Shown here piece after piece: positions 1-64,000 of a stretch of 64,000 nucleotides of DNA. Source of the DNA: Octopus sinensis (taxonomy: Eukaryota); contig NC_042998.1 in assembly GCF_006345805.1 (NCBI RefSeq), positions 99,262,001 to 99,326,000 of the forward strand, written 5' to 3'. A program made the translations under genes and the position numbers. How positions within the stretch are numbered: the first letter of the stretch is position 1; every line of letters starts with the position of its first letter. Below the pieces are notes generated by a model that worked only from the letters and a program-made list of their open reading frames with translations, made no database searches and was not told the origin of the DNA.

Positions 1-885
1 AACGAAAATTTTTCGGAAAATAAAAATAAGAAATAAGTGGAAATTTTACTGGTGTGTATGTTACATTATAAGGCACAAAAAAATAAAATGGCTCTCCTCA
101 GACACAACAGAATGAAAAAGTAATCTAACTAAATTATTTATTTTATGACATTACTCGACACAAAGAATGTATTTCAACAGAAATAACATTACTGTTGAAT
201 ATTTCAACAGAAATAACACATTCCCCCTGGCCCAGGCAAATGAAATATTTAATAATTAAAAAAAGATTTTAGTAAGAGAAATAAATTGATATAACACTTT
301 CTGTTAATATAACTACAAAATGACAAAATCCTGCTTTTTCAGTAAAAACTACTGGTAATAGTAATTTCTTTGTGAATAAAGGTATTGTCACTAAACTACA
401 TATGTCCTGTTGGCCTATGAAGGACCCCTGTTAGACTATCACACAAAGACTCTTTCTTTAGACAATTTCTGTTTGCCATGCCATGCAAATTTCTTAAAGC
501 CTCTCTATCTTAGTGTAGGTCATAGTAATATAAACACATTTTCTTTAAGATATTTTTCTCTGGGTATTTTAAAGTTAGCTCTCATTTCAGCTGTTGTGTG
601 TGAGTGTGTGTGTACTCTATATTTTCTATGCAGGATTTTTGCGGCCCCTTTCTTCTTGTGCGTGTAATTCATATAGATTCACAACTGTAGCATCAACTGC
701 CTGTTAAGTTCTCATGCACTCTCCATGATTACATATTTCACTAAGATGAATTCAAATTGAACTTTCAGGATTCATAAGCATCTATCTGCTCTATCTCTCT
801 TTGTGTGTGTGTGAACAAATGTATCTATATATAAAATATAAGAAGGAAAATGCACACAGTTTACATAGTTTTTATATATTTCTTT

Positions 886-1202
886 TTATATATATATTTT
901 ATAAGTGAAAGTGTTTGTCGACCGGTTTCACTTTCGCTAATCATGACATTAAAATTATTGTAATAACGGTATTTTCTAAAGAAGATTCAATCACAAATTT
1001 CTCCACACACAACATGGACTTATGGTCTCTAAGACGATTCAAACAGTATATATGTAAAAAAACATAAGCTTGTTTTTGAAGCATTGAAATGTATTGTAGA
1101 ACAAGTACACAACATGGACTAAAATCTTCTTAAGAAAATACGAAATTACAATAATTTCAATGTCATGATTGAAATACTATTTAACCTATAAAATATATAT
1201 AT
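886..1202. mobile_element. (TA)n-flanked foldback, Penelope-like remnant with degenerate minimal hammerhead at 916-948 (-)
   Basis: Inverted arms ~940-988 and ~1122-1169; tgtc ATGATTA gc gaaa gt GAAACCGGTC gaca. Confidence 0.55.
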
Positions 1203-1650
1203 CGTTATCATCATCATCATCGTTTAATGTCCATTTTTTATGCTGGCATGGATTGGACGGTTTGACTGAGGTCTGGAGAGCCAGCAGCTATATATATATA
1301 TATAGTCTGAATTTTATAGTGTTAATTATCCATCACAGCTAGTCTTATCAATCATTTTTGTGTGGAGTTATATAATGGAGTGTTAGGCAACAAACCAGTT
1401 ATATGGTATACACTCGTCAGAGACAGCCACTATATAATTTCATGCAAAACTGACTGGTAAGACAAGCTGTGATGGATAATTAACACTATAAAAATCAGAC
1501 AATATACCCACTCAACTAACAGTTATACGAGTGCATCTTCTCCCTGACTTATGGTCTCTAAGACGATTCAAACAGTATATATATTAAGTCATATGTAAAA
1601 AAACATAAGCTTCTTTTTGAAGCATTGAAATGTATTGTAGAACAAGTACA
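1007..1650 (+). repeat. ~90 bp direct duplication (1021-1106 versus 1550-1647); the first copy is flanked by a 14 bp direct repeat
   Basis: acacaacatggact at 1007-1020 and 1107-1120. Confidence 0.85.
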
Positions 1651-3217
1651 AATATATATTTTTCAATCCATAAATACTGATAGAACAGCATTTACACGTT
1701 GAGAAATATATCTTTCTACTTGTTATATATATGTACATATATATTTTCCTTCTTTTATTTTATATGTATATTTTTTTGCATTACAACTCACCACGTGGGG
1801 ATAATCAAAATTCTCCTCCTCCCTTTTTGTTATATACATATATATATATCATTATCATCATTCAATGTATATGTTCCATACTGGCATTGATTGGCCAATC
1901 TAACAAGATCTGACTAGAATGAGGACTGCATTGGTCTCCAGAGTCTGCTTTGGCAAGGTTCCTATGGCTGGATGCTTTTCCTAATGCCAAACACTTTGCA
2001 GAGTGTACTAGATGATTTTTCCATGGCACCAGCACTAGTGGAGTCAAAAAATAACTCACCAAACAAAATCCCTTCACAGAATAGCAGCGTAGTGTTGAGA
2101 GAGATGGCTTAGTGTCTGGTGTAGAGGAGTTAAAGTAGGAAGAGAGGCTGGAACACTGGAACAAATGTCTTGCTGTAGACAGGACACATAGGTACCACAG
2201 CAGAAAATGGAGAAAGGATGGTGGAGATAAGCTATCAGGCCTTACAGTCTTGGATTTAGTCTCACTGCATAGAACCTTGGACAAGTGTCTTCTACTATAG
2301 CCCCAAGCTGACCAAAACCTTGTCAGTGGATTCAGATGGAAACTGAAAAAAGCCTATCATATATATCTCTGTGTACAAGTGTGTGTGTCATCATACAAGT
2401 GATGTTGTTCATTTCCAGTTTTCCATGGGAAAACATGTCTGGCCATGGGAAATATTACCTTCCCTGGAAACATATAAAGGTTGGCAACAGGAAGGGTGTC
2501 CTGCCAACCCAACAAATTCAACTTAACTCATGCAAGCACTGAAAAGTAGACATTAAATGGTGGTGGTGACGACGACGATGATGAAAAGGAGGAGGTTATA
2601 ATAACTTTTCCTTTCTTTAAAACTGAATGAGTGGTTTGAGTAAAATTTGGCTACTATTTCTACCACCTTGAGCGACTATATAGAGGCTGCCTCATTGACT
2701 TAATTAGAGTAGGATGGTGTGATGCAAGTTAAGTTAATGTAGTTGAGGTCACAAGTTCTAGCAACACTCCTGTCTACTTTGTTGCCATCTTAGGTGTGTA
2801 CTCTATTCATCTAACAGTACTTGGCAGTAGGAGGGAATGTTGCCAGTACTCAGTACTTCCTTATCATGAACTGGAACACACATTGCATATAAGCTTTGAT
2901 ATTAAACTCAATTCATATATTATTCAACACCTAACCATTATGTTTATTACCTATTTCACTGAAGATCAGCTAAATGTGTGTGTGTGTGTGTGTGTGTTTG
3001 TGTATTTTTCTGCTTAACTCTGATCAAAACCTATGATAAAAGCCATTCCATCTTTTACCATCCCAACTTCATTAATACAAATATATTAATTCATTAATAT
3101 ATTTAGGATTGCTTTATCCACTGGGTTATTTTTTAAGTTGATGAAATATGATTTGAGGAAGATTTGGTTTCCATTTCTAGCTGGTGAAGTGACTACATAA
3201 AGGTTCCATCAGCTTGC

Positions 3218-3220
<3 letters not shown>

Positions 3221-3262
<42 letters not shown>
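3221..3262. repeat. (TA)n microsatellite
   Basis: Pure TA run. Confidence 0.95.
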
Positions 3263-3264
<2 letters not shown>

Positions 3265-3789
3265 ACTTCTTAATTTCAATGGAGGCAATGCAAGCGGAAA
3301 CTTGAGGAACATAATGAAGATCCACACTCGAAAGTCAAATACATCGTCATCATCATCATCATTATCATCATCAACCTCGTTTAACGTCCGTTTTTCATGC
3401 TAGCATGGGTTGGACAAGTACATACATATATTCAAATATTTTTCCATATTTACAAAACGGATATATAAATTCCAAATATAAAAATATATATAAATAGATA
3501 ATAATTGGTGTTATACTAAAACACAGTGAATTCACATTTAAAAGTTATAAAACATTGGTGTAATTAAAAATTTGGGATGATAAAACATTAAAAGGATGTT
3601 TTAAAATCCCCCAAAAAATAATACAAAAGTTTAAGTTCCATCTGCGGGCCGTTTCAGGGATGTGCCAAGTAATATGATATATTTCATATTTTCAAAACTA
3701 ACACTCCCTTCATCAGAATGTTTTTTACACACAATCTACAATAACAAATACAGAAATACTATTAAATACTATTTTGACTATGGGTTTTC

Positions 3790-4100
3790 ATTTGTACTTC
3801 TCTTCATTTGGATCCTTGCTTTTTTAGCTTTGGTTCACCAATGTCTGGGTCACCCTCTCTTCTGCCTCCCATATGGTTTCCAGATCAAGGCCTGGTGTAT
3901 AATGCAGGATGTTGGTTTCCTTTTGGATGTTTTCTGCAACAGCATCATGTTCATTTCCTGAAGGAAGGCTTTCTTTCTCCAGATTTTGTTGGTTGTGAAT
4001 TGTCATTGATGCTTCTGTAACTTGACTCTTTTTCAAGGTAGGGTTGTTTGCCCTACACAAACCCATTTTCATCTCTGGAAAGAGGTGGTCCATATTAGTT
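3790..4100 (-). mobile_element. Decayed RTE-like LINE fragment
   Basis: RKPTSCIIHQALIWKPYGRQKRG*PRHW resembles the RTE 'RQALTWNPQGKRKRGRP' segment. Confidence 0.55.
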
Positions 4101-5594
4101 TGGCCTCTATCCTTTGACTAGTCCAGCATGAAAAGCCCTGTCGGGAGCTTGTATTCTGCTGAAGCAGTTCTCTGTGTCATTGAGGTACACTAACTATCAC
4201 ACCACAATAAGGATTGGACTTTGTAGTGGATGTGTCTGTATGGTTGAATGGTTAAGAACTTCTCTTTGCAACCATAAGGCCCAGGATTCAATTTCACTGC
4301 ACAACATCCTGGTTAGATATACCTTGATTCTGTTTAAAAATAACATTAAAGGTACATGTGTCTGCAAAATGCTCAGTTACACACTCATTCAATGAGCAGG
4401 GAATTTGGTTGATCAAATAACTGAATGAGTTTTGCAGGCATGTAATTTTTTTGCTTTTTAATGGCTTAGAGGAGGAATGGCAGTGCCAAGACCCTTTTCA
4501 AGGCCTCTGAAACAGGTAGAGGGAAGGGCCAAGGTCATCTTCAAACAGAAAACATGATCTGGATGCTTACAACAGAGTGAACTTTGCTAAAGATACCTAT
4601 GGGCCAGGAAGTAGAGGTAGTGGTGGTGGCAGTGGTTGTGGTACTGGTAGAGGTGAAGGTGATGGTGTTGGTGTTAAACTATGTAATGGATTAATCTTCT
4701 CAAGAACAGAAATGATCCTTCTAACTGGCTTCCACATAGCCTCTGTTGACCAAGTTTCACTCACACGGCTTTTGTTCACCCAGGGCCATGGTATAAGCCC
4801 AAGGTGTTGAACAACAGGATAGAACCCAAAGCCATGCAATTGAAAATTAATTGTCTTAACTCTACAGCCATGCATGAATATTTGTATGTACATATAGGAG
4901 CAACATAAATGTATGTTGATGTTTGTAAGCTGTAACATAAAAGATATGATCATTCATGCTCTCAAATTAATCTTAAATTAATCCAAGTTTTATAAGAATA
5001 TAAAATCACTTCTCCATTATCATCATCGTCATCATCATCATCATTATCAATAGTCATTTAATGTCCAGCTTCCATGCTAGCATAGATTGGACAGTTTGAC
5101 AGGGCCTGAGGAGTTGAAGGAAAGAAGCAAATTATCTGTCAATGTCCACTTTATCTGCCAATGTCCACTATGGGTTCTATGGCTGGACACCCTTCCTAAT
5201 GCCTACTACTTTACAGAATGTGCTTGATGCTTCTTCATGGCAGCAGAACTAGTGTGGATTGCTTCATAAGTTGCTAGGCTAAGGGCCTAAAGTGGCTCCT
5301 ATTAATGAGGGTGAACAGAAGAGAAAGTAGGTGATGATTCTAGGTGGAGGAATGTGGGATGGTAAGCAAGAAAAGAGGATGGGGAAGTTTTGTAGGGAAC
5401 TGGAAGAAGGAAGATATCAGTGACAGGGTTGAGAAAAAGTGTTGGACAGAGTTGAATATAAATAACTATTTAAACCAAAGCATATACAATACAAATAATA
5501 AAAGACAGAGACAAATTGATCCAAAAAATTCTCAAATCAAATTAAATAAAACAAAAACAGAATAAAAAATCTATTATTTTTCCTATAATTTCAG

Positions 5595-5661
5595 AATTAA
5601 AAGAAATCAGCCAGTTGTTACTTGCTTCTTTTGCTGATCCCAATGAACAGGATTTTAAGGG
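5595..5661 (+). CDS. Exon 1 (visible): LKEISQLLLASFADPNEQDFKG, ankyrin repeat end
   Basis: tttcag| acceptor and |gtaagt donor; phase 1 in, phase 2 out; ankyrin-type 'ADPN..D..G'. Confidence 0.9.
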
Positions 5662-5765
5662 GTAAGTAATGATTTATGTATATAAGAAACTCTTAAATGA
5701 ATTAAAAGTGGTGCTTCAGTAGGGGCTTGACCACAATACCCCAAATATTACAGGATTTAGACATA

Positions 5766-6170
5766 GGTATGGCTGTGGGGTAAGACATTTGCTTACCAAC
5801 CACATGGTTTTGGGTTCTGTTTCACAATGTGACACCTTGGGTTGGTGTCTTCTACTATAGCCCTGAGCTGACCAATACCTTGTGAGTGGATTTGGTAGAT
5901 GGAAACTGAAAGAAGCACATCATATGTGTGCACATGTGTGTGTGTGTCTGTGTTGTGTCTTTTTCCTACCACTGCTTAACAACTTGTGTTGGTTTATTTA
6001 TGTCCATGTAACTTGATGGATTGGCAAAAGTGACAAACAGAATAAGTACCAGACTTTCAAAAAAATAAAAAAACCAAAGTCCTGGGAGTGATTTGTTCAA
6101 CTAAAACCCTTCAAGGCTGTATCCAAGTATGGCTGCAGTCCAGTGATTAAAACAAGTAAAACATAAAAGA
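5766..6170 (+). mobile_element. tRNA-derived SINE family C (ggcatggctgtgtggtaag head, internal (TG)n). Copies also at 13908-14291(-), 12170-12553(-), 9915-10095(-), 18003-18165(+), 19665-19775(-), 26155-26320(-), 27190-27360(-), 2250-2385(+)
   Basis: A-box and B-box-like head (gggttc.gt), and a shared body ccttgggcaagtgtcttctactatagcc...gatggaaactgaaagaagc. Confidence 0.8.
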
Positions 6171-9100
6171 TATTTTTTTTATTTATAAAGCCATTACATT
6201 TCTTTTTTAAATGATTAACCAGATGGCCAGTGTCCAACCTTTGTGACCCTTCCTAGTTGGTGAGAATGATGCAGTTGATGCTCAATGCTAACAGATCAAC
6301 ATTTGCAAGAAAAGTATGAGAAGAGAGGGGATTCTAGAGATTTATAGTCCTAAGGAGAAAAGACTAGACAAAGTAAATTTACACAAACTTTGTGCAGTTA
6401 GACACAGTGCAGTGACTGGAACGAGTGGGACATAGGCAAGTGGGCCAAGTCAGAAGAGTAGAGAATGTAAAAAGGGGAAAAGCATACATTTTTGGCCCCC
6501 AGTCAAGTACATCCAGCCTAGGATGTCTCTGCCTGCAGTTGGGACACCACTGCATACATGCAAGCAAATATTCCATTATGGGTCTTACACAGACATACAC
6601 ATATCATCATCATCATCATCATCATTTTAACATTCACTTTTCCATGCTTGCATGAGTAAGATGGAATTTATTGAAACAGATTTTGTACAATCAGATGGCC
6701 TTCCTCTCTCCAACCCTCACTTTGAAATAGGTGAGGTAATACCTGACCATGGTCAGGCATGTCTTTCATGTCTGACCATGGAAGACTGGAAACAGACAAC
6801 ATTGCCAGTATCATAGTGATGCATGCTAATGGCCATCAAGAGTACATACATACATTCATGTAAAAATTGGGCGATAATGGGGTAGCAATTCATGTAAAAA
6901 CAACAAAATAATGGGTTCATTAGGTTAAGTTTTACTTGTGAAATGCAGTTGCTTTGAATTTGCTTCAGAAAGAGGTCTATGTTTTTGGTGGTTAGTTGGA
7001 GTAGGGGCACTAGGAATGTGGCCTGTGTGTCAAGGGTGGGCAGCAGCCTGAAAAAATTTGAAAACCACAGCATTATGATAATCACAACAATGACAATGAA
7101 AGCAAGAATAATGACAGTGATTATTCTCGTTATGTTGGTGAGAATGATAAGAACTATGATAAGCAGACACATATTGTTTATTTAAGACAACAACCTTGAT
7201 TTCTCTTTAGACTCTAACAACAACAAAAGCACATTACACACCTTATTTGGTGAGTATAAAAAATGGTGTTACTATTAAGAAAAATATTTTTAACAGAATA
7301 TTTATATTCATGTCTTCAAAAGCGTTATTTTGCTGATCAATAGGTTTGGATCATACTTTTCTCTCACCTTTTTTTGTTTTTGTTTTCTTTTTTACCAATC
7401 TTTGAAAGGTTAAAAACCCGCATAAACAATTTCAAATGTCATTCTGTATTTCTGAGGGCATGTGTTTGTGTGTATGCATGCATGCAGATGCTTGTGTGAG
7501 TGAGAGAGAGAGAGAGAGGGAGAGAATGAATGACTATGTGTGCATGTATATTTTAAACAAGTATATGACTTCAAAATATAATATAGTTGGAAAACAGGCC
7601 AATTACAACTATCTGAACTGGACAGAGAGAAGATTATAAAGAAGAAAAGGAATACAAACAACAATTTGAAATTAAACATATTGATTTCATCTCAAATCCT
7701 TCATCTTGAAACTGTGAAAGTCTGATAAAAGTAATTTTGTGTTGCAATTTTCTTAAAATATTCCACTTAGTCTCAATATAGCAGGAATTTCTGGAATAGA
7801 AAATTCCTATTATTTCTAATCTTAAAGTTATTGATTTCTTACAAATTTCTTGTTCATTGCTCTGAGCAAAGTAAATTAGTTATGATTAGTAAAAAGCAAT
7901 TTATATTTCTTTTTTTCCTCTCCAAATTTGTTCTTCTGAAAATGGCAGCAACTCATTTTATTTGAAATTAAAATCAAAGAAAGAATGAGAAACAAATACC
8001 ATTGTTAAAATTTGGTAAAAGTGTGTTATTCTACACAAAGAAAATATTTTGAGATAATATCTTTACCTATGTGTTTTCTATCTAAACAATAATATTTCTC
8101 AATTTCTAAGGTGTAAGACTAAAACAATCATGTTAGCAATATTCCTTTCATCCAATTGTTGCTTCTACTTTTGTTGTTGTTGTTGTTATAATAGATGGTG
8201 GGATGGCAGAAAGTAGTGGAATCACAGAAATGGTAGAGTACTGGACTCAATGCCTTGTTGTGTGTTGTTCCTCTGTTTTCTGATTTAAATTAGAATACCT
8301 TTCTGGGTTTTTTCCTGGTTTTGTTTTTTTTTTCATTGCTTTCGTTTGTATTCTTTACTAGATCCAGTTAAATGATTATTATATAACTTAATTTTACTGT
8401 ATCTGTCTCTGCAATTATTCACAATGTACTTCCACATTGTCCTAGTTCTTCTTTTAAGTTATCAGGCCATTTAATGTTTACTAAATTATACAGTGCCTGT
8501 TCCTATTATGATCTGTAGCACCACAAGATACCTAATCCTTCTTTCAAGTTATTATGCCACTTAGATTTTATTCATCAATAGGTCAATATATCAATCAAGT
8601 CACTTTGTCTGGCAGTATAAATATAAACCATACGTCTCTGAAGAAGTCTAATAAGGCCAAAACATATCTTGAGTTATCTCCATATAGTCAGGATCAGACT
8701 CACTGACTCCTACATAGTGCATATTTTGTTTTTTAATTAAATTAAATTAATTAAACTTTCAAGGTTATTTCCACTGTTGTTTATTTCTTTTGCTTTTAAA
8801 CAGATTTGTTACTTGTTTGGTTACTGATTCTTCCTTCTCGCCATCAGTGTAATGTTAATTAAAATTTCTTGGTTCACTACATTAAATTTGTTAACATGAT
8901 GAATGAACTGGATATGAGTTATGAGATGTTTATATAGATAACTATATGTAGCAAGCTAAGCACTGCTAGCTCACATATCCTCTGAGCAAATTTACCATGT
9001 TTCACTGTGTCTCTGGTGCCAAATGTTTTAACCCATTAGATACCAGTCCACCTGAGACTGCTCCTTGTTCTATGATATAAACTACCTGTCTAAAGTGGTC

Positions 9101-10993
9101 TAAATTTAAACCTTCAATCAAAATTTCATGTTACTCTGTTCCAAACAAAATTATTTTACTAACTTCCTCAATATTTTCAAAATTAATTGAAACAAAGTCA
9201 GTATATTCCAGCAGAAATAAGGTAACAAAATGATTAAGAAAAATTTACTTCCAATAGACAGGAGTCATATTCAAGAGAAGACTCACCTTATGCCTTTATT
9301 CATTTTGTGGTTGCTTGAAGTTGGTTGTGGTAGTAGTGAGTTGTGCATAGGTATGAGATTTTGCTTGTATTAGATTCATTCTCATCCACTGAACATCAAG
9401 AAATGACAGGTAAATAAGTGATCTTTTCAGTTGATGGAGTTGTCAAGTATTAGAGATATTATTCATTATATGATAGAAATAGATGGTAGACTTAATCCAT
9501 CATGCATCTTGACACCACCACTTGTGGCTCTTGGGGGTGCTTTTAGTGGAGTCTGCTCTGTTGTGACCATTCAGGCCAGATTTTCTGTTTGAAGATAAAT
9601 TCCTCACTTCTTACCATCAATCTTTGGATGCTGCCCTTCCTCTTCTGAATCATCATCATCATCATATCCAATTTTCCAAACTTGCATGGGTCAGACAGAA
9701 TTTGTCGAGGGAGATTTTCTACAGAAAGATGATCTTCCTTTTGTCAAGCCTCACTTGTTTCCAAGCAATGTAATATTTCCCCATGAGCAGACATGTTTTC
9801 ATAGAAGACCAGAAACAAATGATACCACTTTTATGACAGTTACACTTGTTTACAACTATCCCATGATTATCAAGATGAAGAGGGACAAACACCACACAGA
9901 CACACACGCACACACACACACACACATATATGGCCTTCTCTCAATTTCTGTCTATCAAATCTACTCACAAAGCTTTGGTTGACCTGGTGCAATAGTAGAA
10001 GACATTTACAAAAGATGCCACATTGTGGGACTGAACCAAAGATAACATGGTTGGGAAGCAAGCTTTTTAACCACTCAACCATACCTACACCATACCTGAC
10101 TAACTTTTGTGGAAAAAAAAAGATGAGAAGGTTATAATAGAGTTGCTTAGTAATATATATAAACACAATGTATATTGGATGGTAAATTGTAACAGTTTGG
10201 TGATTGTGTTTTGTAAGTGTTAGATACTGATTAGTGTTAGATACTGATTCTATAAAATACATATGTAGGGACTTGTATTCTATTATTGGAGGTTAGTTGT
10301 GTTGAGTATGTATTATCTGTGTTGTGCAGAAAGTGTACTTATGATATGTACTATCAAATTGAAATTTTCTTGCATAGGACAAGGGACTATATTTTTGACA
10401 GTGTAGAGTTTATACACCATGATGTGGTTTTTATATTTTTGTCCATATTTTTCTTTATCAAACCTAGTGCTGCAATTATTATTGTTACTGTTTTAACTTT
10501 TACACACTATATCTTGCTTATTTTCATTTTAAGGTCCTTTTACTTTATTAGTTGAAATATTTGTTCCTGTCTTTCATAATTAAATCTAGATAGTTTGCTT
10601 TGATCTCCCTTATCAGCCTGGGCAGACACAGTCTCTAAATATTGTAGCCAGATTGTTTTAATATACTCTGGTTTATGTTTATATCACAATATGGTTATGA
10701 AATACCAGTCAGGCACTTAATTATTTAATTAATTAATTAACAGAACCCCTTACCTTATAAATCTAAGGCCATAAACCAATGCAAGAAATTATAATTATCA
10801 ACTTTGTTTCTCTTCCTTCTGGTAATCATCTCCCATAGAGTGTTTGAAAGTGTATGTCCATCAATAAACCAGTGTGAGTATCAATCTGCTTAGAGACACT
10901 AGAATTTCAGTTGATAATTTAGAAATATACAGTATTTCTCCAGAGGACTTTCATTTGATTCTGATGTATATTTAATACTGTTTTATCTTCCAG

Positions 10994-11069
10994 AAATACA
11001 GCTCTTCATATGGCTGTGTTTTGTGGCCGAGCTGACTTGATGGAACTTCTACTGCAAAATGGAAGTAAA
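10994..11069 (+). CDS. Exon 2: NTALHMAVFCGRADLMELLLQNGSK, ankyrin
   Basis: ttccag| and |gtaggt; canonical ankyrin consensus. Confidence 0.95.
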
Positions 11070-11733
11070 GTAGGTATCCTTACTAAAAGATCTTTTTCAT
11101 TAATGATTTATTAACAGAGCAAATTCAAACACCACCTCAACATTGATAATTTAACAGTTTCATCATAGAATAGTCATGTTAGACATTTAAAAACAGACTT
11201 ATGCAGTTGTATTCACTTTGTATTCTTTAACGGTTTTGTATATGTATACTTTACAGTATCATTAGTTTCCATCACACATTTCTAACCTGATCACAGGCAC
11301 AATTCCACTGCATATAGAAATAGTATCACCACTACTTTGTTCACTATAAATTGTCTCCTGGACACAGACACACATGCCAGAAAATAGGATAGTCAGTTGA
11401 AGTGTTATTTACTGAGCTAGTTTACTGTCTTATTCAGAAGAGAGCTTCAGCTGAAGAACCACTTCCACCTGTACCCTCTATCAAGTACTGGCATCAAACT
11501 TGAAACATGTAACAGGCAACAATACATCAAAGCATTGAGTTGTTCTTGGACCAGAGAATTGGTTCAAGCGTTTGCAGCTGTGACGATTTTCTAACTGCAC
11601 CCAAGAGCTAGGTATTGGTACTGAGACAAACCATAGACAATTGGGGGGGGGGTCAATAATCCTCTACTTTTCCTTATAAATGTATGTGTGTTTGTATCAA
11701 TCTTCTAAATCAATGTATTTCTTTGAATTGCAG

Positions 11734-11829
11734 GTGAACATACAAAATAGTGATGGTAATACACCTCTCCATATTGCTTGCCAATGTGACTGTGATAACA
11801 GAGTTTTAGTTATGCTGAAACTTTTAACG
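11734..11829 (+). CDS. Exon 3: VNIQNSDGNTPLHIACQCDCDNRVLVMLKLLT, ankyrin
   Basis: ttgcag| and |gtagct (weak donor, but phase 0 matches the next exon); GNTPLH motif. Confidence 0.9.
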
Positions 11830-13907
11830 GTAGCTATTTCATATTTGTTTCAATCTTTCATAAAGCATTCGTGTAATATCATATCCATTCTACTAAAAAC
11901 ATGACCACTTGAACGAATGAATGTAAAGTGTATGCTTTTTCTTTTTTTTTTTTTTGTATATTCATTCATGTAAAGTTCATCTTACCATATTTTTTGAGAC
12001 AGAGTTTCACAGCCAGAAGCTCTTCTTGATGCCAATCATTACCTGTTTTTCAAATAAGGGACTTTTTTTATTTCACAGTAATACAATCATCATATCGTTT
12101 TACTCAAATGATAACTGACAGGGATGTGGAAAATTAATATTCATGTGATCACACACACACACAAACATGCCTGCAACCATGTTTTTCTTTAGCCTGTTTC
12201 AGGCATTGAACTGTGGCTATATTGAAGGGTTGATTTGAATAAATTGAATCCAGCACATATTTTACATTTGGTATCTATTCTATCAGTCTCTTTTTGCCAA
12301 ACTACTTAGTTAAGAGAATGTATACAAATCAACACAAGTTGTCTGGTAAGTGATGTGTGACAGACAAAAAATGAATGCATGCATGCATACACACACATAT
12401 GAAAAACTTCCACATAGTTTCTGTCGACCAAATTCACTCAAGAAATTGGTCAATCTAGGGCTATAATAAAATACATGTTGAAAGTGCTGTACAGTGGGAC
12501 TGAACCCAAAACCACATAGTTACAAAGCAAACTTCTTAGCTTCACAGCCATGCTTGCCTCTCTGCTGGTGCAGTGTGGTTGAATGGTTAAGAAGTTCAGT
12601 TTTCCAGCATTGATAAGAAGGCCTTCAACCAACATAAATTAACAGGCAACAGTATGTTGAGATTTTATACAGCAATTCTACATCAATCTGTGGAATATGG
12701 AATTTTGATGACCCATATTAACTGAATGTTTCTAAGTACAATGAAGTTTAAAATATATGCTAATGTTCTTCATTGAGTCACAGTTTAATTTAAAGCTGTC
12801 ACTGAAACTAATTTGGAAGACATTACAATATCATATTAGAATATTCACCTACCCCTTTACAAACATATGTACAATACACACGTTATTACTACAGAAGCAT
12901 AACATGCCACATCTTCATAACAACCAACACACAACTTTATCATCAATAAGTAAGAGGTATAGCATCTGAGAGAGACTGTCTCACCAGCCTTTGTTTAGGT
13001 CACCAGCAGAATTTACAGGTATAAATAGACTGGATATGGAGAGAACACAACATGCTGAAGATTTTATACTGCGCTCTATATTCTTAAATTACATGTTCAA
13101 CCCTCTGCTAGGCAGAGGCATAGTTTATCAGCAAGAACAAATCTGTGGGTTGCTCCTAATTATTTTGTCGACTACCTGTGTCCTAGCTTTGCTGATTAGA
13201 ACTGATCTAGGGCTGCGCAAAAACAATGTTTATTACTACCAACACACTTTCATAACAACTATCTTCATTCTTATAAATGTTTGACTTGTGTTGATATATG
13301 AAATAATGATAATAAGTATTGTTGAGAGGTCTGCATGTCATTTGAGTTGGTCAATGAAGGCACACTTCAGGAGTATGCTGGGTGGTTTTATTAACAATGT
13401 GTAGAGTACATATGGGTGTCATTGTTGGCTGTACGAATAATAACTGAAGCAAACTTATGGACATTTAACTTGATATTTATTGCTGAATATAATGATATTT
13501 GGTGTTGGTTATTTACAATGAACAATATCTAAAACTGCCAAATAGGAGAGAGAAAAACTATACTGCATCCATAGAAGTTCCTTATGTGACATTGTGTGAA
13601 TGTTCAGGACAGACAGTCTGTCTGAGAAGCTGAAGTTGTCTGCACAAATGTCCAGAACCATCTGCATGGCAAAAGAGAAGGCATGTGAATCAGTCAGCTA
13701 CCTTCAATACTCTGAAGTGAATTGAGTGCTAAAAACAGTTTTTTGGGGGGACAAGAGGTTAAATTGTTGAGCATTCATGAAAACCACATCACACCACAAC
13801 CTTACACTGATCCATCACATGAAACTGTAATGGTTCACTCATGATGTCTGACCAAGTATCTGGCAGTTAGGTTTCAGATCACCACTACAGTATCATTATT
13901 AAATCTT

Positions 13908-14291
13908 ACTCTTTTACTTGTTTCAGTCATGTGACTGTGGCCATGCTGGAGCACGCCTTTAGTTGAGCAAATCGACTCTAGGACTTATTCTTTGTAAGCC
14001 TAGTACTTATCGGTCTCTTTTGCTGAACAGCTAAGTTATGGGGACGTAAACACACCAGCATTGGTTGTCAAGTGATGTTGGGGGGAACAAACACAGACAC
14101 ACAAACATACACACACATACATATATATATATATACATATATATGACAAGCTTCTTTCAGTTTCCATCTACCAGATCCACTCACAAGGCTTTGGTTGGCC
14201 TGAGGCTATATTAGAAGACACTTGCAGTGGGACTAAACACGGAACCATGTGGTTGTAAGCAAGCTGCTTACCACACAGCCACTCCTATGCC
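13908..14291 (-). mobile_element. Full-length SINE family C copy
   Basis: Reverse complement of the 5766-6170 family. Confidence 0.85.
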
Positions 14292-14501
14292 TATATATAT
14301 TTGTAACACAAAGAATTTATAATATTACCCAACTAACTATCCCACTAAGATTCATCTTTCTGGGATGTTAAAATAGGTTGGTTTCATTCTCCTAAAATGT
14401 GTAGTCTTGTGTTTGTACTAGAAATCAATATTCTCTCATTTATCTTGAAATTTGAACTAAAAACCTTTTTTTTTTAAATGCACTTTTTCAATGTATTTTA
14501 G

Positions 14502-14577
14502 GCTGGAGCAAATATACAGATGGTTAATAAAGTTTCAGCAACTCCTCTAGATGTAGCAGCTATGTATAATAAGAAAG
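14502..14577 (+). CDS. Exon 4: AGANIQMVNKVSATPLDVAAMYNKK, ankyrin
   Basis: ttttag| and |gtaagt; 'GAN..N..TPL' pattern. Confidence 0.93.
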
Positions 14578-14829
14578 GTAAGTGATACACTTCTAGATTA
14601 CATCCTTGTTAAAGCTTTTTGTTTATTTGTTAGTCTGAATGGAGGCAGTGCAATGGCCATAATCTCTTTTAGTTATCTTGCAGGAGAGACAAGAATAGAG
14701 CTAACTGAAAAGGATTAGCATGGGTAATGATTGTTGCATTGTTGCATATGACCCGGGGCAACTTGTATTAGCAAACCTGTGATCACAATACTCCACCCAT
14801 GGCTATCTTACCTTTTATATTTATTTGCA

Positions 14830-15255
14830 TAACCAGCGTCTCCTTACTGGCACTTGAGCCCCGTGCTAGTAGGGGGCTAAGAGCACCATCCGAGTGTGAT
14901 CGTTGCCAGAGCAGCTAACTTGCTTCCGTGCCAGTGGCACGTAAAAGGCACCATTTGAGCATGATCGTTACCAGCATCGCCTTACTGGCACCTGTGCCGG
15001 TGGCATGTGTAAAAAGATTCAAGTGAGATCATTGCCAGTACTGCCTGACTGGTCCCCGTGCCAGTGGCACATAAAAGCACCCACTACACTCTCGGAGTGG
15101 TTGGCGTTAGGAAAGGCATCCAGCTGTAGAAACTCTGCCAGATCAAGATTGAAGCCTGGTGCAGCCATCTGGTTCACCAGCCCTCAGTCAAATCGTCCAA
15201 CCCATGCTAGCATGGAAAGCAGACGTTAAATGATGATGATGATGATGATGATGAT
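14830..15255 (+). mobile_element. RTE 3' UTR/tail repeat with VNTR. Other copies: ~1210-1290, 1850-2050, 5030-5250, 16075-16310, 19930-20140, 22950-23150, 23710-23915, 29080-29440, 41400-41752, 50985-51200, 59270-59420
   Basis: Shared gttggcgttaggaagggcatccagctgtagaaac...catggaaagcggacgttaaacgatgatgat. Confidence 0.85.
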
Positions 15256-16717
15256 ATAATTACAAACAAAACTATTCAATGTGTCGGGGTTTTTTTTTTT
15301 AGAGAGAAGGGTGTGATATGAAGAAGATTTAGCTGCTATTAGCTGATTGCATGGTCATAGCTTGGCTGCTATTATTAACTGGTTGCATAACTAGTAGAGA
15401 CCTTCTGGTCGGTTCATATGGATAATAGACATTCTGTATTGTTAAAAACTACCCTTACACAGTTACAAACCACTCTTCAATCATACTGTAAAGTATTGTA
15501 TTGTTTATTATTTGTTAGTTGGTAAGAGAAAGAGAAGGGAAAATGCCCAAAGCCTGTTAATTTTTAGCATCTCTAGAAAGTATTGTGGGATATTTGAATG
15601 AAGTTGGTACAATTAATATCTAGTTGAAATTAAGGCAGTGAGCTAGCAGAAACGTTAGCACACTGGGTGAAATGCTTAGTGACATTTCGTCTATGTTCTG
15701 AGTTCAAATTCCACCAAGGTTGACTTTACCTTTCACCCTTTTTTTTGGGGGGGGGGGTCAATAAATTAAGTCGATCTATTCAACTGGCCCCCTCCCCAAA
15801 AATTTCGGGCCTTGTGCCTAGAATAGAAAAGAATATTTAGTTGAAATTATTTCCAGCTAAAAGCTGGAAGGAAAACATTTGGTGCAGATTTAGATTTGGA
15901 AATGTGTTTAGTGGGCGAAATGTTGGAAAGGCAAGTGAGATTTAGGAGAGGATAGTATTAAGCGGTTGAGGTCAGGAATACAGGAACTTGTAATAATTCT
16001 AGAAGAGTTAAGAAAGAGATTTAGTTGGCTGGTGATGTCAGGTTGTTACTGAATACTGACTTGCATATTTGATATGTATCATCAACATCATCAGCATCAT
16101 CATCAACGTCATCATTTAACATCCATTCTCCATGCTGGCATGGGTTGGGCAGTTTGATTGGAACTGGCAAACCAGAGGGCTGAGCCAAGGTCTAGCATCT
16201 GTTTTGGCATGGTTTCTGTGGCTAGATGCCCTCCCTAACACCAATCACTTTACAGTGTGTACTGCATGCTTTTTTGTGGCTCCAGCACCTGTGAGGTTAC
16301 CAAGTAACTTGCTAGACAAGACAAAGTCCTCTCAACTGGGGAGGGGAGGGATAATATCAGCACTGTTTCTGCTTTTTGTGGGTGGGAGAGAATGCAATCA
16401 AAACTGTTCAGCAATTAAAAGAGATGTGGTTGACTTCTCTTGTGTACATCCTATAAAATTAACACCACTTGCAAACATTTTCTTGTTATTACAAAGACTA
16501 CAAGACTAATTATCAAATATCTTATCAGGACAAAAACTATGTACTATTTGACATTTCCATGATCGTGAACAAGAATACATTCACTGCCTGTTTTGGTTAA
16601 GATTCAAAATTAGCAAGAATTTAGAAGCATTCATACCATTCTTTAGATAATATGTTATTACTAGTTCTGTCTTTATAACTAATTAGGTTACTTCAAAGAT
16701 GGAACCATCTACTTATC

Positions 16718-16766
16718 ATATGATTATCCAAGTACTAACTAGTCATTAGTACTTGGATAATCATAT
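16718..16766. repeat. Perfect 21 bp hairpin with 7 nt loop
   Basis: atatgattatccaagtactaa-ctagtca-ttagtacttggataatcatat. Confidence 0.9.
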
Positions 16767-17065
16767 AATTGGTTGTATTAATGATTACAGTACACCTTAA
16801 GTATTGATTTCTTGTTGGTCTACTTAAAATCATGTAAGATTTCTTCAACTCCCATTGATATAATAAATCCTTATATATTGAATATAGGTATTCCTCTATT
16901 ACTATTAGTCATGCTCTTATTTGTGTTCTTGCTTGGATTTCTCTCTAATCAACTGTTTTCTAACCATTACTGAATTAAGGATTTTAATAAATTTATAAAT
17001 AAGGATTTTAATAGTTTTAATAATTATTTGGATATATTTCATTTGATTTGATAATCCATTTTTAG

Positions 17066-17252
17066 ATGCTGTTTCTACCCTCCTTGATCATGATAAAGAA
17101 GCACTAAAAGGTAACAGCCTTGCCCTTGTCGAGGCCTCGATACGAGGATATGCACCGATTGTCGAGATGTTGCTTAAGTATGGCATTAATCCAAATGTTG
17201 TCAACAAGTTGAAGGAAACAGCACCTTTGCATGAAGCAATACGGTTTTTTAG
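17066..17252 (+). CDS. Exon 5: DAVSTLLDHD...EASIRGYAPIVEMLLKYGINPNVVNKLKETAPLHEAIRFF, ankyrin
   Basis: ttttag| and |gtgagt; 61 open codons. Confidence 0.95.
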
Positions 17253-19289
17253 GTGAGTAAAAAAGAAATTCAGTGTAAGCTAAAAAATTTTGTTTTATTT
17301 AGTTATAATTTCTCAAAGTGGCAATAATAAAGTGGATAGATGTCCAGAGACATGGGCATTTAGCCATAAACTTACACTCTACTCTTGCGTTCATTTCAAA
17401 AAGGTACTTAACTCAACTTATTTCGGTCTACTGTACTGTAAATTATGTACTCAGGATAGGAATGTGTCTTGATGAATGTAGAAATGTATGTCTGATTTGG
17501 ATTATTGACAAGCTGTTTAATTGCTTACAGATCCTGACAAAACTGGTTTAGTAATCTTCTGCTCTCTAATGCTATGAATAGAATGTAGCTGAGAGAATCA
17601 TGAAATTACACTGCTAAATCCTGATTCATCTTTACTTAATCTTTTATGATTGTTTTCCTAATGAAATATTATGCCTATATGTTTCAGTTAATATTGAATG
17701 TAATGAAAATTTGGAGAGATTTTGTTTTAAAACTAATTTAATCATTATTAAATTACTGTTTAAAACAACTAAAAGTTCTAACATGAAGATTATGATGAAA
17801 GGTCTAAACTTGAATAAGAACACTTCAAAGAAGATGTTTTGTGCATTAGAACCAGAGACAGTCTCAGGTGGTATCAAGCCAGTTAAGATCCATGCATTGA
17901 CAATCCATCTTTATCTCTTCATGTTGAATTCATCTACATTCAAGCATCTAATTGAATAAAATATAATACTAGCCTATACTTAACGTATATACACTATCTG
18001 TACTCATGGTTGTTTGGTCAAGAAGTTTGTGTTGCAACCATGTACTTTCAGGTTTGATCCCACTGCATAGCATCTTGGACAAGTGTCTTGGACACCAGCC
18101 TCAGGTAGACCAATGCTTTCTGAGTGAAATTTGTTGATATGAAACTATGCAGAAGCCCATTCTGTGGGGGTGGGGTGGGGGTTTTGCATATCTTAGTATT
18201 GACACAACTTTGGCAGCAATTTCATTGTTTCTGTCTCCCCAAAAATAGAAATATTTAATACAGTCAAATATGCAAAGGAGTGGAATAAATTACTTAACAT
18301 GAAAAATAAGGAGTGACATCAGAAGGACATCCATTGCAAAGAACTTCCTCAAGAAGTCTTGTCCAATACTTTGCCATCAGAATAGTTTTCTTTTCAGTAA
18401 ATTGAATAGCATTACCTGTCACAAGTTTAATTCTACTCCTCCTAGCTTTATATTGGTTCTCTTCTAAAGTCTGATTAAATTTATTACAGACAGAACTTTC
18501 AAATTATTATTGCCACTAATTGCTTTTGCTTAAAATTTTGGCTTACACTTTTGATTTACATGTCAATGAGGTGACTCTCCACAGTTACTTGACCTGTCAG
18601 AAATGGCAACCAAATCCACTCAGGTTAAAAATAGAAACATAGGATAATGTAGTGGATAAACTATGTCTTAATAAAAGATCAATTAATGATGGCTGCAATG
18701 CCTTTGGGGTGGGTCTTTTCAACTACTGCTGAGCAACCACAACTTGATAAATTTTTACTGAACATCTAATCTAAATTGAAGATTACCTCCTAATTCTGTC
18801 AGCTTACCTGGGCTGCTAATTTACCTCTTCTTCCCTTTACCTCTTTAACTTCACTTGGTAATTTCCATAAAATGGCTAATCAACACCTTTTCAAGGTACA
18901 AACATAAACCACACGCTGGTTTCTGGCCACACATGTTGTTTTACACTTTTTTGTGTTATACCATTTACCCCAGATCCCTTTGATTCCAGATCCTGTTTCC
19001 AAATGTCAAGTTTGCCATCACAGTATCTTTCTGTTTTCTACATCTTGAACCAAACTGGTGTAAATGACTGAGCATCAAGTATGATGATGAAGAGTAGTGG
19101 GCTTAGATGAAAGCCTCGCTGGACATTGACTTTTACGGTCATTAATCCTTACCCAATAAATTCAGGTAAGGATTAATGGCATATCTAGTGAGGAACTCAA
19201 TACTATCATAAAATTGAGCTTTACAAATATGACAAATATAAAAAAATGTTTAATGAAAATTATGTCTTTAATCCTATGGATAATCTTAA

Positions 19290-19508
19290 CCCTTTAGCAT
19301 TCAGATAACTCTGTCAAATGTAATGATTATTTATTTACTTTGTTTTGAATTAACCATGGATTATCTTGTAGCTTTGAGATTTTGAAGATGTAATTGTTTA
19401 TTTTTAAGATGACATTGTAGGGTAAGTGTGAGAGGCTAAATCTGGATAATTAAACATAAAACAGGTTGACTATTTGGACTGGATATGGCCAGTTTAAATG
19501 CTAAAGGG
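19290..19508 (+). mobile_element. piggyBac-type MITE (219 bp)
   Basis: ttaa|ccctttagcatt ... aatgctaaaggg|ctaa: TIRs and a TTAA-type target site. Confidence 0.85.
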
Positions 19509-19782
19509 CTAACAGTTAATGAATATTACAATAGAATACATGGACATGCTTCTAGCATGTGTATATCCATGAATGTGACATATGATGATGTTAATTATCA
19601 GAGATTAAACTCAGCTAAATACATAGTGTAGGTTTTTAAAAAATTTTTTACTGGTTACATTGGTCAACCCAAAGCCATAGTAGAAGATACATGCATAAGA
19701 TGCCACATGGTGATACTGAACCCAAAACTATGTTTTGTGAAGTGCACTTCAGAACTACACAAATATGTCTGTGCTTACACAT

Positions 19783-19821
<39 letters not shown>

Positions 19822-20179
19822 AACTCTTTCATTAACTGAGATTAATACAACAGTAGCATAAATCTCTAGGACTTTGAGTCACTCCTATAGTATTCTCAGC
19901 AAATATAAGATTATATATATATATATATATATCATCATCATCATCATCATCGTTTAACGTCCGTTCTCCATGCAAGCATGGGTTGGACGGTTCGACCGGG
20001 GATCTGGGAAGCCAGAAGGCTGCACCAGGCTCCAGTCTTATCTGGCAATGTTTCTACACCTGGATGCCCTTCCTAACGCCAACCACTCCATGAGTGTAGT
20101 GGGTGCTTTTTACGTGCCACCTGCACAGGTGCCAGGCGAGGCTGCCCTAATAATAATAATAATAATAATAAAAATAATA

Positions 20180-20393
20180 ATCCTTTCTACTACAGGCACA
20201 AGGCCTGAAATTTTAGAGGAGAAGGAGAGTCGATCTCACTGACCCCAGTACTTGACTGGTATTTAATTTATTGACCCCGAAAGGATGAAAGATAAAATCG
20301 ACCTTGGTGGAATTTGAATCAGAACGTAAGGGCAGACAAAATGCCACCAAGCATTTTGGCCGGCATACTAACGATTCTGCCAGCTCACCGCCC
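20180..20393 (-). mobile_element. tRNA-derived SINE family A with (ATT)n tail. Copies also at 15632-15838, 28512-28727, 28731-28948, 36480-36690, 47070-47304, 49018-49224 (+) and 32020-32455, 41890-42095 (-)
   Basis: ggc.gtgagctggcagaa head, ttctgagttcaaattc B-box, gcctttcatcctttcggggtcgataaa central domain, aggccttgtgcc...gaaaggattatt end. Confidence 0.85.
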
Positions 20394-22359
20394 TAATAAT
20401 AATAATAATAATAATAATAATGATGATGAAGATGATGATAATCCTTTCTATTATAGGCACAAGGCCAAGATTTTCTAGGGAGGGGAACAATCGATCACAT
20501 CGATCCCCAGTCGTCAACTGCTACTTAATTTATCAACCCATATATATACATACATACGTACATACATACATACATGTGTATATGCATACATACATACATA
20601 TATATATATATGTATATTGTGTGTGGGGGGGCTTTGTGTAAATTTTTAGCCTTTGCCCAATGCTCCTTTTATTACTTTAACTGAACCTGATATATTATGG
20701 TTCTTGTTTTATTTATCTTAGACATATGAAAATTAAAGATGACTAGTTAGAACTGAACTCAAAAACATGGAAATTCAAACTAAATATTCTAAAACAAAGA
20801 ATTCAATTCTCTTCAATTGTGACTATTTTATTACTGCAATATAAATTAATATGTTTTTTATTGGCCAAAGATAATTTTTTAGAAGATGGGTATATCAATT
20901 GATTGAATTATATGACTAATGATTATTTTATTGAACAATATAAGACTGAAAGTCGATTTGATGACTCCAATAAAATTTGAACTCAGATTGCAGAGACCCG
21001 AATTTAAATGTTAGTCAAGCACTCTACTGTATTAGCCACTTTCTCAGTCATAATTATTGTAAGGGACCTTTTATGTTGTTGCATGATCGTCTAGAAATAG
21101 TGTCCAAATTTCCTTATCACCTTTTAAAAACAAAGGATACAATTAAATAATGTAATCCAAGATATTACTAAAAGGATAGGTTGGTCATGACTGCAATGTT
21201 TTTGGTGATAGATCTGCTCAATCAGAACTAAATTATCACAATAAGAAAATTATTATTAGAAAAAAATGTTTCTAATTTAGACACAATGCCAGCAACTTTG
21301 AAGGGAGGGGATTAGATGATACCAATCACCCAAATATTGAAGTAGTACTTTATTTTATTGACCCTGGAGTGATGGAAAGCAAGTCATTATACTTGAAATA
21401 TAATTACATATTGATTCATATCATGTCTCAGCTTTACTGATGTCTAAAATTACCATATTTGATGGCATGGAAGATGCATTTTTTTTACCAAAAAAGTATC
21501 TCCAAAAAATACACACAGCTGGAGGCACTTGAAAGAAAACATTGAAAAAATACATATACACACACAGCTGGAGAGACTCAAAAGAAAACATAGCAGTTCA
21601 AACCCACACACACCAAAGAGAAGGAAAACCTTAATTCCTTAATAAAATTCTTAACAAGACATTTATCACAACATACCCACCCACCGTGGAGAATGGTGAC
21701 ATACAGTAAAAGAGGGAATACAAAAGAGTGACAGAGAGAGAGAGAGGAGAAATGGAAAGAAAGGAAGAGACGTAAACAAGAGACTATGGTACCTGCCAGA
21801 GGGAGTGTTTGTCCAGGATAGGACTACACAGCCACAGCAGGAAATGTATTAGGACTAGACTATAAAAAAAAATTTTTTTAAACATGCAACTCCATTGTCT
21901 CTTGAGACAGAAAGGATGCCAATACCCACCCATTAACACACAGCTGGTCACATTCCAAACATATTGAAAGGACATTCAACACAGTACACACACACACACA
22001 TACACACAGCTGGACATTAAACCCATTTAATAAATGCTTTTAAGCCACTCCCTCAGCAGGAGGAACTTTTTTAGACAATAGACAACTACACTAGGCTTTA
22101 CCAAAAAACACAAGACTAATCCCCAAACAGAAGATAAATACAAAATGTTTTTATTAATATTTGAAACATGTTGTTGTTTTTTCTGTTTTCCCGTTTGGAT
22201 TAACCTTATATATATATATATATATATACAAAATTTTTTTTAATCATTTTATCAATTTCTTCCTAAATTAAAATGTCTTAAATTTACTTGTGTTGTTTCC
22301 ACCTCCATCTTTTATATATATAAATTTGATTTGTAGAGATCTCTAATCTTTTCTCAACT

Positions 22360-22396
22360 ATATATATATATATATACACACAATATATATATATAT

Positions 22397-22428
<32 letters not shown>

Positions 22429-22464
22429 GTGTGTGTGTGTGTACATATATATATTTACACACAC

Positions 22465-22560
<96 letters not shown>
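22360..22560. repeat. Compound (TA)n/(TG)n/(CA)n microsatellite
   Basis: Directly visible. Confidence 0.95.
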
Positions 22561-23157
22561 CACTAGTATATAAATTCACAACTCCTTGATCTGCCTCCAG
22601 TTTCATAACTCCCAGCACTTGAGTCATCTCTGTTGCTTCTGCTAAATATTAATGAAAATATATATACTCATGTTTTGACTTCTTTTTTTCCTGTTTGCAA
22701 CACCAAACATGTTTACACACACACATTGATATCACATGTCTTTTCATGTCCTGTATTCATATCTTCACATCTCTTGTAGACTTTTCCGTAGCTTTATGTG
22801 TCCTGGATCATATTATCTCTACAACTGTTTAACAACATTGAAATCCCTGTTTAGTACTTCTAATAATGTTTTGTATATATTCATATCAAAGTTTGTATGT
22901 CTTCATATTGTATGTTCTCATGTCCAAGTTAAATACTTTCACATCTTGATATCATCATCATCATCATTATCATCATTTAATATCTGTTGCCCATGCTGGC
23001 ATGGGTTGGGTGGTTTGACCAGGCTGGCAACCTGGAAGGCTGCACCAGAATCCAGTCTGATTTGGCATAGTTTCCACGGCTGGATGTCCTTCCTAATGCC
23101 AACCACTCTGAGAGTGTAATGGGTGTTTTTATGTGCCACCGGCACAGGTGCCAGTTG

Positions 23158-23188
<31 letters not shown>

Positions 23189-23514
23189 TATATATATCAT
23201 CATCATCATCATTATTTTTTAACGTCTGTTGTCCATACTGGATGGTTTGACCAGGGCTAGTAATCTGAGGGGCTGCACCAGACTATTCATGAACTAGTTT
23301 GTATCTCCTCTTATGAATTATTTATTTTCTTGTCCGATTTGTATCTTTTGATGTCCAAGTTTGTATCTTTTTATGTACTAGTTAATATATTTTCATGTCG
23401 TAATTTGTATATTTTCATATCTTCTATTATGATATTTCATGTCTACTTCTGTTTGACATATTTTGTCCTATTCTATGTTTTTTCTAACCTCTACCACCAA
23501 AACTGCCTCTAAAA

Positions 23515-24203
23515 CAGGGGTGGGGAAACTTTTTAGTGCAGCAGACGAAAGTTTACAAAGAAAAAGGTCTGCAGGCAGATCACAAGTTCTAACTTTTATA
23601 TCTGTGTATATCTATGTATAATTCGATATACATTAATAGAGGTAAATTTAACACATTAAATTAACATGTAACATCTTCATTAACGCCACCAATGAATTTA
23701 GGACATTTGTACCACCTTTGCCAGTGGCACGTAAAAAGCACCCGCTACACTTACGGAGTGGTTGGCATTAGGAAGGGTATCCAGCTGTAGAAACGCTGCC
23801 AGATCAGACTGGAGCCTGGTGCATCCTCCTGGCTTCCCAGACCCCGGTTGAACTGTCCAACCCATAACATGGAAAACGGACGTTAAACGATGATGATGAT
23901 GATGATGATGATGAGGTTTTTATATTTTTCAGCTAGAGTGTAGTTGGGTCTCAAGAGGGTGGTACAAACCTAGCAATATGTGTTTTATAGTGAAAAAAAA
24001 ATTTCCATTTGAATGGCAATTACCTGATGAGTTTCTGTTTGAGTCTAACAATTATAAGTCATCGTGGAAATGCAACCTATGTCGCAAATTGGCACATGAA
24101 TATTGTATAAATTTTATAATTGGAAAATTTACTATATTTTGTACATACAAGTATATCAGCCTGTGGGCGAATTAAATGGACTTGCTGGGGGTTCCCACCC
24201 CTG
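23515..24203. mobile_element. Non-autonomous hAT element with nested RTE-tail insertion
   Basis: TIR caggggtggg / cccacccctg; perfect 8 bp TSD ctctaaaa at 23507-23514 and 24204-24211. Confidence 0.9.
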
Positions 24204-24346
24204 CTCTAAAACCTCCTCTGCTACTGCCATTTTCTAGATCTTGTATAGTTTCATTTTATCCTTTATAAAATGAAACTATAGATCTTCTATTGTTTCATGT
24301 ATCCCTTATAAAAATTAATGGTTAATCCTTTTCATAATTTTTGCAG

Positions 24347-24413
24347 ACTGCAAGTAGCTGAGAGGTTATTACAATATGGTGCAAAAACAGATGTTGCCAA
24401 TCCAGCTGGAGAG
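24347..24413 (+). CDS. Exon 6: LQVAERLLQYGAKTDVANPAGE, ankyrin
   Basis: ttgcag| and |gtaaat. Confidence 0.93.
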
Positions 24414-24884
24414 GTAAATGCATTTAATTTGATGATATTTGTATTTGATGGTGTCCTAGGTGTGATATGTTGGTAGAATCATTACAGTGTTGGAGAAAAC
24501 TCCTTGTTGCAGCTACTTACATTTTAAGCTCAAACCCTGCTGAAGTGTCAAGTAGTGGGATCAATTTCATTAACTAATCCCCACCACCACCACTAATTAA
24601 GATTTTGTGTCTAACTCAGAAATCAGTACTAAATAATGTCTATTTGGATTTTATTGTATTAATATTATAGGTCCAAAAGATTTTACTAAGACAAAAATGT
24701 TCAATTCTTTTAAAATTTTTAATTGTGTATGAATGATTGAGTGCATACGTGTGTGAGGTGAGGATATAAGATTTTGGAAAACTTTGACATTAAAAGAGAC
24801 AGAAATCAACAACAATTCATTAACTGAGAAATTCTATTTTACATATAATATTTTCTTTTTCTTTTTTTTTTTTTTTCATTTCAG

Positions 24885-24951
24885 ACCCCTTTAAAAATGG
24901 TGAAAGACTTGCCAAGAGATAGGCCAAATGAATTTCAGCGGTTATTTGATG
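24885..24951 (+). CDS. Exon 7: TPLKMVKDLPRDRPNEFQRLFD
   Basis: Long poly-T tract then tttcag|, and |gtaagt; completes the 'GETPL' motif. Confidence 0.93.
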
Positions 24952-26713
24952 GTAAGTAAAGAAATCCATCAATGTTTAATGTATCAAGCTGAAAGTTCAC
25001 CAACTGTAGTTAATATTTTGTTGTTTTTACTTTATTGTGGGGAAGTGGACAGTGTTACTCATAATTCCTTATATCTACAATATATGAGTGTAGACATGGT
25101 TGTGTTCTTAACAAGTACACTTCACAACTACGTGCTTCTTGGTTTGATACCAAAAACTGATACATTGAACTCTAATCTATTGTAATTTCAATTTTACTAT
25201 TTGGCAGCCAAATATCTCTTAATTAACTCCAAACATATCTGTTGTGTATTTGCAACACTGTTATCAATCAGGTTTTCTGTTGTTTTTAAGAAGATATAAC
25301 ATTTTATTCAGATCAGCTCTTTAATATTTAAACTGGCCAGATCCAACCTCTCACACCAACCCTACAATGTCGTTCTTAAAATAAACAATCACTTCAGTGA
25401 AATCACAGAGCTACAAGATAATGCAGGGTTAATTCAAAACAATTTGAATAAATGAGGATTACATTTGACAGAGTAATCTGAATATTAAAGGGTTAAGTGG
25501 GCCTGTCCCCAAACTCTGTGTAAATACCATTATTGCTTGGTGAAACAACATCTAGGGAGAAACCTTATAATAAGTCTGGAGTGGAGTCCCTAAAGTACAT
25601 AGTGTTTGACTTGACATTCTTCTTGCAAGTCTTGTAGTCAGCTTGGTGCCAACCATACTGCTCTTTTGTACAGCATGCAGTCAAGAGGATGTATAGAAAT
25701 CCTGACCAACCCAGGATATCCATACACCAAGCACAGGAAATGGTTACCCTCCTATATTGGAGTGCAGCTCAAATTCTGAATAACCATTATTTCTTGAGTT
25801 AGAGGAAAACCAAAGAAAGGTAAATTTATGACATGCTTATTTGAGAGGGTTGGTCACATGAGAGTGACCTTGAGTTCAGGACTTAGACTATGCAGATATA
25901 ATGTATCCAGTACATCAAATTTGGCCATACCAACTTTACTGTGATGCAGGTTGTCCTAATATATATGACTGGTGGATCAACATTGTACAACAATAAGAAT
26001 TCAGCTGTTTCATCAACTGAATTATCTGCTCCTGAATTAATATGGAATCAGCCAAGCATCACACAAACGTAGGTACCCTTAATGTAATTTTCAGACAGAA
26101 TCATCGTGATACCAGTGTGTAGCAAGGCTGTACCTTTTGAAATACAACCCACCCAGGGGGCTTCTTTACAGTTTCTGCCTCCCAAAGTTTGCTCAAAAGT
26201 GATGGGTTAATCCTGAGGTTATAGAAACTGACACTTGCCTAAGATGCCACACAATGGAATCAAACTGAGGACCTTGAGGTTATGAAGCAAACTTCTTAAC
26301 TATCCAGTCATACTACACCTACAAAAAACTGGATGTACTATCATATTAGAGAAAAGTGGAGGTGCGTGGCTTAGTGGTTAGGGTGTTACACTCATGATCA
26401 TAAGATTGTGGTTTCGATTCCTGTACCACATTGCTCCAGTCCACTCAGCTGACAAAAATGAGTAATCCTGCACCAGACTGGCATTCCATCCAGGTGAAAA
26501 ATATATACACCATAGAATCCAGGAAACTGGCTTTATGGGCCTTTGGCTAGAGAAGACATGTTAAAAAAAGCCCCTTAGTATTTCAATGAAAATACTCATG
26601 ATGCTACATTTTAACCCATCCAAGAAAAATTCTGTGACAGCTTGCAGTTTGAACTTACATATGACTTCAGCTTCCTCACTTAATACTCATTGCTATTGCT
26701 ATTGCTATTTCAG

Positions 26714-26797
26714 AATACAGCACAGGAGAATTAAGACGTGCCCATGTACAGTTTAATAGCTCTTTTGTAGAACGTCGAAAAAAATCTTATATCAAAA
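26714..26797 (+). CDS. Exon 8: EYSTGELRRAHVQFNSSFVERRKKSYIK, basic linker
   Basis: tttcag| and |gtaagg; phases match both neighbours. Confidence 0.88.
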
Positions 26798-28015
26798 GTA
26801 AGGACTATTGGATTTTGTTTTGTATTTTTTCTGAAACATTTCATTTCATTCTGTTTTAGTTATGTTATTTGTGTATAAGAATGGACAGTGCATGGGAGTG
26901 GTAGTGCATGCACCTGTCATCATCATTGAATGTCCACTTTTCCATGCTTTTATAAATCAGATGGAATTTATTAAGGCAGCTTTTCTATGGCTGGATGCCC
27001 TTTCTGTCACCAACCCACAACTGTTTCCAAGCTAGATGATATTTCCTGTGACCAGACATTTTCCACAGAAGACTGAAAACAAACAACACCACTTGTATAA
27101 CAGTGATGCTTGCTTACTACCATCACATGATGTCAAGACATGGGCACACACACACACACACAAACATACACATGTGTGTGTGTGCATGCATGTGTGTGCA
27201 CACATACATACAATGGGCTTCTTTCAGTCTCTATCTACCAAATCCACTCACAAGGCTTTGGTTGGCCCAGTAAAACAATATACCAAGATGCTGTGCAATG
27301 GCACTGAACCCAGGACCACCTGGTCAGAAATCAAACTTCCTAATCACACAACGATACCAGTATATTTGAAAATGCATCCATGCACACTGTATTTGAAAAT
27401 GTCCTCATGTGGTGCTATCAGACAAGTCAAATTGGTGGAGCCTATCCCTCTCTAAATCTCACTCTAGAATTTGAATTCTACAGAGACTTAACCTTGACAC
27501 AAAGCTTTCATTGGTGACACAGCAGCCAAAACTCTTTTCATGATAGTTCATCTGAGACTTTTTTTCTTTTAAGATGCTCATATCTAAATTAAAATCTTCC
27601 CTGATAATTTTATGTAAGAACCTTTTTTTAAGTTATGTTCCAATTGCCAGCTTGATAACATAGAAAGTTATTTTACCAAATTCCCTCAAATTGTTGATTA
27701 TTTCCAAAATTCATCTGCAGTATATTTCATTAGTAATATGACCATAAAAGGGTTAAAAGCTACAGGTGTTTTTCTTCATGTGTGCATGTGTGTGTGAGTG
27801 CATGAGTGTATATTATGAGTACATGTGTGTGTGAGTAAGTGCATGTGTATGTGAGTGCTTGTGTGTGTGTGTGTGTGTGCCTACATGTGTTCCTGGAAAA
27901 TATTTGTTCAAAGAATAATTTAGACTAATTCTTTGATTTTTCTTTCTCAAAACTATTATTTATTGCTAACGTGATTATTCATTTGTGTATTTATTTGTTT
28001 GTTTGTTTCTGTTAG

Positions 28016-28114
28016 AATATCCGGAACTTGAAAATAACATGAAATGGACAGAAAACTCGCCAAGTTATTGCAGTTGTTGTACTGCAATGAGTCCAAATAC
28101 TAATATTTTAGATA
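28016..28114 (+). CDS. Exon 9: KYPELENNMKWTENSPSYCSCCTAMSPNTNILD, start of F5/8C-like domain
   Basis: gttag| and |gtaagt; 'NILD' resembles the discoidin-family N.LD motif. Confidence 0.9.
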
Positions 28115-28200
28115 GTAAGTACTGTGTGTCATTCTCCTGACTATATGTGCATGTGTAAATATATATATATTATATATATATATAATATATATATATATAT

Positions 28201-28383
28201 TAAATTAGAGATAAAACCACTATTAGGCAAATCAAACAGTGAAAAACATAAACCAAAGCATAGAAATAAAATTAATTAATATAATATACAAAATATATAA
28301 AATATAAAATTCAAAATTTAAAATGCTTTGGTTTATGTTTTTCATTGTTTGATTTGCCTAATAGTGGTTTTATCTCTAATTTA
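28201..28383. repeat. (TA)n-flanked inverted repeat with 61 bp arms
   Basis: Arms 28201-28261 and 28323-28383 differ at one position, which is a G.U pair in RNA. Confidence 0.9.
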
Positions 28384-29557
28384 ATATATATATATATATT
28401 TATACTGTAAAATTAGATTTAATCCTAAATCTAATTTTTCCCTGTAAGTTTGGATTTACTCCCTAATATTATTATTATATACTTATATTTATCATTATTA
28501 TCATTATTATTAGGGCAGTGAACTGGCCAAATTGTTAGAACGCTGGGCAAATGCTTAGCAGCATTTCATCCATTTTCATGTTCTGCATTCAAATTCTACC
28601 AAGGTAGACTTTGTCTTTCATCTTTTCAGGTCCAATAATTAAGTACCAGTGAAACACTGGGGTTGATGTAATGAACTAGTCCTCTCCCCTCAAATTTCAG
28701 GCCTTGTGCCTTCAGTAGAAAGGATTATTAGGGCAGTAAGCTGGCAGAATCATTAGCAGGCTAGGTAAAATGCTTAGCAGCATTTCATCCAGCTTTATGT
28801 TCAAAGTTCAAATTCTGCCACGGTCAACTCTCTCTTTTATCCATTCAGGGTCAAAAATATAAGTAACCGTTCAGCATTGGGATCAATGTGATCAACTTAA
28901 CCCCTCCCTTAAAATTGCTGACCCTGTGCCAAAATTTGAAACCATTATTGTCATTATTTTACACCCATTTTATTTTTTTGCATTATATCTCACATTCCTG
29001 AGCTTCTAGATTTTTTTCTTAATAACTAATTTTCTTAATTTAAGAATCTTTGTTTTTTTTCTTATTTTCTTGCTTGATCTTCATCATCATTTAACGTCTG
29101 CTTTCCATGCTGGTATGGGCTGGACAGTTTGACTGAAGGGTGCACCAGGCTCCGATCTGGTTAGGCAAAGTTTCTACAGCTGGATGCCCTTCCTAATGCC
29201 AACCACTCCAAGAGTGTAGTGGGTGTTATTATGTGCCACTGGCACAAGGGCCAGTCAGACAGTACTGGCATCGGCCACACTCAAATGGTGCTTTTTACAT
29301 GCCACCTGCACAGAAGCCAGTCTGGTGGCACTGGCAATGACCATGCTCAAATGGGGTTTTTTACGTGCCACCAGCACGACAGCCAGTCAGCAGCCCTGGC
29401 AACAATCATGCTCAAATGGTGCTTTTAACGTTCCACTGGCATGGGTGGTGATTATTTTTACAAATCTACTCAAGGCCAATTTGACCTTTGACTTTTAACT
29501 CTCAATACCAACTCAGCTGAATCTACCCCTAAATCAATGATACACATTCTGTCTTAA

Positions 29558-29776
29558 CCCTTTAGCATTCAGATTATTTTGCCAAATGTAATGCCTATTC
29601 TTTCACATTGCTTTGAATTAACCACAATTATCTTGTAACTTCAAGATTTTGATGAGGTGATCATTTATTTTTAGAATGACATTGTAGGGTAGGAGTGAGA
29701 GGCTGGATCTTGCCAGTTTAAATACAAAATAGATAGAATATTTGGGCCAAATATGACCAGTTTAAATGCTAAAGGG
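29558..29776 (+). mobile_element. piggyBac-type MITE (219 bp)
   Basis: Same TIRs; perfect TTAA on both sides. Confidence 0.9.
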
Positions 29777-30821
29777 TTAAAGTGATCTAAACTAAAACCT
29801 TCTATCAAAACTTATGTTAATTTACATTTGAAACATCAGCTTAATAATGACAAATATATTTTAATAAATTTTTTATTGTTTTCAAAATTAATTGAAAGAA
29901 AGGCAGTGTATTTTAACAGAAATAGGGTAACCAAAGCATTAACATATCTTTTTCTCTTTCTGTATGTCACCTTATTCCACGTTTTTATTTCTTTGTGTGT
30001 ATTTATGAATGTGTGTGTGTGTGTGTGTGTGTATTTGTGTGTGTGTGCATGTGTGTGTGTGTTTGTGTGTTTGTACTGTTGGCAATTTCTTCTTCTTTGG
30101 ATTTTTCCCTTTCTCCTTTCTGACAAAGAGCTATGCTCGAAATGTTAAGCTCCCTCCTTTCACCAAGCATCAAGCTAATACACTTCTTGTGCCTGTCCTC
30201 ACATTTGTTGTTTGCCTTTTTTTTTTTCATTTTCTATTTGTTTATTTGAATTGACTATATATATATATATTCTTATACAGGAATGTTGTTGACAGGGACT
30301 TCGAAGTCATAGTCAACAATTCTTGCATAAGAATAATAAATTTGTACTCTACAAAAGTATAGACTAACCCATTAGATTAGTGTAGAATCATTTTTATTAT
30401 AACTGAACATAAAAACAAGCATTATTTATTTAGAGAGAGAGGGTAAGAGGGAGAGAAATGACCTGAGTAGGGAGATAGGTAAATGTGTATGTATATATCT
30501 ATTTATGCATTTGAATAAGCAAATAAGAAATTAAAAAAAAACTCAGTACAAACAAGTAAAGTGTATATATTTTTATTATAAGCTGAAGTTATTCTTTCAT
30601 TGTAACTAGTAGTTTTACGGCAAAAATGCTCAGACAAGAAAGAAAATTTACTTATCAACAGGATATATTTTTTAATCTGTATATTCAGGATTTGAAGGGG
30701 GAATTTGATTGGTTACAAAATGAAACAAAGCATCACAGAGATGGGAACACTTAAAATTTCTTTTGCTGTACCTCCTTTGTTTATCTAACATTTACTATGA
30801 AAATAAAGACAAGGATAACTA

Positions 30822-31047
30822 CGAGGGGGTGCTGAAAAGTTCCTGGCTTTGGGTAAAAGAAAATACAGGAGGATCAGTTAATTATGATTTTATTTAACAT
30901 AGTCCACTCTCAGATCCATACACTTATTGCAACAGTCCTTCAGTTTTTCTAAGCACTGCAAAAAAAAAAACTCAGAAGGTTAGGCCACCAACCTTTTGAT
31001 ACCCTTTGTGATACCCTTAAAGCCAGGAACTTTTCAGTACCCGCTCA
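30822..31047. mobile_element. mariner-type MITE
   Basis: ta|cgagggggtgctgaaaagttcctggcttt ... aaagccaggaacttttcagtacccgctca|ta. Confidence 0.85.
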
Positions 31048-31241
31048 TATGGTCCTAGGATAATTTTTAATTGTCAATATTTGCACTTTTTTATGCTGGC
31101 AAATAAACAAATTAACAAACCAGTTGTTACATTGATATGAATGTATTAGTGCAAATATGGAGAAGAATCTAAAACTAGGAAAGAATGTAAATGTAAAGAT
31201 AATTTTTAAAATTACAATAATAATCTTTTATCTTCATTATT

Positions 31242-31393
31242 TACATAATTTACATTTGACAGATATTTGTCCTCATCTTGTTTGTTGTTAATACAGTGTT
31301 TCGGTTGATATACCCTCCAGCCTTCATCAGGTATCTTGGGGAAATTTCAAACCTGGATTCTCATTCCTAAGGTATTTTTCGATGTTGTTGTTA

Positions 31394-31450
<57 letters not shown>

Positions 31451-31710
31451 GTCAGGTCACTGCCTAGAATCGAACTCAGAATCTTGGGGTTAGTAGCCCA
31501 TGCTCTTAACCCCAAGATTCTGAGTTCGATTCCAGGCAGTGACCTGAATAATAATAATAATAATGATAACATCGAAAAATACCTTAGGAATGAGAACCCA
31601 GGTTCGAAATTTCCCCAAGATACCTGAAGAAGGCTGGAGGGTATATCAGCTGAAACATTGTTAACAACAAACAAGATGAGGACAAATATCCATCAAATGT
31701 AAATAATGTA
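31242..31710. mobile_element. ~470 bp palindrome, Penelope-like terminal sequence with a tRNA-like centre
   Basis: Arms 31242-31492 and 31507-31710 are complementary. Each carries CTGA(T/A)GA-stem-GAAAC, an (ATT)n tract and a T-arm-like ctgagttcgatt. Confidence 0.75.
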
Positions 31711-32846
31711 CATAATTCCTCATCTCTCAAATATAGAACTGTATAATCTTTTATCTTCCTCTTACTTGTTTCAGTCATTTGGACTGCAGTCATAGTGGGG
31801 CACTGCTTTGAAGGATTTTAGTCATACAAATCAATACTTATAATTGTCTGGTACCTATTCTATCAGTCCCTCTTTTGCTGAACTGCTAAATTACTGAGAC
31901 CTAAAACCAACACTGATTGTCAAATGGTGATGGAGGACAAACACAAACACAAAGACATATACATGCATAGATATATACATATCGAGATATATACATATAG
32001 TAATAAAGAAATTATAATAATAATTCTAATTTTGGTCCAAGGCCAGAAATATAGAAGAAAGTAAGTTAGACAGTAATATTGATTCAAGTACTTGATTGTT
32101 ATTTTATTTTATCAACCCCATAGGGATAGGAAGAGAAATTGACTTCTGTGAGATTTGAACTAAGATGATATAGAGCAAACCACTTTTCCCCAATGTTCTA
32201 ATGGTTCTGTCAGCTCATAGCTTTAACTTCAATTGTAACAATTCTTTCTACTATAGGCACAAGGCCTGAAAATTGGGTGAGGCTCATCAATTACATCGAT
32301 CTCATTGCTCAACTGGTACTTATTAGTTTGACTATGACAGGATGAAAAACATAGTCAGCCTTGGCTACATTTGAAGTCTGAATGTAAAGAACCAGAAGAA
32401 ACACTGCTAAGCATTTAGTCTGACTCACTAACAATCCTGCCAGCTTACCACTCTAATCTAATTGTAATAATAATAGTTGCCTTTGTTGTTGTTATTGTTT
32501 GGCCCTAATTTGTTCCTGGATGAGGAAACCTACAATCAAGAGCATCATTCATTATTCATGCCATGCCTATTCTATGTTTTTAACTTTTCTTCTTCTGGAC
32601 TACATTATAGAGTATGTCCTTCTTTAAAAAAGATTTCAAGATAGTATTGTGCAGCTTAAGAGAGATTTGGCTTCTGTTTCCAACATTTCAAGCCAGCAGT
32701 CTTGAAATATATTTTGTAGATCAGGATTGTTTTAAACTATATAATCCTTTTATTTATAACCATTGTAGACAGAATAGAGTATAAGGCGTACTCTGAGTTG
32801 ATGTCCTTTGTTTTTAATTTATCTATCTTTTTTTATTTTTGTTTAG

Positions 32847-32949
32847 ATGACAACTGTAGTTTTTGGGTAATTCCTTCAATCCAACAGGCTTGGACAGTGT
32901 TGGATCTCCAGCATGAACATATAATTACAGGAATCAAGGTTTTTGGATG
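32847..32949 (+). CDS. Exon 10: NDNCSFWVIPSIQQAWTVLDLQHEHIITGIKVFG, F5/8C-like
   Basis: gtttag| and |gtatgt; 'W...W..LDL....ITGI' is the F5/8 type C signature. Confidence 0.93.
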
Positions 32950-33074
32950 GTATGTCATCATATAAATCTTTTCAGTATTTCTCGTAGTTTACTCTAACAA
33001 AAATATATAATGCATGATTTTAACATAGTAGCAAATTGCAAATATTTTCAGTAATAGTGCTTAGTCAATTGTTA

Positions 33075-33380
33075 AACCTATATACATACATAGCTGTCTA
33101 TGTGTGTGTGTGTCTGTGTGCATATCTGCATGCATGTCTGCGTGTGCATATGTGTCTTTATACATGCATACATATACACCAACACATTTGTGTAGATAGA
33201 CAAATAGGTAGTTAAATAGATATACATACATACATATATACATACATATATAAACACACACACACACATATATACACACATAAATATACAGACACACACA
33301 CATATATATACATACATACATACATATATACTTGTATATATATATACATGTATATGTGTGTGTGTATATATATATACACT
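33075..33380. repeat. Compound degenerate CA/TA/TG microsatellite
   Basis: Directly visible. Confidence 0.9.
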
Positions 33381-34141
33381 ATAGCAATGAAAGTAGATAG
33401 CAGGGCTTTTTGGTAGCTTGGAATGAAGATCAAACTGGTTAGTTTCATATTTCATTTATAACTCATTAGGAATCTCTTACTTTTGTCTTACAAGCTGCCA
33501 AAAAGAAGTATTGTAGAACTACTTATAAATATGTAAACAAGATTTTTACATGTATGCCAAGTATAACAACTTTTGCTTAATAGTACAAGGTTGATAGCTG
33601 GGCATTAATAATTAGGGTAGCAATAGTTTGAATGTATTTCTTTATACTCTTCCACTGCTGTTGTTCATTGAACAACAATAAAGCTTCAGTATTGCATTCA
33701 AAGGTTTTAGTCAATCATATCAACTCCACTACTTATTTCAGTCTGGTACTTAATTTATCAATCTCTTTTTGTTGAACTGCCGAGTTAAAAGATATAAAGA
33801 GACACATAAAAACAAATTTGTGGGGCTGGTATAAACATAAATGCACCAGTAGTGTAGTTAGAGTGTATACTGCCTAGAGTACTCCTGGCAAAACCTAAGT
33901 GAGGCTTTTTTGCATCCCTTAACCTATGCTATTAAAATACACTCAACTGAGTGCATGTATGTAGTATAGGCTTTTGTACAATTTCCACCACAGAAGCCCA
34001 TCAAGCAATAGCTGATTTGAGGCTATAGTAGAAGTTACTTTTGCACAGTGTTGTGTAATGTAATCAACTTTAGGACCATGCAAACTGGATCTCTTAACCA
34101 TACACCCACAACCTGTTCTAATGCATATATATATATATATG

Positions 34142-34184
<43 letters not shown>

Positions 34185-34251
34185 GTTACGCAATGGATAA
34201 CACGTCTGACTGCGTATCAGAAGATTCCAGGTTCGTATCCTGGTGAGCTTG
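34185..34251 (+). pseudogene. tRNA-Arg retro-pseudogene (positions 7-73, anticodon read as GCG), 5' truncated
   Basis: gttacgcaatggataacacgtctgactgcgtatcagaagattccaggttcgtatcctggtgagcttg aligns to conserved metazoan tRNA-Arg(ACG). Anticodon and T stems are intact; the acceptor 5' strand is missing. Confidence 0.88.
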
Positions 34252-34803
34252 CATTTATTTTCCGTCCAACCCGTGCTAGCACGGAAAACGGACGTTAAAC
34301 GATGATGATGATGATATATATAAAAATATTATTATTATTAATAAATAATAATAATATAAGTGGCTAGCAAGCATAAAATAACTATGAAGGTTAAATTATT
34401 AATTTATAATGAGGGTACTAGGTAGTTCCAGCATTGCTAGACATAAGAGTCAAAATGATTCAAAAACCATATTTATTACTTATACACACTAGTGAATTTG
34501 AAGAAACAAGTAAACAGAAAAGCCAACTTAAGAATAGTGAGTAAAAATGGCAAATGATTTTGCGGATGTACTCATATTATGTGATTTCGAACCCTGTGAT
34601 AAACACTTAGTTCTTGTCAATGGGTATTGTGGTTGAGAGCTAAAAATACTCATGTCACCATATGTGTATTGACCATGTGTGTATTTCTAACAATGCAGGT
34701 ACTGTCTAATACCCTGATTATATATATATATATATTGATAAAAATGGTAAGACAACAAAAGAAAGAAAGAGACCTTGATATTATGTAAATAGAGGAATTT
34801 ATG

Positions 34804-34981
34804 TGTAAATGTAATATGTAGCAATTATTCGGTAACCATGATAAAACACCGAGTTTCAGATGCCGAAGTGGAAATTCATGCCGCCATCTCTTCAGTTATC
34901 TGGCCATCGGATTTCCACCTCAGCATCCGAAACTCGGAGTTTTATCATGGCTACCGAATAATTGTCACATATTACATTTAC

Positions 34982-34982
<1 letters not shown>
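34804..34982. mobile_element. Palindromic Penelope-like mini-element next to (TA)n
   Basis: Arms 34804-34876 and 34911-34982; contains the hammerhead motif. Confidence 0.75.
34836..34903 (-). ncRNA. Type I hammerhead ribozyme motif, near complete
   Basis: ccagataa CUGAAGA gaug...cauc u GAAAC ucggu GUU uuauc-a-ugg: stems I, II and III form and the core is intact. Confidence 0.6.
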
Positions 34983-35077
<95 letters not shown>

Positions 35078-35191
35078 CCTGCTCGCTTAGCCAGCGGGGT
35101 GGTGTCATTTGAAGGCTAAAACAATGTGAAGTGCATTGTGACCAGCGATGTGTAGCAACATCTGATAGCCTGGTCGGTCACGGTAATCACA

Positions 35192-35260
<69 letters not shown>
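34982..35260. repeat. Two long (TA)n tracts (34982-35072 and 35195-35260) around a short repeat fragment
   Basis: Directly visible. Confidence 0.9.
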
Positions 35261-35263
<3 letters not shown>

Positions 35264-35297
35264 TGTGTGTGTGTGCATATATACATATATGTGTGTG

Positions 35298-35536
35298 TGT
35301 TGAATAGAATGAGACAATAAAGCTAAGGCTGTGTGGTATTTTCAGGACATTTATAAAGAGAAAGGTTAAACGTGTTGATTGAAAGCTTCAGTTCATCAGT
35401 TAACATCCATGTTATAAAACTATTAACCCATTAGCATTTAAACAGGCCATATCCAACACAACTTTCTAACTTTCTCTTTATAAATGTCCTGAAAATTCCA
35501 CACACCCTTGGCTTTGTTGTCCCATTCTATTTAACA
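35298..35536. repeat. Inverted repeat (67 bp arms) with hammerhead-like remnant
   Basis: 35298-35364 versus 35470-35536, about 6 mismatches. Confidence 0.75.
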
Positions 35537-38500
35537 TATACATACTCATACAAGACTCACATTAGACTCCTCACTTGTATCGTTATCAAACTGAGAGTTT
35601 AATTACGGTCCGTCCATATCACTTACATATCATTACCTTCCACCTTGGGTCTTCTGGATACCAATACCTCTCATATATGTATGTGTGTGTGTGTGTGTTT
35701 ATTCCCATGTGTCTTTACATTGACACGATTTCAGCAACAGAGACATATTTATGGATCCAATGAACAAAATGTTCAGAAGTGATTAAATGTGCAAAAGCAT
35801 TAGGAATGGCATCTAGATGAAGAATATTGACCCAAGGAATGTTGTTTAATCGATACCATCTTCACAGTCAATGTAAAATATCTTTATTATGATTTATAAA
35901 AATGTCAAACATAACACCTTTTGTATTTAGAAGATAAGGGTACCAATATTTGAATGAGTTCCTGGTTAATCTATTAACGAAACATGGGTGTAATTTGTAA
36001 CATCCTCTAAGAAGTAACTGTATAGTTGCTCTAGCCAAGATCTAAATTTTAGGCTTCAACAACTATCTCAATGTTGTGTAGATACTTTGACAGGAACTAT
36101 TGTTACTATTGTTGTTATGCAGCCTCAGTCAACTCTGCTGCATTCATATTACTCTGTCAAATTTAAAACTTACTTTTTCATCTTCTTTTCAGTTAATCAT
36201 GCACTATCTAATAAGTTTGAGTTCTTCATGATGCAACTGTTTATTTTTAGAATGACATTACTGGGTAGGTGTAAGAGGCCAGATCTGGTCAGATTGAACA
36301 TAAATTGCAAAAGAATATATGGGCTGAATATGGCCAGTTTAAATGCTAAAGGGTTAATAGTTTTATAATATGGATGTTAACTGATGAATCAAAGCTTTCA
36401 ATCAATACTTTTAACCTTGGCAAACTTGCTTGTTGTCCTTGCAGAATATATATACTGTCTTAATATTTAGTTACATATAGGGCAGTGAGCTGGCAAAATT
36501 ATTAGCATGCTGAGCAAAATGTTTGTCCGTCTTTATGTTCTGAGTTCAAATTCTGCCAAGGTCAACTTTGCCTTTCATCTTTCCAGGGTTGATAAAATAA
36601 GTACCAGTTGAGCACTGGGGTCGGTATAATAAACTTAGCCTCTTCCTTGAAATTTCTGGCCTTGTATCAAAATTTGAAACCAATATTTCTCGTTACATAA
36701 AACATAAGGTACCCTTTTTCAAATATGTAAAGAGTTTAAGAGAAATTTGGTTACTACACTGAGTGGGTTGAGCAACAACAAAGAAGTTCTTTCACACAAG
36801 ATAAACATAAATAACCTGAAATTTTTACCTGTATTAGTTCTTCTTTATTGTCCTCCTTGAAATATGTGTTGCATTTTCTGACAAAAATATTTCAGATGTG
36901 ATAATTTGAAGTTCCATGATGTGTTACAGATAGTTTTAGATTTGACATACAAAAATAAAATTTTGTTTTGAGATTATCAACTTATTTCAGCTTTATATCA
37001 GAAATAGATTGCATGAATATATAGGCATCCATTTTACCAAAAAGTCATCCAACCTTGCCAATCCTTTGATGTGTCTGTGTTTAATAGAATAACTGAAATG
37101 AATTCTTCTCTAAAGCAATTTAAGTATCAACACATTTGATCTCCTTTTTTATTTCCCCTGCCATAGGCCTTAATAGATTTGGACTTAATGTTCATTTGCA
37201 GAGCAATGTTAAATAAAAGTATGCATGCTACAAATATGATGTGAAGTGCATAAAAGCTAAAAATCCCAATTTGTTTCACTTATTTTATTTATTTTGTACT
37301 TATTAATTTATTTGGAAAATTAAAATATAGTAGTGGCTTGCTAGACTCAAAATATTTGGTTAATGCCTATATTGTTGATGTTTCCCATGAAAAATCTCTT
37401 AGTGTAATATTTCCAACTTTACCTGTGACCGAGATTGTCGGTGCTGATTTATAAAATGTTAGTACTTACTATAATTATTAACAGATGATAGAGAACACTA
37501 GCTGTTTTTGGTCAGCAGGTGAGTGTTTGATATTTAGTCCACGTCCAACATAATCAGTAACTTCCTTTCTTAACCCATATCTCAATGTTGTCCATTTTCC
37601 TACACTTGATAAGATTTTCTGTCCCAAATAGTTGCATTGTCCACCTCCTATATAGTTATTTGTATGTTATATTCCACCTGTACTTTGGAGTTACAGCTGA
37701 CTGGGTCAGTAAAGCATTGACCTAAAATATACTTTGACTGGTTTGTTGGTTTGTATTCTGTGACCAGAACTGAGCTGTGAACAATTTCCTCTACACCTAA
37801 CACTTGAAGCTTGCTAGTTCAGTCTACCTAAATGTAAATGATAGGCACCATTAGTAAGTACAGTTCATCCTTGTAAGTATAAGGAACTCTTTATTATTGT
37901 TATGTTGCAGTACTGGAGTTAAATCCTGCTGTGAGAATGGATAAAGCAATGAAATACTTCCCCAGTACATCATCCTTTGTATCAGAACATAAAGATTAAA
38001 TCTTTAGTAGTGCCCTAATGACACAAAAAGTTAAAAGACTAAGCATCACCTATTCTTTTTACTTCTACTTTCTCTCCTTATATTTAGGGCTGTTTATGAT
38101 AAAACATGTCTTTATCAAGCAGACTTTGATGTAGTTCTTCTAATGATTTATTTATGTCACATCATGTGTGATTCAGAATAAAGTTTTGGGCAGCAGCTTG
38201 ATAGTGTTAGAATAATTAGAAATAGATTGAGAAATGAATAATTAAGTTGTAGAAAGTTAATGATGTGTGTTGTTGATAAAAATGTGGCTTGGCTGAGTAG
38301 ACCTATGATGAAAGACATGCCAGTTATGACCACCCTATCCTTATTTTTTTTATTAATTATACATTTTAAGACAGCTGTTTGGATTTAAGAGAGATTTGTT
38401 TACTATTTCTGGCAGACAGAACAACTGCCTAGGGGCACCTTTATTACATATGTGTGTGTAAGTAATGTATTTTAAAAGAGAGTGTAAATGAAAGTAGAAA

Positions 38501-39164
38501 TAATTATTTAAATAGACATACATCTGTTAGTTCTTTACTAATAATCTTATGACTACCTTAATTCACCTTCAATTATATTAGACTTCACTAAAGATCTTAA
38601 ATCTTCTTTATTTTAATCAGTACAATATTGCAGGAGAATTCTAAGGAACTGTTTCTCCTTCTTTATATGGGTGGATTATGTAGCTTATCTCTTATATAGG
38701 TGAATTGCAGGTGAATTATTCTGCCCATTTTTATGTAGATGAGACAAGCACTTTATATCAATGTAAATGAATCCAGCATGTGAATGAAATAGGCAGCTTA
38801 TTGATATGCAGGTGGATTTGGCAGCTTATCTGCATATAGAGAATAAAATCCATGTTTTTTGTTGTCTATATAATGTTATTCAAATGGTGCATGCCTATTT
38901 TTGGTGTTGTCATCTCTGAATACCAACATCCTGTTTTTTGTTTTGTTTTTTTATGTCATGATGCAACATTTCTTTTCACAAGTTTGTCATTTGTCATCCC
39001 AGTATTCTGTTTGACATGGAGATTCATTGTTATTGTACAGTAAAATCTTTCAATTATTGTTGTCATATCCATGTATGTTTTCATTGTAACATTTTACCTA
39101 TTTAAAATATCTCACTTGCTTAGTTAAATATATCAAATTCAAAATTGCATACACATTCATCTAT

Positions 39165-39197
39165 ATACACACACATATGTATACATACATGCATATA

Positions 39198-39243
<46 letters not shown>

Positions 39244-39258
39244 TACATATATACATAT

Positions 39259-39327
<69 letters not shown>

Positions 39328-39375
39328 ACATACATATGTATTTGTGTGTGTGTCTGTATGTATACATATATACAT
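39165..39375. repeat. Compound (TA)n microsatellite
   Basis: Directly visible. Confidence 0.95.
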
Positions 39376-40674
39376 TCCATATAGCACCTAAAAACACCTT
39401 TAAAAGTTTTGACCTAGATGAAATTTAGAAAGTAGAAAGAATTTTCTTTTTAATCAAATTTATTGAATAATTACCCTAATTTCATACCAAACCAAAATAA
39501 TTTTATTGAGAAAAGGCAGATATCAGATTTTTATTAAAGTTATTCAATTTAAATGTATTTTATTGTTTAATTTTTTTACATCCATTCCAATAATTGAAAC
39601 CTTTCCAAATCAAACAGTTCTGCATTTATTTATTTACTTTTTTTAACATCTGTCTATACTTGCTAAATTTTCAAAATTGTTATATTTTAAAAGAAATTTA
39701 CTTCTTTGATTGATCCTAATCAATTCTATTTACTGCTAGTCTAGCCAAATACAACTAAATTACATTGTGTTGTAAAAAGTTCTAACATGTTCCCTAACAT
39801 CCCAGAATTCTGATAAGGGACTTCTTTGTTCTGTTTTTATGTATATTATTAAATTGCTTTCTTTTAGATCATAGGACTTCAGGTAAATATGCTGTGTAGC
39901 AACTGTGTATAGAAACCCACCTGAGTATTAACCAACTCCATAAATATATCTTTTGCACATTGGTAGCAGATGACTGATTAAAACATATTTCTTTTGTGTA
40001 TAAGTTATAGGATTGTTGTTGAAAGAACACCTTAAGCAACCATAACCCAATTCTCCATCAGATTCACCATTATTAACAGTTTACCAAATGAAGTTTTTAT
40101 TTCTTTTTATTCCTTAATATTGCGGCTCTTTCATGCCACTCTACTTTTGAACAAAGTAGAACAAATTTTTATCCATATTTTATTTACTGATCTCAAACAG
40201 TGATCAGTTTTGTGATTCTATGAAGTAAAATTGTTCATTTAATCATGACTTTCCTGATAAATTCTGTACCAAAATATGTATAATAATACTACATGATGAA
40301 AGCAGCACTCATACATGCAGTAAAAAACAAATAGAAAATTATTCCTGTTTGAGTGTGTTTATGTGTCATATAAGTTTCAGCTTTAAACATGATGCCTTAT
40401 GAACCAAGATCCATCTTTCTCAGTTAGATTTTCTATTATTGCATTAAAACAGTTTTAGATAAGTCTAGTTACATTTTTTTTTAAACACTTGATGCTGTGG
40501 TTCTGTTTATGTCACTGCAGTTCTGAACAAAGAACAAACTTTGGTCAATATTTTATTTACTGAACTGAAACATATCTTGGTGTGTCATGAATTTTCTGAT
40601 TTGTTTTGTGATGCAGCATCTTTAGTTTACTCTTTTTTTTGTAATAAGTACAGAATATTTCTAATATTTTTCAG

Positions 40675-40728
40675 GGACAGTCCAAATATGGTCAAAAATT
40701 TTGAACTACGGAAAGGCTATACAATTGA
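40675..40728 (+). CDS. Exon 11: WDSPNMVKNFELRKGYTI
   Basis: tttcag| and |gtaagt; 'VK.FEL' discoidin strand. Confidence 0.9.
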
Positions 40729-40962
40729 GTAAGTTGAAATGTTTCACCATAATGAAATGGGAATTGACTGGTATTTTTTATAACAATATTTGTTGCTCTG
40801 AACATTTCTGAATATAAAATTACTGATCAGTAGCATTTGTAAATTATTCTTAGGCATTGAACTAGATTTTTTTTTTTAAGGCAGAGGTAGGAAGAGCAAT
40901 GCTTGGCTCTTGTCAGTGTCTCTGCAACTGGTGAGAAGAAGACAAGAAATTCTCTTCCTTAA

Positions 40963-41182
40963 TCCTTTAGCATTCAAACCGGCCATATCCGGCCAAAATA
41001 TTTAACCTGTTTTATATTGAAACTGACCAGTTCTCGCCTCTAACCTCAGCCCTACCATGTCATTCTAAAACTAAAAAATCACATCACTGAAATCTCTAAA
41101 CTACAAGATAATGCATGATTAATTCAAACCATTTTAAATAAACAAACATCACATTTGACAGAATAATCTGAGCACTAAAGGG
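40963..41182 (-). mobile_element. piggyBac-type MITE, reverse orientation. Partial copies at 25319-25492, 36195-36354, 52853-53030
   Basis: TTAA flanks and the same internal sequence. Confidence 0.8.
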
Positions 41183-41206
41183 TTAAACCAGAATACTTGC
41201 ACCAGA

Positions 41207-41862
41207 GTGTGCTACTTCAAGTGGTAATCCATGGACCGGTGCTGGTTCATGGACTGGCACCAGTCCATGAGCCATCTGCTGCTGGTAAGCAGCAAGTTTC
41301 CAGAAAAGAAAGAAATATTATAAAATGCTTATGTAATATTGTATTATATGTTTACAAAATAAATATACGATAAAAATACTTGTCAACTTTTATTATATTC
41401 ATTGACTGGCTTCCATGCCGGTGGCACAAAAATGCTGGTGGCGCATCAAAAAACGTTCGAGTGAGGTTGTTGCCAGTACCGCTGGACTGGCTCCTGTGCG
41501 GGTGGCACGTAAAAAACACCATTTGAGCATGACCGTTGGCAGTACTGCCTGACTGGCCCTTGTGCTGGTGGCACGTAAAACCACCCATACACTCTCGGAA
41601 TGGTTGGCGTTAGGAAGGGCATCCAACTGTAGAAACTCTGCCAGATCAGATTGGAGCCTGGTGCAGCCGTCTGGTTTGCCAGTCCTCAGACAAATCGTCC
41701 AACCCATGCTAGCTTGGAAAGCGGACATTAAACGATGATGATGATGATGATGTTTCTGGTATAAATTGATGTTACTAAGAAATATTACCAGTCTCTGGCA
41801 CAGGCACATTGGAAAAAAAAATAACTGCCGGTATGCCACATCAGATTGTTTGAGAAGCACTG
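41207..41862. mobile_element. hAT (Charlie-like) MITE remnant with nested RTE-tail insertion
   Basis: Left end gtgctacttcaagtgg...ggaccggtgc; right end gtttgagaagcactg. No clear TSD. Confidence 0.55.
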
Positions 41863-42824
41863 TGCTACACTACTTATATGTCAACTAATAATCCTTTCTA
41901 CTCTAGACACAAGATCAGAAATTTTGGAAGAGAAAAGGCAGTCGATTACATCAACCCCAGTACTTAACTGGTGTTTATTTGATTGATGAAAAGCTAAGTC
42001 AACCGTGACAGAATTTGAACTCAGAATGTAAAGATGGATGAAATGCCACTAAGCATTTTTTCCAGCATGCTAACAATTCTGTGAGCTTATCACCTTTATA
42101 TGTCAACTAATAATCATATTAGTAGTGTGGCATATATCAGTTTTGATCCTTGATTTGTGGGCTTTGGTTCTCTTGTATTATTACCTATAATTGCTTGGAC
42201 ACTGAATGTGGTGGCATTCATTTGAATGCTCAAAATTGAGAATGGCTTCATCATCATCATCAACATTTAGTGTTTTGTGTTTCCATGCTAACATGGGTTA
42301 GACAGCTCGACAGGACCTGGCAAAGCCAGGACCTACGACAGTCAATTTATTAACATTATACAAGACCCAAATGGCCTAAACTCAAGGTAAACAAAACTTG
42401 GTTTGACTATTCTTGCAGTAGCTTCATAGCATCAATAAATAATGTTCCATTTAGCAACAAGAGATAATAGCAACTAAACATCTTTGATACAATCTGATTA
42501 GATCATTCTAAGGTTTGGTGTCACTTCTTGATAGGACTATTTATTTAATATGTTCTGCTAATATACTGAGCACATGACACAAATGGTGAATTATCCACTG
42601 ACACCACACTTGGAATTACATTTATTAAATTGAAATTATTGTGATGATCATCAGTATCAATTTATGTCTACTTTTCCATGCTTAACATAAGCTGGACAGA
42701 CAATTTCAGCAGGGTTTCTCATCTTTTGTTGTAGTTTTTGTCACCTCTTCCATGAGGTTCAGCCTTTAGTGTGTGTATGTAACTATATTTTTATATATTG
42801 ATATGTATTATTTATCTTTTACAG

Positions 42825-42892
42825 AGGCCCCTGGTCAACTGTAGTTCATTTTGCCTGTAAATCAGAAGGTAGTAGTGACCCTAAGGACCCAG
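42825..42892 (+). CDS. Exon 12: EGPWSTVVHFACKSEGSSDPKDP
   Basis: ttacag| and |gtgagt. Confidence 0.92.
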
Positions 42893-43029
42893 GTGAGTAA
42901 TAAGATAAATTATATTAATAATCAAAAGGGTATTAATGTTTTAAAAACTTAAATCTATTTTAGCATCATTTGGGAGAAGTTTTATCAAATGTTTAATCAC
43001 AAAAGATTGATCTGAGATTAATTAGATTA

Positions 43030-43800
43030 ATGATATCATTATCATCACCATTTAATGTCTGCTTTCCATGCTAGCAGGGGTTGGACGATTTGACTGAGGA
43101 TCAGCGAACCAGATGGCAGAGTTTCCACGGCAGGATGCCCTTCCCGATGCCAACCACTTTGAGAATGTATTGGGTGCTTTTATGTACCACCGGCACGAAG
43201 GCCAGTCAGGCGGTACTAGCAAAAGCCATGCTCAAAAAGTGTTTTTTATGTGTCACCTGCACAGGAGCCAGTCCAGCAGCACTGGCAACAACCTCACTCG
43301 AATGTTTAATCACATGCCAGTAAGGCGATGCTGGTAGCAATCACGCTTGAATGGTGCTTTTTATGTGCCACTGGCACGGAAGCCAGATGATCCTCAGATG
43401 GTGCTCTTAGCGCTCCACTAGCATGGATGCCAGTCATTGGATTTGATTTTGATTTCACTTGCCTCAACAGGTCTTTGCAAGCAGAGTTTAGTGTCCAATG
43501 AAGGAAAGATACACATAAGTGGGCTGGTTACACTCCTGGCATAGGCCACGAGGTTATGGTCTCACTTGGCTTGCCGGGTCTTCTCAAGCACAACATATTT
43601 CCAAAGGTCTCAGTCACTAGTCATTGCCTCGGTGAGGCCTAATGTTCGAAGGTCATGCTTCATCATTTCATCCCAGGTCTTCCTGTGTCTACCTCTTCCA
43701 CAGGTTCCCTCAACCACTAGGGTGTGACACTTTTTCACACAGCTATCCTCATCCATTCTTGCCACATGACCATACCAGCGCAGCCGGCTCATTATTGTTT
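43030..43800 (-). mobile_element. RTE-clade LINE 3' end: ORF C-terminus, VNTR-containing 3' UTR and (GAT)n tail
   Basis: RLRWYGHVARM...GRGRHRKTW is contiguous with ~60 bp gtgcc.gtggcac units and the tail ggaaagcagacattaaatggtgatg. Confidence 0.85.
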
Positions 43801-45712
43801 TAGGCACCAGACTTCTGTAACTGTTTTGGCAGGATTTTTACATCTGGATGCCCTTCCTAACACCAACCACTCAACAAAGTGGACTCAGTGCTTTATACGT
43901 GGCACAAGCACAGGTGAGGTCATTTTTGGCAAGGTTTTTACAGCTGGATGCCCTTCCACACACCAATCACTTTACAGTGTGGACTGGATGCTTTTTAAGT
44001 GGCACCTGCACTGACAGGGTCACCAAGTACCTTGCAACACAAAAACAAAATCTTTTGAGAGGGGAGGAGGCATTGGAGGAGGTAATCTTGTGCCAGATGA
44101 TGAAGCCTTGAGTGTCTTGCTGTAGAGGAGGTACAAGATTATCCAGCCAAAGGCAGAGAGAGAGAGAGAGAGAGATCAGGAATGAAGATAGAAACCGGTA
44201 TGCTACCACAAAGGAGATATATGGTTACCCAACCTGAGGGAAGTGCAGGAGAAGGAGAGAGAAATTGAAAGACAGCAGGATAGAGATGGTGGCAAAGTGC
44301 CAGGCATGCTCACAAGGGACTGGGATTAGAACATAAATGGGATGGTCGAGTAATGGAAGAGAGATATACAGATGGCAGTAAGTGCCAGGGCATACCCTTG
44401 AGATTTGAAGGTCATAATATAAATGCAGGATATTGCCAAAGAAGCATGATTAGATAACATGATAAGGAATGTAATATTTATATATGTATATGTGTGTGTG
44501 TGTGTGTGTACCTTTGTTTAGATAGCATGTGATGGTTGTAAATGAGCATTATCTTCATATAAGCCAGGTTGTTAGTTTCCAGTCTTCCATGTTTTACCAT
44601 GGAGGAAATATTAACTTGCTTGGAAACATGTGAAGGTTGGTGACAGGAAAGGCATCCAACAGTAAAAAATCTGTCCCAATAAATTCCATGCAACCCATGC
44701 ATGGTTAAAAAGTAGGTGTTAAAATGATGATGATGATGATGATGACAATGATGATGATATGCTACCAAGAAGGATTATCAGGGAAGACTGTAAACATAGA
44801 CACACACACACATATCCCTTTTATATTTTGTGTTAAAATTCCATTCAGGTCAGTTTTGCCTTTTTTCTTCCAGAATTGATAAAATAAATACTTGACAAAA
44901 TACTTGGGTTTTACATAACCAATTAAAAACTTCAAAGGTAGTTCCATCAAGATGTTCACTAGCCAAAAACTGAAAGTAGTAAAAAAAGAAATTAAAAGAA
45001 AATAGTGGCACTTTAGTATTAACTTGATCATAACAATTTCATGTTTCTAACATCTTCATATCACAATATAAGAACTATAGGTAGAAGACTGAAGTCTGTT
45101 GCAATTTTTGATGCACAAAATTTTTTATTTTTTTCATACACAAAAACAAATATAGTTGTTACTATGATTGACAAAATGTCATGAGAGTTTGGAGATAATA
45201 GTTTTGGGGTTGATGTGGCTGAAGCAGCAGTCAAAAGGTTGACTGCTGGTTATTGTGTTACAGTTACCTATTGTTCATTAGCTTGTGGTGTCAGCTGCTG
45301 CTCTGCTACTGTCTCCTGTGTCCAGTCTGATGTCTCCTCTTCACTGTCTCACATGCTAAATGCTAAGCTGTCTCTCAATGCTCTCTATTTTGTAGTGTGC
45401 TGAATTTATGCTGCTAGGTAGGCTCAAAGAGAAAGGTGCAAAAAGTTGGTACTGTTGCTGGAGCCAGTTTCATGTGAAGTCATGAATGGCCAAATTTTGT
45501 TGATTATGCGAGTAATATTTTAGTAAATTGCAACATCAGGTGATTGTTGAATATTCCTGCTACAGGACCATTATTGTTCTTTAGTGAGACAAGACTTCTT
45601 TGTTATCTAGTAAATCAGCATTATCTGTGAAAAATGTAACAATTTTGTAAATAAATTATAAAGAAAGACCATCCACATGTTTGATATATTTTTTATTTTT
45701 CATTCAATTCAG

Positions 45713-45957
45713 GAAAAGCTCAGATCTTTGATGGCTTCTCCGACAGCTCCCGTTTTTGGCAGCTTCTAATCATTGACAACCACGGGGGAAGCTGCATCTG
45801 TTTTCAGGGCATCAATTTATATGGCGCTGAAAAACGGATTTTCACTGAACTTGAACAGATGTGCTTTTCAGAAGAGTTTGCTAACAGGGTTGTGCAAAAG
45901 GGTTTTAATACATATAAAAAGTTTTTAGAAATGAAAGAATCGGACTTAAAAACTCTG
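45713..45957 (+). CDS. Exon 13: end of F5/8C-like domain (SRFWQLLIIDNHGGSCICFQGINLYG) and start of SAM-like domain (ELEQMCFSEEFANRVVQKGFNTYKKFLEMKESDLKTL)
   Basis: attcag| and |gtaatt; 81 open codons. Confidence 0.93.
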
Positions 45958-46309
45958 GTAATTATTTGTTTCTTTACTTCCTTTGTACATATACATATAT
46001 GTATATCTCTTTTTAATTTTTTGAATCTTTCCTATAAAGAAAGGACTAATTTTGGAATGAGGCTCTAACATAGAAACTAGCTCACTATTTGGATTTAGAA
46101 CAACAAAAGTAAAAAGTTAAATGCTGAATTTTAGAAAAGTTTTGCATATTCACACTTACTGATTGAATTCGAAGAATATGAATTAGATTTTCCAGGCTAT
46201 AATGGAGTAGTATAACTAGATTCTCTATCAAAAGAGCCTCTTTATAGTCAATCAACCATTAAAAACATCATCCAAATTTTCTTTAAATCCACCCTATCAT
46301 TTTAAGCAT

Positions 46310-46780
46310 TTTTGATTTTGATTGTGATTTCACTTGCCTCAACAGGTCTTCACAGACAACACATAAGTAGGTTGGTTACACCGCTGGCATAGGCCACGGG
46401 TTATGGTCTCACTTGGTTTGTCGGGTTCTCTCAAGCACAGCATATTTCCAAAGGTCTTGGTCGCTAGTCATTGCCTTGGTGAGGCCTTATGTTCAAAGGT
46501 CATACTTCACCACCTCATCCCAGGTCTTCCTGGGTCTACCTCTTCCACAGGTTCCCTCAACCGCTAGGGTATGGTACTTTTTCACACAGCTATCCTCATC
46601 CATTCGCACCACATGTCCGTACCAGTGCAGTCATATCTCATGCACACAACATCTGATGCTTCTTAGGTCTAACTTTTCTCTCAAGGCACTTACACTCTGT
46701 CGTGTATGCACACTGACATTACACATCCAGCGGAGCATACTGGCTTCATTCCTTGCAAACTTAATCATGTCCTCAGGCAG
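46310..46780 (-). mobile_element. RTE LINE fragment of the same family as 43440-43800
   Basis: DNA similarity to 43440-43800; LRWYGHV/GRGRPRKTW-type coding remnant. Confidence 0.8.
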
Positions 46781-47311
46781 AGTGAACCAGGATTTTTGTG
46801 TGGGGTTTACCTCAGATTACCTTAAGTGAACTGCCCCATTATTGGGAAATCTATTTATTTATATATTATCTATTTCTCTACTTTCTATTATATATCCTCT
46901 GTTATATCCTCTAATGTGGTAGTATCTCTCTTTGATTGATGTTAACCCCACATGTTTTTGTGTAATTTCTTTTGTGCTGTAACTCATTCTGCGATATTGT
47001 CCTCCATGTCTTGGGCTCTTGTGGCCAATAAAAGAAATCATTATTATTATTATCATTATTATTTTTATTAAGGTGGTGAGCTGGCAGAATTGTCAGCATG
47101 CTGGGGTAAATGTTTAGCAGCATTTCATCCATCTTTATGTTCTGAGTTCAAATTCTATCAAAGTAAACTTTGCCTTTCATCCTTTCAGGGTCAATAAATT
47201 TAGCACTAGTCAAGTACTGGGGTCGATGTAATTGACTTTCCTCCTCCCCCAAAATTTCAGGCCTTGTGCCATTAGTAGAAAGGATTATTATTATTATTAT
47301 TATTAATTAGC

Positions 47312-48442
47312 AGTCTTATTTTTATCATGTGCTTTCACTGCACTAATGAGCGCAGCTCTGTATGCCTCGGGTATGTGCTGTGGTTTGTTGTGATGCTGTT
47401 ATTTTCACTGTATTGGAAGTGTTTTAGGCGTGCAGTGCCTAGTAGTGCTATTTTCTCTATGTTATATATACTTGTAGCCCTGGTGTTTTTGTTATGTATT
47501 TGTCCGAATGTTTTTTATCATACCTAATGCACCTACTATGATAGGAATTGTTTCTATTTTTAGGCTCCACATTCATGTTACCTCTATTTCCAGATCTTTG
47601 TACTTTGAAAGTTTCTCCATTTCTTTTAGAGAAACATTGTCACCTGTTGGTATTGATACATTGATGAGAAAGCATTCTTTTCTTGGTATTTTCATATTTG
47701 TCACCTTCCTTAAAGACAGAAAACAGTTTTTTGTTTTGTTCATGTTTTGTAGCTATTTGTATTAGTTTTCCTTGCTTCTGAAGTAGATATTTCTGTAGTC
47801 CAATGGTGGTGTTTTATAATAGATCTATAGCTGTATAAGGCCTCTACCACCTTTGATACATTGTATATACAGCCTTTCTATTTTGGGTGGTGCATCCTAG
47901 CATATAGCCTTTCAGATTTTGGGTGGTGCATTCTAAATCCTGTCATTATTTTTCTTGTTTTCCTGTCTAGAGTGTTGATATCTATTATCTTGTTTTTCTC
48001 ATTGAGCTGTTTTCATTATTGATCTAACTTATCTATAGTATTCCTTTCTTATCTTCTCTTTCATTTGTGTGTGTTGTATTGTATCTAGCTCATTCATTCC
48101 TAAGTATTTGTATATCTGGCTTTGGTCTAATTTTTGTATTTCATTTGTTTTATCTAGAGTGCTATTGTTACTCTTAACTAGTTTCCTCTTTTCAGGGTTG
48201 CTTTGAGACATTTTTCTAAGCCAAATTGCATGTTTATTTTTTTGGTAAATCCATGTACTATCTGTAGTAATGTTTCCAGCTGTTTAGCATTTGTAGCATA
48301 CAGTTTTAGATTATCCAGATACAAGAGATGGTTGATTGCTTTGCCATAACAGTTGTATCCACATCCAATTCTATTTAGCATGTCAGCTAAAGGTGTCAGT
48401 GCCAAGCAGAAAAGGAGTGGAGAGAGCGTGTCTCCTTGAAAT
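47312..48442 (-). mobile_element. R4/Dong-like non-LTR retrotransposon, internally deleted (RT plus end of RLE endonuclease)
   Basis: FQGDTLSPLLF, HLLYLDNLKLYA, FGLEKC, YKYLG, GGRGL, then a junction near 47690 to KLSKYKDLEIE...GALG...IALLGTA. Confidence 0.88.
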
Positions 48443-48454
48443 ATTATTATTATT

Positions 48455-48688
48455 AGAAAAAAACTCTCAGCTTATTTTGCTAGGCATTGTGGAAAGTGTC
48501 TGCTGTCAACAACCAGCAGACTAAGGTGACACTTGTTTACTGGTCATGCTTCAAGAACCCTGCAGAGAACTCTTGCAGTTCCAAGCAATAATGATTTTTG
48601 TAGGTTTTCTATTTTCACATTTGTACCAATCTTTTTGAGCTATGTTGATAGTTGAATGATGATACTTCCAAATGTGCCAATCACTATC
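48455..48688 (-). mobile_element. R4/Dong-like 3' fragment of a different subfamily
   Basis: C-terminal LQKSLLLGTARVLCRVLEA* followed by a 3' UTR. Confidence 0.7.
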
Positions 48689-49225
48689 ATTATTATTATT
48701 TCCATTTTACTTCTCAAAGCTCCTGATTTTACTTTCTCCAGCTAATCCTGTAAGCGTAGGCAACAACCTGTTGGGAAAGGTCTCACAGGGTCTCTTCTCA
48801 CAATACTTAACCCTCAAGTACAAATTTCAAAATCCTTGTTCAAATTCAACCAAGATTAACTTTGCCTTTCATCCTCTCAGGGTTGATAAAATAAGTACCA
48901 GGGTCGAATACTGAGGTCAGTGTAATCAACTTACCCCCACCCCAAACTTGCCAGCCTTGTGCAAAAATTTGGAACCATAATAATTATTGTCGTTGTTATT
49001 GTTATAATTATCATTTAAGATGGTGAGCTGGTAGATTAGTTAGCACCGGGCGAAATGCTTAGCAGCATTTCCTCTTTCTGCACATTCTGAGTTCAAATTC
49101 TTTTCATCCTTTCGGGCTCAATGGAATAAGTATCAGTTGAACACTGAAGTTGATGAAATTGACTATCCCCCTCCCCCAAATTTCAGGCCTTGTGCCTTTA
49201 GTAGAAAGGATTATTATTATTATTA

Positions 49226-50016
49226 TATGTTTGACTTTTGCTTTGTATTTGTAGAAGTTGACTCCAAGTCTCACTCAGAAACCTCAAGAGACAACAAATT
49301 AGAAGTTCGAAGCCTAAAGTGTCATATATTTGGTTTTGCACATAGTATTGTTTGAGAGAATGTTTAAGAAAACAAGAAAATTATAAGTTTGTTTTAAAAT
49401 TTGAGATTACATAGACAATATTTTATGTAGGATATGGGCAATTCCCATGAGCACTATCTTTTGAATTTCTGCCATTTTGGAGTTTCTTGGTATCTGAGCT
49501 AGGTAGGAATCAGCCCCCTTTGCTATCATTCATAGGGCACCTATGACAACAGGTATTGTTTTAGTCCTCGAGGTTCCACATTTTGCCAATTTCTATTTTA
49601 AGATTTTATACTTGCTCAGTTTTTGGTAGGTCTTGACAGATACATTTATGTCAATTGGGACAGTCATATCAATGAAGAGGCATGATTTTTGTCTGAAGTC
49701 TTTCAATATAATGTCTGGCCTATTCGCATCTATCTTTCTGTCAGTTTGAACAGTGAAGTTCCAGAGGAGTGAGATGTGGTCATTTTCAAGCACTGGAGGT
49801 GGTTTGTGTTCCCACCAGTTTTTATCATGGGGCATGTCCAGGTTTTTGCAAATTACCCAGCGAATATACTCTGCTGCTCTATCATGCCTGTTGAGATATT
49901 CTGTAGGCACAAGAAGACTGACATAGAAACAACTTGATCAATGGTTTCATTTTGTTGTTAGCATAAATGACATGTTGGGCTATTGCTGTTCTTTAATATG
50001 TTGGCCTGGTAGTTCC
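49226..50016 (-). mobile_element. R4/Dong-like 3' fragment (zinc knuckle and RLE endonuclease)
   Basis: CHLC...ETIDQ...RHD...LLWNFTVQTDRKIDANRPDII...IDMTVP...KLSKY. Confidence 0.9.
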
Positions 50017-50146
50017 TTATTATTATCATCATAATCATCATCATTATTAAGGAAATTGTGATATTTTCAAATTCTTAATTAGATATGTAAATGGATGCTT
50101 CTAACAGATGTTTCTGCCATTTTTTCTTTTTTTCAATTTCTTGTAG

Positions 50147-50207
50147 CTTCCAAATATAGATCAAGTCCGACACATGCTGATGCATTTAGGAGCTCTGAAA
50201 ATTAAAG
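50147..50207 (+). CDS. Exon 14: LPNIDQVRHMLMHLGALKIK, last SAM-like helix
   Basis: ttgtag| and |gttaat; phases fit. Confidence 0.87.
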
Positions 50208-50551
50208 GTTAATCTTCATTTTTCTTTTCTTTTAACTTTACTAAATGACATCCTTTTTTTTTTTTCCACTTAATGTAAGTTGTAGTTAAATTGACAAATA
50301 ATCAATAGTGGAGAAAGGTGAGCCATTAAGTTGACAGAAATGATTGAAATACTTAGCAATGTGGCAGTGTGATATAATCACTTTAAGTTATCTCTACAGA
50401 TTTGCTTTAGAATTTAAAGCCAGCACTGAAAGTTATGAAAATTCATATATGAATATGTCTATGTAAATAATGCGTTTGCATTGTTTACATAGGCATATTT
50501 GTATATGAAATGTCACAACTTTTAGTGTTGGCTCTAAAATTTTATAGAAAA

Positions 50552-50933
50552 CTAGCAGTATCGCCCGGCGTTGCTCAGGTTTGTAAGGGAAATAACTATA
50601 AAGCATTTTTAGAGAGTTATAGCCAAAAAATAGCAAAAAAATGGAAAAAAAATGATGGTAAATTTTTTTTTGAGTAAAAAAAGTTTGAGTTGCGTCCCTA
50701 GACAGTCTGTGGTTTATTTTTTTTGATTCTCGACCCCATGTCGAATTATCGATTTTTTCAGAACTGGGGGAACTTTTCAAAATTTTCGCTGCGTTAGTTT
50801 TGAATTATGACATTGGGCTATGTGTGTGTCAAGTTTCATCAGAATCGGTTGAAAGCCGTGGTCAGAGTGAGGGTACGAGAAAACAGACACACAGAAACAC
50901 GCACAGACAAACTGCCGTTTATATAGAGAGAGA
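50552..50933 (-). mobile_element. Non-autonomous Helitron
   Basis: On the - strand: A|TCtctctctatataaac ... cctgagcaacgccgggcgatactgCTAG|T. 5' TC, 3' subterminal GC-rich hairpin-like tract and CTAG end, A/T target, no TSD. Confidence 0.85.
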
Positions 50934-51532
50934 TCTGTAGTGATAACTTAAAAGTGATAGACATACATACATCATTATTATCATCATCATTGTTTATAAT
51001 CCGCTTTCCATGTTGGCATAGGTTGGACAGTTTGACTGAGGACAGGCACGGCAGGAGGCTGTACCACGCTCCAGTCTGATCTGTCAAGGTTTCTATAGCT
51101 GGATGCCCTTCCTAATGCCACCAACTCCTAGAGTGTAGTGGGTGCTTTTAACATGCCACCAGCACAGGGGCCAGTCAGGTGACTCTGGTGTCAACAACGC
51201 TCTGGCATTAAAAGCTCTCTGTTCTCTCTTACAATTCTATTCATACACTGGTTCTAATGATGACTAGTGTGAGATAGCTATTCCATGTTCACCTTACCAT
51301 GCACAGGACAACCTGTGCATGTGTGATACCTGGACATCTTCATGGGCACAAGAGATATATTCACCATTAAACATTGTATATTTGTAAACAATTTAAGTTT
51401 ATAAAATAACAATGGACCAAATAATAGAAATCAAACTATACATCTCTTGCCTTAAAAGTCAAACATTATATTTAAGTACAACATTTCTATTTTTGATTCT
51501 ATGGAATATCTTTTACATTTATAATTCAATAG

Positions 51533-51649
51533 AATATCCATTGCTTTGGAAGAAACCTCCAATCACTGAAGCTGAAGAAGGATCTCGCTTGCCTCGTTTC
51601 ATTGTGCAGTCAGCTGGTAATTCAGATATGTTAGAAATCATAGTTAATG
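51533..51649 (+). CDS. Exon 15: EYPLLWKKPPITEAEEGSRLPRFIVQSAGNSDMLEIIVN, Ig-like domain start
   Basis: caatag| and |gtaagt. Confidence 0.9.
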
Positions 51650-52018
51650 GTAAGTTTTTCTGTTGTGAATGTTTCAGGAGTTGGCTGGTGGAATCGGTAG
51701 AGCATCAAACTAAATTCCACAGTACTAGTTCTTTTTCCATTCTAAGTTCAAATTTCATCATTATCAAATTTGCTTTTCATCTTCCAGTACTGGAGTTGAT
51801 TTAATCAACTATGTCCCTGTCCTGATCATGTACCTTTGTTAGAAATCAATATTTCAGTAGATGGTTATGAGAACTGGTTAAACATCAAACTCAATTCTAC
51901 CCATTTTATGTTCTGAGTTCAAACCCCACTTAGGCTGAATTTACCTTTCAGCCTTCTGGGATGTGAAATAAAATACCAATCAAGTTGTAGTAGACAGTTT
52001 TTCATCATTGTTATTTAG

Positions 52019-52365
52019 TTACAAAGGGTAAAGACCTCCTTCAGTCATGAATAACCGTGGGATTGCACCTAGAAAGTTACTCTCTGACAAGTCCAGGCAA
52101 GGTTGTTTATGGAAGACCAATTGTGACCCATGCATACCAGCCTCCCATCTCCCCACCACCGATTTTATCAAAGGGAAAAGTAGAAGCCAATACAGTCTGG
52201 CACCAGTGATGTCACAACTCATTTCTGCAGCTGATTGAACTGGAGCAACATGAGATAAAGTGCCTTGTTCAAGAACGCAACACACAGCCCGGTCTGGGAA
52301 TCAAACTCACTATTTCATGATTGTGAGCCCAATGCTCTAACCACTGAGCCATGCCCCTTCACATT
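52019..52365 (-). mobile_element. tRNA-derived SINE; related partial copy at 26357-26500 (+)
   Basis: ggcatggctcagtggttagagc A-box, gagtttgattccc B-box, ttgctccagt.cactcagctg central motif. Confidence 0.75.
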
Positions 52366-53514
52366 AAGTTATATCTTTTCTCTTCATGTTCATAATAGGG
52401 AGAATTTATCTGTTGTACTGTTTAACACCACCTGACCCTTAAATGCCTTTAACATAGTCCATTTTGTTTTAAGCATTCAGGCCAGATTTTTGGTTTGGAG
52501 ATAAATTCCTCATTTACCCTAGACATAAAAAAATATATCCTGTGAAGCTTAACTGTCAAGTTCTAATGGTTGTTGTCAAAATCGCCTGTATCCTATTCTA
52601 AATGCTGTGATCTTGTACATAAATGCAAGTTGACTCTCTGTGCTCTGATTCAAATCCAGCCAACATCAATTTTGCCTTTCATCTTTTTGGAGTCAATTAA
52701 AAAAAAAGTATTAATCCAGGTTAGTGAACTGGCAGATCTGAAAGAACATCAGACTGGATGCTTTCTAGAATTTGTGCCTGTACTTTGGATTCTGAGTTAA
52801 AATTTCATCATGGCCTACTTGGATGGTAGACTTAATCTGTTGCTGGCTTTAACCCTTTAGCATTTAAACCAATCATATCCAGCCAAAATATTCTGACTGT
52901 TTCATGTTTAAACCAGCCAATTCCAGCTTCTCACACCTACCCTATAATATCATTGTAAAAATATGCAATCAGATCAATTAAATATCAAAGTTACAAGATA
53001 ATGCATGATTAATTCTAAACAATGTTAAGTTAAGTTAATTTTTTGGCTCAAAAAGCAAAAAGCAAGGCCATGTAGGGGGACATGGAGTTATGTACAGGGA
53101 GGGTGTTCATCCAAAGAGTTCAGGCCATTTCTGGTCAAGAGAGACTTTGAACCGAGCAGTCATCAGCATCTTCACTATCTCGTCCGGCAGCTTATTCCAC
53201 GGATCAGCAACCCAGACGGAGAAAGCCCTTCTCCTTCGATAGACCAAGAACTATCCGGGTAGCCAGCTTCAAAAAACAATGTGAATAAATAAGGATTACA
53301 TTTGATAAATTTGATATGGCACCTTCAATTTCTTCAGTAGAATCCACTCTATTGAAAACATTCAAACCATTTGGTTTGAGGGTATTTCCCTCCCTCCCAT
53401 TAGTCTTAGAGGCCCTGTAAAAGATCATGGGTAGTTATCATAATTCAGTTATTCTAGAATTAAATAAAACTCCACAATGTAATAAGTTTTTTTCTCTTCC
53501 TTTCTTCATTACAG

Positions 53515-53610
53515 GTGCCACAATTGGTGGCTGTATCAGATCACAGCTACTCCCGTGTAAAGATAGTAAAATGAATGTTGCCATATTTGATGATATCAAA
53601 ATTTTTTCCA
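53515..53610 (+). CDS. Exon 16: GATIGGCIRSQLLPCKDSKMNVAIFDDIKIFS
   Basis: ttacag| and |gtaagt. Confidence 0.92.
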
Positions 53611-54044
53611 GTAAGTATTTGTATAACAAAAATATAATTTTGAAATTATAGATAAATTTTTTTCATGTTCAAGCACAGTATTTACTCCTTTCATGACTAT
53701 GTTTTTAACAAATAGACTAATTTGTTTCTGTTAATTTTCAATGTAATCTGTATTTTAGAGAAGTTTTAGTATAATATCTGTAACTTTAAATTACAGATAT
53801 CTTACTAATTGCAGACAAGCTTTGATCTTTGATCTCTCTCATTTTGCTATATTAAAAGAAAGTGAGAAGCAGATAGTTAAGGTGATCAGCCAACTAACTG
53901 ACCAACTGATTCAAACTAGCTCTTAAAGTGTTACATGAAATTCTATAAACTTACCACTTATATATGAGTATGCATTCAATATATAATCATATGAGCTGAT
54001 CTTATGTTTACATTTTTGTGATTTTTTTCTTTTTTAATTTCCAG

Positions 54045-54122
54045 GTGGTACATTTTTGATAACTGTTCAAAGTGTTCTGTCCCCAAACATCCATCTTAAA
54101 GCTCCAGATCCCATTCACATAA
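54045..54122 (+). CDS. Exon 17: SGTFLITVQSVLSPNIHLKAPDPIHI
   Basis: ttccag| and |gtatgt. Confidence 0.9.
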
Positions 54123-54142
54123 GTATGTATCTTTCCTACTTT

Positions 54143-54147
<5 letters not shown>

Positions 54148-54198
<51 letters not shown>

Positions 54199-54200
54199 CA
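54148..54200. repeat. (CA)n microsatellite just downstream of exon 17
   Basis: Directly visible. Confidence 0.95.
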
Positions 54201-54389
54201 TGCAATAACTGATGTAAATATTTCAAAAAGTTTACCCTCCATTGGAAATGGTCAAGATAATGAAGCACTAGACTGAATGTGTTTAGGAAGTTTACTTACT
54301 GTGGTTAATAAGTTCAGATTCGCCCATGGTGATTTTAAATTTCAGCCTCCGAGTATCATTAAATAAGTACCAGTAATTTACATTTTACT

Positions 54390-54640
54390 TATTCTGTAGT
54401 CTGGCTGACTGTTGGGGCACCACTAATGACTTTGCAACCAGATCCCTCCATCCATCTCTGTCTTCTGCCTCTCGCCCTGTGTCTCTCAACTTTAGGCCTG
54501 TCCACTCACAGATGCTGTTTCCCCACCTCTTTCTCTGTCTGCCTCTGTGTCTGCCACCTTTGACTGTTCCCTGAAGGATTGTTTTGACCATCCCTGATGA
54601 GCAGGTGACATGCCCAAACCACCTGAGCTTATATTTCTTT
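54390..54640 (-). mobile_element. RTE/BovB-like LINE 3' fragment
   Basis: KTILQGTVKGGRHRGRQRKRW...EDRDGWR. Confidence 0.8.
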
Positions 54641-55917
54641 ACTGTAGCAAGAAGTTCCTCACAGGCCCTTATTACCTGCCTTATTCTTCACTAGGGTTAA
54701 TCCAGTCAACTATATGTCTTTCTTCCCCAAACTGGCTATGGGTTAGTCTGATGAAAAAGCCAATGTTATTATATATAAATATACAATCAATCAGGTATAG
54801 GCTTGGATGTGTGGTTACTTAGTGAACTTTGCGACTTGGTTTAGGGTTCTACTATAACCTCAGTCTGATCATTATCTTCTGCATGAAATCTGGCAGACAG
54901 AAACAGTGGAAATGTGTGTGTGTGTGTGCGTGTGTTTCTTTTCTACAGGCTTTCACATTGGCACCAACTAATTTCATTGCTATTAAATGAGAGATTTGCT
55001 CATCTCTCTTTCACTGCTGAAATAAAGTAGTTGAAAGCTACTTATAAAAATGTAAACAAAACTGTGCCACTCACAACTTATTTATTTACACAACAGTGCA
55101 AAGTTGACGGTCCTTCAATAATTACTAGACCTTTGGATTGTGAGTGAATTGGTAGACAGAAATTGTAGGAAACTGATATGTGTGTGTGTGTGTGTTTATA
55201 TTCTTTGGTGGCATTATTACCTGTTTTTCAACAGGTAAGGGTTGTTGACAGTAAGAGCATCTGGCTGTAAAATTCTGTTTCAAATAAGTCTGTGTCCAAC
55301 CCATGCTAGCATGGAAAGATGGTCTCACTGTGAGAGGAAGCTCATGAGGACAATATTTCCATAAATTACTAACAGCTCTGTGATTAATTATTTTGGCCTT
55401 GTTACAGCTATTACCATTCCAATGGCCTTCATTTGCTATCTCAGTTGAAATATACTTGTCAAATGTTTGAGTAATATGAATTATTTCTATTCAGATATCC
55501 AAAATCTGTCTTGACATTGCTGTTATTCTGTCATGTAATATTTTTATTGTGCAGGTGCAGAATAGAAGCTTGCTTTGTGTTGTTATCAATCTTGCTCCTG
55601 TGTTGACTAAACCACTCTGGTAGTGGTTATTGAAGAATTTTGAGGAAATTTTAGCTAATTAAAATCAGCTAAATCTTCAGCAAGTCAACTGTCTCCAAAA
55701 CAACATGACATGCAGAACATTCACATGAAAAAATAACAAATCTATTCATATTACCATTATAATCATGTTTCGTATTCATTTTGCCTTTAAAAACATCAAC
55801 TTAATATACCTTGATGTCATTTCATCTTATAATTACTGGCTTGTTTATGCTTATTATTTCATTTTAGATTGAACATTTATAATTTATTTATATATTTTCT
55901 CTCTGTCTCTCCCACAG

Positions 55918-56021
55918 AACGTCCTGCACGAACTGCAGCAGAAGTTGAAGCAGCATTTGACGAAATTCAGCTCATGTTACATAAAGTGGCCGCATCTTTA
56001 GATGACACAATTGATTCATAA
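55918..56021 (+). CDS. Terminal exon 18: KRPARTAAEVEAAFDEIQLMLHKVAASLDDTIDS*
   Basis: Pyrimidine tract then ccacag|; ends in TAA. Confidence 0.92.
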
Positions 56022-57999
56022 TTTTTAAACACACACTCATACAAATATACTTCTTCAAACATTGAGCAAATTTCAAGGAATTATTATAATGTATCAAAAG
56101 ATGATAATTTAGCAGAATATTTTATAGTTTAACCCGTTTTCTCCATTTGCTAAAACAGTTTAACACAATTTCTGTAAAACATCTGCTAAGGCTGAATATA
56201 TTTTGTAAAATTACCTTCAGCCAAATGGAGGAATTTTTTTTTTTTTTTATAATTTCTGGAAGAAATGATCTGCTTTGAAAGTTATGACCAGTTTTTACCT
56301 GCTATACTTATTTGGTATTGCGAAGAAGAAAAAGAAGAAAATGGCTAAAATATTTACCCTTGTCTATAAAGTGAGAGGTAAAGTAACACAGTGAGGTGGA
56401 AGACCTGAGCAATATATTTATTGATTTTCTTTCTTTCTAAAATATTTTGGAAATAATCCTAATGTTGTGATTATTTCCTTGTTTTGTTCTTGTTCATTTC
56501 AAGTTTTTTTTTTCTAATTGAGAACCATTGATGAGCATCAATTCAGGTACTTCTCACTTGAGAACAGGGCCATATTTATTGCCACATTGGGAAACATAAT
56601 GTTGTTGATTAATAATCAATCAACTGCTTCACTAAGATGTACCGTCACTGAGTCCAACTTGATAAGTCACTGACAGAATAATTAATTTGATTTTATATAA
56701 GCCTTTTCTCACTATTCAGCTTAACTAACATTTAAACTGATATATTGGACCCTTAATCCGAGCTCCAGTGTGGTCAAGGCTTAGATTTCTTAACTGACAA
56801 GGGGTTCAAAGAGTGATTTGACATTATGATCTACTTTTATCTGTCAAGTTAATTTCAGATAAAGGTCAATATTGGAATTATATTTTAATAATCTATCCCT
56901 ATAATGTATAAAAATATAAGCATACTATGAAGTTGCTTAAGGAATCATTAATTCAGATATTAAAAATGGTCTGAGTCTTGAATTTATACTGTAAACCCAA
57001 ACTAGATTGTTCCATGAATTAATCAGTGTGGTAAAGATTCCTTCCAAGCTTCAAGTGGAACAACTAGTTTGCCTCCTCCTCCTCCTCCTCCTCACTGTCC
57101 TTCAAACCATCACTCTACTGATTGATCATGGGTAGCAATAGCAAATGTTTGTTTTTTTGTGATAAGCTGCATTTATTGTCAACCTCACACAAGATATCTT
57201 TTTTCTATATTCTTTGACCATTAAATTGTTGATGGAATTCCAAAGAAACTATAGTAATGGGTATTTAAAGATATCTCAATACTAATTTTTTATGGCGATT
57301 TAAACATGATCTGTTTTATCTACCTTTTTGTATCAACCAAACAAATTTTTGCAGAAGAATCTTCTGATGAAGGGAGAGAACTATCTATTTAAGAAATGAA
57401 ATGTATTCTACTAGATATGTGTAAATTTTTTTTCAAAAGACATCAGTATTTTTAGGGAGTGTTCTGTTTGTTTTTTTCCCCTCTGTTTTTGTTTTGTTTC
57501 CTTTGTTAAAGTGCATTGAGAAATATCTAAAGTCAAAAGATAAAAATATCTGATCAGATAATTCACTTTAAACCTTTGCTGTTCAATTTTTGCACCAAAG
57601 ACTTCAAATTTTTTAAATGTATTTTTTATACTTTTATTTTATGTTTATTTTAAGATGAAATGAAAGAAACATTTTAGTTTGTTTGTTTGTTTTTTTGCTT
57701 CAAGATTTGTTTTAAAATGATTATAATTTAACAAACTACAAGGTCATTTAACCAGATAGTCAATTAATCCAGCATGTTTGATTAGATCAAAAACATTAAT
57801 ATTTTTGTGTGTATTTCTTCTCAGTTTTGCAATGTAGCATTCCATTAACTGTGGCAGTAGGGTTCTTGTTAATCTTGAACCCATTTGGGAAAATTAACAA
57901 AAATCAAGGAAAAAAAGATGAAATTTAATTTTGATCTTGAATTAAGTTAATTAAAATTATATTTAAAAATATAATTCAAGTAAACTTAAACTAAATAAA
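56022..57999 (+). other. Probable ~2 kb 3' UTR with candidate AATAAA at 57994-57999
   Basis: Transposon-free stretch after the stop codon. The poly(A) site is uncertain because ATTAAA variants occur earlier. Confidence 0.35.
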
Positions 58000-58181
58000 A
58001 CAATGTCTTGAAAATACAGTGGTAATGACAATAGCTAGCAGTGATTTGAGATTTCCAATTAAATCAATATATATTACTAATGTATTGATTTCTTGCCTCA
58101 TGGTACAATATCACCAGCTTTTAAGTGTAATTGAGATGAATCCACTTTTTTTGAGAATCAAAACTTATTCATAAACTTAGT

Positions 58182-58224
<43 letters not shown>

Positions 58225-58634
58225 CTTTCAGAACTTAGTTCTAGTTCTGCAGTGTTCAGCACTGATAAATCTATCATATCTTAAATGAAATACATGCTTT
58301 GCTATATTTTCATTAGCTTCTTATACTAAACTTGAGTAACTTCCTATTGCCTTCATTATGTAGGAACAAAGTCTAAGACTGTTCTTATATGATTCGGTAC
58401 ATATTTCCGAGAGTTAAAGAAACTAAAGTGGATACTGTTGAGTCTCCTTCACAGAAACAATGAAATATTGAATATGAGATGCTGATCTGAACTTTTAACA
58501 TCTGAGTGGGTAGTCTAATACCTTACACATTAGGCCATTTATTCTTCTTTATGTATTTGAAGAATACAACAGAAAGAGTACATTAAATTTGCTGTGGAGA
58601 GTGGAATGTCCAAAGTTTTGGACAAAATCTTTCT

Positions 58635-58913
58635 TCAGAGTAAAGATGATAGGAGGGAAATAAAAGAAAGACAGCAGAGCCTTACATCCTCTATATTTAA
58701 GAAACTGGCTGCAGTACTGGCTACTCTGTTCCCCACAGTAATTTTACTGTACTGTTTCTGTTGCTTTTTTGAGCTAATACAAGTCTTTCTGATGTTGATT
58801 GCCACCTGTCCCTCTGGACTGTATTTAATCTGATATTCCTCTTTATAACTATAAATGTGTTTGAATCCAAATTTTTGAGATAGTTCGTATCCAGTCAACA
58901 AATTACATTTTGA
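58635..58913 (-). CDS. Candidate terminal exon of a convergent gene, 92 aa ending in a GPI-anchor-like signal
   Basis: Acceptor-like ctctctactgtatag| precedes a 92-codon open frame ending ...NRVASTAASFLNIEDVRLCCLSFISLLSSLL*. AATAAA on the - strand at 58538-58543. No upstream exon found in the window. Confidence 0.45.
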   Translation of the reverse strand, partial: SKCNLLTGYELSQKFGFKHIYSYKEEYQIKYSPEGQVAINIRKTCISSKKQQKQYSKITVGNRVASTAASFLNIEDVRLCCLSFISLLSSLL

Positions 58914-61065
58914 CTATACAGTAGAGAGGAATTCATATTTCCAGCTACCTCAAAAAAAATTGCTTTCTTTAATTCTTGTATCTACTCTTTTGTATTAATT
59001 TCTACTTAGATTAAGGTGTAGATATACTAGTGATGAAGTAAGTTTCTCATTTTAGTCAAGAAAGTTGTTCTGTGATGACACTCTATCCTATACCTTTTAT
59101 GAACCAAAGAAAGTATAATCTGGCTATTTATTCTAATGTCAGTAATAAAGAGATTGACTTTCTAGACACTAACCTCTTTATATTCTATGAAGCAGCAAGC
59201 AGTGATGGGAATTTCTATGCAACCTCTTGATCTGCTCAAAATGGCAGCCAGAACTCTTTCAACAAATCCCATCATCATCATTTAATGTCTGGGTTCTATG
59301 CTAGCATGGGTTGGGTGATTCAACAAGTTTCTACAGCAGGATGCTCTTCCTGACACTAACCACTTTACAGAATTTACTGTGTGCTTTTCTTTTATGCCAC
59401 CAGCACTAGTGAAGATTGCTTTATTACTTGCAAGGTTAAGGACCCAAAGTAGCCCCTACAACTAGAAGATAGCATGTTGATTCTAGGTAGGATGCTAAGG
59501 GAGAGAGAAACAGATTTATAGTTGCGATAAGGAGAGTAATAGAGTTGGCACTAACTGTGGTCTGTAACTTTAAAACCTTCAATTTTAAAGCTTAGAACCG
59601 TTTGATAGCATTCAAACTTTGAAGCTATCCACTGACAAAGACTCTAAAAGCTCATAGGCATAAAAAAGTTAAGCCTTAAGGTAAAAGGATACCTATAAAA
59701 TTGTAAAAATATAGATTTCTTATTTTTCTCAATATACTCTACAATGTAGCAAACTGTCCATTGATTAAATTCTAAAGTACAAATCTAAACCGATGTGCTG
59801 GACATTAAGTGTAGAATATCTATACTGTCAGTATTGATGATGGTAATGATAATGATGATGATGATCATGATGATGGTGATGACAGTATGGGTGGCTGGTA
59901 AACATTTAATCAGAACTGCTTAGTGTTTCATAGGATTGTTTACAAGAATTGACTAAGGCTAACTACCACCATCACCATCATCTATAGTTATAACTTAAAA
60001 AAGATACCTCTACAAGTTGTCCAATCTGCTAGTCAAATCTTTCTGAAATCACACCTTGCTGTTTTACAAAAATAGAAAGACCATGTCAGAAAGGATAGTC
60101 CTAGATATTCTGTGTAAGATGGAGATGGTCACAGCCAGAATGCCTTTGATGATAGGTCTGATGTAGAACTAAACAACAATAACTTTACACTACTGATGAT
60201 TAGGTAACATTGTGTAATGTTATGTTGATTACATAGTGATGTTATTTTCAAATAAATTTCAATTGATTTTTATCCGTAGCCATGGATACCAGAAGCTTTT
60301 ACAAGGGAACATACTCTAAATAATCATTTTTCCATACATTCCTATTTTCACTCCATAACTTAATAAGAATCAGTACTTGTTTATTTTCATATTTAATGAT
60401 TATGGAGATGACCAAGTCAGTAGTACACTGTCTGGAGTATTTATATTGGCTTAGTCAAAAGATAGCCCCTGTGAATTTTGTCTTCAGAGCCTCCTAAACC
60501 AGAGTGGTGAAGAGAAAAAGTTATTCTCAGACCAGAACACTCACAATGAATGGTTTCCACTGAAGGTAACCAAGACCCAGGTGGTAGTATTAATCTGAGT
60601 GATGCATTAGATCTACTGATGTTTGATAACATCTAGCTTAGTAAGCTAGCATTCAGAATTTAAAACTTGCAGGATCAACTGGACTCTAATATTTTTCTTT
60701 CTAGAATAGGTAAAATGAACACCAGTAATATACTGAGATTGATTCAATCATATTCTTCTTTACAAAAACAGATTTGTACCTAAACAAAAGGAAATCAATA
60801 TATTACATAAGATTTTTTACTAACCCGGTTGCCAGCAAAAACAAGATGTTGAACTACAAGTTTAACATATGGCTTAAATATCTCTTAGTATATTTAAACT
60901 ATAGAATTAATACTGATTAAATTAACTTAATTCAAGATTAAAGTGAATTTTATTTTAAACTTCAAAACAAGGACAACATTTTACCCAAAAATCAACAACT
61001 AAAAAAAACGTTTATACAAAAATTGGTTCCCTTTTCAACATAAATAATATATATATATATGTACG

Positions 61066-61101
<36 letters not shown>

Positions 61102-61139
61102 CATACACAAACACATATACACACATATATATACACATT

Positions 61140-61278
61140 TGTTTTTTCTGTGTCCCTTTCTGTAGAAGAGTGTAGGCTCGAAACGTAAAAGACTTTTTGT
61201 ATTCCTGAGCGTTATACTAATACATCTGTTTGTTTTGTACACCACCTGTCTTCATCTTTTGTTGTTTTCATAAACTCT

Positions 61279-61323
<45 letters not shown>

Positions 61324-61441
61324 TATAGTTGAAATTTACAGAAAAACATAAGACGAAAACAGGTGTATAAGCAACAAACAAGTGTTTTAGTTTAATGCTT
61401 AGGAAGGTGAGAAAGTCTTTTATGTTTCGAGCCTATGCTCT
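61140..61441. mobile_element. Two diverged Penelope-like termini in inverted orientation around a (TA)n tract
   Basis: gag(c/t)(g/a)taggctcgaaac(g/a)taaaagacttt occurs on + at ~61163 and on - at ~61415-61440. Confidence 0.65.
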
Positions 61442-61470
61442 TATATATATATGTATTATATATATATATA

Positions 61471-61846
61471 TTGTCAATGTATCACATATCTAAAAAAAAG
61501 AAGCAGTCTAAAGCATAGAGCAGTAAAGTAATAAAGTTAATGTCTGGTCATAGAGTGACCAATAGTTTCACATCTACAAAGGCTGTAGCTTTGAGGACGA
61601 GTCATCTATACTCTAGTGTGAAGACTAATTTAACTCTTCACCTATAGGAGGTAGATATCTGTCCAGAGGTGAAGAGTTAAATTTGTCTTCAGACTAGAGA
61701 ATAGATGAGTCATCTGCAAAGCTACAGCTTTTGTGGATGCAAACCACTTGTCACTCTATGACCAGACATTAACTTAATTACTTTAATACTTTACTGTTCT
61801 ATACTTTAGAATGTGCTTCTTTTTTGGATATATGATATATTGACAA
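61471..61846. mobile_element. ~375 bp foldback element between (TA)n tracts
   Basis: Arms 61471-61643 and 61667-61846 are complementary, with a 23 nt loop. Confidence 0.85.
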
Positions 61847-62010
61847 TATATATATATATGTATGCATGTATGTGTATATATATATATGTATGTGTATATA
61901 TATATATAAATATACATGTTTGTATATATGTATACACATGTATATATATAAATATATGTATATATATATGTATACACATGTATATATTTATATATATACA
62001 GACATGTATA

Positions 62011-62063
<53 letters not shown>

Positions 62064-62075
62064 ATAGATATATAT
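61847..62075. repeat. Compound (TA)n/(TG)n microsatellite
   Basis: Directly visible. Confidence 0.95.
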
Positions 62076-62744
62076 CACCCTCTTTCAACATGATCATAAA
62101 ATACTGTAGGTATGACAATTTTGCAGATACAGTCAATGTTGGGAAGAGGATCTAACAATATTAGGTTTGGAATCTCATTTTAGATTTTGCTAAACCAAAA
62201 AAAAAAAGATTATTCCATTATATCGCGACAACTTTTTTAATATATTCAACCTTTAAATTCCTAAGTTTCGCCTCCCACAAAAAGAAAATCAGAAATAGAA
62301 AAAAAAACCCAATAAAATGAAATTGCCAGTCCTTTCTGAGTGGTCTGTCAAAATGATTAAAGATAGAAAAGAAATATTATGAATATTTGAACATTGGTTT
62401 TCTATCTTAGCGTTTTACATTTTTTTAAATCATGTCTAATCATGTTTTAAGTGTCTGTATATATTATTTATATTTTACATACAGCTTGCACTGATGGACA
62501 TTCCTTTTATCAGCTGTTGACTGGAGGTTACAATAATTTCAGTACCTTACAACACTATCCCCTCCATCCAGCAGTGCCAAGCAGCATTGTTGCTACCAGG
62601 GAATGGCCCACATCATATATATATATATAAAAGTTTGTATGTATACATGCATACTCACCCTCATATATATATATATATATATATTCATATATGTGTGTAT
62701 AGTAAGCATATACCCACACACATACATATATATATATATATATA

Positions 62745-62949
62745 AGAGGTGGTACTGAAAAGTTCCTGGCTTTGGGTAAAAGAAAATACAGGAAGATCGC
62801 TTAATTACGATTTTATCCCCTCAGATTCACACACTTATTGCAACAGTCCTTCAGTTTTTCTAAGCCCTATAAAAGAAATGAAAAAGTTTGGCTTCCAACC
62901 AGGCTTTTTGCAATATCCTTAAAACCAGGAACTTTTCAGCACCACCTCG
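62745..62949. mobile_element. mariner-type MITE, same family as 30822-31047
   Basis: Same TIRs and internal sequence; TA flanks. Confidence 0.85.
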
Positions 62950-62953
62950 TATG

Positions 62954-63002
<49 letters not shown>

Positions 63003-63779
63003 GTGTTTTGGTAAAACAGGTTATTTCCTTATATCCAAAGTTTTCATGTGGGTGGCATTTGCCAAGCATACTCATCGGTGGACCCAAAATTACACACACA
63101 CATTTTCTGACTTATACAAGCACAGTTTGTGTGTGTATGTGTGTGTGTGTGCATGCGCATATATATACATGTGCACACACACATTCATTGTTTTTGTATA
63201 GTTTTTCTTGAACAAAATGATGAGTGCTTGATAAGTATATAGTGTCTTGTACTTGCATGTATGGTAACTAGAATTACAAAGTCATGTTCTAAGATGATTG
63301 TCTCTGTCAGTGGATGAAAGCTAAAAATTGCAATACCATGTGTCATTCACTATATCAAATATGTCAGTAAAATCTCTTTTAAAATGGATTAAGGATATGA
63401 CTATGATTAGTCTTTTAATAACTGGTCCATTTCTACATGATATACATCCTAAGCAAAATGAACTGTATTAGTGTCAGTATTCTGTCTTTCATCTCTTCAT
63501 TTCAAAATAATTTTCAAAAATCCACATTCTTTTTCGCTTGGAACTGACAGAATGAGCTGATCATTTTAAAACTAATGTTCTAGAATCCCTAAATATGTCC
63601 ATTCCTGTTATTAATGCATTCTGAAGTCATTTATCCATATTGCAGAAAAGCTCTAAGTATCAACTTCAATCCTATACATAAATTCTGAATCTCAGCCTGT
63701 TGCCACATATTCAAAGTCTTCGGAATGAAATTTAAAAGAGACTCTCCTGATGTGTGGATACTATGAATGACACTTCACA

Positions 63780-63985
63780 TACATAAGAAATTTGAATGGT
63801 TACAAACCAGTGAGGGAACCTCTTCATGGTTGCTCAATCTGCCTCCACTTCAAACCTAAAGAAAGGCACATTAGATAATGTAATCCTAGATAACCCTAAA
63901 GTGATCAGATTGTAATAATTGCAATGCTTTTGATCATAGGTTTTCTCAACCAAGGTTGACTTGGGTCTGAACAACATTTGAATGG
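63780..63985 (+). mobile_element. Dispersed repeat family H. Copies also at ~18600-18740, 21080-21235, 60010-60185 (+) and 3010-3200, 32480-32700, 38270-38440 (-)
   Basis: Shared gataatgta.tcctagata...gaatgc.tttgat.ataggtct...caacaac. Confidence 0.6.
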
Positions 63986-64000
63986 CTAAATTATAAACTT

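Follow-up and report, generated by a model that had tools for sequence, protein, structure and literature searches.

SINEs that combine a tRNA-derived head with a LINE-derived tail were reportedly described by Ohshima and Okada in 1994. They include the OR1 and OR2 CORE-SINEs of Octopus (PMC4758252, PMC4824008). Template switching by LINE machineries has also placed other small RNAs in front of a retrotransposon end in mammals: this is the origin given to the U6/L1 and other small-RNA/L1 chimeras of Buzdin et al., as far as they are summarised in PMC4758252. In the platypus, as far as PMC5322556 recounts the work of Schmitz et al. 2008, the snoRTE family joins a snoRNA to an RTE 3' end and has reached about 40,000 copies. 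Therian mammals further hold LINE-made tRNA retrocopies without a tail, the tailless tRNA retropseudogenes (PMC5322556). Finally, tRNA sequencing has shown that mutations in the cDNA of type I tRNAs cluster at m1G9, m2,2G26, I34, m1G37 and m1A58 (PMC5066629; PMC8062790).

Here we describe a locus of Octopus sinensis that touches on all of these systems. It lies in a window of 64 kb, by which we mean the whole stretch of DNA that was analysed, and consists of a TA-rich block, a tRNA-like sequence (34185-34251), a linker (34252-34261), a retrotransposon tail (34262-34315) and the heptamer ATATATA, in this order. To judge by its sequence, the locus might be a one-off chimeric retrocopy, produced in the Octopus germ line by a single event of target-primed reverse transcription with a template switch and recording the modifications of the tRNA that was copied, a reading to which we give an even chance.

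Like the U6/L1 chimeras, the locus is built of two parts that share one orientation and one set of flanks: the 3' part matches the 3' end of a retrotransposon RNA, and the 5' part matches a small pol III RNA of the nucleus, whose own 3' end forms the junction (the U-run in U6, T4 here). Unlike them, it involves a tRNA, a cephalopod host, and a hairpin with a (GAT)n end instead of poly(A), and the RNA copied carries many modifications, which seemingly left substitutions. It shares with snoRTE the position of a small non-coding RNA ahead of a LINE 3' tail, an arrangement that makes the transcript a template for retroposition, but snoRTE is a proven high-copy family, whereas this locus was seen in one copy and is seemingly non-functional (T4, damaged A and B boxes). 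As in tRNA-derived SINEs, a tRNA-related head precedes a tail common to a partner LINE; unlike OR1 and OR2, the locus lacks a CORE or body domain, and its head is about 90% tRNA-like, against 60-68% for the CORE-SINE-like heads of our sample. The tailless tRNA retropseudogenes are also tRNA retrocopies made by LINEs, but they are 3'-truncated and have no tail, whereas the locus is 5'-truncated and has a LINE/SINE tail (PMC5322556). The resemblance to the signatures of DM-tRNA-seq and mim-tRNAseq concerns positions 9, 34, 37 and 58, the reading of inosine as G, the mismatches to T, and the stop 5' of m1G9 (PMC5066629; PMC8062790). These signatures come from laboratory cDNA made by known enzymes, whereas the locus would be an in vivo LINE cDNA fixed in a genome, and it is missing the usual m2,2G26 signal.

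Layout of the locus

The features of the locus, with the evidence for each, are the following (strand is given where one applies).

34125..34184: upstream microsatellite block made of (AT)15, (TG)9.5 (about 9) and (TA)6; TRF and sequence
34185..34251, plus strand: retrocopy of tRNA-Arg(ACG) positions 7-73, without positions 1-6 and with anticodon GCG; Rfam, nhmmer and identity
34187..34188, plus strand: positions 9 (G>T) and 10 (G>A), adjoining the 5' end of the copy, where m1G9 and m2G10 are expected; alignment
34202..34202, plus strand: position 24, changed from G to A by a CpG-type transition, which disrupts the C11-G24 pair; alignment
34204..34204, plus strand: position 26, G as in the references, the expected m2,2G26 signature being missing; alignment
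34212..34212, plus strand: position 34, A>G, the base that reverse transcriptases read from inosine; alignment
34215..34215, plus strand: position 37, G>T, where m1G37 is expected; alignment
34236..34237, plus strand: position 58, A>T, where m1A58 is expected (B box broken), and position 59, which is A; alignment
34252..34261, plus strand: linker CATTTATTTT (CA followed by TTTATTTT), 10 nt; sequence
34262..34300, plus strand: unique portion of the retrotransposon 3' tail, a two-stem hairpin; fold, covariation and further copies
34301..34315, plus strand: (GAT)5 microsatellite closing the tail, where priming of the reverse transcriptase would occur; TRF
34316..34322: ATATATA immediately 3' of the element, perhaps the other copy of a duplicated target site made of TA repeats; sequence

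The head reads GTTACGCAATGGATAACACGTCTGACTGCGTATCAGAAGATTCCAGGTTCGTATCCTGGTGAGCTTG (34185-34251), and the tail reads CCGTCCAACCCGTGCTAGCACGGAAAACGGACGTTAAAC followed by (GAT)5 (34262-34315, 54 nt). The upstream block (34125..34184) may be the target-site side of an insertion, its final TA repeats being one copy of the duplicated target site. TA repeats are present on both sides of the combined head and tail, none separates the two, and a duplication is here indistinguishable from the repeat itself. The simplest account of this arrangement would be that head and tail entered a TA tract as one insertion. An earlier note on this DNA had described a tRNA copy and a retrotransposon 3' tail as one unit bracketed by TA repeats, and the sequence is as described. 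Its statement that the whole lies inside a (TA)n tract holds for the 5' flank, which is a real (TA)n, and fails for the 3' flank, which is only (AT)3A, short of the (TA)4 rule of our flank count; the DNA past this heptamer is A/T-rich. By this count, 8 of the 48 tails have (TA)4 or longer just 3' of them, as compared with 4.9% of the background windows of 45 nt (P=0.002). The window is AT-rich (34% G+C) and strongly depleted in CpG (observed/expected 0.21).

The tRNA-derived head

Against the Rfam tRNA model the head scores 22.9 bits (gathering score 29, E=0.004) and is flagged as 5'-truncated, and against two genuine tRNA-Arg(ACG) sequences nhmmer gives E=9e-16. These two references, both from species other than the host, are the mouse tRNA-Arg-ACG printed in PMC7757669 and a tRNA-Arg(acg) called by ARAGORN on the minus strand of a 1.1-kb marine-metagenome contig (L005:486-558), which was found through an ORF lying antisense over this genuine gene. 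The contig holds tRNAs for Ala(AGC), Arg(ACG) and Ala(AGC) at 71-142, 486-558 and 967-1039, and looks like a eukaryotic tRNA gene cluster of some plankton organism.

The identity of the head to both references is 90-91%, while the SINE heads found elsewhere in our sample, including CORE-SINE-like ones, are about 60-68% identical to tRNA-Arg; the head is thus a near-pristine tRNA copy and not an old SINE head. From position 8 to 65 the mouse and L005 sequences are identical save at position 59, where the head has A, as L005 does, and over this range the head differs from both only at positions 9, 10, 24, 34, 37 and 58. The changes G9>T, G10>A, G24>A, A34>G, G37>T and A58>T, which the earlier note had listed against the conserved metazoan tRNA-Arg(ACG) sequence, reappear exactly in the comparisons with mouse and with L005. 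In the acceptor arm, where the head also differs at 67 and 68, the two references are themselves discordant at 67 and 70, so that this arm is unscorable.

The head does not have the marks of a working tRNA gene. ARAGORN called no tRNA gene in the window, no Rfam family reached its gathering score there, and the head carries T at positions 37 and 58. Working tRNAs are not known to have a pyrimidine at 37 or a base other than A at 58. The head, with T at both sites, therefore cannot be a true copy of a working gene.

The retrotransposon tail

The tail folds into a hairpin with an outer stem CGUCC/GGACG, an inner stem CCGUG/CACGG and a loop CUAG (-13.3 kcal/mol, z=-2.4), and its pairing is kept in 92% of cells across 36 distinct copies, against 24-43% when the partners are slid. 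A BLAST search of the element within the window returned 17 further copies of its last 54 nt, whereas its first 77 nt occur only at the locus. We extended the count to about 186 kb of Octopus DNA, made of the 64-kb window and six 20-kb loci of O. vulgaris obtained via SINE-derived proteins. This sample holds 48 tails (47 besides the one at the locus, with 75-95% identity) and a single head. Nearly all the other tails terminate one abundant SINE, the commonest of the sample, and all copies finish in (GAT)n-like repeats.

The tail at the locus is the CCCGTGCTAGCACGG variant. Among 37 aligned copies, non-octopus ones included, the hairpin pair 12-21 is A-U in 28, G.U in five, and G-C solely at the locus, so that the template of the tail was not among the common SINE masters. 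Outside this one pair, in which the change is compensated, the tail agrees with the majority consensus of the alignment. We considered whether it is merely an undecayed copy, and rejected this since the C at column 21 is unique in the alignment. The CpG sites scored are kept in three of three cases, against a mean of 61% in the other copies. The description of the tail as CpG-intact in the earlier note is too simple, given its singular G-C pair. The retained CpGs and the match to the consensus make heavy decay after insertion an unlikely cause of the 10% divergence of the head.

The same tail is also found in bare, tail-only insertions of 42-52 nt, one in the window (3364-3415, minus strand) and one in an O. 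vulgaris locus (L004 11545-11586, plus strand), the latter within (TA)n. Judging by such copies, the machinery often stops after copying the hairpin alone, and extreme 5' truncation is normal for it. No LINE bearing this tail was present in the window or in the sampled loci, and either a LINE RNA or a SINE RNA could have served as the template for the tail. The earlier note had assigned the tail to RTE. Octopus RTE elements end in microsatellites (PMC9115989), a microsatellite 3' end is present here too, (GAT)5 at the locus and (GAT)n in all copies, and RTE is at most a plausible label. Outside the Octopus sample, one metagenome-derived contig (L003, animal DNA in a MAG contig) has the tail running on from the end of a LINE-like ORF, ..ARDRTIWRGL..NRPTRASMEKWTLNRQ and a stop in our own reading of the frame, a continuity that would account for the conservation of the tail.

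In all, three contigs deposited as bacterial MAGs contain the tail (L001 1232-1286, L002 1-54 and L003 1937-1992), the MAGs being assigned to Caldilinea, a gammaproteobacterium and Prolixibacteraceae. They look like animal contamination. L001 holds a SINE-like core with the tail, from a non-octopus animal, and in L002 the tail lies right at one end of a GC-rich contig of bacterial DNA, a placement suggestive of chimeric assembly or of contamination by the host. The tail pattern matched no contig of the viral collection, the G-C variant was not found in the metagenome collection, and the tail sequence gave only chance matches in the full texts of papers.

Several other repeats surround the locus. 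The dominant repeat of the window is one SINE family, of which the 64 kb hold at least 17 tails (copies at 14864-15246 and 41366-41748 on the plus strand, 43035-43440, 29077-29455 and 19937-20180 on the minus strand, and about 12 more). It has a conserved core, GGAGTGGTTGGCGTTAGGAAGGGCATCCAGCTGTAGAAAC, which we take to resemble the Nin-DC domain, and contains tandem modules of about 60-65 nt, whose number varies (..GGCACGTAAAAAGCACCATTTGAGCATGATCGTTGCCAGTACTGCCTGACTGG..). A SINE-derived ORF of the window matches only hypothetical proteins of Octopus vulgaris and O. bimaculoides. In O. vulgaris (OX597840.1; L004 3682-4420) the last 137 nt of this SINE form six tandem copies, 137 bp apart, each unit comprising the end of the core, the tail and the GAT repeat, so that amplification of a SINE 3' end has here produced a short array resembling a satellite. 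The window also contains two remnants of a LINE ORF2 C-terminus that are 83% identical (43613-43837 and 46342-46816, both on the minus strand; ..RLRWYGHVARMDEDSCVKK..GRGRHRKTWDE..). Both end in GAAATCAAAATCAAA, unlike the tail studied here, and with this different end they were rejected as the partner LINE. A separate reverse-transcriptase fragment, FQGDTLSPLLF..YLDNLKLYA, lies at 48181-48471 on the minus strand. tRNA-headed SINEs with a CORE-like segment (..TTGAGCAAACCACTTCATTTCACGTTGCTCCAGTTCACTCAGCTG..) occur in the window (26360-26560, plus strand) and in two O. vulgaris loci (L007 8425-8960 and L004 2566-2860), and probably belong to the published OR1 and OR2 families. A third tRNA-headed SINE, GGGCATATGGCGTAGTGGTTAAGAG..GATTCTGAGTTCGATTCCAGGCAGTGACCTGAATAAT.., occurs at 31456-31620 of the window and at L007 12196-12560; its copy in the window has an inverted duplication of the head and (ATT)n/(AAT)n flanks, reminiscent of twin priming.

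Copy number and SINE status

The earlier note had proposed to count the copies with this exact junction of head and tail, and there is one in the approximately 186 kb sampled. Beyond Octopus, exact-pattern scans of metagenome, prokaryote-genome and viral collections did not retrieve the combination of head and tail. The plus frame of the element gave no candidates in a collection of 5.8 billion proteins, and the other five frames, concatenated and searched against the same collection, gave as sole match the ORF antisense over the L005 tRNA-Arg gene. Exact look-up of two ORFs of the window returned no record.

Could the element nevertheless be an active SINE? The pol III promoter elements speak against it: positions 9 and 10 of the A box and A58 of the B box are changed (these positions follow the general A- and B-box consensus), nucleotides 1-6 are missing, and TTTT precedes the tail. 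The CORE domain is absent, only the 10-nt linker standing between head and tail. Two relations to known SINEs were rejected. An OR1/OR2 origin of the head was discarded because the CORE domain is lacking and the heads of those families differ strongly from this one. Derivation of the element from the main SINE by internal deletion was discarded because nothing else in the window, copies of the main SINE included, resembles the head. The layout agrees with the design of a new SINE proposed in the earlier note, but both boxes are damaged, T4 separates the parts, and the sampled 186 kb or so hold no second copy. With nucleotides 1-6 missing, the boxes damaged and T4 ahead of the tail, we regard the product as a chimera that was probably dead on arrival, not as a working new SINE.

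The alternative that survives best, which we still hold to be unlikely, is that the locus is a 5'-truncated copy of a multi-copy simple SINE made of a tRNA-Arg head, a linker and a LINE tail, whose founder was already substituted, so that any modification footprint would date to the origin of the family. A head followed by a tail is the standard plan of a SINE, Octopus genomes are rich in SINEs with this same tail, among which 5' truncation is common, and a sample of 186 kb, when the whole genome measures a few Gb, is compatible with up to thousands of copies. However, neither the window and the six O. vulgaris loci nor six-frame translated searches contain a second copy, and the T4 between head and tail, together with A58T and G10A in the pol III boxes, would cripple a master copy. 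The head also resembles a genuine tRNA far more closely than does the head of any established Octopus SINE in the sample.

Linker and form of the template

Following the discriminator base G73, the locus reads CATTTATTTT, with TTTT at 34258-34261, and not CCA. Homology to the other copies of the tail begins exactly at 34262, right after T4. In U6/L1 chimeras, too, the junction falls on the U-run of a pol III transcript from the nucleus. The genuine tRNA-Arg gene of L005 has the trailer ATTCTTTTT, and by comparison the linker looks like the 3' trailer of a tRNA gene ending in the T4 terminator of pol III. Because the junction reads like a trailer ending in T4, a pre-tRNA template would be more economical than a CCA-ended tRNA, and we favour it over a mature tRNA. 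The mature template put forward in the earlier note is not supported by the bases found after G73, which are comparable to those of the L005 trailer.

We consider it quite improbable that the template was a mature, CCA-ended tRNA from which one C was lost, with eight T-rich bases that were untemplated or came from 3' uridylation at the jump. This account has in its favour that CA stands directly after G73. Non-LTR reverse transcriptases are generally known to add extra bases at template jumps, which also fits it. It demands two ad hoc events, the deletion of C and the addition of 8 nt, where the trailer needs none, and it leaves the T4 of the linker exactly at the junction, like the end of a pol III transcript and like the L005 trailer. 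The timing of modification gives it some weight: the mature form is the most fully modified and suits m1G37 (PMC4446420). In human cells I34 is already found on trailer-bearing precursors, while m1G37 is preferentially added by Trm5 after end-trimming, a preference that is slightly awkward for the trailer-bearing template that we favour (PMC4446420).

Substitutions at modified positions

We take the modified bases at positions 9 and 10 of tRNA-Arg to be m1G9 and m2G10. Of six differences in the body of the head, four fall on the set {9, 26, 34, 37, 58} (hypergeometric P=1.7e-4 over 58 positions, for a single locus whose pattern was noticed before testing). The enrichment gives P=6e-4 when the boundary positions 9 and 10 are left out, and P=3e-3 when the acceptor arm is counted as well, the least favourable way of scoring. 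The changes at these sites are A34>G and three changes to T, at 9, 37 and 58. The substitutions claimed to mark modified bases are therefore concentrated on known signature sites of reverse transcription, with the expected base changes, and the suggested comparison with tRNA-seq misincorporation profiles gave the same positions 9, 34, 37 and 58 and matching changes. In these profiles I34 is read as G at about 100% (PMC8062790; PMC5066629), the mismatches made by retroviral-type reverse transcriptases are mostly T (PMC8062790), the mutation peak at position 37 is attributed to m1G37, and m1A58 is present in 46 of 47 human isoacceptors (PMC5066629). Reverse transcriptases also stop at nt 4-7, which is partly linked to m1G9, and the 5' end of the copy at nt 7 is within this range (PMC5066629). 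On this evidence the head probably records tRNA modifications.

Two observations weigh on the other side. First, G26 (34204) is unaltered, although m2,2G26 is nearly always fully modified and causes misincorporation (PMC8062790; PMC5066629). This counts against the footprint and does not agree with the fully modified template of the earlier note. Second, G10>A and G24>A have no strong signature modification to account for them, position 24 not being a known signature site. The literature that we searched, with incomplete coverage, contained no report of modification footprints in genomic tRNA retrocopies.

It is likewise improbable, in our estimate, that there is no footprint at all, the head being a decayed tRNA pseudogene or an ordinary retrocopy with random mutations, and the tail perhaps a separate tail-only insertion alongside: such bare tails exist (window 3364-3415; L004 11545-11586), G10>A and G24>A are ordinary transitions and G26 is unaltered, the pattern is post hoc at a single locus, and decay is active at a CpG observed/expected ratio of 0.21 in the window, but the positional coincidence has P = 2e-4 to 3e-3 by several counts, before the base changes are considered, the near-consensus tail with three of three CpGs, against a mean of 61%, argues against heavy decay, and the TA repeats stand outside head and tail with none between them.

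Discussion

A chimeric retrocopy made in one round of target-primed reverse transcription, the reading that we prefer, would have involved 1) nicking of a (TA)n tract by a LINE endonuclease/reverse transcriptase; 2) priming on the (GAU)n end of an RNA with the hairpin tail, the tail being identified by homology and its carrier presumably a LINE or a SINE RNA; 3) after 54 nt, a jump onto a nuclear transcript of tRNA-Arg(ACG) at its 3' end, most likely, to judge by the junction, a transcript with a 3' trailer ending in the pol III U-run, CAUUUAUUUU; 4) the reading of inosine-34 as G and the insertion of A opposite m1A58, m1G37 and m1G9, which are blocked on their Watson-Crick face, giving T in the sense strand, until synthesis would have stopped at nt 7, just beyond m1G9; and 5) joining of the cDNA end inside the TA repeat. 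The more specific claim, that a LINE reverse transcriptase in an octopus germ-line nucleus wrote inosine-34, m1G37, m1A58 and m1G9 of a probably trailer-bearing tRNA-Arg into DNA, is one to which we assign slightly less than an even chance.

The favoured account of how SINEs are born begins with a template switch in which a small RNA takes over from a LINE tail, a step that is rarely witnessed. A near-unaltered tRNA joined to the tail of a partner would be a case of this step caught in the act, in a genome with a large expansion of SINEs. The pattern at this locus suggests that genomic retrocopies retain the modification signatures known from tRNA sequencing. This could be put to computational use across species, to reveal which tRNA positions were modified in the germ cells of extinct lineages, whether precursor or mature tRNAs were captured, and what LINE reverse transcriptases do on meeting m1A, m1G, m2,2G and inosine. 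If the reading is true, tRNA/tail chimeras in SINE-rich genomes would be a readable archive of past states of tRNA modification, and the same chimeras would reveal the in vivo behaviour of LINE enzymes at modified bases and capture the first step of the birth of a SINE.
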